Source: Candidatus Multivorans sp.
GTDB lineage: Bacteria > Acidobacteriota > Thermoanaerobaculia > Multivoradales > Multivoraceae
NCBI GenBank assembly: GCA_965247095.1
Contig: OZ251997.1
Coordinates: 320,001 to 384,000, forward strand
Direction of reading: 5' to 3'
Length of the DNA: 64,000 nt
In this document: one piece after another, positions 1 through 64,000 of the stretch
How positions within the stretch are numbered: position 1 is the first letter of the stretch
Layout: each line of letters starts with the position of its first letter
Notes under the pieces: generated by a model
Told to the model about the DNA's origin: nothing
Databases searched by the model: none
What the model saw: the letters and a program-made list of their open reading frames with translations, nothing else
Made by a program: the position numbers and the translations under genes

Positions 1-1808
1 ACAAGAACCTTGTGGAGCCCGGGCTTGCCGCCTCGGCGTCCGCTTCGAGTCTGCAGCTCAACGAGCCCGGTGTCCTGATGGCGTCCGTCCAGGTCCGGGA
101 GGGGGATTCGCTGGACGAGGCCGCCCGGGCTCTCTTCGCCACGATCGACGAGATCGCGGCGGCACCGCCCACCGAGGAGGAAGTGGAGCGCGCCAAGACG
201 GACTATCTGTCGGCCATCGAACTCGCCTTCAACAACCCTCAGGGCATCGCGCTCCAGTTGAGCGAGTGGGCCTCGATGGGAGATTGGCGTCTCTTCTTCC
301 TGCATCGGGACCGCCTGGAGCAGGTCACGGTGGAAGGGGTTCACGAGGTTGCGCAGACCTACCTGCGCGACTCGAATCGCACCGTGGGCTACTTCTATCC
401 GACGGACGAGACGCCGGCACGGGCCGAGGTGCCTGAGCCACCTGATGTCGGCGCCTTGGTTGCGGACTACAGCGGGCGTGAGGCGGTGGCGGAAGGCGAA
501 GCCTTCGACCCGACGCCCGCGAACATCGATCGCCGTACGCGCACGCTCACCCTTTCGAATGGCGTGAAGGTGGGGTTGCTGCCCAAGGCGAACCGGGGCG
601 AAGCCGTCGCCGTTCAGCTTGCGTTCCGGCACGGAACCGAAGAGGCCCTGCTGGGCCGTGCTGTCGCTGGCGACCTGGCTGGCTCCATGCTGATGCGCGG
701 TACGACGAAGCGCTCGCGACAGGAGATCAGCGACGAGCTGGATCGGCTCAAGGCGCAGGGAAGCGTCGGCGGCGGCGCGATGATCGCGAGCGGCTCCTTC
801 ACGACGGTGCGGGAGAACCTGACTCCCGTGCTGAAGCTGGCTGGCGAGATTCTGCGTGAGCCGGCATTCGATGCGAAGGAGTTCGATCTGCTCCGCGAGG
901 AGCGTCTGGCTCAGATCGAGTCCCAGCGGTCCGAGCCCATGGCCCAGGTGCCGCAGGCGATGAACCGGCACTTCAACCCTTGGCCGTCCGACCATCCACG
1001 GTACTCGCCTACGTTCGACGAACAGATCGAGCGCCTGAACGCGGTCACGGTGGAAGAAGCGAGAGAGTTCTGGTCCTCCTTCTACGGCGCCGAGGGCGGC
1101 ACGATCGCGGTCGTCGGGGACTTCGATGCGGACGAGATTGCAGCCGAACTCGAGCAACTGTTCGGGGACTGGCAGGCGTCCCAGCCGTACGCACGAGTGG
1201 CGGACCCGCACCGCGAGGTCGAGACGGTCTCTCTCGACATTGAGACGCCGGACAAGACGAACGCGATGATGATGGCCGCGACCACCTTTTCGATGCGCGA
1301 CGACGACGAGAACTACCCGGCGCTCGTGATGGCAAACTACATGCTGGGCGGCGGATTCCTCAGTTCGCGGCTTGCGACCCGGATACGCCAGCAGGAGGGG
1401 TTGTCGTACGGCGTCGGCTCTCAGATCGCGGCGCCGCCGGTGGACGACAGCGCGATCTTCCTGACCTACGCCATCTTCGCGCCGGAGAACGCCGACAAGG
1501 TCGTCGCCGCCTTCAGTGACGAGATGCGCAAGGCGCTCGAAGACGGCTTCACCGAAGAGGAGTTCGATGCCGCCAGGCGGGGTTACCTGGACGCGCAGCA
1601 GAACGGACGATCCCAGGATCGGACACTTGCGGCGATGCTGAACAGCAACCTGTTCTTCGGGCGGACGTTCGAGTTTGTGGCCGCGCAGGAGCGGGCGATC
1701 GAGGCTCTGACGGTCGAGCAGGTCAACGAGACCCTCCGCCGTCACATCTCCCTCGATGGCATCTCGGTCGTCCGCGGCGGCGACTTCGCAAACAAGCTGA
1801 GCCAGTAG
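1..1808 (+). CDS. M16 (pitrilysin/insulinase-like) zinc protease, C-terminal portion; 5'-truncated by window
   Basis: Repeated M16 subdomains (TLSNGVKV, LGGGFLSSRLATRIRQQEGLSYGV); the HxxEH half lies upstream of the window. Confidence 0.85.
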   Translation, partial: KNLVEPGLAASASASSLQLNEPGVLMASVQVREGDSLDEAARALFATIDEIAAAPPTEEEVERAKTDYLSAIELAFNNPQGIALQLSEWASMGDWRLFFLHRDRLEQVTVEGVHEVAQTYLRDSNRTVGYFYPTDETPARAEVPEPPDVGALVADYSGREAVAEGEAFDPTPANIDRRTRTLTLSNGVKVGLLPKANRGEAVAVQLAFRHGTEEALLGRAVAGDLAGSMLMRGTTKRSRQEISDELDRLKAQGSVGGGAMIASGSFTTVRENLTPVLKLAGEILREPAFDAKEFDLLREERLAQIESQRSEPMAQVPQAMNRHFNPWPSDHPRYSPTFDEQIERLNAVTVEEAREFWSSFYGAEGGTIAVVGDFDADEIAAELEQLFGDWQASQPYARVADPHREVETVSLDIETPDKTNAMMMAATTFSMRDDDENYPALVMANYMLGGGFLSSRLATRIRQQEGLSYGVGSQIAAPPVDDSAIFLTYAIFAPENADKVVAAFSDEMRKALEDGFTEEEFDAARRGYLDAQQNGRSQDRTLAAMLNSNLFFGRTFEFVAAQERAIEALTVEQVNETLRRHISLDGISVVRGGDFANKLSQ

Positions 1809-1816
1809 CCGGCGTT

Positions 1817-1917
1817 TCCTGGGAACCCGGGTGGCGCGACCCGCGCCACCCGCGAACCGCTCCGAGCGCCCGTCATCGGGCGCGCGGATGGCACCCGGGC
1901 GTCTCGCCCGCATCCGG
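1817..1917 (+). repeat. REP-like palindrome (cctgggaac|cgggcgtctcgcccgcatccgg) interrupted by a 68-bp two-hairpin element (1827-1894)
   Basis: Near-identical inverted copy at 54223-54321; uninterrupted version at 17904-17935. Confidence 0.85.
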
Positions 1918-1943
1918 CGCGCAGCGCCGGCCTCCGCTCCGTC

Positions 1944-3950
1944 CTACTCCACAGCCTCGCCGCCAATCGCCGCCACCAACGCCGCGATCGAGTCCGGGTT
2001 CTCCAGCGTCCCCACGTTGACTGCCCGCTCCACCGGCTCGCCGGCGAGGATCCGCTTGATCGGCACCTCCAGCTTCTTGCCGGAGAGCGTCGTCGGCACC
2101 TCGGGAATCGCGCGGATCTCGTCCGGCCCGTGCCGTGGCGAGAGCCGCTTCCGCAGGTGGCGGCGGATGCGGTCGGCGAGCGCCGCGTCGAGCGACACTC
2201 CGTCGCGCGGCACGACGAATAGCCACAGCTTTCCTTCGCGATCCAGACTCCCGGTGTCCACGATCACGCAGTCTTCGATCTCGGGCAGCTCCGCGGCAGC
2301 GCGGTAGAACTCGGAGGTGCCCATCCGCACCCCGCCGCGGTTGAGCGTCGAGTCGGAGCGGCCGTAGATCAGGGAGCTGCCTTCTCCATCGAACTCGATC
2401 CAGTCGCCGTGGCGCCAGACGCCCGGCCAGTGGTCGAAATAGCTGTCCCGGTAGCGCTTGCCCGAACCGTCGTTCCAGAAGAAGAGCGGCATGGACGGCA
2501 GCGGTTCGGTGATCACCAGTTCTCCGACCTGCCCGGTGACGGCGCGGCCGCTCTCGTCGAAGGCCTCGACCTTCGCGCCCAGCGATCGGCACTGAATGCG
2601 TCCGCGACGGACCGGCTGCAGCGGGTTCGGGCCGACGAAGCCGGTGCAGACATCCGTGCCGCCGGACAGAGAACCGAGCCAGACATCGGACTTCACGTGC
2701 TCGTACACCCAGTCGAACCCCTCGGCCGGCAGCGGCGCGCCGGTAGAGCCGACGGCCCGCAGGGCGTCAAAGCCGAATTGCTTGCCCGGCTCCAGGCCGG
2801 CAGTCCGGCAGGCCAGCAGGAAGGGCGCGCTGACGCCGAAACACGTCACTGCCTCCTCGTCGGCGAGGCCATAGAGAGCCTCCAGGTCGGGCCAGCCGGG
2901 CGAGCCGTCGTAGAGCACGACGGTGGCGCCCACCAGAAGCCCTGAGACCAGGTAGTTCCACATCATCCAGCCGGTGGTCGTGTACCAGAAGAAGCGGTCG
3001 TTGGGCCCCAGGTCCGTGTGCAGCGAGAGCTGTTTCAGGTGCTCGAGGAGGATGCCGCCGTGCCCCTGCACGATCGCCTTGGGCAGACCGGTCGTGCCGG
3101 ACGAGTAGAGGATCCACAGCGGGTGGTCGAAGGGAACCGGCTCGAAGGCGAGTTCGCCGCTCTCGGCGGTCAGTTGCGCCCAGGTCAGGTCCATGGACGC
3201 TCGGCCGCCACCGCCACCGCCACCGCCACCGCCACCGCCGGCGCCACCGCCACCGCCGGCGCCGGGAACCAGAACCGCCGCCTCCAGGGTCGGCAGGGCG
3301 CCGACGATCCGCTCCAGGTCGCCGCTGCGGTCGAACCAGCGGCCGTTGTAGCCGTAGCCGTCGGTTCCGATCAGCACCTTCGGCTCGATCTGGCGGAAGC
3401 GGTCGAGCACGCTGTCCTTGCCGAACTCGGGCGGGCAGCTCGACCAGATCGCGCCCAGGCTGGCCGTGGCCAGAAGGCCGATCGCGGCCTCCGCGCTGTT
3501 GGGCAGGTAGGTGACCACCCGGTCGCCGACACCGACGCCGAGGCGCTGCAGTCCGGCTCGCGCGGCCGCGACTTCGCGGCGCAGGTCGTCCCGGCTCAGT
3601 TCCCGCCGGGGGCCCGCTTCGCTGCGGCAGATGAGAGCCGGTTCCGCACCGCCGCTGGCCAGGGCATGCTCGGCGTAGTTCAGGGTCGCGCACGGGAACC
3701 ACTCGGCGCCCGGCAAGGACCTGTTTCCGATCACCCGCTTGGCGGGGGTGTGAAGCCGGACCTCGAAGTACTCGGCGATCGATCCCCAGAACCCGTCCAG
3801 ATCGGTCACCGACCACTGCCAGAGTTCCTCGTAGCCGGCGAATCGAAGCCCACGCTCGTACTCCAGCCAGCGCAGGTAGCCGGTCAGGTTGCAGCGTTCG
3901 ATCCGCTTCGGCGAAGGCTGCCAGACGATCTCGGGGTCCATGACGTTCAC
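1944..3950 (-). CDS. Acetoacetate--CoA ligase (acetoacetyl-CoA synthetase)
   Basis: YSSGTTGLPKAIVQGHGG, TTTGWMMWN, SGGTDVC, GRSDSTLNRGGVRMG, SGKKLEVP motifs. Confidence 0.92.
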   Translation of the reverse strand: MNVMDPEIVWQPSPKRIERCNLTGYLRWLEYERGLRFAGYEELWQWSVTDLDGFWGSIAEYFEVRLHTPAKRVIGNRSLPGAEWFPCATLNYAEHALASGGAEPALICRSEAGPRRELSRDDLRREVAAARAGLQRLGVGVGDRVVTYLPNSAEAAIGLLATASLGAIWSSCPPEFGKDSVLDRFRQIEPKVLIGTDGYGYNGRWFDRSGDLERIVGALPTLEAAVLVPGAGGGGGAGGGGGGGGGGGGRASMDLTWAQLTAESGELAFEPVPFDHPLWILYSSGTTGLPKAIVQGHGGILLEHLKQLSLHTDLGPNDRFFWYTTTGWMMWNYLVSGLLVGATVVLYDGSPGWPDLEALYGLADEEAVTCFGVSAPFLLACRTAGLEPGKQFGFDALRAVGSTGAPLPAEGFDWVYEHVKSDVWLGSLSGGTDVCTGFVGPNPLQPVRRGRIQCRSLGAKVEAFDESGRAVTGQVGELVITEPLPSMPLFFWNDGSGKRYRDSYFDHWPGVWRHGDWIEFDGEGSSLIYGRSDSTLNRGGVRMGTSEFYRAAAELPEIEDCVIVDTGSLDREGKLWLFVVPRDGVSLDAALADRIRRHLRKRLSPRHGPDEIRAIPEVPTTLSGKKLEVPIKRILAGEPVERAVNVGTLENPDSIAALVAAIGGEAVE
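3205..3262. repeat. (ccgcca)n microsatellite encoding a poly-Gly linker
   Basis: ccgcca repeated about 5 times plus degenerate units; protein reads GAGGGGGAGGGGGGGGGGGG. Confidence 0.85.
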
Positions 3951-4035
3951 TCACCGGTTTTCCGCACGGCTCAGACCGCGGCGGCAGCGACCGCTAGGCT
4001 GATTCGGACGGTCACAACACAAGGGAGGCTAGACG

Positions 4036-4503
4036 ATGAAGCATCTTCCACTGATTGCTCGCATCCTGCTGGGGCTGATCTTCGCAGTCTTTGGCGTCAT
4101 CGGCCTGTTCGAGCTGGGGCCGGAGCCGGAGATGGGAGAGGAGGCTGCGGCCTTCATGGGAGCGATCATGGATACGGGCTACCTGTGGCCGGTGATCAAG
4201 GTGGCCGAGATCGTCTGCGGCGTGCTGCTGATCCTCGGCCTGTTCGTGCCGCTCGCTCTCGTGGTGCTGGCGCCGATCGTCCTGAACATCCTGCTCTTCC
4301 ACGTTTTCCTGGCGCCCGAGAGCGTGGTCATCGGCGTCGTGGCGGTGGTGCTCGGCCTCTACGTCGCTCACCAGCACCGGTCGAGCTTGAGCGCCGTTCT
4401 GCAGCGCAAGGCCGAAGCCCGGAACCCGCCCCGGCGGGTGCTACGAATCCGTGCCGACCGCGATCAGGTGACGGCGCGCCCGGAAGTAGATGACGCCGTC
4501 TGA
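4036..4503 (+). CDS. DoxX family membrane protein
   Basis: 4 TM helices, ARILLGLIF...TGYLWPVIKVAEIVCG...LAPIVLNILLFH; SD gggagg; 63-bp convergent overlap with next gene. Confidence 0.85.
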   Translation: MKHLPLIARILLGLIFAVFGVIGLFELGPEPEMGEEAAAFMGAIMDTGYLWPVIKVAEIVCGVLLILGLFVPLALVVLAPIVLNILLFHVFLAPESVVIGVVAVVLGLYVAHQHRSSLSAVLQRKAEARNPPRRVLRIRADRDQVTARPEVDDAV

Positions 4504-5793
4504 GATGGCGGGCGTCGCCATCAGGGTTTCGCCGAGTTCGTTGACGGCGATCTCGTTCAGTGCCGCGCCGGGTTCGATGACGTACACGTCGCCGTCCTCG
4601 CTGCTGAAGTAGATGCGGTCGCCGGCGGCGACCGCCGAGGCGCTGAAGCCGGAGGCGCCGCGTCCCAGGCGTTTCTGGGTCAGGCGTTCGCCGGTCCTCC
4701 AGTCGACGACGGTGACGACCCCGTTGTCGTAGCAGAAGTAGGCAAGATCGCCGACGACGATCGGCGTCTGCATGTAGTTCCCCAACCGTTCGTGGAACCA
4801 GGCCATTGCGTCGTGGTCGGGATCGAGCTTGCCCCTGGCGTCCGGATCGATGGCGTAGATCGGCTTCAGCCGGCCATGGGCGTTCGTGATCAGGATCGGA
4901 CCTTCGCCGGCGCGGATCGGCGTGGGCACCGGGATGTCGCCGCCGCCTTCGAGCCGCCACAGTTCCTCGCCGGTGTCGAAGTCGTAGCCGCCGATATGGC
5001 GATAGCCGTTGACGACGACCTGCCGGCCGCCATCGCCGCGCGGGAAGACGGCGGGCGTGCTCCAGGTGGCGACCTCTTCGCGCGGTGTCCGCCAGATGTC
5101 CTCGCCGGTCGTGGCATCCAGGACCGTGACAAAGGAGTCGCTCAGGATGTCGACCTGGATGATCACCCGGCCGTCGTGGACGATCGGCGAACTGGCGAAT
5201 CCCCACTCGTAGGTGGGGAAGTCGTAGGGACCGGAGTCGAGCACGCCGAACTGCCGGTTCCAGAGAGGGTTGCCGTCCAGGTCGTAGGCGTGGAGCCCCT
5301 CCGAACCGAAGAACGCCACCAGGACGCGGCCGTCGGTCGCCGGCGTCGAGTTCGTATGCGACGCCTTCATGTGGCGCTTGATTGCGGGCGTGCCGTGGAA
5401 GGCGGTCTGTTGCCATAGCAGCTCGCCGCTCCGTTTGTCGAAGGCGAGCACCTGGAACCGCTGAGGCGGCTCGCCCGCAACCGGCGTACCGTCGCCGTAG
5501 AGACCGACCTTGAGCGACGCCTCGCCGCGTTCGGGCACCGCCGAGGTCAGAAACAGACGGTCGCCCCAGATCACCGGGCTCGAATGGCCAAGGCCAGGAA
5601 CCGGAACGCGGAAGAGGACGTTCTCGCCGGTCTCCACGTTCCAGGTCGCCGGCGGCGATCCGGTGCCCCTGCCGTCCGCGCCGTTGCCGCGGAAGGAAGG
5701 CCAGTTGTCCGAGGCGGCGAGGGGCAGGGCCGCCGCGGCAAGCGCGAATGTCGCGAGGACCGAGGAAACCCGTCTCCTGGAGAAGGCCGTCAC
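4441..5793 (-). CDS. Exported PQQ-binding-like (BamB-type) beta-propeller protein, copy 1
   Basis: Signal peptide, NWPSFRG, GHSSPVIWGD, STPATDG and WSTP repeats. Confidence 0.88.
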   Translation of the reverse strand: MTAFSRRRVSSVLATFALAAAALPLAASDNWPSFRGNGADGRGTGSPPATWNVETGENVLFRVPVPGLGHSSPVIWGDRLFLTSAVPERGEASLKVGLYGDGTPVAGEPPQRFQVLAFDKRSGELLWQQTAFHGTPAIKRHMKASHTNSTPATDGRVLVAFFGSEGLHAYDLDGNPLWNRQFGVLDSGPYDFPTYEWGFASSPIVHDGRVIIQVDILSDSFVTVLDATTGEDIWRTPREEVATWSTPAVFPRGDGGRQVVVNGYRHIGGYDFDTGEELWRLEGGGDIPVPTPIRAGEGPILITNAHGRLKPIYAIDPDARGKLDPDHDAMAWFHERLGNYMQTPIVVGDLAYFCYDNGVVTVVDWRTGERLTQKRLGRGASGFSASAVAAGDRIYFSSEDGDVYVIEPGAALNEIAVNELGETLMATPAISDGVIYFRARRHLIAVGTDS

Positions 5794-5799
5794 GGCGAG

Positions 5800-7158
5800 C
5801 TACGACCCGGCGCCGACGGCGATCAGGTGGCGCCTTGCCCGGAAGTAGATGACGCCGTCCGAGATCGCCGGCGTCGCCATCAGGGTCTCGCCCAGTTCGT
5901 TGACTGCGAGTTCGTTCAACTCGGGGCCCGGCTCGATGACGTAGACGTCGCCGTCCTCGCTATTGAAGTAGATGTGACCGCCGGCGGCGACCGGCGAGGC
6001 GGTGAAGCCGGAAGCGCCGCGGCCCAGGCGTTTCTGAGCGACGCGCTCGCCGCTCTTCCAGTCGAGCACGGTGACCACGCCGTTGTCGAAGCCGAAGTAG
6101 GCGAGGTCGCCCACCACGATCGGCGTCTGCATGTAGTTGCCGAGCCGGCCATGGAACCAAGCCATTGCTTCGTGGTCGGGGTCGATTCCGCCCGCCGCGT
6201 CCAGATTAATGGCGTAGATGGGCCGCATGCGCCCGTGGGCGCTGGTGATCAGGATCGGGCCGTCGCCGGCGCGAATCGGCGTCGGCACCGGGATGTCGCC
6301 GCCTCCCGCGAGCCGCCACAGTTCCTCACCGGTGTCGAAGTCGTAGCCGCCGATGTGCTTGTAGCCGTTGACGACGATCTGACGACCGCCGTCGCGCCGC
6401 GGGAACACGGCGGGTGTGCTCCAGGTCGGAATCTCGTCGCGCCCGGTACGCCAGATGTCCTCGCCAGTGGCGGCGTCGAGAACCGCAAGGAAGGAGTCGC
6501 CCTGCACGTCGACCTGGATAATCAGGCGGCCGTCATGGATCAGCGGCGAGCTGGCGAAGCCCCACTGCGCCGTCTTGACCATGAAGTAGCCTGAGTCGAG
6601 CAGCCCGAACTGGCGGTTCCAGAGCGGGTTGCCGTCCAGGTCGTAGGCGTGCAGGCCTTCGGACCCGAAGAAGACGACCAGCACCTCCCCGTCGGTCGCC
6701 GGCGTCGAGTTCGTGTGGGATGCCTTGGTGTGGCGCTTGATGGCCGGCGTGCCCTCAAAGGCCGTCTGCTGCCAGAGCAGTTCGCCGCTCCGTTTGTCGT
6801 ACGCCAGCAGCTTGTAGCGCTGCGGCGGTTCGCCCACGACGGGCGCGATGTCGCCGTAGAGGCCGACCTTGAGCGATGCCTCCTCGCCTTCGGGCACCGA
6901 GGAGGTCAGGAACAGACGGTCGCCCCAGATCACCGGACTTGAGTGCCCGAGGCCGGGCACGGCGACCCGGAAGAGGATGTTCTCACCGGTCTCGACGTTC
7001 CAGGTCGCCGGCGGCGTGCCGGTGCCGTTCCCGTCCGCCGCGTTGCCACGGAAGGATGGCCAGTTGTCGGATGCGGCTGCGAGCGGTGACGTCGCCGCAG
7101 CCAGGACGGCCACGACGAGGAGGCGTTTGAGCGTCGGGATCTGTATTGATCTACTCAT
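5800..7158 (-). CDS. Exported PQQ-binding-like beta-propeller protein, copy 2 (tandem paralog)
   Basis: Colinear and highly similar to 4441-5793; start moved to ATG 7158 because the upstream ORF extension is repeat-derived. Confidence 0.88.
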   Translation of the reverse strand: MSRSIQIPTLKRLLVVAVLAAATSPLAAASDNWPSFRGNAADGNGTGTPPATWNVETGENILFRVAVPGLGHSSPVIWGDRLFLTSSVPEGEEASLKVGLYGDIAPVVGEPPQRYKLLAYDKRSGELLWQQTAFEGTPAIKRHTKASHTNSTPATDGEVLVVFFGSEGLHAYDLDGNPLWNRQFGLLDSGYFMVKTAQWGFASSPLIHDGRLIIQVDVQGDSFLAVLDAATGEDIWRTGRDEIPTWSTPAVFPRRDGGRQIVVNGYKHIGGYDFDTGEELWRLAGGGDIPVPTPIRAGDGPILITSAHGRMRPIYAINLDAAGGIDPDHEAMAWFHGRLGNYMQTPIVVGDLAYFGFDNGVVTVLDWKSGERVAQKRLGRGASGFTASPVAAGGHIYFNSEDGDVYVIEPGPELNELAVNELGETLMATPAISDGVIYFRARRHLIAVGAGS

Positions 7159-7169
7159 GGGTGAAGTAT

Positions 7170-7231
7170 GTGCCATCCGTGCGCCCGATGACGTGCGCAC
7201 GGCGTGGGTCGCAGGCGCCGCTGAGGTCCGG
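7170..7231 (-). repeat. Degenerate copy of the 68-bp two-hairpin element
   Basis: Right half (ccgtgcgcacgtcatcgggcgcacggatggcac) matches other copies; left hairpin decayed; preceded by CAAC. Confidence 0.75.
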
Positions 7232-7241
7232 GTTGGGTCTA

Positions 7242-8996
7242 TTAGTCGGGTGAATCCGGTTCCTCGACTTCAGAAGGACGGAGTAGCTTCTCCGGTGTGG
7301 CCGCGTCGCCCGGTTCGAGCCCCCGGTCCGCGGAAGCTTGACGGTTCAGACCCATCAGTGCCGAGATGTTCTGGATGTCTTCGTTGGAGCGAATCGGCGC
7401 GATGTCGCTTCGGCTGTCCAAGAAGTTGCGCAGCTCGCGGAGGATCGACGCCGCCTCCTCCGGCGCCGGGCCGAAGGCCAGCAAGTAACGAGGGGTGTCG
7501 AAAGTCCTTGGCCCATGACCAACGAAGGTCGAAGTGACCGCCCGTGCGACGATCAAGAGAGGCGTCAGACTGGATCGCACGATATAGTTCTCCGAGGACA
7601 CTGAGTCGAGGATCGCCTTTCCGACTGAGACCTTGGATTCGCTGTAGGTACCGTCACAGCGGAGCAACACAATGAGAGAATCGAACAGAATCTCGCACCA
7701 GAAATGATGAGCGATCTGCACTATCGTTGTGCCGAAGACCCACAGCACGACGGCGTAGAGAAGCAACGCCGCTGAGACGTTTGTGGCGGACGTGTCGGCA
7801 AGGCTTCCCGGGAGGAGGTAGACGAGAAAGGCCGCCAAAACGAAAAGCAGTACGCCGGTCCCCGAAGCCAGGGCCTTGAGCCGGTCGTAGTTCCTGTCTG
7901 GGGCTGCCTCGAGTTGGATGGGCTGTACTTCTTGGATGATGCGCCCGCTGAAGGCGCCCTTGTTGTCGCTGCCTTCCTCCATCAGTCCGGAATCCCAATC
8001 GGTATAGATCCGGTTGGGAGCCTCCTTGTGCCGGCGCCGCTTCATCACAATGCTGTCGAGATGCGTGAAGAGACTCCTAGGGTGGACGGACTCCTGCCAT
8101 TCTGCTTTGAATTCCGAAACTTCCGTGGGTGGGTAGGCGCCGATCTCACTGCGTTTCCGAAGCAGCAGGCCGAGCAGCGCGGCGGTGAGGGCGAGGAGGA
8201 CCAGAAGAGCCAGGAAGAGGCGGGGAAACGAAACGCCCAGCGGAGATGGCGAGAGCAAGTCCATCGTGGCGAAGACGATGGCGGGAAGGGTCAGGAGTGG
8301 AATCAGTAGGGAAAGTCTGCTGCTCTTCCAGTCTCCGAGAGGCAGTCCTTTTAGGGGGCGCAGACGAAGAGCGGCCAGTAACATGACAAGGCAGCCGCTG
8401 AAGAACACGGCGGCCCGGTCCGAGACCCAGGCGGAGCTGTCTGCCAGGATGCCTGAGAAACCGAGGAACCAGAGCAGGCCGTAGGCCATGGCGGCGGTCC
8501 CCACGAGCAAGATCAGTTTGAGCACGTAGTCGGCAACGGCGCGGTAGGGAGGAGGAAGGAACAGGAGCTGAGGGAAGACCGTATGGGCCAGGTGGCGAAG
8601 CCATTTGGACGGTGCGCGGTAAGTGATGTTCTTCCGTCCCACCAGCATCTCTTCAATCTGTTTGGCCTTGTACGTTGCCTGACCTGGAGGACCTTGAGGT
8701 TCGCCCTTAGTGAGGTTGGGTGCCAGATCTGCAGGAGCGTTCCTGCCAACGTAGAAGCGGAACACCTGGACTGCGCCGCGGCCTGCGAGCACGAGGCCCG
8801 CGGTGCTGAGGAGGACGGCGAAGAGCAGTTGTAGAGTGGCTTGCTGGCGGCCGCCGTCGTCCACCAGATCGGGAACTCGAAGGAACGACAGGACGCCCAT
8901 GCCGGCGACGAGGAGTCCGCCGGCAATCCGTATCCGGCCCTCGATGAAGTAAGGGTTCCGTATAGCGAAGTCGCTTGAACCGTACTCGAAGGTCAT
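7242..8996 (-). CDS. Hypothetical polytopic membrane protein
   Basis: About 584 aa with many hydrophobic segments; visibly more AT-rich codons than neighbours; likely start MTFEYGS (ORF open to 9155). Confidence 0.7.
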   Translation of the reverse strand: MTFEYGSSDFAIRNPYFIEGRIRIAGGLLVAGMGVLSFLRVPDLVDDGGRQQATLQLLFAVLLSTAGLVLAGRGAVQVFRFYVGRNAPADLAPNLTKGEPQGPPGQATYKAKQIEEMLVGRKNITYRAPSKWLRHLAHTVFPQLLFLPPPYRAVADYVLKLILLVGTAAMAYGLLWFLGFSGILADSSAWVSDRAAVFFSGCLVMLLAALRLRPLKGLPLGDWKSSRLSLLIPLLTLPAIVFATMDLLSPSPLGVSFPRLFLALLVLLALTAALLGLLLRKRSEIGAYPPTEVSEFKAEWQESVHPRSLFTHLDSIVMKRRRHKEAPNRIYTDWDSGLMEEGSDNKGAFSGRIIQEVQPIQLEAAPDRNYDRLKALASGTGVLLFVLAAFLVYLLPGSLADTSATNVSAALLLYAVVLWVFGTTIVQIAHHFWCEILFDSLIVLLRCDGTYSESKVSVGKAILDSVSSENYIVRSSLTPLLIVARAVTSTFVGHGPRTFDTPRYLLAFGPAPEEAASILRELRNFLDSRSDIAPIRSNEDIQNISALMGLNRQASADRGLEPGDAATPEKLLRPSEVEEPDSPD

Positions 8997-9167
8997 ACCT
9001 GCGCCTTTCTGTCGTCCCAGTGTTGCGAGCCTGTTCATGATAGCGGCGGTGATAGTCCGTTTCGCGGAAGGCCCAGCCGCATCGTCGGCGAAGGGCGGGC
9101 GGTCCGGTCTGATCAGATTCCCATCCAGTATCGTGGAGGCAGTGGACGCGATCACAAGTGCCGGGGC

Positions 9168-10187
9168 ATGGACATGAGTTCACCGATGAGCGTCTTCTGG
9201 AATCCGCGGTGCGACGGGCACACCGTGCCGCCGCGGTTCCCGGAGCGGCCGGAGCGCGTTCAGCTGGCCCTGCCGTACCTGGAAGAGCGGGGCTGGGATC
9301 TGGTGGACACCGGCACGAACGGAGCGACGGGCGGGATGGCCGGGCAGGCCCGGCGGCTCGCCGCACAGGTCCACGACCCGGAGTACATCGAGCGGATGGA
9401 GGCCGCCGTGGCAGAGGTCGCCGCGTCGGCGGCGGAGGGGAACTTCCCGCGACGACCGACTCCGATGCTCGACACGAACGACAACCCGCTGTCGCCGGGA
9501 ACGGCCGACGCCGCCCGGGGCGCGGTCGATGCCGTGCTCGCGGCCGGCGACCACGTGATGCTCGGCGCCGGCCACCGTGCGATGACCGTGACCCGGCCGC
9601 CGGGACACCACTGCGAGCGGGACCGGGCCATGGGCTTCTGCTACCTGAACCAGATCGCGATCCTGGCCCAGGGCCTGATCGAGGTGTACGGCGTGGAGCG
9701 GGTGGCAGTCCTCGACTTCGATGTCCACCACGGCAACGGCACCCAGCACCTGTTCGACCATCGTTCCGATGTCGCCTATCTCAGCGTCCACCAGTACCCG
9801 TTCTATCCAGGCACGGGCGCCGCCAACGAGCGGGGCGTCGGCGCCGGTGAGGGCACGACGGTCAACGCCCCGCTGCCGGCGGGGAGTGGCGACGGCGTCT
9901 ACCGGGAGGTCATGGGTGACCTCCTGCTGCCGGCGGTGCGGTCGTTCCGCCCCGACGTGCTGCTTGTCTCGGCCGGTTTCGATGCCTGGCGGAACGACCC
10001 GATCGCGGGCATGGAGTTGACGGAGAAGAGCTTCCATCGGTTCGGCGTCGATCTGGCCGACCTTGCCGAGGACGTGTGCGAGGGTCGGCTCGTTTCCGTT
10101 CTGGAGGGTGGCTACGACACCGCCGCGCTGCCCGGCCTGATCGATGTCTATCTGACGGGCACGGTCGGGATGGCGCGGAGCGGGTAG
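9168..10187 (+). CDS. Histone deacetylase / acetylpolyamine amidohydrolase family protein
   Basis: RPPGHH, GFC, DFDVHHGNGTQ, SAGFD, LEGGY motifs. Confidence 0.93.
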   Translation: MDMSSPMSVFWNPRCDGHTVPPRFPERPERVQLALPYLEERGWDLVDTGTNGATGGMAGQARRLAAQVHDPEYIERMEAAVAEVAASAAEGNFPRRPTPMLDTNDNPLSPGTADAARGAVDAVLAAGDHVMLGAGHRAMTVTRPPGHHCERDRAMGFCYLNQIAILAQGLIEVYGVERVAVLDFDVHHGNGTQHLFDHRSDVAYLSVHQYPFYPGTGAANERGVGAGEGTTVNAPLPAGSGDGVYREVMGDLLLPAVRSFRPDVLLVSAGFDAWRNDPIAGMELTEKSFHRFGVDLADLAEDVCEGRLVSVLEGGYDTAALPGLIDVYLTGTVGMARSG

Positions 10188-10251
10188 CCCGAAGTGCCGG
10201 ACCGGAATCTTGGTGCGGGCGGCGCGTTGTAGCATGGTGAAGATTCGATGA

Positions 10252-10345
10252 GGGTGGCCGGTCGAGCCTACGGGCGTTTCGCCGGTCGAAACCGCATCGA
10301 GCGGGAAGCCGCGAGGAGCGGCCGGGCCTCGTTGCCGGACCACCC
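10252..10345 (+). ncRNA. Candidate structured 5' leader RNA upstream of HPF/RaiA gene
   Basis: Closing helix gggtgg-ccgg...ccgg-a-ccaccc enclosing hairpins gtttcg/cgaaac and gccgc/gcggc; TAGCAT -10-like box at 10230-10235. Confidence 0.35.
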
Positions 10346-10375
10346 AGGGGAACAACCAGGAGGAGGCAAACGAAG

Positions 10376-10780
10376 TTGAGATCGAGTCCCAGTTTTCCCG
10401 TCAGGATCCGTACTCAGGGCATCCGACTGAGCGATGATCTGAAGCGCACGATCGAGTTCGAGGCCCAGGGCCTGGAGCGGTTCAACTCGCGGATCGTCGA
10501 CTGTGAAGTGGCGGTTACCGGCCCAAGCGGGAACCGCCGCAACGGGTCGTCATTCGATGTCGTGGTCAAGGTCGCGCTGCCGGGGCCGGACGTGGTCGTC
10601 CACCGGTCGGCCGCCGCATCGATTCCGATCGCCATCAACCAGACATTCGCCACCGCCCGTCGCCGGGTGAAGCGTCAGGCCCACCTGCGGCGCAGGCGAA
10701 TGCCGCTGGGGCGGACTTCGGGGGTCGGTAGCCGGGGTCGGCCGCGGAACCGGAACGGCAGCGGGCGGATGCGCGCCTAG
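10376..10780 (+). CDS. HPF/RaiA family ribosome-associated (hibernation) protein with Arg-rich tail
   Basis: LERFNSRIVDCEVAV...FDVVVKVALPG...AINQTFATARRRVK; strong SD aggagg before TTG. Confidence 0.8.
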   Translation: MRSSPSFPVRIRTQGIRLSDDLKRTIEFEAQGLERFNSRIVDCEVAVTGPSGNRRNGSSFDVVVKVALPGPDVVVHRSAAASIPIAINQTFATARRRVKRQAHLRRRRMPLGRTSGVGSRGRPRNRNGSGRMRA

Positions 10781-10783
10781 TCC

Positions 10784-12082
10784 CTAGTCGGCGGAGGCGC
10801 CGAAGACGCCGTCGAGCACGGCGCGCACCCGAGGCAGCAGGGGATAGGTGTCCGGGTCGGACTCGGCCGCGGTGTAACCCACCCAGACGGCGACGACATC
10901 GCGGTCCGGGTTGACGAGCAGGCCTTGGCCGGCCCAGCCGCCTTTGTAGATGTCGTGGTTCGTGAACACGAGATCCCACTGGTAGACATTGTGCTTGATA
11001 TCAGGCGCTCTGCCGCCGAAACGGGCGTTCTCCAGCAGCTCCGGGCGACCGCCGTAGAGCAGGGTCTGGACGTGCTCCTCCGGCACGATCCGTTGCTGCG
11101 AGACCTTCGCGTAGCTGGGCGTGAACAGGAGGCCGAATCGTGCCATGTCCCTCGGGCGCGCCAGCATGCCGCCTGAAGTCAGCGGAATACCGTAGCGCCC
11201 GGCGTAGATCGAGGCGTCGGCCTCGGCGCCGATACGGGTCCAGATTCCGCGGCTCAGGGCGTCCTGGAAGGGCATGCCGGTGACTTCCTCGACCAGCCAG
11301 CCGAGCACGAACGTGTTGGTCCCCGAGTAGTCGAAGCCCTTGCCCTGCTTGGTCCAAGTGCCGACGTTCAGGTTCGAGAGCATCGTGTACGGGTCGTCAG
11401 GCGTTCGCTTGCTCCGCACCCCGTCGCCGAGCGAGGCTTCGAACTGGTAGTAGCAAGTGCTGCGGTCGCTGTAGTCGCCGTCGGGGCAGTCGACGCCCGA
11501 GGCCATGTCGAGCACGTTGCGGACGGTGACGCCCTCGAAGTCCGATCCCCTGAGCGCGGGCACGTAGCGGTCGACCGGTTTGGCCGTATCGACCAGCCCG
11601 CGGTGTTCGAGGATCGCCACCAGCGTCGCCGGCAGGACCTTCGTCACCGACCACCAGATCGGCTTCTCGTGCGGTTGCATCCGGGGATAGCGCTCGAAGA
11701 CGACCTCGCCCCGGTGGAGGATGACGATGCCCATCGTGGTCGAGTGTTCGCCTTGCAGGTACGCGTCGAAGCTCACTTCGCCTGACGGCGTCGCGACCGG
11801 AAAATCGGCGATCTCGGCCATCGGCCGCACCGTCAGCTCGCTGACCGGCCCGTCGCGATAGACGTTGACCGAGGGCACGATCTGGTGGAGGTTCCGGTTG
11901 CGCCAGGCCATCGCCTCGCCGGTCTCGGTCCACCAGACCTCTTCGGCCGGGTCGGGCAGAGCGCGGTGCTGGCGCAGGTTCTCCTCGATCATCCAGGTCG
12001 GTTGGAAGGTCGGGGCGGTGTTCTGGGCGCAGGCGGCAGCGGCGACGACGAGCGGGAGCGGCAGGAGGAGGCTTCGTTTCAT
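10784..12082 (-). CDS. Serine hydrolase, beta-lactamase class C / NylB-like, putative lipoprotein
   Basis: SVTK, LDMASG, FDYSG, GWAGQ; lipobox-like AAAC. Confidence 0.87.
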   Translation of the reverse strand: MKRSLLLPLPLVVAAAACAQNTAPTFQPTWMIEENLRQHRALPDPAEEVWWTETGEAMAWRNRNLHQIVPSVNVYRDGPVSELTVRPMAEIADFPVATPSGEVSFDAYLQGEHSTTMGIVILHRGEVVFERYPRMQPHEKPIWWSVTKVLPATLVAILEHRGLVDTAKPVDRYVPALRGSDFEGVTVRNVLDMASGVDCPDGDYSDRSTCYYQFEASLGDGVRSKRTPDDPYTMLSNLNVGTWTKQGKGFDYSGTNTFVLGWLVEEVTGMPFQDALSRGIWTRIGAEADASIYAGRYGIPLTSGGMLARPRDMARFGLLFTPSYAKVSQQRIVPEEHVQTLLYGGRPELLENARFGGRAPDIKHNVYQWDLVFTNHDIYKGGWAGQGLLVNPDRDVVAVWVGYTAAESDPDTYPLLPRVRAVLDGVFGASAD

Positions 12083-12128
12083 GGCCGCAGGCTAGCCGAA
12101 GACCGGGGACCGCTCAGCCCTCGAGTTC

Positions 12129-15100
12129 TCAGTCGAGCGAGCCCAGGTATTGCCAGATCGCATCGAACTGCCGCTCGGCCTCGCCGTTGAAGACGTCGTA
12201 GAGGCCCGTATGGCCGTCCTCGTCGACGAACTGGGGCATCTTGCTACCCGGCAGGATGCGCTGCGGGTCACGCAGGAAGCGATCGAAGTACTCGCGTCTC
12301 AGGCGCCGGCGGACGAGGGCGAAGTTGATCGTCTCTTCGGAACCTTCGCCGCCGAGTGCCGGCTCGTCGCCGAGGGCGTGGCAGGAGTGGCAGCCCAGGC
12401 GGTCGCCCCGGATCAAGTCCCTGCCGATCGCCGCCAGCGCCGCGTCAGCCGGCTCAGCGGTCACCGCCGATGCGGGCAGACCGTGCTGATGGTGCAGCCC
12501 GGTGGCCAGAACATTGGCGTGGGAAGCGAAGGCGGGCATCCGCGCGCGCAGATGCGGCCGTGGCCGGTCGACTGTGCGGCCGGCCAGGAAGTCATCGAGC
12601 CAGTCGCTGCGGAGCTTTTCGCCGGCCCAGGTCAGGGCCGGAGGCAGCAGGTCCGGGCCGGACTCGTCCGGGGTTGCGGGTGAAGAGGCGAAATCGTCCT
12701 GGGCCGCCGTGTCGTCGGAAGGATCGGAAGCAACGGCCGGGGCCGACCAGGAAGCGGCGCTGCCGTCGCGGGCGTGGCAGGCGAGGCAGCCGCCGGCAGT
12801 GATCCGGCGCTCGGCGAACTCGGCGGGAATCCCGCGCGTGAGGGACGCCACGTCGTCGGCGAGGAACCGTTCGATCGAAGCGGTCTCGGCGACATCGAAG
12901 TCGTAGCGCGGATGATTGGTGTCGGCGCTTCCGGTGCCGATCCAGGGCAGGGCGGCAGCGGCAAGCCCGCTCATCGGGGCGGCGGGCGCGGGAGGGTCGT
13001 CGTCTCCGAGCGAGTGACAGCTTCGGCAGCGGAGTTCCTCGACCAGGCGCCGGCCTCGATCCGGGTCGCCCCGGATGGGCGGGGGGGTTGTGGTTGGGGC
13101 GGTCTCGACGGGCGTGGCGGCGCCTTCGCTTGCCGGTGCGAGCAGGTACGCGGCCAGGGCGCCGGCTTCCGCCGGCTCGAGTGCGATCCGTGGCATCCGG
13201 CCCCACGGATCGGCGGCGGCCGGGTCGAGCAGGTACGCGGTCAGAGCATGCGGCTGCCACTTGTCCCGGATTCGCAACACGGGAAGCTCATCGCCGTGGC
13301 ATGCCGCGCAGCCGATCTCGTTGTACAGGCGGCGGCCGTCGGCGACAGCGCCGTCCAGCGGGCCTGGCCCGGCTTGGCGCTCCTGATCGTCGGCGTTGAC
13401 GGTCATCAGATACGCGGCGAGGTCGGCGGCTTGTCGGCGCGCTTCGACGGCGTCGGTCGAGAGCAGTCGCGGCATGCGGGCCTGTGGTCGAACCGAGCCC
13501 GGGTCGAGCAACCAGCGCTCGATCCACTGCCGGCGCAGGCGCGAACCGATGCCGCCTAAGTCTGGCGCCGTAGCGGCGAGTTCGGGCATGGCGTCCGACA
13601 GCGCATCCGGCGTGCCAGCAGCCGGATGGCAACGGATGCACAGCGCGTCTGCGACCAGGTCGCGGGCCGCGCGGCGTGCGGCGCCGTGGTCGAGTTCCGC
13701 CGAAGAGGGCCGCCGCAGGGACTCCGGCGGCAAGGGTTCCTCCGGCAGGTAGTCGTTGCTCCAGCTCAGGCGAAGGGAGGCGTCGCCGCGTGCCGGGCTG
13801 CGGTAGACGAGTTGGATCGGGTTGAGGCCCTTGTTCAGCCGCACCTCGCCGTTGGTCGATACCGGAGCGCCGCCGGCGGGCAGATTCTCCGAATCAACGA
13901 CGACCTCGCCGCCGATGCTCAGCCGAACGGCGCCCGAGCCGCGCACGGTGAACCGGTACCAGTCGTTCAGGTCGAGCTCGACTGCGCCGCGGAAGGTGGC
14001 CTCGAACGGGCCGGCGTCGATGAAGGGGCTGGCGGCCTGACCCGCGGGAACGTAGAGCGCGGCCAGACGCGCGACGCGAACGTCCGTGGCGTCGCTCTCT
14101 TGCGACCGGAGCGCAAGCTCGAGGCCGGGATGCTCGAAGCCTTCAGCTTCGGGTTGTGCGGCGACGACGCCCGCGAGGATCTCTCTGCCGGCGCGGGATC
14201 CGAGTTCGTGAATCGTGCCGTGGATGAACTCGCGCATCCGCTCGCCGTCGGCACTTCGGAGGTTCATCTCCAGGTGGTATTGCTGCACCGGGAGGATGTC
14301 CGGGATCTCGACGAAGACCGAGCGCCCGTCGGCGGAGAGGGTTGCCGACGGAATCGCGAGAACGTCTTCGCCCGCGCCCTCGCCGAGCACCCGGTAGTCC
14401 TCGGAGCCGTAGCTCGCCTGACGCAGGTACTGCCAGATCCGTATCGAGTAGTTCCCGGGGTCGGTGGCGACGGCCGGGTCGAGCGCCGTGGTGAAGCGGA
14501 CCACGATGCCGTCGGGCGCGGTCTCGTAGGCCGCCGGGATGCGCAGCGGCTCGTCGGTTCGCCGCACGCGGTAGAAGCCGCCGGACTGGGTCCGGTCGCC
14601 TGCCCAGGCGAACAGACCGCAGACGTAGAGGTGGTCGTCGGCGGGGTTGAAGCGGCCCCGGATCAGGCCGGTCGGCGCTGCCACGACGGGGAGTTCGACC
14701 ACTGCCGCCTGGCGAGGCGGGCCGTCGTTGCCGGCGAAAGCCTGGTCGAAGAGCACCGAGAACATCTTGCCGTTGCCGTAGGACAGGTAGATCAGCGATT
14801 CGTCGAGTTCGCCCCAGCGTTCGCTCCGGATCCGCACCGGCGCCGACGGCGAGCGGTCGACGTCGTGGTGGATCCACGTCACGGGTTGAACGAAGTCGTC
14901 CGGGTCGCGGTCGGGCTCGCGCCAGGCCCGCATGTAGCCGTGGAAGGTCCCCGGCTCGACCCAGTTGATCCGGTTCTCGGGCGTCCAGTGCCCCTCCTGG
15001 TCGGTGACGATCACGCTCCCGTCGGGATTGACCACCAGCCCGTTCGGCGCCCGGAAGCCGTTGGCGATGATCTCGGTGGAGGCGCCGTCGGCGGAGACCT

Positions 15101-16544
15101 TGAGGATCGTGCCGTGCTGGGGCACGCGGGCGTCGAAGTCGTGCCCCGTGCCCTTGGCGTAGTAGAAGTTGCCTTCGGCGTCCGTTTCCAGGCCGACGGA
15201 GAACTCGTGGAAGTGGGCGGAGGCCTGGGCGTCGTGGTTGAACGCCTCGTAGTGGTCGGCCTCGCCGTCGCCGTTCAGGTCGTGGAGGCGGGTGATCTGG
15301 TCGCGGGAGGTGACGAAGATCTCGCCATCCCTGGTGTTCACGCCGAGCGGCTCGTACATCCCGGTGGCGAAACGTTTCCAGGTGACCGACAAGGTCTCGT
15401 CGCCGGCCAGACCGTCGCCGCCCAGGCCGTCGACGATCCAGACATCGCCCATCCAGGTCGCGACCACGGCGCGCCGGCCGCCGTCCAGGAAGTCGAAGCC
15501 GCCCAGCCGCATCCAGGATCGGTAGGGGTTGTCGAGCGGCGTGGTGATCGCCTCGAGCGCGAAGGGGCCGCTGCGGCGGCCGAGGACGCGGCTTTCGGTC
15601 GTTACGGTCACGGTCCAGTGGGCGGGGCCGCCGTGGGTCAACGCGTCGAGATCGGCGGCCCGCGGGGACTGTCTGGCCCGCGCCAGGAAGCCGGAGTTCG
15701 ACCTGCCGCGCTGCCCGATCACGACCTTGAACCGGACCGGCTCGGCGCCGGCCGGCACGCGCAGCCGCAGGTGGTTGCTGTCGTCAATCTCCCACCGGGC
15801 GCCGTCCGGCGCGCCGAGCATTGCGGCGACCAGCGGGCCGCTTCGCTCGGCGACGGTGGGCTGCGACGAGCGTGGCGTTCGGAAACCGGCGGCGTTGCCC
15901 TCGGCCCAGGCATTGCCTCCCTCCTGGTACGCCACCTGGATCAGGAGGTCCGTGTTCCGCGGCCCGATGTTGAGAGTGCGGCTGAAGGCGCCGAAGCCGT
16001 CGGACGCTCCGAGTTCCAGCACGTCAGCGCCGCCCACGCGGTAGCTCAGCACGACTTGGGAACCGTGGAGATAGTGCCCGAGCCAGCGCGCGACGGCACG
16101 TTCCTGCGGCCCGAAGCGGCGTCCGCCGCGGCCCACGATGCGGGTATCCCCTAAGTCGTCGCCCGCTCTCGACCAGCCCGGTGCGTCCGGATTCGTGAAC
16201 ACGATGTCGCCCACGATCGCCGGCTCGATCTCGTGCCGACCGTTGTAGTTGATCGAGTTCCAGTCCATGAAGCCGGACCCGGTCCAGCCCGCGGCCCAGC
16301 GCAGGGTGTCGGTGTCGAAGAGCAGGAACTCCGTGCCCTTGGCCACGCCGCCGGGACCCTCGTCGACCCGGATGGCTATGCCCTTGTTCGCGTTGTTGCC
16401 CGGCTCGACGATGTAGGAGTGGACCTTGAACGGCCCGTAGTCCATGTCGGACCAGGGGTCGCCGGTCAGCTCCTGGGCGCTGGTGATGCCGGCGAGCAGA
16501 ATGGCGGCTGCAATCGGCAGAACGACAGCGGTCAGATGTCGCAT
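12129..16544 (-). CDS. Large exported DUF6797 / beta-propeller dehydrogenase-like / PA14 / penta-heme cytochrome c fusion protein
   Basis: Signal peptide; MDYGPF start; GFRAPNG and DQEGHW propeller motifs; PA14-like segment; five CxxCH (CIRCH, CAACH, CRSCH, CLACH, CHSCH). Confidence 0.78.
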   Translation of the reverse strand: MRHLTAVVLPIAAAILLAGITSAQELTGDPWSDMDYGPFKVHSYIVEPGNNANKGIAIRVDEGPGGVAKGTEFLLFDTDTLRWAAGWTGSGFMDWNSINYNGRHEIEPAIVGDIVFTNPDAPGWSRAGDDLGDTRIVGRGGRRFGPQERAVARWLGHYLHGSQVVLSYRVGGADVLELGASDGFGAFSRTLNIGPRNTDLLIQVAYQEGGNAWAEGNAAGFRTPRSSQPTVAERSGPLVAAMLGAPDGARWEIDDSNHLRLRVPAGAEPVRFKVVIGQRGRSNSGFLARARQSPRAADLDALTHGGPAHWTVTVTTESRVLGRRSGPFALEAITTPLDNPYRSWMRLGGFDFLDGGRRAVVATWMGDVWIVDGLGGDGLAGDETLSVTWKRFATGMYEPLGVNTRDGEIFVTSRDQITRLHDLNGDGEADHYEAFNHDAQASAHFHEFSVGLETDAEGNFYYAKGTGHDFDARVPQHGTILKVSADGASTEIIANGFRAPNGLVVNPDGSVIVTDQEGHWTPENRINWVEPGTFHGYMRAWREPDRDPDDFVQPVTWIHHDVDRSPSAPVRIRSERWGELDESLIYLSYGNGKMFSVLFDQAFAGNDGPPRQAAVVELPVVAAPTGLIRGRFNPADDHLYVCGLFAWAGDRTQSGGFYRVRRTDEPLRIPAAYETAPDGIVVRFTTALDPAVATDPGNYSIRIWQYLRQASYGSEDYRVLGEGAGEDVLAIPSATLSADGRSVFVEIPDILPVQQYHLEMNLRSADGERMREFIHGTIHELGSRAGREILAGVVAAQPEAEGFEHPGLELALRSQESDATDVRVARLAALYVPAGQAASPFIDAGPFEATFRGAVELDLNDWYRFTVRGSGAVRLSIGGEVVVDSENLPAGGAPVSTNGEVRLNKGLNPIQLVYRSPARGDASLRLSWSNDYLPEEPLPPESLRRPSSAELDHGAARRAARDLVADALCIRCHPAAGTPDALSDAMPELAATAPDLGGIGSRLRRQWIERWLLDPGSVRPQARMPRLLSTDAVEARRQAADLAAYLMTVNADDQERQAGPGPLDGAVADGRRLYNEIGCAACHGDELPVLRIRDKWQPHALTAYLLDPAAADPWGRMPRIALEPAEAGALAAYLLAPASEGAATPVETAPTTTPPPIRGDPDRGRRLVEELRCRSCHSLGDDDPPAPAAPMSGLAAAALPWIGTGSADTNHPRYDFDVAETASIERFLADDVASLTRGIPAEFAERRITAGGCLACHARDGSAASWSAPAVASDPSDDTAAQDDFASSPATPDESGPDLLPPALTWAGEKLRSDWLDDFLAGRTVDRPRPHLRARMPAFASHANVLATGLHHQHGLPASAVTAEPADAALAAIGRDLIRGDRLGCHSCHALGDEPALGGEGSEETINFALVRRRLRREYFDRFLRDPQRILPGSKMPQFVDEDGHTGLYDVFNGEAERQFDAIWQYLGSLD

Positions 16545-16618
16545 CGGGCGGAGGATTGTAGCCGGGGGGATTCGAGTGGGGCAGGTATCGGCACCTGGCC
16601 GGGCTGCGCCGCCACGTG

Positions 16619-16999
16619 TCATGTTGCCTTGAGCATCAGGCCCCCGTGTGCCGCGAAGTGGCGGAAGTCCCGGTCTCTTGTCACCAAGGGCAGGTCGTGA
16701 TCCAGACAGGATTGGCAGATCAGCGTGTCCGCCAGGTTGGCTCGCAACCCCCTTGCGAGGACTTGCGATCGCAGCGTCGCCGCGCGTTCCCAGTAGCCGG
16801 GTGCCACCTGCAAGAGCGGAAGCTGCCGGATCAACGCCTTGGTGTCTTCGTCTGCCGTCGGACTGCTGAGAAGCTCGGTCAGGACGACCGGGGGCAGGAC
16901 GGCGATACCGAGGAGCAGTGCCTCCTCAACGGCGTCAACATCAGCTCCTTCTTGACCCTCTAGGTAGGCGATGAGCGAACTGGTGTCGAGCGCGATCAA
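16619..16999 (-). CDS. vapC: PIN-domain VapC toxin
   Basis: IALDTS, VLTEL, LADTLI, LVTRDRDF acidic tetrad. Confidence 0.9.
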   Translation of the reverse strand: MIALDTSSLIAYLEGQEGADVDAVEEALLLGIAVLPPVVLTELLSSPTADEDTKALIRQLPLLQVAPGYWERAATLRSQVLARGLRANLADTLICQSCLDHDLPLVTRDRDFRHFAAHGGLMLKAT

Positions 17000-17012
17000 G
17001 GCGTAGCGGCGC

Positions 17013-17234
17013 CTAGTCTTCCCTGAGGCGCTTCAGGTCGAGATCGAAACGGACCCGGCCGCGAAGCGCGCGGAGCTTCTCGTAGGCGTCGCGTGCGGCG
17101 ACGAGGTGAAGGCCTTGGCGAACCGTCTCCGTGATCCCGGAGCCGCTCGCCTCCCGGGCGCGCGCGAGGAGCACATGCGGTACGTGGACGGTGATCTTCT
17201 GCAGAGCCGCGTCGTTACTTGCTGTCTCGGCCAT
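17013..17234 (-). CDS. Putative RHH-type antitoxin (VapB-like)
   Basis: 73 aa, KITVHVP...GITETVRQGL, immediately upstream of PIN gene. Confidence 0.75.
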   Translation of the reverse strand: MAETASNDAALQKITVHVPHVLLARAREASGSGITETVRQGLHLVAARDAYEKLRALRGRVRFDLDLKRLRED

Positions 17235-17257
17235 GGTGCGAACGTACCATACGTGGC

Positions 17258-17275
17258 GCCATAGTCATTTATGGC
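17258..17275. promoter_or_regulatory. Palindromic operator candidate for TA module 1
   Basis: gccata-N6-tatggc just upstream of antitoxin start. Confidence 0.45.
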
Positions 17276-17327
17276 ATCGTGTTGCCTGTTGACGGAAGCC
17301 GCTGGTGAGGCTACGTTCATGGGCACC

Positions 17328-17864
17328 ATGAAGAAGACAACACTCTGGATCGTCGCCGCTGTGGCCGGTCTTGTCCTGCTCGGCCTTGGCTACGGCATTG
17401 GCTGGATCACGGGCGTCACCGGTGTCGGCCGGACGGTGCCGATCGAAGAACTCTCCGAGCGGGAGCGCGCATTCGCCGAGCGGATGCAAAGCGTGGACTT
17501 GGTGGGGCACTTCACGATCGACAACCTGGAAGGTCTTGAGGAGTTCGAGGTCAGGCGCGACCGCAACCCCGAGCGCTACGAGATCGCGAGCGTCGCGAAG
17601 CTCGAGGGAGAGGGGGACCGGTGGCGCTTCGACGTCCGCGTGGTCTACATGACGGTCGACGTGACCCTGCCGGTCGTCGTGCCGCTCGTATGGGCTGGCG
17701 ATACGCCCATGGTCAGCATCACCGACTTCGAGATTCCTGGCTTGGGCGACCAGTTCGGGGCGCGGGTGTTGTTCTATGACGACCGGTATGCCGGCACCTG
17801 GGACCACGGGCCATACGGCGGGATGATGTACGGCGTGATCGAGCCGGCGGGGGGCGGCGAGTAG
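17328..17864 (+). CDS. Hypothetical membrane-anchored protein
   Basis: N-terminal TM helix; beta-rich body ending YAGTWDHG..GGMMYGVI. Confidence 0.7.
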   Translation: MKKTTLWIVAAVAGLVLLGLGYGIGWITGVTGVGRTVPIEELSERERAFAERMQSVDLVGHFTIDNLEGLEEFEVRRDRNPERYEIASVAKLEGEGDRWRFDVRVVYMTVDVTLPVVVPLVWAGDTPMVSITDFEIPGLGDQFGARVLFYDDRYAGTWDHGPYGGMMYGVIEPAGGGE

Positions 17865-17972
17865 CGCGGCGAAGCCTACGGGCTCGCCGCTTCGCGGCGT
17901 CGCCCGGATGCGGGCGAGACGCCCGCGTTCCCAGGGGACGGAGCCGGATGCCGGCGGGGACGCCGGCGCACC
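17865..17972. repeat. REP/BIME-like palindrome cluster between convergent genes
   Basis: ccggatgcgggcgagacgcccgcgttcccagg (17904-17935) followed by ccggatgccggcggggacgccggcgcacc (17944-17972). Confidence 0.75.
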
Positions 17973-17984
17973 TGTACCTTCGAG

Positions 17985-20900
17985 CTACCAGGTGTCGATG
18001 TTTCTCCGCTTCTTGCCGTCGCGAACCGGGGGCGGCGGCACCGAGTCGAGCGTCCGGGCGATCCAGCGGCGCGAGTCGGCAGGGTCGATCACGTCGTCGA
18101 CGGCGAAGGCCGCGCCGGCGGTGAGGGCGCTGCCTCGTTCGTAGGCCGCAGCGACAAGTTCTTCGTAACGGGCGCGCCGCTCTTCGGGGTCCTCGATCGC
18201 GACGAGTTCGTTGCGGAACCCGAGCTTGACCTGACCTTCGAGGCCCATGCCGCCGAACTCGGCGGTCGGCCAGGCGACGGTGAAGAAGGGCTCCTTCAGG
18301 TCGCCGCCCGCCATCGCCTGGGCGCCGAGACCGTAGGCCTTGCGGAGCACGATCGTCAGCGTCGGCACCGTGACGTTGGCGCCGGTCACGAACAGCCTGC
18401 AGCAGTGGCGGACCAGGGCGGTGCGCTCGATCTCCGGCCCGACCATCATGCCGGGCGTGTCGCAGAGAACGAGGACGGGAATGTCGAAGGCGTCGCATAA
18501 CTGCAGGAAACGTGCGCCCTTGTCCGAGCCGTCGCTATCGATCGCGCCGGACAGGAACTCCGGGTTGTTGGCGAGGACGCCCACCGGCCGTCCCTCGACC
18601 CGGATCAGGGTGGTCACCATGCCGAGGCCGAACTCGGGCCGGAGCTCCAGCACGCTGCCGGTGTCGGCCAGGGTGCGGATCACTTCGCGCACGTTGTAGA
18701 TGCGCAGGCGGTTCTCCGGCACGATCCGGCGCAGGAGTCTCTGATCGGGGCACTGCCAGTCGTCGACCCGACCCTGGAAGTAGGAGAGGTACTGCTGTGT
18801 GGCGGCGACCGCCTCGACCTCGTCCTGGACCGCGATGTCGACGACGCCGTTCGGCACCTGAACGTCCATCGGACCGACTTCCTCCGGCCGGAACACGCCC
18901 AGGCCGCCGCCCTCGATCAGGGCCGGGCCGCCCATGCCGATGCTGGAGTCGGCGGTGGCGATGATCACGTCGCAGCAGCCGAGCAGGGCGGCGTTGCCGG
19001 CAAAGCAGAAACGCGAGGTGATGCCCACGATCGGCACCAGTCCGCTCAGGCGGGCGAAGGAGGTGAAGGTCGGCGTGTCGAGAGGCCGGTAGGTTTCGTC
19101 GCTGCGGCCCTGGCCTGTGTTGGTGGTCGAGGCGCCGCCCTTCCGCTTGCCGCCGGTACCGGCGCGGCCGCCGCCACCCTCGGCGAACAGGACCACGGGG
19201 CGCTTCCAGCGGTGCGCCAGTTCGACCATGCGGTCCGTCTTCGGATGGTTGATCGCGCCCTGGGTGCCGGCGAGCACGGTGTAGTCGTAGGCCATGACCA
19301 CGCAACGGTTGCGCTCATCGGGGAAGAGATCGCCGTTGATCGAGCCGACGCCGGTGATCATGCCGTCGGTCGGGAATTTGCGGATGATCTCTTCCTTCGG
19401 GAGGCCGGTGCCGGGGGTCAGCACCAACTGTCCGTGCTCGACGAAGCTGCCTTCGTCGCAGAGTTGGTCGATGTTCTCGCGCGCGGTACGTTGCTTTGTG
19501 TTGCGCCGTTTCTGGACCGCTTCGGGTCGCGCCTCGTCCAGCGTCACCCGGTGGCGTTCGAGGACCTTGCCGAGATCGGGCCGGATCAGATCGAGGTCGA
19601 TCTCGGCCTCCTGCTCGTCGCGCGAGACCTCGATGTCCCGTTCCTCGATCAGCGCCAGGACGTGGCCCTCCCAGACCGCGTCGCCGGCCGCGGCCCGCAG
19701 ATCGCGCAGTTCGCCGCCGATGTCCGAGCGGATCTCGTGCTCCATCTTCATCGCTTCCATGATGAAGAGGATCTGACCCGGGGCGATCTCCTGGCCCAGT
19801 TCCGCCTCGTGACTGAGGACGGTGCCCTGCATGGGGGCGCGGACGGCGGTGAGCCCGTCGGGGACCGGCGTCGAATCGATCGGAGGGGGCGCGGCTGCCG
19901 GCACGCTGACACTCGGCGCCCCGGACTTGCCGTGGTCCAGCACGGCGAGCGGATCGACGGCGTCGACCTTGACGCCGGCCAGGCCGCGCTCCGAGCCCGC
20001 GCTTCCACCGTTGTCGACGACGCTGGCCTGGCAGCCGCGATCCTCGAACCTGGCAGCCTCCTCAACCAGTTCCACCAGCTTCTCGTCGACGAAGCGGGTG
20101 TGAACGTCCCACGACCCGGCCTCGGGACGCGTGAGCAGCGCGCGCAGGAAGGAGGCGTTCGTTTCGATGCCCTCGATCCGGAAGTCGCCGAGCGCGCGGG
20201 CGGTCCGGGCCAGGGCGGCGACGTGGTCGGCCTGTGGCACTCGCCCCACGACCTTGGCCAGCAGGGAGTCGAAGCGTGGATTCGTCTGGTAGCCGGCGTA
20301 GCCGAACGTGTCCGTGCGCAGCCCCGGCCCGTTGGGCGGCTCGAAGGCGGTGAGGACGCCGCCGGTGGGCAACACCGCGCCGCCGGTGGCCATCTTCTCC
20401 ATGTTGACCCGGGCCTGCACGGCGTAGCCGCGCGGCGCCGCGCCGTTCTGCGAAGAGAAGCCCAGTTCGGCGAGCAGGCGGCCCTGGGCCAGTTCGAGCT
20501 GAAGGTGGACGAGGTCGACGCCGAAGACCTCCTCGGTCACCGTGTGTTCGACCTGCAGGCGCGCGTTCGCTTCGATGAAGAAGAAACGCGGTTCGGCATC
20601 GGATCCAGCCCCGGTCTCGACCAGGAACTCGAAGGTGCCGAGGTTGCGGTAGGCCGCTGCGGAAGCAAGAGCGAGCGCAGCGTCCCGGATCGCCTTGCGC
20701 AGCGCCGGCGGCAGGCAGGGCGCGGGCGCGATCTCGATCAGCTTCTGGTGGCGTCGCTGGAAGCTGCAGTCCCGGTCGCCGAAGTGGACGACGGCGCCGC
20801 TCGCATCGCCGGCGATCTGCACCTCCACGTGGCGGACCGCCGTCAGCAACTCCTCGACGAAGACACCGTCGTTGTCGAATGCAGCTCCGGCCTCGGACAC

Positions 20901-21446
20901 GGCCCGGCGGTACGCGTCCTCGAGTTCGTCTTCCGCGGTCACGATCCTCATGCCGCGGCCGCCGCCGCCCCCGACCGCCTTGATCAGCATCGAGGAGCCC
21001 GGGGGCAGGTCGTCCATGAAGGCGCGCGCCTGTTCCAGCGTGACCGGTTCGGAAACCCCGGGGACGACCGGAACGCCATGCTTCTGGGCGAGAGCCCGGG
21101 CCCGTGCCTTGTCGCCGAACAGCTCGAGGGACGTAGGCTCCGGTCCGACGAACCGGAGGCCCGCGGCGATACAGGCGCGGGCGAAGCCGGCGTTCTCGCT
21201 CAGGAAGCCGTAGCCCGGGTGGACCGCGTCGCATCCGTGCCCGGCGGCGGCCCGGAGCAGTTGCTTAGCGTCGAGGTAGGCGGCGGGGCCGGCGCCGCTG
21301 AGAGCCGCCGCTTCGTCCGCCGTCCGGACGTGAAGCGACGCGGCGTCGTCTTCTGAGAACACCGCCACGGTCGGGATGTCGAGTTCCGCCGCGGCGCGGG
21401 CGATACGGACCGCGATCTCGCCGCGGTTGGCGATCAGCAACTTCAT
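17985..21446 (-). CDS. Single-chain biotin-dependent acyl-CoA carboxylase (BC-BCCP-CT)
   Basis: LLIANRGEIA, HPGYGFLSE, RLQVEH, EAMKM biotinylation site, DYTVLAGTQG, DTPGMMVG. Confidence 0.93.
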   Translation of the reverse strand: MKLLIANRGEIAVRIARAAAELDIPTVAVFSEDDAASLHVRTADEAAALSGAGPAAYLDAKQLLRAAAGHGCDAVHPGYGFLSENAGFARACIAAGLRFVGPEPTSLELFGDKARARALAQKHGVPVVPGVSEPVTLEQARAFMDDLPPGSSMLIKAVGGGGGRGMRIVTAEDELEDAYRRAVSEAGAAFDNDGVFVEELLTAVRHVEVQIAGDASGAVVHFGDRDCSFQRRHQKLIEIAPAPCLPPALRKAIRDAALALASAAAYRNLGTFEFLVETGAGSDAEPRFFFIEANARLQVEHTVTEEVFGVDLVHLQLELAQGRLLAELGFSSQNGAAPRGYAVQARVNMEKMATGGAVLPTGGVLTAFEPPNGPGLRTDTFGYAGYQTNPRFDSLLAKVVGRVPQADHVAALARTARALGDFRIEGIETNASFLRALLTRPEAGSWDVHTRFVDEKLVELVEEAARFEDRGCQASVVDNGGSAGSERGLAGVKVDAVDPLAVLDHGKSGAPSVSVPAAAPPPIDSTPVPDGLTAVRAPMQGTVLSHEAELGQEIAPGQILFIMEAMKMEHEIRSDIGGELRDLRAAAGDAVWEGHVLALIEERDIEVSRDEQEAEIDLDLIRPDLGKVLERHRVTLDEARPEAVQKRRNTKQRTARENIDQLCDEGSFVEHGQLVLTPGTGLPKEEIIRKFPTDGMITGVGSINGDLFPDERNRCVVMAYDYTVLAGTQGAINHPKTDRMVELAHRWKRPVVLFAEGGGGRAGTGGKRKGGASTTNTGQGRSDETYRPLDTPTFTSFARLSGLVPIVGITSRFCFAGNAALLGCCDVIIATADSSIGMGGPALIEGGGLGVFRPEEVGPMDVQVPNGVVDIAVQDEVEAVAATQQYLSYFQGRVDDWQCPDQRLLRRIVPENRLRIYNVREVIRTLADTGSVLELRPEFGLGMVTTLIRVEGRPVGVLANNPEFLSGAIDSDGSDKGARFLQLCDAFDIPVLVLCDTPGMMVGPEIERTALVRHCCRLFVTGANVTVPTLTIVLRKAYGLGAQAMAGGDLKEPFFTVAWPTAEFGGMGLEGQVKLGFRNELVAIEDPEERRARYEELVAAAYERGSALTAGAAFAVDDVIDPADSRRWIARTLDSVPPPPVRDGKKRRNIDTW

Positions 21447-21599
21447 CGGAACTTGGCCCCTTCCGGCTCGGAAGGGCCGTTATCCTATGCGGCCGGTGAT
21501 CCACCAGCTCGCCTCGAAGCACAGACAGGCGCGCTTGCCCGCGTCGACGCGTTCGCAAGATCGCTCCCTCCCACGTCAAACCGGAGAAGCCCAGAGCCA

Positions 21600-22625
21600 A
21601 TGAAAGTCATTCGCACTCCCGACGAGCGCTTCGTCGACCTTCCCGACTTCGACTACGAGCCCCACTACACCGTCGTACCGAGGGGCGACGGTGAGGGCGA
21701 GGGTCTCCGGATCCACCACGTGGAGGCGGGGCCGGAGGAAGGTCCGCTGGTGCTTCTGATGCACGGTCAGCCGACCTGGAGCTTCCTCTACCGGCGGATG
21801 ATCCCGGTGCTCGTGGAGCGGGGCCTGCGGGTGATGGCGCCGGACCTGGTCGGCTATGGCCGGTCGGACAAGCCGACGGAGCGCGAGGACTACACCTACC
21901 AGCGGCAGGTGGACTGGCTGAGCGCCTGGTTGCGCAGTAACGGCGTCGTCCACGCGACCCTGGTCGGCCAGGACTGGGGAGGCCTGATCGGGCTGCGGAT
22001 GGCGGCGCTCGATCCGGCCCGCTTCGACCGCATCGTCGCCGCGAACACCGGCTTGCCGCTGCCGCTTGAGATGTCCGGGGAGACGGTGCGAAAGATCGAG
22101 AAGTTCCGGGCCGAGGCGCCGACACCGACGATGATGGAGATGCAGCAGCAGATCTCGCAGATGGGGACGGATCCGGCGGTCAAGTTCGCGTACTGGCAGA
22201 AGTGGACCTGGGAGACCGAGGACATTCCGGTCGGGCTCATGCTCGCGGCCAGCGTCGACGGCGTGTCGCTCACGCCTGAGGAGATGGCGGCCTACGACGC
22301 ACCGTTCCCCGATCCGTCCTACAAGGCGGGGATCCGGGCCATGCCGAGCCGGGTGCCGATGTTGCCGAACGACCCTTCCGTGCCGGCTCAGATGGAAGCC
22401 TGGCGCGTGTTCTCGGAGTGGACGAAGCCGTTTCTCTGCGCCTTCGCGGACGACGATCCGGTCACGGGCGGCGCAAAGCGGCCCTTCAAAGCGAGGGTTC
22501 CCGGCGCGCAGGGGCAGCCCCACAAGACGATCGAGGGCGGCGGCCATTTCCTGCAGGAGGGCCGGGGCCGGGAACTGGCCGCGATCGTCGCCGACTTCAT
22601 CGAGTCGACGCCGGTGGGCGGCTAA
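21600..22625 (+). CDS. Haloalkane dehalogenase (alpha/beta hydrolase)
   Basis: RTPDERF, HGQPTWS, QDWGG (Asp nucleophile and Trp), YDAPFP, GHFLQE. Confidence 0.88.
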   Translation: MKVIRTPDERFVDLPDFDYEPHYTVVPRGDGEGEGLRIHHVEAGPEEGPLVLLMHGQPTWSFLYRRMIPVLVERGLRVMAPDLVGYGRSDKPTEREDYTYQRQVDWLSAWLRSNGVVHATLVGQDWGGLIGLRMAALDPARFDRIVAANTGLPLPLEMSGETVRKIEKFRAEAPTPTMMEMQQQISQMGTDPAVKFAYWQKWTWETEDIPVGLMLAASVDGVSLTPEEMAAYDAPFPDPSYKAGIRAMPSRVPMLPNDPSVPAQMEAWRVFSEWTKPFLCAFADDDPVTGGAKRPFKARVPGAQGQPHKTIEGGGHFLQEGRGRELAAIVADFIESTPVGG

Positions 22626-22682
22626 GAGCGTGCGCCGCAGAACATGGGGCACGCCGATTCTTCCTACCGCGCACGCTGCTAG
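22622..22682. mobile_element. 53-bp MITE-like element (22626-22678) flanked by CTAA/CTAG
   Basis: Terminal IR gagcgtgcgc...gcgcacgctg; 46/53 identical to 25743-25795. Confidence 0.65.
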
Positions 22683-22688
22683 GTGGCG

Positions 22689-23351
22689 ATGAGCGAAGGT
22701 CGTCGGAGGCTCCTGCGACGTGGACTCGTGGCTGTCGTCGCAGTCGTGGCGTTGGCCGGGGCGGCCGTCGCGGCGGCTCGGGTCTATCTTCGCTCGGCGC
22801 CGCGGCCGGCCGACACGACCGAAGCGCGTCTGCTGATCGGCGGCGGCGGAGAGGTCGATCACTGCGACCTGCCGGTGCTCGACGGATCGGGGCTTACCGC
22901 GGACGAGATACCGATCGCCTACACGCCCGGATGCGCCGGGTGGACCGAGTGGCCGCTGCCCGTGCTGGCGGCCTGCACCGAACCGCTTCCCGCCGGAGCG
23001 CCGGACCTGCGCGGGCTCTGGCTGGATGGCAACAGCGGGCATCTGGAACGGGTCGAGCAGTGCGGCGACCGGGTAGTCGTGACCACGGTCGGCGTCATCC
23101 ACGACATGAGGGCGGATGGCACTTTGCGGCATGGCGCCAACGACGTGAACACGCGCTGTATGAGGATTCGCAATCGGACCCGCTACCGGGACGGAGTGCT
23201 GCAGATGGACGGCTACGGCATTCCCTGGCTCCGGGTCGAGCGCTGGATGGATGGCGACGAACTGCGCTGGACGCATCCCCAGGCTGGCAGTCACCGGATG
23301 CAGTGCATCTGCCACGTTCCGCCCGAGCGCGTGACGCGCGAGCCCTACTGA
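22689..23351 (+). CDS. Hypothetical membrane-anchored Cys-containing protein
   Basis: N-terminal basic stretch plus TM; PDLRGLW, ERVEQCGDRVVVT..GVIHDMRADG. Confidence 0.72.
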   Translation: MSEGRRRLLRRGLVAVVAVVALAGAAVAAARVYLRSAPRPADTTEARLLIGGGGEVDHCDLPVLDGSGLTADEIPIAYTPGCAGWTEWPLPVLAACTEPLPAGAPDLRGLWLDGNSGHLERVEQCGDRVVVTTVGVIHDMRADGTLRHGANDVNTRCMRIRNRTRYRDGVLQMDGYGIPWLRVERWMDGDELRWTHPQAGSHRMQCICHVPPERVTREPY

Positions 23352-23433
23352 AGGAGCCGTCGTCCCGGACAGCGGTCCGCTTGCCTGAACCTGGTCCGGG
23401 CGCCGAGGTGCGCGAGGCGCGGGCGCCGGCCGC

Positions 23434-23492
23434 TTGACATCTGGAGATTCGGGTGATGTCATAGCACCATCAATAGGGAGGTCATGACATCA
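23434..23492 (+). promoter_or_regulatory. sigma70-type promoter/operator of TA module 2
   Basis: TTGACA at 23434; inverted repeat tgacatc/gatgtca, plus a third tgacatc next to the start codon; -10 is weak. Confidence 0.55.
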
Positions 23493-23755
23493 TGCGTAGT
23501 ACGGTGCGAATCGACGACGACCTCATGGAGGCCCTCCGAGCGCGCTCGGAGGGTGAGGGCCTGAGCATGGCGCGCATGCTCAACCGGCTGCTACGGTCCG
23601 GCCTCGCCGCGGAATCAGGCGCCACCCGGCGGCCGCGGTTTCGGCAAGCAACCGCGTGCATGGGCCGATCCCGCGTCGATCTGGACAAGGCGCTCTCGCT
23701 CGCCGCTGCGCTCGAGGACGAGGAGATTGTTCGCAAGCTCTCGGTGAGGAAATGA
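23492..23755 (+). CDS. vapB: VapB-like RHH antitoxin
   Basis: MRSTVRIDDDL...LDKALSLAAALEDEE, upstream of PIN gene. Confidence 0.85.
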   Translation: MRSTVRIDDDLMEALRARSEGEGLSMARMLNRLLRSGLAAESGATRRPRFRQATACMGRSRVDLDKALSLAAALEDEEIVRKLSVRK

Positions 23756-23762
23756 CTGCCTC

Positions 23763-24233
23763 GTGATGATCGTCGACGTCAACGTCCTCCTGTACGCGGT
23801 CAACGAGAACGCCGAGAACCACGAGCCGATCCGCTCCTGGTTGGAGGACGCACTGGACGGGGACGAGACGGTGGGCCTGCCGTGGATCGTCTTGCTGGGC
23901 TTCGTTCGGATAGCGACCAATCCGCGCGTGTTTTCGGCGCCGTTGTCGGTCGACGAGGCGCTTGACAGGGTGGAACAGTGGTTGGACGCCCATGTCGTCA
24001 CGATCGTCGGGGAGAAGACCGACCACTGGCGCGCGCTGCGGGGCCTGCTCGAAGACACGGGTACGGCGGGTAACCTGACGACCGATGCTCACCTCGCGGC
24101 GTGCGCCATCACGCACGATGCAACCCTGGTGTCGTGTGACGGCGACTTTGCCCGTTTCGAGGGCCTGCGTTGGACGAATCCGCTCAAGGCCGCGCGGCCG
24201 GTCACGGCCCGCGCCAACGGCCTGTCCCGGTAG
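23763..24233 (+). CDS. vapC: PIN-domain VapC toxin
   Basis: IVDVNVLLYA, GFVRIATNPR, GNLTTDAHLAA, SCDGDFARF. Confidence 0.92.
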   Translation: MMIVDVNVLLYAVNENAENHEPIRSWLEDALDGDETVGLPWIVLLGFVRIATNPRVFSAPLSVDEALDRVEQWLDAHVVTIVGEKTDHWRALRGLLEDTGTAGNLTTDAHLAACAITHDATLVSCDGDFARFEGLRWTNPLKAARPVTARANGLSR

Positions 24234-24252
24234 CCGCGGTACGATGCCGGCG

Positions 24253-24858
24253 ATGCTCGGCACGACCCTCGACGCCACGGCGTACCTCGACCGTCTGCGC
24301 GCCGAGCTGGCTCGGGTGGACGCGGCGGCGGTCGAGCGTTGGGCGGATCTGGTGTTTGATGTCTGGACTCAGGGCAGCACGCTCTATCTGATCGGCAATG
24401 GCGGGTCGGCCGCAGCGGCAAGCCACCTGAGTGTCGATCTGGGGAAGGGCACGGTCGCCAAAGGCAGCCTGCGGGACGAGTCCCTTCGACGGTTGCGAGT
24501 CGTCAGCCTGGCCGACAGCGTGCCGTGGATTACGGCGGTGGGCAACGACCTCGACTACGAGCAGATCTTCGTCCAGCAACTGATGAGCGCTGCCGTTTCC
24601 GGCGACGCCCTGATGGCGTTCAGCGGCTCGGGCAACAGTCCCAACGTGCTCGCCGCGGTGGACTGGGCGAACCGTCACGGCCTGCGGACCTTCGGGCTGA
24701 GCGGATTCGACGGCGGCCGGCTGAAGGAACTCCAGCAGGACGGCGTCCACGTCGATCTCGACGACATGGGAATGGTCGAGAGCGTTCACGTCAGCCTGTT
24801 CCACTGGGTCGTGGACGACGTCTACGCCCGCACCCAGCAGACCGGCCGGTACGCCTGA
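24253..24858 (+). CDS. SIS-domain sugar isomerase, phosphoheptose isomerase (GmhA)-like
   Basis: GNGGSAAAASH, TAVGND, SGSGNSPNV, GFDGGRL. Confidence 0.85.
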   Translation: MLGTTLDATAYLDRLRAELARVDAAAVERWADLVFDVWTQGSTLYLIGNGGSAAAASHLSVDLGKGTVAKGSLRDESLRRLRVVSLADSVPWITAVGNDLDYEQIFVQQLMSAAVSGDALMAFSGSGNSPNVLAAVDWANRHGLRTFGLSGFDGGRLKELQQDGVHVDLDDMGMVESVHVSLFHWVVDDVYARTQQTGRYA

Positions 24859-24868
24859 GGACGGCGCC

Positions 24869-25720
24869 ATGGAAACCGCATCGAGCGGACGCCGGGTCGA
24901 TCTGCCGGGGCGGGGTGCGACGTGGGTGCATGAGGTCGAGGGGCCGCCCGGGGCACCGGTCCTGCTGCTGCTTCACGGCCTGGCGGCCACCGCGCTCCTG
25001 AACTGGGCTACGAGCTTCGCCACTCTCGGACGCGGTTTCCGGGTCCTCGCGCTCGACCAGCGCGGGCACGGCCACGGCATCCGTCGGATCGGCGCCTTCA
25101 AGCTCGAGGACTGCGCCGACGATGCGGCGGCGTTGGTCGACCGGCTGGGCGTGGAGCGGGTGATCCCGGTCGGCTACTCAATGGGCGGAGCGGTGGCGCA
25201 GTTGTTCTGGCGCCGTCACCCGGACCGGACCGCGGGTCTCGTGCTCTGCGCGACCAGTTCGCGCTTCGGCGGTCCGCGGGCCCAGCGGGCGGCCTCCACG
25301 CTCGGGCCGTTGCTGTCGCTGGCGGCGCGCGCGGCCCCCCGGTCGCTGTGGGAACGCATGGGCGAGCGCATGCTCGCGAACGTCGAGGATCCAGCCCTGC
25401 AGCAGACATTGAAGGAGCAGATGGGACCGACGGATCCGGTCTCGGTGATCGAGGCTAGCGCCGCGTTGGCCCGGTTCGACTCGAGCCCCTGGCTCGGCGA
25501 GATCGACGTGCCGACCGGGGTTGTGCTGACCGAGCAGGACGGGCACATTCCGCCCCAGTACCAGGCGCTGATGGCGGAGCAGGTTCCCGGCGCCTCGGTC
25601 CACCGGGTGGATGCCGATCACTACGCCTGCGTGGCGCGACCGGACCTCTTCGTTCCGACTCTGTTCGCCGCCTGCCGATCCGTCGCGCTACGCGGCGCGC
25701 CGGTACGCAGCGTTTCCTGA
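24869..25720 (+). CDS. Alpha/beta fold hydrolase
   Basis: LLHG, DQRGHG, GYSMGG nucleophile elbow. Confidence 0.88.
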   Translation: METASSGRRVDLPGRGATWVHEVEGPPGAPVLLLLHGLAATALLNWATSFATLGRGFRVLALDQRGHGHGIRRIGAFKLEDCADDAAALVDRLGVERVIPVGYSMGGAVAQLFWRRHPDRTAGLVLCATSSRFGGPRAQRAASTLGPLLSLAARAAPRSLWERMGERMLANVEDPALQQTLKEQMGPTDPVSVIEASAALARFDSSPWLGEIDVPTGVVLTEQDGHIPPQYQALMAEQVPGASVHRVDADHYACVARPDLFVPTLFAACRSVALRGAPVRSVS

Positions 25721-25738
25721 CGCCGCGTCAACGGGTCG

Positions 25739-25799
25739 CTAGGAGCGTGCGCGGCTGAACATGGGGTGCGCCGACTCTTCCTGCGGCGCACGCTGCTAG
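25739..25799. mobile_element. 53-bp MITE-like element (25743-25795) flanked by CTAG direct repeats
   Basis: ctag|gagcgtgcgcggc...gcggcgcacgctg|ctag; second copy at 22626-22678. Confidence 0.68.
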
Positions 25800-28700
25800 C
25801 GCCGCGGTCGCTTTCGGAGGCGCCTGCGTCGCCGTCGCCGCGGCTTGCTGACGTGGGCGGCCTGGGTGGCGGGCTGCCGGCCCAGGTTCACGAACTGGTC
25901 CCACACGGTGCGGCTCCACGCCGTCAGCTTCTCGACTGTCCGGTCCACCAGGTCGTAGATCACCGGCACGACGAGCAGGGTGAGCAGCGTGGAGGTGGCC
26001 ATGCCGCCCATCGTCAGCACCGCGATCGCGGCGCGGGCCTCGGAACCGGAGGCGGTGGAGAACGCGACCGGCAGCAGGCCGCAGATCAGCGAGAGGGCGG
26101 TCATCAGCACCGGACGCAGGCGCGCCGGCCCGGCCTCGAGAATCGCCTCCCTGCGGGTACGGCCGTCCTGGCGGAGGCGGTTGATGTAGTCGATCAGGAG
26201 GATGCCGTTCTTCATCACCAGCCCCATCAGCACCAGGAGACCGATGCCGCTCAACATGTCGAGCGGCTTGCCCGAGAGCTTGAGGGCCAGGAAGGCGCCG
26301 ATGAAGGAGAGCGGCGCGGACATCATGATCGTGATCGGGTGGACCAGGGAGTTGAAGAGGGACGCCAGGACCATGTAGATCGCGGCGATCGCGAGCACGA
26401 AGGCGAAGAACAGCGAGACGCTGGTCTCCTGCAAGACCACCGTCATGCCGCTGGGCACGAGTTGGTTCGGAGCCTCGAGCCCCACCATCTGGCTGTAGTC
26501 CTCGACCCGGGCGGCAAGTTCGGACTGCGCCACGCCCTCGGCTGCGTTGGCCGCGATCGTGATCTGGCGGGAGCGATTCTGGCGGCTGATCTGGACCGCG
26601 CCTTCGCCGACCCGGATGTCGGCGACGTTGGTGATCGGGGTCAGTTGACCGGAGGCGGTGCGGATCTGGATCAGGTCCAGCTTCTCCGGGGTGTCCCGGT
26701 ACTCGGGCAGGACCTGGACGCGGACGTCGTAGCGTTCCCCGCCCTCCTCGAAAGTGCCCAGTTCCTCTCCCGCGAGCAGGGTGCGGATCGTGCGGCCGAT
26801 GACCGTTGCCTGCACCCCGAGGTCGGCGGCGCGGTCGCGGTCGACGTCGATCTTGATTTCCGGCTTGCCGGTCTCCCAACTCGTTCCGACGTCGACGAAA
26901 GCGGGATCGGAGCGCATCAGCGCCACCAGCCGGTCCGAGTAGAGCTCGAGATCCTCCATGAGCGGACCGCGCAGACTGTAGGTCACGGCGCGCGAGCCCA
27001 ACTGGTCGTCGCTTCCCGCGATCCAGTTGATCGGCGACACGGCGACCTCCTCGGCCTCGGGGATCTGCGTCAGCAGCCGCTCGCGGACCCGGTCCATGAT
27101 CGCCGCCTGGCCGAGATCGCGCTCTCGCTTGTTCGTCAACTGGACGTAGATCGAAGCTCGATGGGGCTCCTGCCGGCTGCCGCCGCCGATCGTCGCGAAA
27201 CGGTTCCGGACCTCGGGGTCGGCCGCGAGCACTTCCTCGGCGCGGCGCGCCGCCTGAGCCGTGACGGCAAGCGGGGTGCCGATCGGCATCTTCACGTCGA
27301 CGTTGAACTCGCTCCGGTCCTCGGTCACGAACAGATCGAACGGGAGCGTGGTGGCGACCAGGACTCCGCCGGCCATTGCCGCCACCGCGACGATCAGGGT
27401 GAGCAGCTTATGGCCGAGGGCGCGCCGTAGAACCTCCTGGTAGAAGCGGTCGAGGCCGTCGAGGGCCGAGCCCAGGGCACGGCTCACCGGGTCGTTTCCC
27501 TGACGCGCGGTCAGCACGCGGCTGCCGAGCATGGGCGTCAAGGTCAGGGCGAAGAGGCTCGACACGCAGACAGCGATCGCCATCACCATGCCGAACTCGT
27601 AGAACCACTGGCCGACCGTGCCGGACATGAAGGCGATCGGCACGAAGACCGCGCACTGTGCCAGGGTGGTCGAGATCACCGCCAGCGTCACTTGGCTGGC
27701 GCCCTCCTCGGCTGCCTCTCTTCGGCCCAGCCCCTGCTCGATCCGGCGGTAGATCACCTCCAGGACCACGATCGCGTCGTCGATCACGACGCCGATCGAC
27801 AGCGACAACGCCATCAGCGTCATCACGTTCAGGGTGAAGTCGGCGACGTAGAAGAAGGTAAACGACGCGATCACGGAGGAGGGGATCGCGAGCGCCGAGA
27901 TCAGGGTCGACCTGGGGTTGCGCAGGAACAGGAGCACCACGGCGACCACCAGGACGCCGCCCCAGAGCATGTTCGAGAACACGGAGTAGATCGACTCCTC
28001 GATGAACACCGCCATGTCGCGGGTGATCAGGACCTCCATGCCGGGCGGCAGGTTCGGGCGCAGGGCCTCGACTTCGGTCCGAACCGCTTCGGCGACGGCG
28101 ACCGTGTTCGCCCCGCTCCGCCGCCGCACCTCGAGCGAGACCCCGCGCTGGCCGTTGAAACGGGCCACGGACCGCTCCTCGGCCAGGCCGTCCTCGATCT
28201 TCGCCACGTCCCGCAGGTAGACCAGCCGTCCGCCGCGTTCGGCGGCGATCAGGGCGCCGAAGTCCTCGACCCGCTTGACCCGGCCGGAGGTGGTCACCGT
28301 CCACTCCCGCTCGCGCCCCTCGACGCGGCCGCCGGCGGTCTCGGCGTTCTCCAGCAGCAGGGTGGAGCGGACATCGTCGATCGAGAGCCCGTAGCCGCCG
28401 AGCCGGACCGGATCGAGCCAGATCCGCACCTCGCGGCGGCGCGAGCCGATGATCTCGATGCTGCCGACGCCTGGCAGGCGTTCCAGTCGGTCCTTGACCA
28501 TGTTCTCGGCCAGTTCGGACAGTTCGCGGACCGAGACCGGACCACCGAGCATGATCGACAGGATCGGCGTCGCGTCCGGGTCGATCTGGGTGACGACCGG
28601 ATCTTCGATGTCGAGGGGGAGCTCCGCGCGGACGGGGGCCATCTTCTCGCGCACGTGCTGCGCCTTGACGTCGATGTCGTAGCCGGTTTCGAACTCGACG

Positions 28701-28978
28701 AAGATCTGGGAGATCCCCTCCGAGGAGACCGAACTCAGTTCGCGGATGCCTTCGATCGTGTTGATCTGCTCTTCGAGGACATCGGTGACTTCGGTCTCGA
28801 CGGTCTCCGGTGAGGCCCCTTCGAGGATTGTCGTGACGGTGACGAAGGGGAACTCGACATCCGGGTTCAGGTCGACATTGAGCCGGCTCAGCGACACCAA
28901 GCCCAGCACGACCAGCGCCACGTTGAGCATCAAGGCGAAGACGGGCCTGCGGATCGAGATGAGCGGCAGGTTCAGCAT
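25796..28978 (-). CDS. RND efflux transporter permease (AcrB/HAE1 family)
   Basis: IRRPVFA, GASPETVE, IDDAIVV, KNGILL, RLRPVLMT. Confidence 0.95.
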   Translation of the reverse strand: MLNLPLISIRRPVFALMLNVALVVLGLVSLSRLNVDLNPDVEFPFVTVTTILEGASPETVETEVTDVLEEQINTIEGIRELSSVSSEGISQIFVEFETGYDIDVKAQHVREKMAPVRAELPLDIEDPVVTQIDPDATPILSIMLGGPVSVRELSELAENMVKDRLERLPGVGSIEIIGSRRREVRIWLDPVRLGGYGLSIDDVRSTLLLENAETAGGRVEGREREWTVTTSGRVKRVEDFGALIAAERGGRLVYLRDVAKIEDGLAEERSVARFNGQRGVSLEVRRRSGANTVAVAEAVRTEVEALRPNLPPGMEVLITRDMAVFIEESIYSVFSNMLWGGVLVVAVVLLFLRNPRSTLISALAIPSSVIASFTFFYVADFTLNVMTLMALSLSIGVVIDDAIVVLEVIYRRIEQGLGRREAAEEGASQVTLAVISTTLAQCAVFVPIAFMSGTVGQWFYEFGMVMAIAVCVSSLFALTLTPMLGSRVLTARQGNDPVSRALGSALDGLDRFYQEVLRRALGHKLLTLIVAVAAMAGGVLVATTLPFDLFVTEDRSEFNVDVKMPIGTPLAVTAQAARRAEEVLAADPEVRNRFATIGGGSRQEPHRASIYVQLTNKRERDLGQAAIMDRVRERLLTQIPEAEEVAVSPINWIAGSDDQLGSRAVTYSLRGPLMEDLELYSDRLVALMRSDPAFVDVGTSWETGKPEIKIDVDRDRAADLGVQATVIGRTIRTLLAGEELGTFEEGGERYDVRVQVLPEYRDTPEKLDLIQIRTASGQLTPITNVADIRVGEGAVQISRQNRSRQITIAANAAEGVAQSELAARVEDYSQMVGLEAPNQLVPSGMTVVLQETSVSLFFAFVLAIAAIYMVLASLFNSLVHPITIMMSAPLSFIGAFLALKLSGKPLDMLSGIGLLVLMGLVMKNGILLIDYINRLRQDGRTRREAILEAGPARLRPVLMTALSLICGLLPVAFSTASGSEARAAIAVLTMGGMATSTLLTLLVVPVIYDLVDRTVEKLTAWSRTVWDQFVNLGRQPATQAAHVSKPRRRRRRRLRKRPRR

Positions 28979-28985
28979 GGCCGCC

Positions 28986-30185
28986 TCATCGTGGCTGCGG
29001 TGCGTCCGGGAGCGCGGCAGAGGGCGCCGTGTCCCCGCCGGCCGCCAGCGGCGGCGGCTCGGCGGCTTGAACCGGCGCACCGTCGGCGAGCCGGTCGATC
29101 ACCGGGCCGACGATCACCGCGTCGCCGGCTTCGACGCCGGTCCTGATCTCGACCAGGCGCGAGCCGGTGGCGCCGACCGTGACCTCGATCTGCCGGGCGC
29201 GGCCGTCCACGGTCGTGAACAGGTAGGCGCGGCCGTCGCGGTTGAGCAGGGCGGCCCGTTCGACAATCACCGCGCCGCCGCGGGTCCGCGGCCGGATCTC
29301 GGCCCGGACGAAGGCGCCCGCCTTGGCGCCCGACAGGTTGCCGGGCACTGGCGCCCGCACCCGGTAGGTCCGTGTCTCGGGGTCGATTCTGGCGTTGACC
29401 GACGCGATCGTGGACTGGATCGGCTCGGCGGCGCCCTCGACGATCAGGAGAGCCGGGTCGCCGACTCTCACCGGCGACGCCGCAGCCGCCGGCACGTCGA
29501 GTTCGGCGGAAAAACCTGTCTGTTCCTGGATCGTGACGACGACGGAGCCGGGGCCGACGATCGCGCCCTCGTGGAGCTGCCTTTCGACCACATGGGCGGT
29601 GTACGGGCTGATCACCTCCGTGCGGGTGAGGTCCTGCTCGGCGCTCTGGACCGCGGCCTGCTCCTGCTGGACACGGGCCTTGGCCACTGCGAGCAGGGTC
29701 AGTTGCTGATCGAGCCGTTGCGGCGGCGCGACCTGCTGTTCGGCCAGTCGGCGCACCCGTTCCAGTTCCTGGAGGGCCTGCGCGGCCTCGGCCTTCGCCA
29801 GCGCGAGGCCGGCGCGCGCCCGTTGCAGGTTGGTTCTGAACGGCCCCGGGTCGAGTTGGAAGACGACATCGCCGGCTGCCACTTCATCGCCGACATCGAA
29901 GTGGACGACCGAGAGCCTTCCCGCCAGCTCCGGTCCGAGTTCGGTCAGGCGCGGGGCGACAACGGAGCCGGAGGCGGTGACCAAGGCGTCGACCTGACCG
30001 CGCCGCACCCGGGTGGTCGGGGCAAGCACGCCGCTCCTGAAGATGCCCGTGCCGGTGGCCAGACTCGCGTCGGCGCTCGTGGCGCTGTCGGGCACGTCGC
30101 CGCGGCAGCCGATGCTCACCGCCACGGCAAACGTCGCTACCAGCACGATGGTTCGCTGTATGTGTTCAGGCCCCGATCGCGTCAT
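28986..30185 (-). CDS. RND periplasmic adaptor (membrane fusion protein)
   Basis: Lipoyl-hairpin pattern (GDEVAAGDVVFQLD...ISPY), IDPETRTY; directly upstream of permease. Confidence 0.9.
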   Translation of the reverse strand: MTRSGPEHIQRTIVLVATFAVAVSIGCRGDVPDSATSADASLATGTGIFRSGVLAPTTRVRRGQVDALVTASGSVVAPRLTELGPELAGRLSVVHFDVGDEVAAGDVVFQLDPGPFRTNLQRARAGLALAKAEAAQALQELERVRRLAEQQVAPPQRLDQQLTLLAVAKARVQQEQAAVQSAEQDLTRTEVISPYTAHVVERQLHEGAIVGPGSVVVTIQEQTGFSAELDVPAAAASPVRVGDPALLIVEGAAEPIQSTIASVNARIDPETRTYRVRAPVPGNLSGAKAGAFVRAEIRPRTRGGAVIVERAALLNRDGRAYLFTTVDGRARQIEVTVGATGSRLVEIRTGVEAGDAVIVGPVIDRLADGAPVQAAEPPPLAAGGDTAPSAALPDAPQPR

Positions 30186-30350
30186 GGTCCGACTCCTGCC
30201 AAGTCGTGCGGAGTCTTGGCCGTGTCCCGGCGCCCGGGGACGGCGTCGCGTCCACGGCGTTCGAGGTGCTACGTAGCCTTCACGGTCGTACCGGTTGGTA
30301 GCGCCGCCAAACCCGTCGCAGACTCCGTGTTTGGCCCCAGCCCCCACCTC

Positions 30351-30477
30351 ACCAGGACCTTGCGCCGCAGAACCCGGGTGGCGCGATACGCGCCACCCGC
30401 GAACCAGTCCGAGCGGCCGTCATCGGGCGCACGGATGGAACTCACTCCGTTGCGTTTCTGCGGCGCAAGGTCCTGGT
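30351..30477. repeat. 22-bp perfect inverted repeat enclosing a copy of the 68-bp element (30374-30441)
   Basis: accaggaccttgcgccgcagaa (30351-30372) / ttctgcggcgcaaggtcctggt (30456-30477). Confidence 0.85.
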
Positions 30478-30575
30478 TGGTACTCTGCGGCCACCGCAAA
30501 CCGAATCATACAGCCGATGGCGGATCCGCGAGGATCCGTTGCCGTCCTGCGCAACAGTTTGGAGGTCGTTCGAAC

Positions 30576-31415
30576 ATGCACCGCGATCCACGAAGAGCCC
30601 CCGCCCCTGGTTCCCTCGTTGCCGGCCTGATCCTTGGCCTGGCTTTCGGCGCCGTGCAGCCGGTGGCCTCGGAGGACTTCGACCACGTCCACCTGACCGC
30701 GCCGGACACGATGGTGGCGGCCAAGTGGTACAACGATCTCTTCGGCGGCAAGCTCGGCAAGAGCGGGCCCTTCGACGCCGTGTTCTACGGCAACGACATC
30801 CTGAAGGTCCGCGAGGGGGCGCCGACCAGCGGCAGCGGCGGCACCTCGGTCGATCACCTCGGTTTCTCGGTCGACGACGTGGAAGCGACGCTGGAACAGT
30901 GTGAAGCGGCCGGCGGCAAGGTCGTCGGCGCCGCCCGACACGTGGAGGCGGCCGGGTTCACCTTCGGCTTCTGCGAGGACCCCTGGGGTACGCGCATCGA
31001 GGTGATCGACGACTTGGACCACGGCGGCGCGCCGGGGCTGCACCACATTCACGTCTTCTCGGGCGACGCGGTGGCGACCGCCGCCTGGTACGCGACGCAG
31101 TTCGGCGGCGAGGTCGTGCCCTTCAAGAGCTTAGCCCCCCTGCACTCGATCCTCTACGACAACGGCGGCGACGAGACCTGGCTGATCGTCAACCAGGCGC
31201 CGGGCGAACGGACCGGCACCGACGGCACGGTGGTCGATCACATCGGTTGGCACACTACTGACTACGATCCGTGGCTCGAGCGGTTGCGTGCGAACGGCGT
31301 GAAGTTCGTCGTCGAGCCGCGGGAGCTGGAGGACGGCCACCGGATCGCCTTCATCGAGGGGCCGGACGGCACGAAGATCGAGGTGGTCGAGCTGCTTGAA
31401 GGAGGGGCTCCTTGA
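30576..31415 (+). CDS. Exported two-domain VOC (glyoxalase/dioxygenase) family protein
   Basis: Signal peptide; DHVHL, DHLGF, DPWGTRIEV, HHIHV, DHIGW, GPDGTKIEV; SD ggagg. Confidence 0.85.
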   Translation: MHRDPRRAPAPGSLVAGLILGLAFGAVQPVASEDFDHVHLTAPDTMVAAKWYNDLFGGKLGKSGPFDAVFYGNDILKVREGAPTSGSGGTSVDHLGFSVDDVEATLEQCEAAGGKVVGAARHVEAAGFTFGFCEDPWGTRIEVIDDLDHGGAPGLHHIHVFSGDAVATAAWYATQFGGEVVPFKSLAPLHSILYDNGGDETWLIVNQAPGERTGTDGTVVDHIGWHTTDYDPWLERLRANGVKFVVEPRELEDGHRIAFIEGPDGTKIEVVELLEGGAP

Positions 31416-32389
31416 CGCGGAGGCTGAACCTGGATCGCGGTTGCCGGTGGGTGCGGGTGCGGCTGCTTGCCGCCATCGCCGCGGCGCCCGCGGTTGCCGT
31501 CGCACCGCTCGGGGCACAGGAGACGGCTGCGCCGGTTGAGCCGGCGCGGTTCCACCACATCCACCTCAACGCAACGGACGTCGAGCGTTCGATCGATTTC
31601 TACCGCGGCACCTTCGGCGCGTTGCCGATCGAGTTCCGGGGCGCGGCGGACGCCGTGTTCACGGAGCGATCCTTCATCCTCTTCAACGAGGTGGCGGAGG
31701 CGCCCGGCGGCAGCCAGGAGAGCGGCATCTGGCACTTCGGCTGGGGCGGCGTTGATGTGCCGAACGAGTACAAGTGGCTGGTGTCCCGCGGCGTCGACAT
31801 CCACACGCCGATCTACCGCCTGGGCCGGGGGCAGTTTATCTACGTCAACGGCCCCGACCGCGAGATGATCGAAGTGAACACGATGGGCCATCACCGCTTC
31901 GCCCACGTTCACCTGTTCGCCGTCGACGTCAACGAGACCGCGTCATGGTACGAGCAGACCTTCGGGCTGCGCGCGGGGCGCAGCGCGGACGGCAACCCGC
32001 GGCCGGTCGGGCCGGACGCGGAGTTCTCGACCTGGCAGGAGTTCCACCGCGAGCACCGCGCCTGGTCGAACGGCTTCCGAGCCGACAACGTGAGCTTCAT
32101 CGTCTACAACATTCCCGACTACGAGCCGGTGGCGCCGTGGTGGCCGCAGGATGCGGCGCCGCTGCGCGAGCTGGAGCCTCAGCGGGGGAGGGCGATCGAC
32201 CACTTCGCCTTCTCCTACCGGGAGATCGAACCGGTGTTCGAACGGCTGCGGGCGGCGGGGGTCGAGATCCTGGCGCCGATCACCTACCGGCCGGAACTCA
32301 AGATGCGGAGCTTCTTCGCGATGGGCCCGGACAAGGTAGCGGTCGAGGTCGTCGAAGCGAAGCCGATCCCCGAAGGCGTGTGGGACTGA
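31412..32389 (+). CDS. Exported two-domain VOC family protein
   Basis: Signal peptide; FHHIHL, WHFGW, GPDREMIEV, AHVHL, DHFAF; 4-bp overlap with previous gene. Confidence 0.82.
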   Translation: MTRRLNLDRGCRWVRVRLLAAIAAAPAVAVAPLGAQETAAPVEPARFHHIHLNATDVERSIDFYRGTFGALPIEFRGAADAVFTERSFILFNEVAEAPGGSQESGIWHFGWGGVDVPNEYKWLVSRGVDIHTPIYRLGRGQFIYVNGPDREMIEVNTMGHHRFAHVHLFAVDVNETASWYEQTFGLRAGRSADGNPRPVGPDAEFSTWQEFHREHRAWSNGFRADNVSFIVYNIPDYEPVAPWWPQDAAPLRELEPQRGRAIDHFAFSYREIEPVFERLRAAGVEILAPITYRPELKMRSFFAMGPDKVAVEVVEAKPIPEGVWD

Positions 32390-33698
32390 GCTACCTGTTA
32401 AAGTCCGCCTGCCGACCGAAACAACTCGCTTTGGCAAAGCTGGAGACCTGCATGAGCCGCTCGATCGCTGCACTTCTCGTTCTTGGCGCCCTGGGTCTCG
32501 CTTCCGTGGCGGTCGCCGAAGACACCGGCGAGGCGGCCACCTTCCACGAGCACGTGCTGCCGATCTTCCAGCAGAGCTGCCAGACCTGCCATCGCCCGGG
32601 CGGCGACAACGTCGCCGGAATGGTGGCGCCGATGTCCCTGATGACCTACGAGGAGACGCGGCCGTGGGCCCGCTCGATCGCGCGCCTGGTCCAGAGCCGC
32701 GAGATGCCTCCGTGGGACGCGACAGACCACACGGCCGGCGTCTTCGCCAACGAGCGGACACTGAACCAGGAGGAGATCGACACGATCGTGGCCTGGGCGG
32801 GACGCGGCGCGCCGAAGGGCGATCCGGCCAAGGGGCCGGCCCCGCGCAAGTTCCAGGACACCGGCGGCTTCCTGATCGGCAAGCCGGACCTGATCGTCTA
32901 CCTGGAGGAGCCTCACTTCGTCGGCGATGACGTGGAGGACGAACAGCCCAACTTCTACATCACGCTGACCGAGGAGATGCTGCCCGAGCCGCGCTGGATT
33001 CAGGCAATCGAATACCAGCCGGATGCCGCGTTCGTCCATCACATCACCGGCCGGGCCCTGATCCCGAACGAGGACGGCGAGGTCGACGTGCTGAGGGAGA
33101 ACACGTTCTCGCTCGGCTCGATCGCGGCCGGAGAGGATCCGACGGTCTACCCGCCCGGCTTCGGCAACCAGTTGCGCGCCGGCATGGTGGTCCGTCTGAA
33201 CGTCCACTACCACAAGGAACCGGGCCCGGGCACCGCGGGTCACGATCGTTCCGCAGTCGCTTTCAGGTTCCATCCGGTCGGCGCCGACGTGAAGCACACG
33301 GTGACCTGGAACACGGTCGGCGCGGGCGCCTTCGAGATTCCGCCGGGCCACGGACGCTGGCGTGTCGGGTCGTCCAAGGTGTTCGAGAAAGACACCGTGC
33401 TGCTGTCGCTCCATCCACACATGCACTTCCGCGGCGAGAGCATGAAGTACACGGCGCACTACCCGGATGGCGGCGCCGAAGTGCTCCTCGACGTCCCGCA
33501 GTACGACTACAATTGGCAGACGAACTACATCTACCGTCAGCCCAAGGTGCTGCCGGCCGGGACCCGGGTGGAGATCGAAGCGATCTACGACAACTCGGAG
33601 ACCAAGCTCGACGAGTACCCGTTCCTGAACATCGAGCGCGCCGTGGACTGGGGCGCCCAGAGCACGGACGAGATGATGGCGCCCTTCCTGGCCTGGAC

Positions 33699-34283
<585 letters not shown>

Positions 34284-34352
34284 GCCGGCATCGTAGCGGA
34301 GGGAAGGCGGTAGCGATTCGGGCTCCGGCGCGTACCGGTACACTGCGCGCCC

Positions 34353-35225
34353 ATGAGATTCGGACTCAGGTACTGCAACACCGGCCGCTTCGTCGATCCG
34401 GGCCTGGCGGTGGAACTGGCCCAGGCCGCCGACGAGGCCGGCTTCGAGTCGATCTGGACCGTCGAGCACACGGTCGTTCCGGGCGGGTACGAATCGGCGT
34501 ATCCCTATTCGCCCGACGGCAAGATGGCCGGCGGCCGGGACGACTTTCCGCTCCCGGATCCGCTGATCTGGATGGCGTTCGTCGCTTCGCAGACGCGGCG
34601 GATCCGGTTCGCGACCGGAATCCTGATCGTGCCTCAGCACAACCCCGTGACTGCCGCCAAACAGATCGCCACCCTGGACCACATGACGGGTGGGCGTCTC
34701 CTTCTGGGCATCGGCGTCGGCTGGTTGAAGGAGGAGTTCGACGCGATCGGCGTCTCCTTCGGCGACCGTGGCCGGCGCACGGACGAGTACATCGAGGCAA
34801 TGCGGGAGCTCTGGGGCGCGGAGAGGCCGACCTACCAAGGCGAGTTCGTCCAGTTCGAGGCCGCCTACTGCCGCCCGCAGCCGGTGACCGGGAGCGTCCC
34901 GATCATTGTCGGCGGACACTCCAAGGTCGCGGCACGGCGCGCCGGCCGTCTGGGCGACGGCTTCTTCCCGGCGCGTGGCGCCTCGGCCGAACTGATCGGA
35001 CTGGCACGCGACGTGGCCGCGGCACACGGCCGCGACCCGGAGGCGCTCGAGATCACCACCGGCATCGGCGAAGACCTTTCGAGCCTGCGTTCGCTGGCGG
35101 ACCTCGGGGTCGGGCGGGTCCTGGTGCCGGTGGCGCCGATGCCCGGCATGGGCCTGCACCTCGGCCGGCCCGAGAACGCGCAGTCGCTCATGGACCAGCT
35201 CCTCGAGGCGGCGCCGCCGGAGTAG
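34353..35225 (+). CDS. LLM-class (probable F420-dependent) oxidoreductase
   Basis: [33 protein letters not shown]. Confidence 0.88.
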
Positions 35226-35235
35226 TCAATAGAGT

Positions 35236-36561
35236 TTGCGGTTTCGAGCACTATCGTCCTTCGCGCTCTCGGCGCTCCTTCTCGGGGGATGCTCCGGCCC
35301 CGGCGCGCCGCCTTGGCACGCGGTCCATCTGACCTGGCAGGGCGACACGTCGACGACGATGACCGTCAACCTGGTGGTCGAAGCGGATGGCGTTGGGGAG
35401 AGGCTGCCCCGGAGCGCCAGTGTCGATTGGCAGCCTTCGGGGGCGGACGGTGAACCGTATTCGATTTCAGGGGAACCGGTCGAGATCCCAGGCGTACCGG
35501 ACGTTCGGGTGTACCGGTTCGAGTTGCGTGGCCTGGAACCCGGGGCCAGCTACGACTTCCGGATCGCGCTCGACGAACGCCCCGCGGGCGGGTGGGGCAG
35601 CTTCCGCACGATGCCGCGGGAGGGCCCGGTGCGCATGGCTGCCGGCGGGGACGTGGGCGCCGAGCCGCTCTCGCTCGCCCTGCTGGCTCAGGCGGCGCGA
35701 CAGTCGCCGCACCTGCTGGCAATCGGTGGCGACCTCGCCTACGCCAACGGTTTGACCTCGAACTGGCCGCGGTGGCGGGCCTGGTTGGAGCACGTCACCG
35801 AGGCGTTGGTCACGCCCGATGGCCACACGGTTCCCCTGGTGCTCGCGATCGGCAACCACGAAGTGAACGTCGGCCGTGACGGCGGGGTTTCTGAGTCGGC
35901 GTCGGCCGAACAGAAGGCGCCCTTTTACTTCGCGCTCTTCGCCCAGGACCAGGGCGGCGGGGGACAGGGGACGGCCGGCGGTGCGACCTACTTCCGCCGC
36001 GGCCTGGGCTCGGTGGGGGTCCTCTACGTGCTGGACAGCGGGCATCTGGTGTCCCATGAGGAACAGGGTGTCTGGCTGGCGGAGCGCATGGAGGCCGACG
36101 CGGGACTGCCGAACAGGCTTGCGCTCTACCACGTGCCGCTCTACCCGGCTCACCGGTCGTACGAGGACTCGGCCGGCGGCCGTGCCGCGTGGGAGGAGGT
36201 GTTCCACCGCGGCGGACTGACGGTCGCATTCGAGAACCACGACCACGTGTTCAAGCGCAGCCACCCGATCCGCTTGGGCGAGGTGGTCGAGGAGGGCGAG
36301 GGCGTGCTCTACCTCGGCGACGGCTGCATGGGCCAGGACGCACGCACCGTCGACGTGGAGGAACGTTGGTACATCGCCAGGTCGGCCAGCGAGCCGCACT
36401 TCTGGACCGCTGAACTCTCGGGCGAGGGCGCGACATTCCGCGCCTTCGACGAGGAGGGCCGTTTGCTCGACCTGGTCTCGACCGGCGGTGTTGCGCCGCC
36501 GCCCGACGCCGGGGTTGTTCTGCCGGAACTCGACCGAATCGTCGAGACGCCCGGGCCATAG
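35236..36561 (+). CDS. Purple acid phosphatase-like metallophosphoesterase, putative lipoprotein
   Basis: LGGC lipobox; GD, GGDLAY, GNHE, YH, HDH. Confidence 0.85.
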   Translation: MRFRALSSFALSALLLGGCSGPGAPPWHAVHLTWQGDTSTTMTVNLVVEADGVGERLPRSASVDWQPSGADGEPYSISGEPVEIPGVPDVRVYRFELRGLEPGASYDFRIALDERPAGGWGSFRTMPREGPVRMAAGGDVGAEPLSLALLAQAARQSPHLLAIGGDLAYANGLTSNWPRWRAWLEHVTEALVTPDGHTVPLVLAIGNHEVNVGRDGGVSESASAEQKAPFYFALFAQDQGGGGQGTAGGATYFRRGLGSVGVLYVLDSGHLVSHEEQGVWLAERMEADAGLPNRLALYHVPLYPAHRSYEDSAGGRAAWEEVFHRGGLTVAFENHDHVFKRSHPIRLGEVVEEGEGVLYLGDGCMGQDARTVDVEERWYIARSASEPHFWTAELSGEGATFRAFDEEGRLLDLVSTGGVAPPPDAGVVLPELDRIVETPGP

Positions 36562-36604
36562 CCAACTCGCGGCCGTCCCCACCTCCGCCTCGAGAGCGTT
36601 CTAG

Positions 36605-39052
36605 CTACTTCGAGCTACTGGCCTTCCGCAGGCCCAGGTGCGTGTCGGACCACCGCAGCATCTCCGCCACCACGTGCAACACCGACTCGCGGGCCGCGTA
36701 GCCGTGGGACTCGTGGGGCAGGGTGACGTAGCGGACGGTGGCGCCGTGGCCCTTCAGGGCCTGGTAGAAGCGCTCGGACTGCATCGGGAAGGTGCCGGAG
36801 TTGTTGTCGATCTCGCCGTGCAGCAGCAGGATCGGCTCGTTCACCTTTTCGGCGTGGAAGAACGGCGACATCGCGGCGTAGATGTGCTGGGCCTCCCAGA
36901 ACGTGCGGCGCTCGTTCTGGAAGCCGAACGGGGTGAGTGAGCGGTTGTAGGCGCCGCTGCGGGCGATGCCGGCCGCGAACAGGTCGGAGTGGGCGAGCAG
37001 GTTGGCGGTCATGAAGGCGCCGTAGCTGTGGCCGCCGACGGCGATCCGGTCGCGGTCGGCGACGCCGAGTTCGACGACGGCGTCGATGGCGGCCGCGGCG
37101 CTTGACACGAGCTGTTCGATGTAGGTGTCGTTGGCCGTCTCGCCCTCGCCGATGATCGGCATCGTCGGACCGTCCAGGATCGCGTAGCCCTGGGTGAGCA
37201 GAAGCAGGTGCGTGGCGCCTCCGAGCCTGGTGAATCGGTGCGGCGAACCGCTGACCTGGCTGGCCGCGTCGGGATTCGTGTACTCGCGGGGATAGGCCCA
37301 GAGCAGCATCGGCGGCCGGTCGCCCTCGCGGTGGCCCGGCGGCAGGTAGAGGGTGGCGGAGAGGCCGGTGCCGTCGCTCCGCTTGTAGGTGATGAGACGC
37401 TTCTCGATCTGCCGCAGGATCGGCGTCGGATCGCTGAAGTCGGTCAGCGCCCGTCGGTCGCCGCTCGCGGTCTCGCGGATGAAGTAGTTCGGGGGCTCCG
37501 TCTTGCTCTCGCGCCGGGTGAGCAGGGTCTTGCCGTCGTCCGAGAGGACCGCGACCACGGTCTCGTAGGTCTCGGGTTCGGTGCGGAAGAGCCGCTCGGT
37601 CTGAAGAGTCCGCAGATCGAGGCGGTCAATGAACGGCCGGTCGCCTTCGGGCGATGCGCCCGCGCCGCTCAGATAGATCGATCTCCCGTCCTGCAGAAGA
37701 GTCGCGCCGGCGGCGCCGCCGCCGGGGCGGCGGAGCGGGAAGCCCGGATCGCCGTAGCGGTCTTCGGCGCTGCGGTCGAACAGCGGCCGCGGCTCGTCGC
37801 CGTCGACGTCGAGCAGGGCGGTGCGGGTCCAGCGCGTCGGGCGGTCGAACTCGTTGACCAGCGCGGTACCGTCGGCGGTCCAGGAGATGCCGGAGAACCG
37901 GTACTCGGTGCGCGTCAGCTCACGCGGCTCGCCGTCGAACGGCGCGGCGAGGGTGTACACGTAGTCGCGGTGCGGCACTTCGGCCTTCGGATCGCCGCCG
38001 TCCTGCGCCTCGCTCCAGACCAGGGTCGCCGGCGCGGTGGGATTCCAGCGATGGCCTCGGGGGCCGGTGGGGACACCGCCGATCGGCACGGCGTCCGCGA
38101 GAGGCAGGGTCGCCAACGTGACCGCGTCGCCGGCCAGAGTCCAGACCTCGACGGAGCGCGCGAACCGGCTGGCCGGGTGCAACCACGAGAACGGACGCAC
38201 AAGGCGCTCGATGAGCACGTGGCGGCTGTCCGGCGCGGCCGAGACGCGGGCGTAGAGGCCCGGTTCACCGATCGCGGTCCGCGCGCCCGTGGCCAGAGCA
38301 ACCGTCTCGATCTGGCTCGTGAAGTGGTACTCGAACAGGGCTTCGTCGTGGGGGTTGGCAAGCAGATCCTGGTAGGTGCGGACCGGCGCCGCGCGCCCGC
38401 CCGCGTGTTCCTGGATGTTCGGGCCGTCCGGCTGCCGCGGCGGTGAGGGCGGCGTTCCGCGGGCGGATCGCCGGAAGCGGCAGAGCACGCCGGTCGAGTC
38501 GAAGAGCCACTCGCAAGGGTTGCCCCAGGTGGCGTTGAGCGAGGCGACGGTCAGCGGGCGTGGCTGGCCGGACGCGACGTCGACGACCCAGAGTTCGATC
38601 CCCGTGTCCCGGAGGACCGCGTACGAGAGGTGCGAGCCGTCCGGGGAGAACTCCGGCCAGCCGAGGGTCGTGCCCCGGGGAGCGTCGATGCGCACGCCAT
38701 CATCGCCGGCGCTTGCTTCGTCGCTGACAGCGTCGAGGCGGCGGACGGTCAGCGCCGCAATCTCCGGCGCACGCCAGGGGCCGCTGTTCCGCGGATCGAT
38801 CCGGTAGCCGGCCAACCGCTCCAAGGGGCGCGCCTGCCACCCGATCGGCGGCATGCTCCCCTGCTCGATCAGCACGATGACGTCGCGCGTCGGACCGACG
38901 AGAACGCCCGGCGTCGGCGGCGCGTCGAGGATGTCGACGATCTCCTGCGGGGGTGGGAGATAGCCGTTTTCGGCGACGCCGGCCTGCGCGGCAGCCGAAT
39001 CGGTGGCCGCAAACAGGATGGCCGGCAAGGTGAGGGCGGTAGTGAGCTTCAT
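36605..39052 (-). CDS. S9 family peptidase (glutamyl endopeptidase S9D-like), exported
   Basis: GGHSYG, DNNSGTF, HESHGY triad motifs; signal peptide. Confidence 0.9.
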   Translation of the reverse strand: MKLTTALTLPAILFAATDSAAAQAGVAENGYLPPPQEIVDILDAPPTPGVLVGPTRDVIVLIEQGSMPPIGWQARPLERLAGYRIDPRNSGPWRAPEIAALTVRRLDAVSDEASAGDDGVRIDAPRGTTLGWPEFSPDGSHLSYAVLRDTGIELWVVDVASGQPRPLTVASLNATWGNPCEWLFDSTGVLCRFRRSARGTPPSPPRQPDGPNIQEHAGGRAAPVRTYQDLLANPHDEALFEYHFTSQIETVALATGARTAIGEPGLYARVSAAPDSRHVLIERLVRPFSWLHPASRFARSVEVWTLAGDAVTLATLPLADAVPIGGVPTGPRGHRWNPTAPATLVWSEAQDGGDPKAEVPHRDYVYTLAAPFDGEPRELTRTEYRFSGISWTADGTALVNEFDRPTRWTRTALLDVDGDEPRPLFDRSAEDRYGDPGFPLRRPGGGAAGATLLQDGRSIYLSGAGASPEGDRPFIDRLDLRTLQTERLFRTEPETYETVVAVLSDDGKTLLTRRESKTEPPNYFIRETASGDRRALTDFSDPTPILRQIEKRLITYKRSDGTGLSATLYLPPGHREGDRPPMLLWAYPREYTNPDAASQVSGSPHRFTRLGGATHLLLLTQGYAILDGPTMPIIGEGETANDTYIEQLVSSAAAAIDAVVELGVADRDRIAVGGHSYGAFMTANLLAHSDLFAAGIARSGAYNRSLTPFGFQNERRTFWEAQHIYAAMSPFFHAEKVNEPILLLHGEIDNNSGTFPMQSERFYQALKGHGATVRYVTLPHESHGYAARESVLHVVAEMLRWSDTHLGLRKASSSK

Positions 39053-39115
39053 GACGGGTTCCTCATCGGTAGTCGCGGAGCATTATCGCCCATCGTCTGT
39101 TGCCGGATCCGTCCC

Positions 39116-39151
39116 TTGACCCAACTGGCGAAGCTGGTCTAAGTTGGACCA
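39116..39151 (+). promoter_or_regulatory. Promoter/operator candidate of TA module 3
   Basis: TTGACC-N18-TAAGTT with inverted repeat tggtc/gacca straddling the -10. Confidence 0.45.
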
Positions 39152-39182
39152 CATTGGTGAGGAACCCCTGAGGAGAGTCCCC

Positions 39183-39473
39183 ATGACCATTGGCCCCGAT
39201 TCTGAACGAGCTTGGACAGTCGCCGAGGCCAAGGCGCGCCTGTCGGAAATCCTCCGTCTCGCGCAGGAGGAAGGGCCCCAGCAGATCGGAAAGCGCAACA
39301 CCTTCGTCGTCGTTCCGAAGAGCGAGTGGGACCGACGTTCGACGCCGCAGAAGCCGCTGGGGCAATGGCTGGTCGAGAACGCGCCTCGCGGTATCGAGCT
39401 GGAGCTTCCCGACAGGAAGAACGAGCCGGAGCGAGAGATTCCCTTCCAGACCGAGGAGTGGGATTGGGAGTGA
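39183..39473 (+). CDS. Phd/YefM family antitoxin
   Basis: WTVAEAKARLSEILRLA..EGPQQI. Confidence 0.88.
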   Translation: MTIGPDSERAWTVAEAKARLSEILRLAQEEGPQQIGKRNTFVVVPKSEWDRRSTPQKPLGQWLVENAPRGIELELPDRKNEPEREIPFQTEEWDWE

Positions 39474-39889
39474 GGGGGTTTCTCCTCGACACGAATGTCG
39501 TCTCGGAGGTCGTCAGGCCTGCCCCTGATCTGCAGGTCGTCGCGTTTCTGAACTCAAGAAGCGACTTGTGGCTCTCGGCCGTTGTTGTCTATGAGTTGAA
39601 CTTCGGGTTGGAGCTCCTTCCCGCTGGGCGTCGTCGGCGCAACCTCGGCGCGTTCCTGTCGGCGGTCCAGGCCGACTTCGGGAACCGGCTCCTCCCCTTG
39701 GGCCAGCCCGAGGCTCAGCACGCGGCAAGTCTGCGTGCGCGAGCACGCCTCTCGGGCCGGAACGCCAGCGTGGCCGATGCGCTGATCGCCGGAACCGCGG
39801 CCGTGCACGAGCTGGTGGTTGCGACCAGGAACGTCTCCGACTTCGACAGCCTGGGCGTTGACGCCGTCAGTCCGTGGGCGCCCTTGTGA
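39470..39889 (+). CDS. vapC: PIN-domain VapC/FitB-like toxin
   Basis: LLDTNVVSE, ADALIAGTA, ATRNVSDF; GTGA overlap with antitoxin. Confidence 0.92.
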   Translation: MRGFLLDTNVVSEVVRPAPDLQVVAFLNSRSDLWLSAVVVYELNFGLELLPAGRRRRNLGAFLSAVQADFGNRLLPLGQPEAQHAASLRARARLSGRNASVADALIAGTAAVHELVVATRNVSDFDSLGVDAVSPWAPL

Positions 39890-42800
39890 ACTCCCGCCTT
39901 GAAGATGCGATCGAGGCCCTTCAGGCCATGCACATCGAAGACGCCGAGGATCCGCGGCAGACCCTGGCGCTGGCCCAGCGCGACATCCTGGGCGAGTACT
40001 CGCCGGCCTACATGCGGTGGCTGGACGCGCACCCGGAGGCGGAAGAGGGGCTGTTTCCGGTCGAGGAGGAATCGGCGAGGGAGCAGCGCGAGCGGATGTC
40101 GGGACTTCGCCCGGCGCCGGGCGAGGACATCCGGCGCTGGCTGCGTTTCCTGCGCTACCGGGAGTTGATCCGGGTGGCCGTTGCCGACTTCAGCGGTCTC
40201 GACGACTTCGATACGACGACGGCGAAGATCTCCCAGGTCGCGGATGTCTGCATTCAGCGAGCCCTTGAGGAGACGGGGCTTGATCGGGCGCCGTTCGCGG
40301 TCATTGCGATGGGCAAGTGGGGTGGCCTGGAGGTCAACTACAGCTCGGACGTCGACGCCCTCTTCGTCGCCTCGGACGATGTCGACCAGGAGGCTCTGCA
40401 CCGGCTGCAGCGGCAGGCGCCTCAACTGATCCGCCTGATCTCGGACAGTACGGCGGACGGCTTCGTGTTCCGCGTCGACATGCGCTTGCGGCCGGAAGGG
40501 AAGATGGGCCCGCTGGTGCGCACGGTGGGGCAGTACCTCCGCTTCTACGAGCGCTACGGCATGACCTGGACCTTCCAGGCGCTGATCAAGGCGCGCTTCG
40601 CGGCCGGCGACGCGGCGGCGGGCAAGAGCCTGATCGACGGCACGCGGCGCTTCGTCTTCAACCCGGAGAGGCCGCCGGAGACCCTGCTGCGCGAGGTCTT
40701 CGACATGAAGCAGATGATCGAGAAGTCGCTCCGTTCCCGGGGCACCGACATCGGCAACGTGAAGCTCGGTGCCGGCAGCATCCGCGACATCGAGTTCATC
40801 GTCCAGTTGCTTCAGCTTTACCACGGCGCCGCCAACAAGAGTCTCCGCTCGGCCAACACGCTGCGGGCGATGGCGCGGCTCCGGTCGCACCGTGTCATCA
40901 CCGATGACGAGCACGATGAGTTGCACGAGGCGTACGTTTTTCTGCGGGTGGTGGAGCACGTGCTTCAGTTGGAGCGGGATCTGCCTGTGCGCCAACTGCC
41001 GCAGGACCCGAAGCAGTGGGCGACGTTCCAGTGGCGCGTGGCTTTCGCCCTGCGCCAGCCTCTGGACACGCTCGATCTCGGCCGTCGCTATGAGCAGACG
41101 GCGGCCACGGTTCGCCGTATCTTCGGCGAGTTCTTCGAGGAGACGATCGAACTCCTGGAGCGCAAGCAGCAGGTGCGCGAGTTGTGCCCTGCCCTGCCCG
41201 CCGAGGTCGTCGACGAGCACTTCAGGCGGCTTGAGAGAGGCTACTTTCTGAGCTTCCCGGTCGAGGACGTGGCGCGCCACCTGGAGATGATCCACGAACT
41301 CGATTCCGATCGGCTGTGCCGGGTCGATGTGCGCTACGTCGGCTCGACGCGGCGGGTGACCGTGGTCGCAAACGACTACCAGGGCGAGTTCGCCAAGATC
41401 TGCGGCCTGCTCGCGGCCTACGGACAGTCGATCCTGAGCGGCAGTTCCTACACCTATCAGGATGTCGGCGACATCGGACTGTACCGGCGGCCTAGGCGAG
41501 TCCCGCGGCGCCGGCCGGAGCGGCGCCGGAACCGGCGCCGGCGGCGCGGGGCGCCGGCGCGCCCGCGAAAGAAGCAGGGCCCAACCCGGATCGTGTACTC
41601 GGCCGAGGTCCAGCCGGCGCCCGAACGGTCGAGCCACGTCTTTTCCTGGACCGAGTTCGAGCAGGACCTGAACCGGTTGCTCGTGCTCCTGGAGAAGGGC
41701 GATGCACGCCGTGCCAACGAGGAACTGACCCTGCGGGTCATGGAGGCGGCGCGCCGGATGGACCTCGGCGCCCAGGCGGACAAGGTGCTGCCGCCGATCG
41801 CCATCTCCGTCGACAACGAGTCGGACGAACATTGCACCATTCTGGAGATTCGAAGTCAGGACAGCTTCATGTTCCTGTTCGAGTTCGCGAACGTCCTCTC
41901 GACCCGGGACTACTGGATCGACAAGGTCGAGTTCGAGACGGTGGACGGCGAGGTGCGTGATCGCCTGTTCGTGACCACCCGGCGCGGCGGGAAGATCGAG
42001 GACCGGGTCGGAGTCGACAATCTGCGTCTGACGGTGACCCTGATGAAGCAGTTCGCGCGCCGGCTGGCGGTGGCGCCGAACCCGCACCTGGCTCTGCGGC
42101 AGTTCGGGGCGCTGATCGACGCGGCGTGCGAACAGGTTGCCGATCCGACCCACGCGCTCGCGTCGTCGCTGGACGAACTGGCGCGGGTCCTGGGGGCCGG
42201 CAGCTACGTCTGGGAAGAGTTCCTGCGCCGGCAACACGAGAGCCTGATGCCGCTGCTCGCCAACATGGCCGACCTGGATTTCGGCGCCGACAGAGGAGAG
42301 CTGGAGCGCCGGCTGGACGCGGCGCTCGAAGGCCCGGAGACGCCGGACGACATCCTCAACCGGTTCAAGGACGACGAGATCGGGCGCATCGACATGCGCC
42401 ACCTGACGCGCAGGATTGAGCATTTCAGCGACTTCGGCGCTGAACTCTCGACCCTCTCCGACGTGGTGCTGACCCGTGGCGCGGAGGAAGCGGTGGCCGA
42501 GGTCGCCGCCGGCGGACCGGCGCCTGGAGCGTGGTCTCTGTGTGCGCTCGGCAAGTGGGGCGGACGCGATCTCGGCTACGCCTCGGACATCGAGCTGATG
42601 TTCGTCTGGGATGCCGAAGGGTCGGAACAGGTCCGGTCCGGAGAACTCTACGAGCGCGCGGCGATGCGGCTGGCGCGCCTGATCCGCGCCAAGCGGGACG
42701 GGATCTTCGAGCTGGACTGGCGCCTGCGTCCCGGCGGCTCGTCCTCGCCGCTGTCGGCGTCGTTCCAGCGGTTCTCCTCGTACTACAGCTCCGACGGCGG

Positions 42801-43374
42801 CGCCGACCCGTACGAACGTCAGGCGCTGGTTCGGCTCCGCGCGGTCGCGGGCGATCCGGAGCTGTGCGCCCGTATCGAGGCGCACCGGCGGGACTACGTG
42901 TTCGATCCGCGGCCGCACGACGTGGCGCGCATCCGGCACCTGCGAAACCGGCAACGATCCGAACTCACAGCACCCGGTACGACGAACGCGAAGTTCAGCG
43001 CCGGCGGCCTGGTCGACGCCGAGTACTTCGTGCAGGTGCGGCAGATCGCGGCCGGCGCGGGCGACCCCGAAGTGCGGCAGACCAACACCCTGGAAGCGGT
43101 CCGCGCGCTGTACGACCGCGGCCACATCTCGCGTGACGAGTTCGAGCAGGTCGAGGCGGGATACCGGCTGCTGCGGGCGGTGATCAATTGCCTGCGCATC
43201 GTCCGCGGCAACAGCAAGGACCTGGTCATTCCCGCCCGGCAGACCAGCGAGTTCCGCTTCCTCGCGCGACGTCTGCACAGCCTGGGCCAGTTGCCGGACG
43301 AAGAGGGAGCGTGGGATCGGATCGCCGAGCGGATGGGCAGCCTGCAGCGTCTCTTCGACGGCCTTTCGGACTGA
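39886..43374 (+). CDS. glnE: Glutamine synthetase adenylyltransferase/removase with central GlnD-like tandem ACT domains
   Basis: Two NT cores (GKWGGLEVNYSSDVD...DMRLRPEG; GKWGGRDLGYASDIE...DWRLRPGG) separated by ACT-like segments; GTG overlaps vapC TGA. Confidence 0.88.
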   Translation: MNSRLEDAIEALQAMHIEDAEDPRQTLALAQRDILGEYSPAYMRWLDAHPEAEEGLFPVEEESAREQRERMSGLRPAPGEDIRRWLRFLRYRELIRVAVADFSGLDDFDTTTAKISQVADVCIQRALEETGLDRAPFAVIAMGKWGGLEVNYSSDVDALFVASDDVDQEALHRLQRQAPQLIRLISDSTADGFVFRVDMRLRPEGKMGPLVRTVGQYLRFYERYGMTWTFQALIKARFAAGDAAAGKSLIDGTRRFVFNPERPPETLLREVFDMKQMIEKSLRSRGTDIGNVKLGAGSIRDIEFIVQLLQLYHGAANKSLRSANTLRAMARLRSHRVITDDEHDELHEAYVFLRVVEHVLQLERDLPVRQLPQDPKQWATFQWRVAFALRQPLDTLDLGRRYEQTAATVRRIFGEFFEETIELLERKQQVRELCPALPAEVVDEHFRRLERGYFLSFPVEDVARHLEMIHELDSDRLCRVDVRYVGSTRRVTVVANDYQGEFAKICGLLAAYGQSILSGSSYTYQDVGDIGLYRRPRRVPRRRPERRRNRRRRRGAPARPRKKQGPTRIVYSAEVQPAPERSSHVFSWTEFEQDLNRLLVLLEKGDARRANEELTLRVMEAARRMDLGAQADKVLPPIAISVDNESDEHCTILEIRSQDSFMFLFEFANVLSTRDYWIDKVEFETVDGEVRDRLFVTTRRGGKIEDRVGVDNLRLTVTLMKQFARRLAVAPNPHLALRQFGALIDAACEQVADPTHALASSLDELARVLGAGSYVWEEFLRRQHESLMPLLANMADLDFGADRGELERRLDAALEGPETPDDILNRFKDDEIGRIDMRHLTRRIEHFSDFGAELSTLSDVVLTRGAEEAVAEVAAGGPAPGAWSLCALGKWGGRDLGYASDIELMFVWDAEGSEQVRSGELYERAAMRLARLIRAKRDGIFELDWRLRPGGSSSPLSASFQRFSSYYSSDGGADPYERQALVRLRAVAGDPELCARIEAHRRDYVFDPRPHDVARIRHLRNRQRSELTAPGTTNAKFSAGGLVDAEYFVQVRQIAAGAGDPEVRQTNTLEAVRALYDRGHISRDEFEQVEAGYRLLRAVINCLRIVRGNSKDLVIPARQTSEFRFLARRLHSLGQLPDEEGAWDRIAERMGSLQRLFDGLSD

Positions 43375-43389
43375 GTGGCCGGCACACAC

Positions 43390-43431
43390 AAAGAGAAGCG
43401 CGCCGGGGAGCAGCAAGCTCCCGCGGCGCGC
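43390..43431 (-). terminator. Intrinsic terminator of amtB-glnK (possibly bidirectional)
   Basis: GC hairpin gcgcgccg-gggagc/gctccc-gcggcgcgc followed on minus strand by ttctcttt. Confidence 0.65.
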
Positions 43432-43452
43432 GCCTCGTGTGATGCGATGCAG

Positions 43453-43794
43453 CTAGCCGATCGCGACGTTTCCGGTTTCGCCGGTGCGGATGCGGATGCA
43501 CTCCTCGAGCGGCAGGACGAAGATCTTGCCGTCACCGACAGTGCCGGTCTTGGCGCCCCGTGTGATCGCATCGATCACCACGTCGACATAGTCCTCGTTG
43601 ACCGCAAGCTCGATCTTGAGCTTGCGTAGCAGAGCGCCGGCCTCCTTGTGGCCGCGGTAGACCTCGGCGACGCCCCGCTGGCGACCGCGCCCCATGACGT
43701 TGGAGACGGTCAGCAGGTGAATGTCCTTCTCTTCCAGGAGATCGAGGACCTCCTGCATCCGGTCGGGCTGAACGATGGCTACGACGTACTTCAT
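43453..43794 (-). CDS. glnK: PII nitrogen regulatory protein (GlnK-type), Tyr51 replaced by Glu
   Basis: GRGRQRG..EVYRG, TGTVGDGKIFV, IRIRTGE; adjacent to amtB. Confidence 0.93.
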   Translation of the reverse strand: MKYVVAIVQPDRMQEVLDLLEEKDIHLLTVSNVMGRGRQRGVAEVYRGHKEAGALLRKLKIELAVNEDYVDVVIDAITRGAKTGTVGDGKIFVLPLEECIRIRTGETGNVAIG

Positions 43795-43812
43795 GTCATT
43801 CCTCCTTCTGCC

Positions 43813-45153
43813 CTAGTCGACCAGGGTGTAAGCGTTTTCGCGGTGGTCGGTGAGGTCGAGCCCGAGCCGCTCTTCGTCATCGCTGACACGGAGTCCGATG
43901 ATCAGGTCGATGACCTTGAGCAGGATGAAGGACACGACCGCCGCCCAGACGATGGTGAAGGCGATTGCCTTGAGCTGGATCAGGACCTGACCGGCGTTGC
44001 CGTAGAACAGTCCGTTCGCGTCGTTGCCTGGCACCACGTCCGTGGCCCAGAGGCCGGCCGCAACGGCGCCCCACATGCCGGCGATGCCGTGGACACCGAA
44101 GACATCGAGGGAGTCGTCGTAGCCGAGCTTCGACTTGAGCCACGTCACTGCCAGGTAGGCGCAGACGGACGCACCGATACCGACGCCGATGGAGCCGATC
44201 GCGTTCACCGAGCCGGAGGCCGGAGTGATTGCAACCAGACCGGAGATCGCGCCGGTGATGACGCCCAGGAGCGTCGGCTTCGAGTCGCGGATCCAGTCGA
44301 TCAGACCCCAGGTGGCAGCCGCTGCCGCGGTCGCCACCTGGGTGACGACGAAGGCGTTGGCTGCCGAGCCGTTGGCCGCCACGGCGCTGCCGGCGTTGAA
44401 GCCGAACCATCCGAACCAGAGCAGGCCGGTGCCGAGGACGGCGAAGGGCAGGTTATGCGGAGGTGAGGTGTGGTCCGGATGGCCCTTGCGGCGGCCGAGA
44501 ACGAACGCCGCAACGAGGGCCGAGACACCGGCGTTGATGTGAACGACGGTGCCGCCGGCAAAGTCGAGGGCGCCGTCGCCGCCGAGGCCGAAGAAGCCCT
44601 CGGAGCCGCCCCAGACCCAGTGGCAGATCGGGGCGTAGACCACCAGCAGCCAGGCGCTCATGAACAGGCAGATGGCGCTGAACTTCATCCGTTCCGCGAA
44701 GGCGCCGATCATCAGGGCCGGCGTGATGATCGCGAACATGCCCTGGAAGATCATGAACAGCGGCGCCGGAATGCCGGTGCCGTCCCAGGCGTCGTAGCCC
44801 AGGTTGGCGAGCAGGAAGTAGTCGCCGCCGCCGATCACGCCGCCGAGGGCGTCGGAGCCGAAGGCCAGGCTGAAGCCGATGACGACCCAGAGCACGGTCA
44901 TCAGGCTCATGCACAGGAAGCACTGCATGAGGATCGAGAGGACGTTCTTGCGCCTGACCAGTCCGCCGTAGAAGAACGCCAGTCCCGGCGTCATCAGCAG
45001 TACCAAAGCGCTGGCGGTCAGCATCCAGGCCGTGTCGCCGCTGTCCACGCCTTCCTGTGCCGCTGCCGGCGCCGCGCCGAACAGAGCCAGCAGCAGAGTG
45101 AGTCCCAGGGCCGAACCCAGACCGATGGTTCGACCGCGAATTCTGAAGCTCAT
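43813..45153 (-). CDS. amtB: Ammonium transporter
   Basis: GDTAW, PGLAFFYGG, DFAGGTVVH, WFGWFGFNAGS, DDSLDVFGVHG. Confidence 0.97.
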   Translation of the reverse strand: MSFRIRGRTIGLGSALGLTLLLALFGAAPAAAQEGVDSGDTAWMLTASALVLLMTPGLAFFYGGLVRRKNVLSILMQCFLCMSLMTVLWVVIGFSLAFGSDALGGVIGGGDYFLLANLGYDAWDGTGIPAPLFMIFQGMFAIITPALMIGAFAERMKFSAICLFMSAWLLVVYAPICHWVWGGSEGFFGLGGDGALDFAGGTVVHINAGVSALVAAFVLGRRKGHPDHTSPPHNLPFAVLGTGLLWFGWFGFNAGSAVAANGSAANAFVVTQVATAAAAATWGLIDWIRDSKPTLLGVITGAISGLVAITPASGSVNAIGSIGVGIGASVCAYLAVTWLKSKLGYDDSLDVFGVHGIAGMWGAVAAGLWATDVVPGNDANGLFYGNAGQVLIQLKAIAFTIVWAAVVSFILLKVIDLIIGLRVSDDEERLGLDLTDHRENAYTLVD

Positions 45154-45269
45154 ACGAATCCCTCCTCTTCGTTTGATCCACCCGGCTGGTCATCTCGGTC
45201 CGCGCTGCCTCTTCGGAGCGGGCGAGGTCAGGTTTCCGGAACTGACGTCCAGGCTTGCCCTGTTCCTCT

Positions 45270-45286
45270 ATCGAAAACCGTGCCAA
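45270..45286 (-). promoter_or_regulatory. sigma54-like promoter of amtB-glnK
   Basis: TTGGCACGGTTTTCGAT: perfect -24 element, GA instead of GC at -12. Confidence 0.45.
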
Positions 45287-45513
45287 GCGCGCGGAGTCGC
45301 TTGAGTCGCGTCGGGAAGCGCTGACGCGGGACCGCGGCAAGGCCCGCTAACCCGCGCGCAGGCGCGAATTAGCGGCCGATTGAGGGGGCGGCGATGAGGC
45401 CCGGGTGTGGCTACCGGTTCGGGGTCAGGCTGTCGGCGCACCGCCCCGCACAAACATTCCTGTTCGGCTTGGGGCGGGCGTGCGACAGAACTGTAACGCC
45501 GGCAGGATCGGGC

Positions 45514-47511
45514 TCAGGGCAGGTCGAGCGCCGGGTTGCGGTCGAAGAAGTCGAACGGGCGCAGTTCGAACCCGTGCCACATGACCGGCATCACCGGCCA
45601 GTCCTCGGCCCGCGGCAGGTGGTGCATGCCGACCGTGTGCCAGAGCACGATGTCCCGGTCCTGGATCGGCCGGTCCGCCTCTGTCCATTCGGGCAGACCC
45701 ATGCCCGGCTCGCTCAGGGTCGGGTGGTCGCCGGCCGCGTAGAGTTCGTCCGGGTCGTAAGGGGTCACCCACAGGTGGTGGTCGATGAAACCGGCGCGCC
45801 GCCGCGGATAGTCGTCCGCCGAGAGCAGCGTATTCGCGTTCCTGCCCGGCATCACCTGGAAACTCGTCGGGTAGCCGACGGCGTTCGTCCGGCTGGTGCT
45901 GAGCACCCGCCAGAGCGTTGGTCGCTCCAGGCTGATGTTCAGCCGGGCGTCGTGCTCGCTAACCGCGACCTCTTGTTCCTGGACCCACAGGCTGCGTCTG
46001 GGGTGGTCGGCCGGCAGCCGCTTGGTGACCAGGCGATCGGCGACGAAGCGATTGTCTACGCCATCGACGTCGAGGTCGAGCCGGTAGCTGAAGTAGTGGT
46101 CGTGATTGACGGCGACGATGTTGCGGTCAACGAAACGGCCGTAGGCATCGGCACGACCGGGTGTCCGGAGCGCGTCGGCCGCGGCTGTGTTGACCGGCCC
46201 CGCCGATGGCGCCGGTGGGATCGCGGAGGCTGCGTTCGTTGCTTTGACTTCCAGGATGCCGGTGGCGCCGACCCGGGCTTCGATAGAGCCGTCCTGCCGG
46301 AAGATCCAGTCAAGCAGGTAGTCGTAGTTGCCGACCACGGCCCCCGTCCGCACGACCAGGTCGCGACTCTGCCGGCTGTCGGGCTGTTCGGAGGCGTAGT
46401 GCCGCCAGGCAGGATCGCCGGTCTCTCGTTCGTACATGCAGATCGTGTCGGGCACGGTGCGGGGGCGGCCGTTGCCGCCGCTGACCAGGGTGTCGATGTA
46501 GACCGCGTGATCGGGGCAGTCCCGGCCGCGCAGCATCGGTTTGGCCAATCCCCCGGCAACGAATTCGCCGGCGTCGATGAAGTTGCGCCGATACCAGGCG
46601 AACGACGGGTCCATGTACGGAACGAAGATCTCGGACAGATGGCCCTGGTACATCACGGAGCGGGAACTCGCGCCGGATCCCGGCTGGTAGCGGACCAGGG
46701 ACAGAACCAGACCGATCCGCTGATCGGGCCTCAGGTGGAAGTTCCAGTTCTGCCAGCGCACCTGGTAACCGTCGATCTCGAAGCCGGGTCCGAGCGGCTG
46801 GCGCGTATCGATCGGTCCCGGCACTTCGCGCGGATGGTCGAGGGTGGTGCGGTCGAAGTCCGCATTCGTCGTGGTGGCGGGCACCGGGCCGTCGTCAACC
46901 ACCCGCAAGACTTCGCCGGCGCCCAGGTCGACCACGGCGCTCAGGCCCTCGACCTGCCGGGTCCAGCCGTTGCGGACACCGCGCGACTCGGAACACCTGA
47001 CATTGCCGATCCGCCGTCCGCGCTCTTCCTCGGTCCCGAAGTAGCCGGGTGGTCCCGTGCCGCAGTCGAGAAAGGTGTGATCGGTGATGCCGCGCGCCTC
47101 AAGGCCGGCGATGAAGTCCGGATGTTCGAGCACCTTGTCGACGACTGCCTCGAACTCTTCGCCGAGCCAGGCGGGTTGCACTCCGGTAAGGGGCGTCCAT
47201 GACGTGACTCGCTCGGCGGCAAGGTCGACGGTGGCCTCATAGGTCTTGTCGGCCTGGCGAACCACGGCATAGACTGCCCGGGCCATTTCGAGGCCGGGTT
47301 GCCAGGCCAGCACATCACGTTTGGCCGGCTCCTTGAGTCTCAGTTCCGAGAAGCGGGTGTCCTTGTCCATGTGCCCCGCATCGCGGAGCACCTCCAGCGC
47401 ACGCCACATCTCCTGGTAGCTCAGGGGGTCGAGCGGATGTTCCGCGGCCGGTACGGGTGCGGCCATGGCGAGAACCATGGAGAGAGCGAGAAGGAAGGTC
47501 GACGAGCGCAT
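45514..47511 (-). CDS. Exported copper-containing (TPQ) primary amine oxidase
   Basis: HPLDPL, VGNYDY topaquinone motif, HDH and H Cu ligands, EDWPVMP, FFDRNP; signal peptide. Confidence 0.93.
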   Translation of the reverse strand: MRSSTFLLALSMVLAMAAPVPAAEHPLDPLSYQEMWRALEVLRDAGHMDKDTRFSELRLKEPAKRDVLAWQPGLEMARAVYAVVRQADKTYEATVDLAAERVTSWTPLTGVQPAWLGEEFEAVVDKVLEHPDFIAGLEARGITDHTFLDCGTGPPGYFGTEEERGRRIGNVRCSESRGVRNGWTRQVEGLSAVVDLGAGEVLRVVDDGPVPATTTNADFDRTTLDHPREVPGPIDTRQPLGPGFEIDGYQVRWQNWNFHLRPDQRIGLVLSLVRYQPGSGASSRSVMYQGHLSEIFVPYMDPSFAWYRRNFIDAGEFVAGGLAKPMLRGRDCPDHAVYIDTLVSGGNGRPRTVPDTICMYERETGDPAWRHYASEQPDSRQSRDLVVRTGAVVGNYDYLLDWIFRQDGSIEARVGATGILEVKATNAASAIPPAPSAGPVNTAAADALRTPGRADAYGRFVDRNIVAVNHDHYFSYRLDLDVDGVDNRFVADRLVTKRLPADHPRRSLWVQEQEVAVSEHDARLNISLERPTLWRVLSTSRTNAVGYPTSFQVMPGRNANTLLSADDYPRRRAGFIDHHLWVTPYDPDELYAAGDHPTLSEPGMGLPEWTEADRPIQDRDIVLWHTVGMHHLPRAEDWPVMPVMWHGFELRPFDFFDRNPALDLP

Positions 47512-47634
47512 GGGTTTCTCCTAGGGTCGCGGTGGTCAAGTCCGCTTGATGGGGGCTGACTTGTTGCCCAGGTGCTGTTGGCTCCGCCACCTGAACCTAT
47601 CGCGGCTGCGCCTCCGCTGTAGACTCGCCAACCT

Positions 47635-48582
47635 GTGAGTCTGCGCATCGTGCCACCGTCGCCGCGTCCGAGCGCTACTCCTGACGCCGTCTCGGCGTCG
47701 AAGGCGGGACACCGCTGGCCGTCCGCCCCCCAAGGGCGGCAGTTGTTCCGTCAGGCGACGGACAGCAGCAGCCCGCGTCAGGTCAAGACCAGCGTCGCGC
47801 TCCAGTTCCTGCACCGGATCGTCGGGCTGGAGTACCTGAACTTCGGCATGTGGAGCGCCGGCGATCCGCTCGACCTGGTCGGCCTGCGCCGCGCCCAGGA
47901 GCGCTTGGTCGGACGCCTGTTCGAGCTGCTTCCGCCGGGCGTGTCCTCGGTGCTCGACATCGGTTGCGGCACCGCTGTGATCACGGAGCGGCTGGCGGTG
48001 CTGGGCTACGATGTCGAGGGTCTGTCGCCCGATCCGTATCATGGCGAGCTGTTCAGGGCGCGGCTCCCGGATCGGCGCTTTCACCTGGGCCGCTTCCAGG
48101 AGTTCGAGCCCGACCGGCGCTATGACCTCCTGTTCCTCTGCGAGTCGGCGCAATACGTGTGGCTGGAGGAGCTGTTCGAGGCTGTGCAACGGTCGCTGAC
48201 GCCGGGCGGGCACGTGCTGCTGTGCGACTACTTCGTCACCTGCCCGGACGGCAGCGAGGGGTCGAGGAGCGGCCACCCGCTGGACGAGTTCCTGGCTCGG
48301 GCCGAGGCCAGCGGGCTCGTTCTCGAGATCGACGAGGACGTGACCGAATCCGTGCTTCCAATGCTGCGGCTTGCGCAAGCGATGCTGGACCGTTACGGCC
48401 GCGGTGCCGTGAGCCTGCTGCGCGAGGCCTCCACGCGGCGGTTCCCGCGGTTGGCCGGCGCCGGCTGGCGATTGGCGCGGCCGCTCACCGGCCGGCTCGA
48501 CCGGCTCGACCGGCTGATCGACCCGGAGCACTTCGCCCGCATCAAGCAATACAGGGTCATGCGGTTCCGGAGAGAGGAGTGA
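47635..48582 (+). CDS. Class I SAM-dependent methyltransferase
   Basis: YLNFGMW, VLDIGCG, LTPGG; start position uncertain. Confidence 0.82.
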   Translation: MSLRIVPPSPRPSATPDAVSASKAGHRWPSAPQGRQLFRQATDSSSPRQVKTSVALQFLHRIVGLEYLNFGMWSAGDPLDLVGLRRAQERLVGRLFELLPPGVSSVLDIGCGTAVITERLAVLGYDVEGLSPDPYHGELFRARLPDRRFHLGRFQEFEPDRRYDLLFLCESAQYVWLEELFEAVQRSLTPGGHVLLCDYFVTCPDGSEGSRSGHPLDEFLARAEASGLVLEIDEDVTESVLPMLRLAQAMLDRYGRGAVSLLREASTRRFPRLAGAGWRLARPLTGRLDRLDRLIDPEHFARIKQYRVMRFRREE

Positions 48583-49121
48583 GGCGGCTCGGCGCGGCAG
48601 CTTTCCTGCTCGGCGCGTCGCTGGCCGCTGTCCCCGCTGCGGTGCTTGGCGACGACCCTTCAGCGCAAGCGCCCGGCGTGCCCCGGGCGGTGACCCTGGA
48701 CGGGCAGGAAGTGGCCGCACCGGAAGGGCTCGCTCCGCGCAGCCTGCTGGTGATGAGCTTTCACCGCGCGGCGAACGGGAGTGCGCGGGCCTGGCGCAGC
48801 GCACTGGACGGAGATCCGCAGGCCACCCAGTGGTCTGTCTACACGGTGATCGTGCTCGACGGGGCCCCGGAGATGATCCGCCGATTCGTGGTTCGGGGGG
48901 TGCGCCGCGAGGTACCGGAGGATCGCCACGGTTCGTTCCTGGTCGTCGAGGAAGGCGCCGACGGGTGGCGGACTCTCGCCAGCTCGAACGGCGAGGCCGA
49001 AGATCAGGATGATGCGGTCTTCATTGCACGCCTGGAGGACGGCAAGGTCTGCGCGCGTCACCGCGGCGTCGTGTCCGCGGCGGCATTGGATCGGCTGTTC
49101 AGCGCGCCTTGCGGTTCCTAG
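48579..49121 (+). CDS. Exported hypothetical protein (possible thioredoxin-like fold)
   Basis: GTGA-coupled to methyltransferase; signal peptide; TLDGQEV..P. Confidence 0.6.
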   Translation: MRRLGAAAFLLGASLAAVPAAVLGDDPSAQAPGVPRAVTLDGQEVAAPEGLAPRSLLVMSFHRAANGSARAWRSALDGDPQATQWSVYTVIVLDGAPEMIRRFVVRGVRREVPEDRHGSFLVVEEGADGWRTLASSNGEAEDQDDAVFIARLEDGKVCARHRGVVSAAALDRLFSAPCGS

Positions 49122-49128
49122 CGCTCGT

Positions 49129-50205
49129 TCAGCACTCCAGACAGAAACCGACGCCCGCCGTCACCGCCCGCGACTTGTTGCCGAACCAGGGCGGAATGAC
49201 GGCCGCGAAGCCGCCCGCCGGGCCCCCGGCGGCGACCACCAGCAGATCGTCCGGCGACTGCAGCGCCTTGTATTCCTGATCGCGGTTCGCGTCCGTGACC
49301 ACCGCCGCCTTGCCGACGCGTTCCCAGTCGCCTCGCTTCACCCGAGCCTGCCGGTGCAGGTAGCACTGGACATCCGCCTTGGACCACCCGGCGTGGGCCA
49401 GGCGCTCGCGCAACTGCGGTGGCAGGACGAGGCAGTGGTTGCCGGCCCAGATCGAGTAGTGGAGCAGGTTGGCGCGCATCTCGGCCGCGACCGTTTCGAG
49501 GATCGCCTCTGGCTCCGTCGTCCACTCGTTCATCACTTGCCGCGGAGCGCCGGCGGCGAAGACGGTCACCGTCGAACTGCCATCAGGCGCGCCGCGCTCG
49601 CTGGCCAGCGACGGCCAGGGTGAGGCCTCCTCGTCCTCGGCCAGGCAGTAGCTGAACTTGCCGGGGTGTCCAAGCGTGGCCCGGTCCAACTCGCCGGGCC
49701 GCACGCCGAGCAGGTTGCGGAGAATCAGGCGCAGCGCCCGCCCGATCGCCAGCGACGCCCGGTCGGCGCCGCCCAGCACGTTGAACGTCCCGGTCATGCC
49801 GAGTTCCTGGCGGATCGGACCGTTGACGATGACGAGCACGGCGCAGCCGCCGGTGCTCGAGGTCGCGCCGTGAAGCAGGAAGGCGGGGTCGCACATCGCC
49901 TCGACCGCCGCGGCCACGACCGCGAAGTCGCGCGGCCGGCAGCCCGCCATCACCGCGTTGACCGCTGCCTTCTCGGCGGTGATCGCCCGCCCGCGGACGG
50001 TCTCGACGCCGAGCACGTGCGCAGGCTCCATGACCGCCGCCTCGACGGCGGCCGCCACCCGTTCCGGCGTCGGCGGGGTGATCGGCAGGCCGTCAGTCCA
50101 GCCGCGGGCTTCGAACAGGGCGCGGGCCGCGTCGTCGCCGTCCACGGAGTGGATCGAGGCGCTCTGGACGGATGTGGGTTCGGTCGGGGAACTCGCGTCG
50201 ATCAT
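49129..50205 (-). CDS. Conserved hypothetical protein of the GWTDGLP family (recalled as usual neighbour of UGSC/CGSC proteins)
   Basis: GWTDGLPITPPT, AVNAVMAGC, IVNGPI, IGRALRL, TLGHPGK, VVAAGG. Confidence 0.7.
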   Translation of the reverse strand: MIDASSPTEPTSVQSASIHSVDGDDAARALFEARGWTDGLPITPPTPERVAAAVEAAVMEPAHVLGVETVRGRAITAEKAAVNAVMAGCRPRDFAVVAAAVEAMCDPAFLLHGATSSTGGCAVLVIVNGPIRQELGMTGTFNVLGGADRASLAIGRALRLILRNLLGVRPGELDRATLGHPGKFSYCLAEDEEASPWPSLASERGAPDGSSTVTVFAAGAPRQVMNEWTTEPEAILETVAAEMRANLLHYSIWAGNHCLVLPPQLRERLAHAGWSKADVQCYLHRQARVKRGDWERVGKAAVVTDANRDQEYKALQSPDDLLVVAAGGPAGGFAAVIPPWFGNKSRAVTAGVGFCLEC

Positions 50206-50283
50206 CGGAGACTCGAATTGGGCAGCCTACCGCGCTTGCAGTCGGCGCTACGATCAGTGAGTACCGAATCAAGGAGGAGTGAA

Positions 50284-51519
50284 ATGACTCGAAGAACAAG
50301 GGACAGGCTGTTGAACTCACCTGCGCCGTGGCCGGCAGGCGGCGTGGCCGTCGCCCTGGTGCTGGCGTTCGCCGCCTGCTCCGGTCCAGCCGCGGAAACC
50401 GGGGCGGCCGGCACTGCCGAAGCGGTCAACCCGGACGCCGAGAACTTCGGTCCGTGGGGTGAGATCCTGTTCTGGACCCCGGAACAGCAGGTCGCGGGCT
50501 ATCGAAATATCGATCAGATCCGCGAAGCGCGCTGGATCGGGGCCTCCGACGATCCCTATCCTCTGGCATCGGCCCAGCAGGATCTGTCGTCGGTGACCTA
50601 CGAGGTCGAGGGCGAGACGTTCTCGGTCGAGGACTACATCCGTGACCGCCGGATCGCGGGCCTTCTGGTGGTCAAGGATGACGCGGTCGTCTTCGAGGGG
50701 TACGGTCTCGGCAACGACGAGAACAGCCGCTGGATCTCGTTCTCGATCGCGAAGTCCGTGGTCTCGATGCTCTACGGGGCCGCGATCGTCGACGGCTACA
50801 TCGGCAGCGTCGACGACCCGGTGACCAAGTACCTGCCCCTGCTCGCGGGCGGCGGCTACGACGGCGTCACGATTCAGCATGGGCTGCGGATGGCCTCCGG
50901 CGTCAAATGGAACGAGGACTACGCCGACCGGGAGTCCGACCTGGCGACCATGCCGCGCGGCCTGGTCGAACAGGTCCGCTACATGGCGGCTCTCGACCGG
51001 GAAGCGCCCGCGGGCGAACGCTTCCACTACAACACCGGCGAAACGAACATGGCCGGCGCCGTCCTGCGCGCGGCGATCGGCAACAACCTCTCGACCTACC
51101 TCGAGCACAAGATCTGGGGGCCGTTCGGCATGGAGGCGGACGCGAACTGGGTGCTCCACGAGCCCGGCGGCGGCGAGCTCGGCGGCTGCTGCATCAGCGC
51201 GACCCTGCGCGACTACGCGCGGATCGGTCTCTTCGCGATGCGGGGCGGCGTGCTGCGCGACGGCACGCGGGTGCTGCCGGAGGGCTGGATGGCGGACTCG
51301 ACCAGCCCCAGCCCCGGCTCCGACGGCTACGGCTACTTGTGGTGGCTGAGCGGAGACGGCGTCTACTCCGGGCGGGGCATCTTCGGCCAGATGCTGTGGA
51401 TGGACCCGGGGTCAAACACCGTCATTGTCGTCCACAGCGCCTGGCCGGACGCCACGAACCGCGAGTGGTCGCGCCACCGTTCCGCGGTTGTTGGGGCGCT
51501 GGCCGAGGCGGTTCGCTAG
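50284..51519 (+). CDS. Serine hydrolase, beta-lactamase class C / NylB-like, putative lipoprotein
   Basis: SIAK, MASG, FHYNT, YGYLWW, GIFGQ; FAAC lipobox; SD aggagg. Confidence 0.88.
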   Translation: MTRRTRDRLLNSPAPWPAGGVAVALVLAFAACSGPAAETGAAGTAEAVNPDAENFGPWGEILFWTPEQQVAGYRNIDQIREARWIGASDDPYPLASAQQDLSSVTYEVEGETFSVEDYIRDRRIAGLLVVKDDAVVFEGYGLGNDENSRWISFSIAKSVVSMLYGAAIVDGYIGSVDDPVTKYLPLLAGGGYDGVTIQHGLRMASGVKWNEDYADRESDLATMPRGLVEQVRYMAALDREAPAGERFHYNTGETNMAGAVLRAAIGNNLSTYLEHKIWGPFGMEADANWVLHEPGGGELGGCCISATLRDYARIGLFAMRGGVLRDGTRVLPEGWMADSTSPSPGSDGYGYLWWLSGDGVYSGRGIFGQMLWMDPGSNTVIVVHSAWPDATNREWSRHRSAVVGALAEAVR

Positions 51520-52845
51520 CTTCCGCTTCCGCAGCCAGCGCCAGCCGGGAACAGCCAGAGTCGCCACGACCAGAATCCAGGGCAGCGCCCCGTCTGGAAT
51601 CGCGTCGAGCAGGGGTGCCAGAGGCCGGTAGGCCATCAGATCGGACCCTCGCTCGCTCGTCCAGTGCCAGGCAGTGTGGACGATCAGAGCCGAGATCAGG
51701 ATGATCCCCAGCCGTTCGGAGGGGAGACGGCGGAAGACGAAGTCGAGCAACGGAACGAGCAGCAGCAGCACCAGGAGCTGGCCGAGCTCGATGCCGACAT
51801 TGAAGGCGAGCAGCGAGGTCACCAGGTGGGCGCCGGCGAACTGGAGCGACTCGCTGAGGGCGAAGGAGAAGCCGAAGCCGTGGACGAGACCGAAGCCGAA
51901 GGCGGCGGCCCAGCGGCGGTCGCTTCCCACGCCCAGGATGTTCTCGAACGCCATGTAGACGATGGATACGGCGATCAGGACCTCGACCAGGGTGGGAAAC
52001 CACAATGCCCGCGGCACCAGACCCGCGGCGGAGGCGATCAGGGTGATCGAGTGGGCGACCGTGAAGGACGTCACGACGAGGACGAGTTGCCGCAGGCGGC
52101 GGAGAGGCGACACCAGGCAGACCAGGAACAGCAGGTGATCGAGGCCGCTCAGGATGTGCTCGAAGCCCATTGCCACGAAGTGGAGGCCGGCCTGGCCCCA
52201 GTGCGGGTCGAGCCGGACCCGGCCGGGCTCGGCGGCGAGTTGGAAGACCCGTGAGTCGCCGTCCTGCGATTCGTACCGGATGACGACGAGGACGCGCAGG
52301 CCGAGCCGCCCGAAGCGGGGGTCGATCGAGAAGCGCGGCCGTTCCTGCGCGTTCACGGTGTCGAGCGGCGTCTCGAGCAGCACGTCGAGCAGGGCCTGCT
52401 TCCACACGATCTGTGTTGTCGACGTCAGCGGCTTCGCCCGGATGTGCGCCAGGGCGCGGTCGAAGTCCGTGAACGAGCGGTCGAAAGGGATCGACAACCG
52501 AACCGCGCGGACGGTGGCGGCCGGCAGCTTGGCGTCGCCGGCGAACAGGTCGAGATTGGGTGTGATCCAGCGATGGGCCGACTCCGTCAGGAGGCCGCTC
52601 GATCGGACCTCCTCGAGATCGAGGATGCCTCGGACGTCGACCGGGAACTGCATCTCCTGCATCGCCTCGAGTGGGGTGCGCACGAGCACCTGGAGGCGAT
52701 CGCCTTGCTGGCGGACGAGCACCTGGACGGTGACGCTGCCCGGAACCTCGTGCGCCGCCGCGCGCCCGTGGGCAAGGGGCAGCAGAGCCAGGGCGATGGC
52801 GCCGCTCGCGCCGAACAGGCGTGATCTGTGTGGGAAGTTGGACAG
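51412..52845 (-). CDS. HupE/UreJ family membrane protein (start codon non-canonical or mutated)
   Basis: HILSGLDHLLF, SFTVAHSITL, FGLVHGFGF, FNVGIELGQ; signal peptide plus HEVP lie upstream of first GTG (52722). Confidence 0.82.
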   Translation of the reverse strand: MSNFPHRSRLFGASGAIALALLPLAHGRAAAHEVPGSVTVQVLVRQQGDRLQVLVRTPLEAMQEMQFPVDVRGILDLEEVRSSGLLTESAHRWITPNLDLFAGDAKLPAATVRAVRLSIPFDRSFTDFDRALAHIRAKPLTSTTQIVWKQALLDVLLETPLDTVNAQERPRFSIDPRFGRLGLRVLVVIRYESQDGDSRVFQLAAEPGRVRLDPHWGQAGLHFVAMGFEHILSGLDHLLFLVCLVSPLRRLRQLVLVVTSFTVAHSITLIASAAGLVPRALWFPTLVEVLIAVSIVYMAFENILGVGSDRRWAAAFGFGLVHGFGFSFALSESLQFAGAHLVTSLLAFNVGIELGQLLVLLLLVPLLDFVFRRLPSERLGIILISALIVHTAWHWTSERGSDLMAYRPLAPLLDAIPDGALPWILVVATLAVPGWRWLRKRKLANRLGQRPNNRGTVARPLAVRGVRPGAVDDNDGV

Positions 52846-52955
52846 GCGCCGGATGTTACCGAGCCAGGATGTACACTGGCGTCACCTCCCTGGTGCTGCA
52901 GGAACCGCGAAACACCGCGGAAGACGACGGATTCCAACGATTGGAAGGGCCGACG

Positions 52956-54197
52956 ATGACATCGAACCGTCTCCTTTGTGCTCCTGGCTGCGCGGCAGCC
53001 CTCGCGCTCGTTCTCGGCGCCTGTGGCGGCTACGGCGGCGCCCAAGCCGGCGATGCGGCCGGCGAGGGTTTGATGGCGCCGCGCTTCGAGGTCGACCCGT
53101 TCTGGCCCAAGCCGCTGCCGAACCACTGGATTCTCGGCCCGGCGATCGGCGTCGCGGTCGACTCCCGCGATCACGTCTGGATCGTCCACCGCAACACGCC
53201 GAACGTCTTCGGCGCGATCAACGAGATCGGCGCGGCCCAGGATCCGCCGCTCTCCGAGTGCTGCATCCCGGCGCCGCCGGTGCTCGAATTCGATCCCGAC
53301 GGCAACCTGGTCGGGCACTGGGGCGGTCCCAGCGAGAGCGGCGAGTACGAGTGGCCGATGTCCAATCACGGCATCCTCGTCGACCACATGGACAACGTGT
53401 GGATCGGCGGCAACGGTGGCGGCGATTCGCACGCGCTGAAGTTCAGCCGCGACGGCCAGTTCCTGATGCAAGTCGGGAAGGCGAACGCCCGGGTCAACGA
53501 GGGTGCCGGCGAGGATGATCCGGCCTTCGTGCGCAACAGCCACGACATGGAGAACTTCGGCCGCGTGGCGAAGCTCTCGGTCGATCCGGAGGCGAACGAG
53601 GTCTACGTCGCCGACGGCTACGTCAACCGCCGCGTGGTCGTGATCGACGCCGACACCGGCGAGTTCAAGCGCTTCTGGGGCGCCTACGGGGAAGCGCCCG
53701 ACGACGAACTGGATCTCGGTCAGTACGTGCCCGGCGATCCACCTGCGACCCAGTTCCGCGGCCCGGTCCACTGCGCCGACATCTCCGCCGACGGCCTGCT
53801 CTACGTCTGCGACCGCGCGGCGGACCGCATTCAGGTCTTCCAGGCCGACGGCACCTACGTCGACGAAGTGTTCATCGCTCCCGAGACCCTTTCCCAGGGC
53901 TCGACCTGGGACGTTGCCTTCTCACCCGACGAGGAGCAGAAGTTCCTCTACCTCGCCGACGGTCAGAACATGAAGGTCTACGTGATCGAGCGCGAGAGCA
54001 TGGAGGTGCTCTACGCCTTCGGCGACGGCGGCCGCCAGCCCGGCCAGTTCTTCGCCGTCCACAGCATCGCGACCGACTCCAAGGGCAACATCTACACGAC
54101 CGAGACCTACGAGGGGAAGCGGCTTCAGAAGTTCGTGAATCTGGGGATGCAGCCGGTGCCGGAGGAGGACCTGGGGACGCCCTGGCCGGCGGGGTAG
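52956..54197 (+). CDS. NHL-repeat lipoprotein, peptidyl-alpha-hydroxyglycine lyase (PAL)-like
   Basis: FEVDPFWPKPLP, YVADGYVNRRV, VHC, YVCDRAADRIQVF; LGAC lipobox. Confidence 0.8.
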   Translation: MTSNRLLCAPGCAAALALVLGACGGYGGAQAGDAAGEGLMAPRFEVDPFWPKPLPNHWILGPAIGVAVDSRDHVWIVHRNTPNVFGAINEIGAAQDPPLSECCIPAPPVLEFDPDGNLVGHWGGPSESGEYEWPMSNHGILVDHMDNVWIGGNGGGDSHALKFSRDGQFLMQVGKANARVNEGAGEDDPAFVRNSHDMENFGRVAKLSVDPEANEVYVADGYVNRRVVVIDADTGEFKRFWGAYGEAPDDELDLGQYVPGDPPATQFRGPVHCADISADGLLYVCDRAADRIQVFQADGTYVDEVFIAPETLSQGSTWDVAFSPDEEQKFLYLADGQNMKVYVIERESMEVLYAFGDGGRQPGQFFAVHSIATDSKGNIYTTETYEGKRLQKFVNLGMQPVPEEDLGTPWPAG

Positions 54198-54222
54198 AGG
54201 GCAGGGCGCGCCGGGGCGAACA

Positions 54223-54321
54223 GATGCGGGCGAGACGCCCGCGTGCCATCCGTGCGCCCGATGACGGGCGCACGGAGTGGTTCGCGGGTGGCGCGGATCG
54301 CGCCACACGGGTTCCCAGGAA
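54223..54321 (-). repeat. REP-like palindrome interrupted by the 68-bp element (54243-54310)
   Basis: Inverted near-identical copy of 1817-1917, between convergent genes. Confidence 0.85.
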
Positions 54322-54352
54322 GTGCCGAGGAAGTCTCCGACGGCCATTCGCC

Positions 54353-55279
54353 TCAATCGAAGGCGGTGAGGATCTCTTCCGCGACCAGTTGATAGTGATC
54401 GAGACGGTGGGTCGGGATGCCGCCGATCATGATCTCCTCGGCGCCGGCGTCGATCATCGTGCCGATCCGGTCGATTACGTAGCTCTTGCTGCCGGCTGCG
54501 GTTCCCTCACCCAGTCCGCGGGCGTCGACGAAGGCCTTGGCGGCCGCGGCGTCGTCGGTGACGAAGGTGGGCATCAGCACCGTGTGCTTGATCATTCCGG
54601 GGTCGCGCCCGGCCTCTGCGCAGTGCCGGTCGACCACCGAGACCTTGTGCTGGAAGTACTCCCGGGTCATCGGTCCGCGGGCCCAACCGTCGAGGTTCAT
54701 CACGTCGCCGTGGCGCGCCAGGGTGCGCAGCGTCCGCTTCTCGCCGGTGCCGCCTATCAGGATCGGGATCGGGTCCCCGTAGCAACCGGGGGAGAGGGGC
54801 GCCGAGTCGAGCTCGTAGTATTCGCCCTTGAAGTCGACCGGCTCGCTTGACCGGAAGAGAGCGCGGATCAGCTCGACCGCCTCCTCGAAGCGGTCCTGGC
54901 GCTCCTTCATCGACGGGAACGTCCAGCCGTACGCTTCGTGCTCGCGCTTGAACCAGGCTGCGCCGATGCCGAGCACGAAGCGGCCGTGGGAGATGTGGTC
55001 CAGGGTGCCGGCCATCTTCGCCACCAGGGCGGGATTGCGGTAGGTGTTCCCCAGCACCAGATGGCCGATCTTCAGCTTCTTCGTGACCCCGGCGGTCGCG
55101 GCGGCGATCGTGAATGCCTCGTGGGCCGTGAGGTGCTCCTCTTCCCTGAGCCCCGGGGGCGGCAGGTAGTGATCGGCGTACCAGATGCTGTCCCACGGAC
55201 CGGCATCGAGCAGCTCCGCCACTTCGCGGATGCTGTCCCAGGTGTTTCGATAGCAGGTGACCTGCGCGCCGAACCTCAC
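54353..55279 (-). CDS. LLM-class (probable F420-dependent) oxidoreductase
   Basis: WYADH, GNTYRNPALVAKM, GAAWFKREHEAYG, IGGTGEKRTL. Confidence 0.88.
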   Translation of the reverse strand: MRFGAQVTCYRNTWDSIREVAELLDAGPWDSIWYADHYLPPPGLREEEHLTAHEAFTIAAATAGVTKKLKIGHLVLGNTYRNPALVAKMAGTLDHISHGRFVLGIGAAWFKREHEAYGWTFPSMKERQDRFEEAVELIRALFRSSEPVDFKGEYYELDSAPLSPGCYGDPIPILIGGTGEKRTLRTLARHGDVMNLDGWARGPMTREYFQHKVSVVDRHCAEAGRDPGMIKHTVLMPTFVTDDAAAAKAFVDARGLGEGTAAGSKSYVIDRIGTMIDAGAEEIMIGGIPTHRLDHYQLVAEEILTAFD

Positions 55280-55295
55280 GTCGTGATCCTCCCGG

Positions 55296-56276
55296 TCACC
55301 AACCCGCGTTCTCCATGACCGTCTTGCCGATGATCTTGCGGTCCATCATGTCCCGCAGCGCCTGCGGAATCTGCTCCAGAGGATAGCGGTGCGAGATGTA
55401 GGGCTTGATCTTGCCCTCGGCGGCGAGAGCCTCCGTCTCGACCCGGGCCGCTTCGAACAATTCCGGCTCGCGCATCCTGGAGGCGCCCCAGAACACCCCG
55501 ACGATGTCGCAACCCTTGAGCAGAGTGAGGTTGAGAGGTATCCGCGGAATGCCGGCGGTGAAGCCGATGACCAGGAATCGCCCGCGCCAGGCCGTGGCGC
55601 GCAAAGCCGTTTCCGCGTACTCACCGCCGACCGCGTCGTAGACGACATCGACGCCCTTGCCGCCGGTCAGCTCCTTGGCGCGGACCTTCAGGTCCTCCTC
55701 GGTGTAGTTGATCGTCTCGTCGGCGCCGCGCTGCCGGCACAGCGCCAGCTTCTCCTCGGTCGAGGCGGCGGCGATCACCCGCGCGCCCATCACCTTGCCC
55801 AGCTCGAGTGCGGCGAGGCCGACGGCGCCGGCGGCGCCGAGCACGAGGAGGGTTTCGCCGGGTTTCAGGTCGCCCCGGTACTTCAGAGCGTAGTGGCCGG
55901 TGCCGTAGGCGTAGCCGTAGCCGGTGGCCTCGGCGTGACCGAGACCCTGCGGCAGCTTGCGCACCTGGGACGCCGACAGCAGCACTTGTTCCGCGAAGCC
56001 GCCGGTGCCGCCTCCCCCGACCACGTCGTCACCGACCGCGAGATCGTCGACATCCGGGCCCACCGCGGCGATCCTGCCGCCCACTTCGCCGCCGACGACG
56101 AAGGGCGGTTCGCCACGAAACTGGTAGCGGTTCTCGATCATCAGCGTGTCGGGAAAGGTGATCGCCGCCGCGCGGATGTCGACGACGACCTCGCCCGGAC
56201 CGGGAACCGGATCGGCCAGCTCCTCGATCGTCAGGTTCTCCGGGGGACCGAACTCACTGCATACGACTGCCTTCAT
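55296..56276 (-). CDS. NADPH:quinone oxidoreductase (zeta-crystallin/MDR family)
   Basis: VLGAAGAVG, DVVYDAVGG, LVIGFTAG, LLKGCDIVGV. Confidence 0.9.
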   Translation of the reverse strand: MKAVVCSEFGPPENLTIEELADPVPGPGEVVVDIRAAAITFPDTLMIENRYQFRGEPPFVVGGEVGGRIAAVGPDVDDLAVGDDVVGGGGTGGFAEQVLLSASQVRKLPQGLGHAEATGYGYAYGTGHYALKYRGDLKPGETLLVLGAAGAVGLAALELGKVMGARVIAAASTEEKLALCRQRGADETINYTEEDLKVRAKELTGGKGVDVVYDAVGGEYAETALRATAWRGRFLVIGFTAGIPRIPLNLTLLKGCDIVGVFWGASRMREPELFEAARVETEALAAEGKIKPYISHRYPLEQIPQALRDMMDRKIIGKTVMENAGW

Positions 56277-56322
56277 TGCTTGCCTCTCAGACTGTTGTGG
56301 ATTCTCCGCCAGGTGGCCACCG

Positions 56323-57903
56323 CTAGATCGCCCGGTCGCGGCCCTTCCAGTACGGCGCGCGGACCAAGCCGCGCTGGATCTTGCCGGTGGGCATCCGCGG
56401 CAGATCGGTGGCGAAGTCGAGCGAGCGTGGGCGCTTGAAGTCCGGCAGGTTCTCGCGGCACCAGGCCAGCAGCTCCTCGGCGAGTTCGTCGCCCGCTTCG
56501 TAGCCAACGCCTACTTCGACCACCGACTTGACGCTCTCGCCCCATTCCTCGTGCGGCACGCCGACGGTGCAGACCTCGTACACCGCGGGGTGCTGGTGCA
56601 GCACGTCGTCGATTTCCTGGGGGTAGATGTTGACGCCGCCGGCGATGATCGTCTCCGCGGATCGGCCGGTGAGGAACAGGTAGCCGTCCCCGTCGACGTA
56701 GCCCATGTCGCCCATCGTGAAGAAGTCGCCGCGATAGGCCGAGGCGGTCTTGTCGGGGGCCTTGAAGTACTCGAACCGGTTCGCGGACGCCTGGAAGTAC
56801 ACGGTGCCGGTGGCGCCGATCTGGACCGGTTCGCCGTCGTCGTCGAGGACCTTGTACTTCGTTCCCTCGACCGTGCGGCCGACGCTTCCCGGCTTGTCGA
56901 GCCACTCCTTCGAGTCGATGAAGAACGTGCCGCCCTCGGTGGCGGCGTAGTACTCCCAGACCACCGGGCCGAACCATTCGATGATCCGGTGCTTGATGTG
57001 GACCGGTGTGGGCGCCGCGCCGTGGACCAGCCAGCGCATTGAGGAGACATCGTAGCGTTCCCGGACCTCCCGCGGCAGGGCCAGCATGCGGTGGAACATC
57101 GTCGCCACCATGTGGGTGTGGGTGATGCGGTGCTTGTCGATCAAGGCGAGCGTCTCCTCCGCGTCCCACTTGTCCATCAGCACGGCGCCGACTCCGGCGC
57201 CCATCGGCACGGAGACATTCAGACCGAGTGGCGCGGCGTGGTAGAGGGGTCCGGTGACCAGGGAGCAGTCCGTATCGGGCTCGAAATCCCCCGACTCGCG
57301 CACCGCGAGCAGGAACGGCGTTGGCGTCGCGTCCGCCTTGCGGTAGACGCCCTTGGGATGACCTGTGGTGCCCGACGTGTAGAGCATCGGGGCGCCGAGG
57401 ATCGGGTTCTCGATGTTCGAGCCGTCTTCCGCCGCGAGTGCCTCGTCGTAGGACTCGGCCCCCTCGATTTCGCGGCCGACCGCGAGCGTCAGGCGCAGGT
57501 GGTTCGAGGCTGCTTGCGCTGCCGCGACCGCCGCGGCGAAGGCGGTATCGGCGATCAACACACGGGCCTCGCAGTCGGCGGCGATGTAGGCGACCTCTTC
57601 CGGCGTGAGATGCCAGTTGATCGGCGTCATCCGGGCGCCGCTGCGCGAGCAGGCGGCGATGGTGTCGATGAACTCGGGCCGGTTCCGGCACAGCAGGGCA
57701 ACGCCGACATCGGGGCCCACGCCGTGAGCCCGCAGCACCCGCGCAAGGCGGTTCGCGTTCGCGTTCAGTTCGCCGAGCGTGCGGCCGCCGAACTTGGACC
57801 GCACCGCCATCCGGTCGGGGGACTCGTCGGCGTGAACCGCGACTCCCATGCCGTAGGGCGCGGCCGCCATCAGTCGTTCCTGCAGTGCTGGGTCGATCGC
57901 CAT
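56323..57903 (-). CDS. Acyl-CoA synthetase (AMP-binding protein)
   Basis: YTSGTTGHPKG, PLYHAA, EYYAATE, GD, GGVNIYP, TGK. Confidence 0.9.
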   Translation of the reverse strand: MAIDPALQERLMAAAPYGMGVAVHADESPDRMAVRSKFGGRTLGELNANANRLARVLRAHGVGPDVGVALLCRNRPEFIDTIAACSRSGARMTPINWHLTPEEVAYIAADCEARVLIADTAFAAAVAAAQAASNHLRLTLAVGREIEGAESYDEALAAEDGSNIENPILGAPMLYTSGTTGHPKGVYRKADATPTPFLLAVRESGDFEPDTDCSLVTGPLYHAAPLGLNVSVPMGAGVGAVLMDKWDAEETLALIDKHRITHTHMVATMFHRMLALPREVRERYDVSSMRWLVHGAAPTPVHIKHRIIEWFGPVVWEYYAATEGGTFFIDSKEWLDKPGSVGRTVEGTKYKVLDDDGEPVQIGATGTVYFQASANRFEYFKAPDKTASAYRGDFFTMGDMGYVDGDGYLFLTGRSAETIIAGGVNIYPQEIDDVLHQHPAVYEVCTVGVPHEEWGESVKSVVEVGVGYEAGDELAEELLAWCRENLPDFKRPRSLDFATDLPRMPTGKIQRGLVRAPYWKGRDRAI

Positions 57904-57973
57904 GCGGGCTCACTCCGTGTTCGCCGAGTGGTTCGCGGATCGGCGAGTGTACCGATAGCTACACTGACCGCCG

Positions 57974-59287
57974 ATGACCGCCGGTGACACGCCCAAGTCC
58001 ATCGAACTGACCGAGCTCGACCGCGCAATGCTCGCGGGCGACCATGGCGAGGCGGCGGCGACCGCGATGCGCATCCTGGTGACGATGGCCGGGGTTTACG
58101 GCGCTCGCCGGTTGCTGGACATCGAGGGCGCCCACATCGACGGCTGCCTCTACCACGGCGACTCGGGCGTCGACTTCGCGGAGATGCTGGTGGCGGGCGG
58201 CGCCCGGGTCCGGGTGCCGACGACGCTGAACGTCGGCGGCCTGGACCTGCTGCATCCGGAGGAGTTCGCGGGCACGCCGGAGCGCCGTGCCAAGGCCCTG
58301 CGGTTGATGGAGTGCTACGAGGAGATGGGCTGCCGGACGATCTGGACCTGCGCGCCCTACCAGGCGACGCCGCGGCCGGAGTTTGGCCAGCAGGTCGCCT
58401 GGGCCGAGAGCAACGCGATCGTGTTCGCTAACTCAGTGCTGGGTGCCCGCACCCACCGTTACGGCGACTTCATCGACATCTGCGCGGCAATCACCGGTCG
58501 CGCGCCCGCGGTCGGGCTCCACCTGGAGGAGAACCGGCGCGGCCAGGTCGTGTTCGATCTGCGTTCCCTGCCGCGAAGTCTGGCGTCGGCGTCGTGGCTT
58601 CTGCCGGCAATCGGCTACCTGGTGGGGGAGCGTTGCGGCAACCGCGTGCCCGTGCTGCTCGGCCTGGAGAAGGCCGACGAGGACGGCCTGAAGGCCCTCG
58701 GCGCCGCCGCGGCGTCTTCGGGCGCGGTGGCGCTCTTCCATGCCGTGGGGATCACGCCCGAAGCGCCGACGCTCGAAGCCGCGCTCGGCGGCGGGGAGGC
58801 GGAGGAGTGGGTCGAGGTCACTGCCTCCGATCTGCGGGCCGGGCTGCGGCGCCTGTCGACCGCGGCGGGCGCCGCGGAACCGGATGGCGGCGCGAACGAC
58901 CTCCGGATCGATGTCGTGGCGCTGGGCAGTCCGCACTTCTCGCCGCGCGAGTTCGCGGAGCTGCAACCCCTTGTCGAGCGTTACCCACCCTCGAAGAGCG
59001 TGGAGTTCGTGGTGTGTACGAACCGCCTCTCGCTCGACCACCTCGAGCGGAACGGGGACCTCGAGCGGCTCCGTGGGCACGGCGTACGGGTGGTTGTCGA
59101 TACCTGCGTGGTCGTCGCGCCCATCCTGCGTACGCCGGCAGGAGGAATCCTGATGACGAACTCCGGCAAGTTCGCGCACTACGCGCCGGGCAACGTGGGC
59201 TTCGACGTCGTCTTCGGCAGCCTGTCCGAGTGCGTGCGGTCGGCTCATGCGGGCCGGCTGCGGCGCGATCCGGAGTTGTGGCCGTGA
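57974..59287 (+). CDS. Aconitase X large (catalytic, DUF521) subunit
   Basis: AHIDGCLY, TCAPY, AWAESNA..FANSVLGART, GITPEA, DTC, MTNSGKFAHY. Confidence 0.88.
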   Translation: MTAGDTPKSIELTELDRAMLAGDHGEAAATAMRILVTMAGVYGARRLLDIEGAHIDGCLYHGDSGVDFAEMLVAGGARVRVPTTLNVGGLDLLHPEEFAGTPERRAKALRLMECYEEMGCRTIWTCAPYQATPRPEFGQQVAWAESNAIVFANSVLGARTHRYGDFIDICAAITGRAPAVGLHLEENRRGQVVFDLRSLPRSLASASWLLPAIGYLVGERCGNRVPVLLGLEKADEDGLKALGAAAASSGAVALFHAVGITPEAPTLEAALGGGEAEEWVEVTASDLRAGLRRLSTAAGAAEPDGGANDLRIDVVALGSPHFSPREFAELQPLVERYPPSKSVEFVVCTNRLSLDHLERNGDLERLRGHGVRVVVDTCVVVAPILRTPAGGILMTNSGKFAHYAPGNVGFDVVFGSLSECVRSAHAGRLRRDPELWP

Positions 59288-59706
59288 GCGGCGTCGAGCT
59301 GCGAAGCCAGGTCCTGGTCGCCGGCGCCGGCGCCGGGCCGGTGCTGCGCCTGGAAGAGCCGCTCTCCTTCTGGGGCGGAGTGGACCCCATCAGCGGGCGG
59401 ATCATCGACCGGCGCCATCCCCGGTGCGGTGAGAGCGTCGCGGGCCGCGTTCTGGTCATGCCCTACGGTCGGGGATCGAGCAGTTCGAGTTCGGTGCTGC
59501 TCGAGGGCGTGCGTCTCGGCACCGCGCCGGCCGCCGTCGTGCTGCGCGAACTCGACGGCATTCTGGCCTTGGGCGCTACGGTGGCGCGGGAGCTGTACGA
59601 GAAGTCGCCGCCCGTGGTCGTCCTGTCGGCGGCGGACTGGGAGGCCCTGTGCGAAGGGGCGGAGGCGTCGGTTGACGTCAGCGGCCGTCTGCGGATCGCA
59701 GGCTGA
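59284..59706 (+). CDS. Aconitase X small (swivel, DUF126) subunit
   Basis: PLSFWGGVDP..G.IID..HP, GRGSSSSS; GTGA-coupled. Confidence 0.88.
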   Translation: MSGVELRSQVLVAGAGAGPVLRLEEPLSFWGGVDPISGRIIDRRHPRCGESVAGRVLVMPYGRGSSSSSSVLLEGVRLGTAPAAVVLRELDGILALGATVARELYEKSPPVVVLSAADWEALCEGAEASVDVSGRLRIAG

Positions 59707-60928
59707 CGTTCCAGGACGTCCACAGCCATACCTTGAAGGTGTCGCTGCTCCACTCGTCCGCGCTGTACTGCGCCAGCTTGATGCCGAAGTCCTGCTTCCA
59801 GGGGGTGTTCCAAACCGCCATCGCGTCGATCTCGGAACCGTAGTCCATGCTGCCGACCGCGGAGCGGAACTGGTGCCAGCGGAGGGTCCAGTTCCAGGCG
59901 TCCAGGTGGTGGTCCAGACGCAGGTAGAGGTCGACGAGGCCGTTGGCCGGCGTGCCGAGGAACTTGTCGGTCCAGCCGTTGAAGCCGTGCAGGGTCGCCA
60001 GGGGTGTGCGGAACCCGTAGGCGCCGTCGCCGTCCAGCGCCTCGCGCACAGCGCGCACGCTGACGTCGCCGCGGGAGAAGCCGATGCCGGCCTTCTGGTA
60101 GTCGAGGTCGACACTGCCGGGGTGGTCCGCCCAGTCCTGCTGTGCCACGTACTGGAGTTCGAACAGAACCGAGGCCGCTCCCGCGTCGTGCGAGCCGGTG
60201 TAACTGGCGCCCCAGTTGGATGTCGAGTTCGCTGCCGCGCCGGGCCGTTCGTAGTCCAGCAGGTAGCTGAACAGCGCCAGATTGCCCGGACCCGCCGGCC
60301 CCGAGACGTACAGCACGTGGGAGGCCATCGCTTCCTCGGCGCCGGTGATGCGATGGACCCGGTCGAGGAAGGCGTAGCGGAGCGTCCAGTCCGCGCCTAC
60401 CTGTGCATCCAGGGCAGCCGCGTCGAATGCCTGGTGGTGCTGGCGCCATCCGACCGCGCCGACGAAGCGCTGGTCGCCGATCAGGAGTTCGGTGCGGCCG
60501 AGAGTGAACGCGACCGGTCCGCGCTCGAGGCGGGCGGCGGCCTGGTTGATCGCCGTGAGCGCCGGATCGGCGATGACCGGGCGGTCGCGGACGCCGTTGT
60601 CGAGTCCGCCGTAGCCGAGGTTCCGGTACGTCCGGTCGTTGCCGACCGGGGTGACGTCCTCCGCCTCGAGCAGGAAGGAGAAGCCGCGGAAGGCCTTCGT
60701 CTGCAGTTTCAGGGTCGTGCGCAGGGTCGAGGCGAGCGCGGTGGCGTCGAACGCGTCGTCGTCGGATTGCTCGATCCGGTAGCGGAGACCCACCGAAACG
60801 TCCGCGTCGCGGATGGCCTGTCCGAGCGTTGCGGGCACCTGCGCTGCGGCCCCTTCGTCGCCCTGCGCGAAACCGGGCCAGACGCCGGCAAACACCGCTA
60901 GCGCAAGCAGAATCAGACACTTGCGCAT
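59678..60928 (-). CDS. Alginate export family outer-membrane beta-barrel
   Basis: Signal peptide; LRYRIE, DQRFVGAVGWRQ, FRTPLATLHGFNGWTDKF, YGSEID. Confidence 0.82.
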   Translation of the reverse strand: MRKCLILLALAVFAGVWPGFAQGDEGAAAQVPATLGQAIRDADVSVGLRYRIEQSDDDAFDATALASTLRTTLKLQTKAFRGFSFLLEAEDVTPVGNDRTYRNLGYGGLDNGVRDRPVIADPALTAINQAAARLERGPVAFTLGRTELLIGDQRFVGAVGWRQHHQAFDAAALDAQVGADWTLRYAFLDRVHRITGAEEAMASHVLYVSGPAGPGNLALFSYLLDYERPGAAANSTSNWGASYTGSHDAGAASVLFELQYVAQQDWADHPGSVDLDYQKAGIGFSRGDVSVRAVREALDGDGAYGFRTPLATLHGFNGWTDKFLGTPANGLVDLYLRLDHHLDAWNWTLRWHQFRSAVGSMDYGSEIDAMAVWNTPWKQDFGIKLAQYSADEWSSDTFKVWLWTSWNVSLRSADGR

Positions 60929-60992
60929 GGTCGGGTTGGGTACTCGGGGGGGAGATTTCGGGGGGTTCGGGCAGGTGGCGGCAGTATACACA

Positions 60993-62813
60993 TCAGTCGG
61001 TGGGCGGCCCGCCGATCCAGATGGGCGACGACCAGGCGCGTTCCTGAATCGTCGCCTGGAGCTCGGGCCTTGGTTCGACGCCGGCCTTGACGGCGTCCCA
61101 GGTCGACCAGCGGCACGTCGGGTTCTCCAGCGCCCGCAGGTAGTAGAAGGCGTGCTGCCCGGCTTCGTAGTCCGGGTCCCGCCAGAGGGCGACCAGCTCG
61201 GCCGCCCCCTTTTCGGGTGTGGTGCTGCAGTCGGATAGATCGACTTCGGCGCCGTTGTCCGGGCAGCGGTGAGTCTCGGGGTCGGGCATGCCTCCGTCGG
61301 AGCAGGCGACGTCGAACACCTGTTCCATCGCCTGCCCTGCCTTGCTCCAGCCCTTGACCACCTGCACTCGCTGCAGGGGCGTGCCGAGCGGGTCCTGGAG
61401 CGCCCAGACGAGGAATCGGGGCGCCGCGGCGCCGGGAGGGCCGGCGGGCAGTTCGCCACCCATCGGGACGCCCTCGGCGTAGGCCAGCTTGACCGCATCG
61501 TAGCGCCCGGCCAGGTCGTCAGGATAGGCGCCGGCGAAGAAGCGCACGACGATCCGGGGACCGCTGGTGGCGAAGGTCTCCTTGCGACGGAACGCGTCGT
61601 AGATCGAGTCGCGGGTGTTCTCCTCCGTCCAGACCCCGGCCAGTCCGGAGGCGCCCCAGGTCTTGTAGTAGGTAGCGGCGTAGGTGGTGACCCCGTCAGA
61701 CGACTCGAACGGCACCGAGCCGCGCAGCTTGGCGGTGGCGTCCAGGATGCCGATCTTGGCGACGAAGTTCGACTCGTCGAGAGAGGCGCCGCCGTTGTGG
61801 GTGTCGCTGGCGCCGACCAGGCCGAATTGGTAGGGGTTCAGGCCGCGCTCGGCCTGCACCTTGAGCCCTCGCTGGTATGCGTCGCGGACGTAGGAGCCGC
61901 GTGGCCTCGACTTGTTCCACTGCGCGATCCGGTAGGGCATGATCTCGAAGTCGGCCCACTCGTCGTTCGGCGACAGGAAGGGGTGGGTGTCCGACGTGCC
62001 CTTGACCTGGGTGATCTCGACCAGGGGTTCGTTCCGCATCCTGGTCTCGGCGTAGGCAGCGTCGATCGGCTCGCCGGCGAAGTTCACGAGCTGGAACATG
62101 TGGCCGTCGGAGCCGTTCGAGTTGTGGGGGATGGCGAGCGCCTCGATGCCCCTTTCCCGTAGGCCGTCCATCCATGCCCAGAGGTCTTCGGGGTTGATCG
62201 AGTCGATCCGGCCGTACGGCTGGTCCGGCACCGCGTCGCCGCGGAAGATCACGTTGCGGTGCAGGTTGCCGCCGGCGCGTCTGGACGAGTACTCGTAGGC
62301 CGGGAAGGTCGTGAAGGCGCCGGGGGCGTTGTGGCGTTCGGCGGCTTCGACAGTCCGTCTCCAGGCCGAGCGGATCACGTCGAGGTCGCGGTGCTCCCGC
62401 ACGTAGGCGCCGCTGCGGAGGGCGCGTCGCTTCTCGGCGATCGTCCGGGCCTGGGTGAAGTCGGCCGCCCGGTCGAGCCTGGACAGCGGATGGTCGGGCT
62501 GCGACATCGCCTCCAGCATGCCGAGGTAGTTCGCGTGGTCGGTGACCGCGAGGAAGTCGAGCGGCCGGTCGAGCTGGAGCTCGAAGCCGCCAGGGTGCTC
62601 GATGGGTCTGCCCTTGGCGAACTCGTAGGCGTCGTCGGGGGTGCTCCTCGTGCCGAAAATGAAGGCGTCGAACGAGTAGCGCGTGTGTACGTGCAGGTCG
62701 CCGAACAGGGCTTTCCGGTCGGCTTCGGCGGCCGCTGCGCCCGTGGCGTAGGCGCCGAGAATGGTGAGGGCGGCGGCTACTGCGGCGGCGGGGCTGACGA
62801 ACGGCTTCGGCAT
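60993..62813 (-). CDS. DUF3604 domain protein (PHP-like metallohydrolase fold), exported
   Basis: FGDLHVHTRYSFDA, AVTDHA, NLHRNV, IPHNSNGS, ASDTH, TIQERAWSSPIW. Confidence 0.88.
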   Translation of the reverse strand: MPKPFVSPAAAVAAALTILGAYATGAAAAEADRKALFGDLHVHTRYSFDAFIFGTRSTPDDAYEFAKGRPIEHPGGFELQLDRPLDFLAVTDHANYLGMLEAMSQPDHPLSRLDRAADFTQARTIAEKRRALRSGAYVREHRDLDVIRSAWRRTVEAAERHNAPGAFTTFPAYEYSSRRAGGNLHRNVIFRGDAVPDQPYGRIDSINPEDLWAWMDGLRERGIEALAIPHNSNGSDGHMFQLVNFAGEPIDAAYAETRMRNEPLVEITQVKGTSDTHPFLSPNDEWADFEIMPYRIAQWNKSRPRGSYVRDAYQRGLKVQAERGLNPYQFGLVGASDTHNGGASLDESNFVAKIGILDATAKLRGSVPFESSDGVTTYAATYYKTWGASGLAGVWTEENTRDSIYDAFRRKETFATSGPRIVVRFFAGAYPDDLAGRYDAVKLAYAEGVPMGGELPAGPPGAAAPRFLVWALQDPLGTPLQRVQVVKGWSKAGQAMEQVFDVACSDGGMPDPETHRCPDNGAEVDLSDCSTTPEKGAAELVALWRDPDYEAGQHAFYYLRALENPTCRWSTWDAVKAGVEPRPELQATIQERAWSSPIWIGGPPTD

Positions 62814-62985
62814 CGTGGGACCTCCGGTTTGTTCGCGGTGAGGGTGAGTCCGCCAGAATACCGAGACGCCGCTCTTAGGGTCTGCACCTGAGTTACACTT
62901 GCGCGCGCCGCCGGCGAGCCGAACGAGGAAGCGGTTCGTGGCGCGTGCACAGGCCCCGAACGGCACAACCCGGAGACAGGAAGAC

Positions 62986-64000
62986 ATGAAGACCGCGACC
63001 TCTCGACCCGTCCTCATCATGATTGCGGCCGCCGTTGCCCTGCCGGGCGTTGGCCTGACTGCGCCTGACGCGGACACGCCCACGTTCTACCGCGACGTGC
63101 TGCCGGTGCTGCAGGAGAACTGCCAGACCTGCCACCGGCCCGAGGGCGAGAACATCGGCGGCATGATCGCGCCGATGCCGCTGATGACGTTCCAGCAGAC
63201 CCGGCCCTGGGCGCGCTCCATCGCACGAGCGGTCGAGAACCGCACGATGCCGCCCTGGTTCGCGACCGAGGCGACCGAGGGTGAGTTCCACCACGAGCGC
63301 GTGATGTCGGACAGCGAGATCGAGACGGTTCTGGCCTGGGTCCGCGGCGGCTCACCGTCCGGCAATGAAGCGGACGCGCCGCCGTCCAGGAAGTTCGTCG
63401 AGGAGGACTCCGGCGGCTGGTCGCTCGGCCGCCCCGACTTGGTCGTGCCGATGGAGGAGGAGTACTGGGTCGCCGACGACATCGCCGACATCAACATCAA
63501 CTTCGAGGCGGAACTGACCGAGGAGATGCTGACGGCGCCGGTGTGGGTGCGCGGCGTCGAGTTCAAGGTCGGCAGCAGCAAGGTCCACCACATGTGCGCC
63601 AGTCTCCGGCCGCCGGGTGGCCAGACGGCGCTGGGCAAGTTCAGCAACAACTCGCTGGGCTGTATCGCTCTGGGCGCCGAGAGCCACCTGATGGCGCCGG
63701 GCTACGCGATGAAGCTGGAGCCGGGTTCGACGATCGAGTTCTCCCTGCACTACAACAAGGAGGCCGGGGAGGGCAGCGGCTTCTCCGATCGCTCGTCGAT
63801 CGGCTTCGTGTTCGCGGACGCTCCTGAGAGCGAGCTGCGCGAGGTGAAGTTCGATTCGATCGGCAACATCACCTTCGAGATTCCGCCGGGTCACGAGCGC
63901 TGGAAGGTCGGCGCTGCGCGAGTCTTCCCGGTCGAGACCGACATCCTGGCCTTGTGGCCGCATGCCCACCTGCGGTCGGTCGCGGTGCGCTACGACGCGT
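62986..64000 (+). CDS. Second cytochrome c + Cu monooxygenase-domain protein, 3'-truncated by window
   Basis: Absent from ORF track (no stop in window); reads MKTATSRP...PTFYRDVLPVLQENCQTCH...MPPW...VHH...HY...PHAH; paralog of 32452-33771. Confidence 0.8.
   Translation, partial: MKTATSRPVLIMIAAAVALPGVGLTAPDADTPTFYRDVLPVLQENCQTCHRPEGENIGGMIAPMPLMTFQQTRPWARSIARAVENRTMPPWFATEATEGEFHHERVMSDSEIETVLAWVRGGSPSGNEADAPPSRKFVEEDSGGWSLGRPDLVVPMEEEYWVADDIADININFEAELTEEMLTAPVWVRGVEFKVGSSKVHHMCASLRPPGGQTALGKFSNNSLGCIALGAESHLMAPGYAMKLEPGSTIEFSLHYNKEAGEGSGFSDRSSIGFVFADAPESELREVKFDSIGNITFEIPPGHERWKVGAARVFPVETDILALWPHAHLRSVAVRYDA

Follow-up and report, generated by a model that had tools for sequence, protein, structure and literature searches.

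In the window analysed here, a stretch of 64,000 nucleotides from Candidatus Multivorans sp., the glnE gene (39886..43374, plus strand) encodes a bifunctional glutamine synthetase (GS) adenylyltransferase/adenylyl-removing enzyme of 1162 aa, which carries between its two catalytic halves a cassette of GlnD type, in which a helical linker leads into two side-by-side ACT domains. This ACT-GlnE design is real and widespread, and the catalytic half that follows its ACT pair belongs in every case to a single lineage, an observation that is new here; a literature search found no paper describing the architecture. On balance, we lean towards the view that ACT-GlnE is a bifunctional enzyme in which a metabolite-sensing ACT pair gates the half lying downstream of it.

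The open reading frame (39874..43374, plus strand) would give 1166 aa from an alternative upstream GTG at 39874; the GTG at 39886, taken as the start, fits the N-termini of homologues and overlaps, in the sequence GTGA, the stop codon of the PIN gene upstream. Pfam analysis of the product returned PF03710 in two stretches (E 1.7e-70) and PF08335 in two stretches (E 8.2e-32), a PF08335 helical domain coming after each GlnE-type nucleotidyltransferase domain. When the two E. coli halves were aligned with it, the catalytic motifs proved intact, namely GKWGG...SDVD and RVDMRLRP in the N half, and GKWGG...SDIE and ELDWRLRP in the C half; the G-x-G-G...S-D-x-[DE] signature and the Asp of D-x-R-L-R-P are present in both and invariant in 35 C halves. 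The initial annotation, made from the sequence of the window, had recognized two complete GlnE nucleotidyltransferase halves, and these domain and motif data confirm it. Specifically, the N-terminal half (39886..41145, plus strand), of the N/AR type and composed of the nucleotidyltransferase and PF08335 helical domains, matches 1v4a at E 4.6e-43, carries the motif EV-N-YSSDVD and groups in trees with canonical N halves, E. coli's included. The C-terminal half (42064..43371, plus strand) belongs to a lineage that we term ACT-adjacent and is divergent, reaching 97.5 bits to 1v4a. NCBIfam GlnE models matched the whole product at E 2e-121, with scores that stay under the equivalog cut-offs of the models considered (PRK14109, PRK11072 and PRK14108; 406.8 vs 625, 354 vs 487 and 300.5 vs 724 bits); the insert and the divergence of the C half depress these scores.

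PII, PII-UMP and glutamine regulate E. coli GlnE (ATase, 946 aa; N domain 1v4a, C domain 3k7d). It has the same two nucleotidyltransferase plus PF08335 halves and the same catalytic motifs, and GS type I is the presumed substrate of both enzymes. In contrast to it, the protein described here is longer by an insert of about 300 residues that separates the halves (the GlnD-type linker and ACT pair), scores under the equivalog cut-offs and resides in a host with neither GlnD nor a uridylylatable PII.

The insert, of about 300 aa, was analysed as the piece spanning residues 425-730 (nt 41146-42063). When this piece was searched alone, five NCBIfam families were matched and all five were GlnD models, module residues 6-106 aligning to positions 676-779 of 940 in PRK05092 and residues 199-288 to positions 750-837 of 850 in TIGR01693. 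Judged by these sequence matches, the module is homologous to the C-terminus of GlnD, whose linker and ACT1-ACT2 are its only sequence relative outside ACT-GlnE. GlnD also shares the nucleotidyltransferase and PF08335 domains with ACT-GlnE, which differs from it in having GlnE-type catalytic halves and no HD domain; against TIGR01693 the glnE product scored 64.8 vs 519.4 bits, over the nucleotidyltransferase and ACT regions only and with no HD match. No Pfam family was matched by the window's module with an E-value limit of 0.01, and no Pfam ACT model by the whole GlnE with a limit of 1. Among 40 aligned homologous modules, 23 were matched by Pfam ACT and 28 by ACT_ACR9_3rd; in a scan of 19 short forms, 12 exceeded the 27-bit cut-off. 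The ACR-type ACT domains of plants and algae (Arabidopsis ACR proteins, Chlamydomonas AMA2) are eukaryotic, occur standalone or on other enzymes and, unlike ACT-GlnE, have no tie to GS adenylylation.

The structure model of the module (pLDDT 80.7, pTM 0.80) predicts an ACT fold, with a four-stranded antiparallel sheet, two helices on one face and the pair placed side by side. The best structural match was the tandem ACT of Synechocystis aspartate kinase (3l76_B; Z 12.6, 157 residues aligned, rmsd 4.0), followed by the tandem ACT of the E. coli threonine dehydratase regulatory domain (9d2s_A, Z 9.1), single ACT-like domains matching at Z 6.2-6.4. The top Foldseek matches were likewise proteins with ACT-like domains, and plant ACT-like domains were also found among the fold matches. 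These tandem-ACT matches and the GlnD models bear out the GlnD-type ACT pair that the initial annotation had read between the halves at ~41230-42010; the central location holds, and the segments themselves are shifted slightly, to about 41311-41694 and 41800-42060. Both peptides cited for them in the initial annotation occur in the translation. All parts of the module lie on the plus strand. The four-helix linker (41146..41301; model residues 2-50, pLDDT about 90) falls inside the PRK05092 match and is homologous to the GlnD stretch before its ACT1. The ACT1 segment (41311..41694), delimited by the structure model and fold matches, keeps across the family the loop motif D-Y-Q-G-E-F, with D77 and G80 present in at least 90% of 40 homologues. 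Between its strands 3 and 4 the model places an Arg-rich disordered loop (41464..41574; module residues 107-143, pLDDT 30-38), the length and sequence of which vary across the family. The ACT2 segment (41800..42060), defined by the model, by TIGR01693 positions 750-837 and by the alignment, has D-S-F-M as loop in the window's clade vs D-T-P-G in most relatives, so that the usual loop Gly is replaced by Met. Since Phe-Met stands for Pro-Gly in ACT2 and no Pfam ACT model matches, this clade may have lost or altered one canonical ligand loop out of two. Confidence in the model is low where ACT2 joins the C half (pLDDT 46-69), and pTM is 0.70 for the 742-aa piece.

In trees of catalytic halves, all ACT-adjacent halves form one clade, supported at 100/100 in a tree of 45 rows, at 99 with 61 rows, including 8/8 N-terminal-ACT forms, and at 100 with 59 rows. 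The ACT pair and the half downstream of it are one evolutionary unit, which recurs in the arrangements half-ACT-half, ACT-half and ACT-half-half. The half following the ACT pair, the window's C half included, is probably the adenylylating (AT) one. The C half is collinear with that of E. coli GlnE, and a single N|C branch puts it on the AT side with SH-aLRT values of 92 and 87 in two trees. At three diagnostic columns, the ACT-adjacent halves of two-half forms have 28 C-type vs 2 N-type cells and single-half forms 15 vs 0, compared with 3 vs 30 for N halves; in addition, the motif residue is Gly in the ACT-adjacent half, as in the E. coli AT half, and Asn in N halves. Against this assignment, canonical-N profiles outscore canonical-C profiles for 19/19 ACT-adjacent and 10/10 single halves, in a comparison that does not discriminate between the two types, while phmmer and Foldseek rank the E. 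coli N domain 1v4a above 3k7d for the C half, and the N|C split appears in only 42% of bootstrap trees of the careful 45-row tree. The AT assignment is accordingly not robust, the AT-side placement being supported in some trees only.

Downstream of glnE lies the convergent amtB-glnK pair described in the initial annotation. A GC-rich hairpin (43375..43452), with an MFE of -46.5 kcal/mol and a z of -4.96 (0/200 shuffles fold equally well), separates glnE from glnK and is likely to be a two-way terminator. The PII gene glnK (43453..43794, minus strand; Pfam P-II PF00543, 87.4 bits vs a cut-off of 25) is preceded at 18 bp, on the same strand, by the ammonium channel gene amtB (43813..45153; Pfam E 1e-122, over the TIGR00836 cut-off). 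Residues 1-111 of the PII protein align gaplessly to E. coli GlnK and GlnB; in this alignment the Tyr51 uridylylation/adenylylation site is absent, as the initial annotation had noted, residue 51 being Glu (YRGHKEAG), while Arg47 and the GDGKIF motif are retained. Both the Glu51 and the adjacency of the amtB-glnK pair to glnE, with glnK 78 bp from the glnE end, recur in 16/16 loci of the clade, all from close relatives. On sequence comparison, the clade's GlnE, PII and AmtB are all closest to Verrucomicrobia/Lentisphaerae carriers, a finding that is new here: PII shows 61-66% and AmtB 58% identity to those carrying the same GlnE subclade, vs at most 50-51% to the clade's own class.

As the initial annotation had suggested, the host genome, which is complete and belongs to the Acidobacteriota ('Candidatus Multivorans' relatives), was searched for glnD. 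No TIGR01693 match over cut-off was found, and PF08335 and the module profile matched GlnE itself only. The genome has a single PII, the glnK product of the window, and a single GS type I gene with the loop DVDIYDLSPEE, which occurs also in Synechocystis GS 3ng0, so that its presence is no proof of modification. With no GlnD and a single PII lacking Tyr51, PII-UMP signalling is impossible in this host, and a PII input on its GlnE, if there is one, would have to be that of the unmodified protein as a reader of 2-oxoglutarate and ATP/ADP.

Beyond this genome, the module-profile family comprises 311 clusters at 50% identity (E 1e-30 or better), and ACT-GlnE carriers are found in Acidobacteriota, Chloroflexota, Planctomycetota, Verrucomicrobiota, Nitrospirota and Thermodesulfobacteriota; the resemblance to Planctomycetes-like genomes mentioned in the initial annotation holds for the architecture, the window itself being acidobacterial. 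GlnD is absent from 34 of 50 carrier genomes, and GlnD and PII are both absent from 15 (PII threshold E 1e-8), the completeness of the 50 not being stated. The remaining 16 keep GlnD, each together with a YRGAEY-type Tyr51 PII, which makes the cassette compatible with the classical cascade and not its substitute by necessity. The GlnD bypass put forward at the outset is only partly supported; the carriers lacking GlnD, or GlnD and PII, speak for it, as does the presence of glnA next to ACT-glnE in 10/73 loci. As a general rule, a co-occurrence of ACT-GlnE, Tyr51-less PII and missing glnD was not supported: among 301 Acidobacteriota sampled, 55 genomes combine a GlnE that lacks the ACT module with the absence of GlnD, hence the ACT insert is not what lets GlnE work without GlnD, and Tyr51 is found in 0/25 PII copies of GlnD-less, GlnE-less relatives of the same class, so that its loss tracks the absence of GlnD and not ACT-GlnE.

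As to mechanism, the ACT pair would bind a small metabolite reporting nitrogen status, most likely glutamine, and in its ligand-bound state would gate the half downstream, which is most likely the one that adenylylates and so inactivates GS; a metabolite would then feed directly into GS adenylylation. GlnD is reported to need its ACT domains in order to respond to glutamine (PMC11190351, citing Zhang et al. 2010). A stronger version, in which ACT-GlnE is a self-contained glutamine-gated GS switch needing neither GlnD nor PII, is suggested by the carriers among Chloroflexota, where both proteins are missing and glnA sits beside ACT-glnE; we put it forward tentatively, as rather more doubtful than the gating itself. 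Independence of ACT-GlnE from GlnD and PII is possible, and a replacement of the classical signalling chain is only partly supported. A little less probable still, in our judgement, is that the ACT pair merely adds a tuning input, that unmodified PII (2-oxoglutarate, ATP/ADP) is the main regulator and that GlnD loss is an unrelated lineage trait. The 16 carriers with GlnD and Tyr51 PII would fit such a role for PII, as would a Nitrospirota contig on which roughly 9 kb separate the ACT-bearing gene from glnD and a PII gene, and the fact that GlnD absence and Tyr51-less PII are usual in the class whether or not GlnE is present. The relationship of the clade's PII and AmtB to Verrucomicrobia/Lentisphaerae carriers also fits PII and GlnE travelling and working together, and the position of glnK close to the glnE end in 16/16 loci speaks for the same reading; however, this adjacency comes from close relatives only, glnE and glnK lie on separate contigs in the two PVC genomes, and the 15 carriers with no PII at E 1e-8 or better indicate that the cassette can exist without it.

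The gating reading also has to be weighed against a module that senses another metabolite, such as a different amino acid, or that is a structural or oligomerisation element only, which we consider improbable. According to section 3.6 of PMC11190351, the ligands of ACT domains are diverse and a role in oligomerisation is frequent; in addition, the ACT pairs that match best in structure sense Lys/Thr, Ile and Arg, and the ACT2 loop glycine is gone in the window's clade. Yet the sequence matches are confined to GlnD models and the ACR-type ACT family, lineages tied to glutamine in PMC11190351, which describes an enzyme activated by glutamine through an ACR-type ACT domain; conservation across phyla is also strong, with 7 columns invariant among the 40 sequences and 17 more at 90% conservation or above. 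That the enzyme AMPylates a protein other than GS is very unlikely: the best equivalog score (406.8 vs 625 bits), the divergence of the C half (97.5 bits to 1v4a) and the AMPylase DrrA among the fold matches could be cited in its favour, but both halves are clear GlnE family members, a GSI gene (glnA) adjoins ACT-glnE in 10/73 loci, and the host has one GSI with the DVDIYDLSPEE loop.

The GlnD-PII-GlnE-GS system is the textbook bicyclic covalent-modification cascade, worked out almost entirely in Proteobacteria. We know of no ACT module reported for actinobacterial GlnE. Actinobacteria (mycobacteria, Streptomyces) are the documented case in which PII modification is irrelevant to GlnE control of GS adenylylation, their hosts keeping GlnD and a Tyr51 GlnK according to PMC3612183, so that a GlnE not needing the GlnD-PII relay was already known. 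ACT-GlnE makes the control of GlnE without GlnD directly testable, and, since the ACT pair is fused without exception ahead of a single lineage of half, the cassette view yields a concrete prediction as to the activity that it gates. If the self-contained switch were true, PII in the acidobacterial host would be left with the ammonium channel only, and ACT-GlnE would link nitrogen status to GS activity by the shortest circuit known, a natural rewiring of the textbook cascade.

The glnE gene lies within a plus-strand ORF spanning positions 39874..43374. Because the N-termini of its homologues coincide with the GTG at 39886, which forms a GTGA overlap with the stop codon (TGA) of the PIN gene upstream, we assign glnE to 39886..43374 (1162 aa); GlnE residue numbers are nevertheless counted from 39874. 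Pfam recognises two GlnE nucleotidyltransferase domains and two PF08335 helical domains in the product, and the NCBIfam GlnE models match it at E 2e-121, under their equivalog cut-offs. Both halves retain the catalytic motifs in an alignment that includes the E. coli GlnE halves.

Convergent with glnE, and both on the minus strand, are glnK (43453..43794) and amtB (43813..45153), and a GC-rich hairpin of 78 nt (MFE -46.5 kcal/mol, z -4.96) separates glnE from glnK. Matches to a sigma-54-type pattern numbered 19, with 17.5 expected, and a scan of 43300-47800 gave no sigma-70 promoter; we claim no regulatory site from these results. Upstream of amtB-glnK, on the same strand, maps a copper amine oxidase gene (45514-47511) that is kept in 16/16 own-clade loci, the syntenic loci of close relatives; together, amine oxidase and amtB-glnK may form a unit freeing ammonium from amines for subsequent uptake. 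On the other side, glnE is directly preceded by a PIN-domain toxin gene (39473-39886) and this, in turn, by a Phd/YefM antitoxin gene (39144-39470). The PIN gene was found at 4/16 own-clade loci only and therefore looks like a recent insertion upstream of glnE.

The initial annotation had described two ACT-like segments, resembling the C-terminal ACT pair of GlnD, between the catalytic halves. For the corresponding module (residues 425-730, nt 41146-42063), Pfam returned no match at E 0.01 or better, and all five NCBIfam matches were GlnD models. Specifically, module residues 1-106 align to GlnD from past the HD domain into ACT1, and residues 199-288 to GlnD ACT2. An AlphaFold2 model built with 20 sequences (pLDDT 80.7, pTM 0.80) places in ACT1 an inserted, Arg-rich disordered loop of about 37 residues (nt 41464-41574), which differs among family members in both sequence and length and is often basic. 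In an all-against-all structure search the top matches to the module were tandem-ACT regulatory domains, namely those of Synechocystis aspartate kinase (Z 12.6, 157 residues aligned), E. coli threonine dehydratase (Z 9.1) and CASTOR2 (Z 8.0), with single plant ACT-like domains at Z 6.2-6.4; Foldseek was in accord with these ACT matches. Moreover, Pfam directly recognises homologous modules, as ACT in 23/40 and as ACT_ACR9_3rd in 28/40. Therefore, the fold matches and the recognition of the homologues, together with the GlnD-only NCBIfam matches, confirm the ACT-like nature of the module.

In the alignment of these 40 modules, the ACT1 loop D-x-x-G is retained in at least 90%, and the ACT2 loop following the first long strand reads D-[TA]-P-G in most relatives and D-S-F-M in the own clade and its Verrucomicrobia/Lentisphaerae sisters. 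A one-chain model of the module with the C half (pLDDT 81.8, pTM 0.70), in which the junction is of low confidence, neither shows nor excludes docking between the two. Other Acidobacteriota contain small ORFs (about 266-317 aa) with matches to the two ACT parts of the module profile, and these ORFs look like stand-alone GlnD-type ACT-pair proteins; they occur at G098:C238:11341-11955 (a genome flagged unpublished) and, as genome and contig, at G146:C39, G082:C7, G220:C8, G265:C5, G170:C95 and G308:C91.

A scan of species-representative genomes detected at least 73 ACT-GlnE loci, those listed coming from Acidobacteriota, Verrucomicrobiota/Lentisphaerota, Chloroflexota, Planctomycetota, Nitrospirota, Thermodesulfobacteriota and others. 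With the module profile, 311 of 1.84 billion cluster representatives matched at E 1e-30 or better; the numbers rise to 4105 for E 1e-10 or better, a band that takes in GlnD, and to 7574 for E 1e-3 or better. Three layouts were observed: half-ACT-half (about 1160-1290 aa), which is the form found in the window, ACT-half (about 700-780 aa) and ACT-half-half (about 1250-1290 aa). ACT-glnE adjoins a gene for GS type I in 10/73 listed loci, each of them titled as Chloroflexota. On a Nitrospirota contig (G050:C284:2539-16892), a 577-aa ORF with a nucleotidyltransferase match is divergent to an ACT-bearing single-half gene, with glnD and a PII gene about 9 kb from the latter; this looks like a two-gene GlnE kept alongside the classical cascade. 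The single-half ACT-GlnE of locus L074, from a MAG titled Pedobacter sp., and the one of a Pelobacter MAG are near-identical by their placement in the tree, with branch lengths of 0.03-0.04, and the former record is likely mislabelled or contaminated.

Trees of the nucleotidyltransferase domains were built from E. coli GlnE, 18 of the 85 canonical GlnE of the phylum sample, and 19 two-half and 10 single-half ACT forms from the 73 listed loci. In the quick tree of 86 rows, all the halves placed directly after an ACT pair formed one clade with an SH-aLRT of 100; the same clade received 100/100 in the careful tree of 45 rows, 99 when all eight N-terminal-ACT proteins were added, and 100 with longer segments. 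Since all such halves fall in one clade, the sequence data indicate that an ACT pair is inherited as a single unit with the half that follows.

Which activity this half carries is a matter of weighing the adenylylating (AT) against the adenylyl-removing (AR) type, and we regard the former as fairly probable. The ACT-adjacent half is in a position collinear with E. coli GlnE, and in three trees one branch parts the N-type halves from the C-type and ACT-adjacent ones (support 92, 62 and 87). In the longer-segment tree, the second half of the N-terminal-ACT forms groups with the N side, which also favours AT. At three diagnostic columns, obtained with relaxed residue-class criteria, strict ones having given a single uninformative column, the ACT-adjacent halves show 28 C-type vs 2 N-type cells and the single-half forms 15 vs 0, with 3 vs 30 in the N halves; in one of these columns, part of the catalytic motif, the N halves have Asn and every ACT-adjacent half has Gly, as does the E. 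coli AT half. Other results speak against the AT type or are neutral: the free 45-row tree places the ACT-adjacent clade on the N side (support 83/70); in this careful tree the N|C split appears in only 42% of bootstrap trees and the backbone is unresolved, and a tree with the N side held together beats the free one by 3.5 lnL (p-AU 0.69). Two further comparisons were set aside as non-discriminating. Of the 48 ACT-GlnE halves, all but 5 N halves score higher with the N profile than with the C profile, and the E. coli C half itself is at 205.8 and 205.4 bits with the two; likewise, phmmer and Foldseek searches against 1v4a and 3k7d put 1v4a first for both halves.

The genome from which the window derives, a single contig of 4.62 Mb and 98.96% complete, was searched for the remaining components of the cascade. 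No GlnD was found: TIGR01693 gave nothing over its cut-off, and GlnE was the sole match of both PF08335 and the module profile. The best TIGR01693 matches were GlnE itself and a 429-aa nucleotidyltransferase-like ORF, which was rejected as a hidden GlnD, matching model positions 331-418 only, and is read as a poly(A) polymerase/CCA-type enzyme. The genome holds a single GS, of type I, and a single PII. The gapless alignment of this PII to the E. coli GlnK and GlnB chains assigns Glu to position 51, so that the absence of Tyr51 proposed at first holds; Glu51 is also present at 16/16 syntenic own-clade loci. The two best solved relatives of this PII are GlnK1 chains, one from Methanothermococcus thermolithotrophicus and 8tge_J. 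Entry 8tge also figures among the entries of a GS chain and thus holds both GS and GlnK1, a reminder of direct PII action on GS as a possible route.

The initial annotation had further proposed that ACT-GlnE replaces the relay through GlnD and uridylylated PII. Our search covered the carrier genomes, of unstated completeness, belonging to 50 of the 73 listed loci; the other 23 loci are mostly short or truncated contigs, or extra own-clade members. GlnD was present in 16/50 carriers (13 scoring above the cut-off, 1 truncated at a contig end and 2 at E 1e-96), and each of these 16 has at least one PII with a YRGAEY-type Tyr51. One cultured carrier with a complete genome, titled Planctomicrobium sp. 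SH661, combines ACT-GlnE with GlnD and two PII genes. Among carriers lacking GlnD, one PII with Glu51 was found in all 12 own-clade genomes (12/50) and in the 2 Verrucomicrobia/Lentisphaerae genomes (2/50), one PII whose Tyr51 lies in a different loop context in 5/50, and no PII at E 1e-8 or better in 15/50, all Chloroflexota by record title; the low-scoring PII-like rows of loci L114 and L117 were excluded. These counts indicate that the cassette can exist without GlnD and without PII, and also alongside the full classical set. The bypass idea is thus partly supported, the cassette occurring without GlnD and PII, but not as a general replacement, 16 carriers keeping GlnD and a Tyr51 PII.

A sample of 301 Acidobacteriota (300 at least 90% complete; genomes G098 and G195, flagged unpublished, included) places these data in the context of the phylum. 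Both GlnE and GlnD occur in 30/301, GlnE only in 61/301, GlnD only in 34/301 and neither in 176/301. By a search with a stricter first look, the full-length module was found in this sample only in the own genus (6/6 genomes), leaving 55/301 genomes with an ordinary two-half GlnE and no GlnD; the ACT insert is therefore no precondition for life without GlnD. Searches for GlnD and GlnE gave no match in the same-order and same-class genomes among those listed, the tallies of families f2-f25 being 0. In a separate sample of 41 genomes of the class (including G073, flagged unpublished), Tyr51 was found in 0/25 PII copies outside the own genus, 16 of which adjoin amtB. Hence, Tyr51 loss follows the absence of GlnD and not ACT-GlnE, and the suggested tie between a Tyr51-less PII and ACT-GlnE is not borne out. 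The amtB-linked PII of GlnD-less class relatives (loci L142-L154) have in common a T-loop, HGGETERVETYRGTTVKMEL, whose position 51 is Val or Leu, and represent a subtype distinct from the PII of the window.

The PII of the window shows 61-66% identity to that of the PVC carriers, the Verrucomicrobia/Lentisphaerae genomes with the same GlnE subclade, vs at most 50% to its own class; for AmtB the values are 58% vs 32-51%. The order amtB then glnK is also found in both PVC genomes, and GlnE is absent from every other sampled family of the own class. This affinity, together with the absence of GlnE from the other families, is consistent with glnE and amtB-glnK having been acquired together, as judged from two PVC genomes only, and keeps open that the PII and GlnE of the window work together.

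Beside the established features of the system (architecture, fold, homology, intact active sites, inherited cassette, no GlnD and no Tyr51), we propose that the ACT pair would bind a nitrogen-status metabolite, most likely glutamine, and would gate the half next to it, probably AT; in that case, GS adenylylation would be driven by high glutamine without the GlnD relay. Glutamine is the favoured ligand because of the GlnD/ACR ancestry of the module and of excerpts of PMC11190351, where GlnD's ACT domains are said, citing Zhang et al. 2010, to be necessary for the Gln response; an algal amylase is reported there to require, for its activation by Gln, an ACR-like ACT domain with the same topology (section 3.6). 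Actinobacterial GlnE can function independently of PII modification, as stated in an excerpt of PMC3612183. In full text, with subscription journals mostly outside coverage, no report was found pairing GlnE, or its full name, with ACT domains.

In conclusion, the window contributes a complete genome that lacks GlnD and has Glu51 in its single PII, counts by which the loss of GlnD is set apart from the ACT insert, the finding of a cassette across three layouts, and an affinity with PVC carriers shared by GlnE, PII and AmtB.
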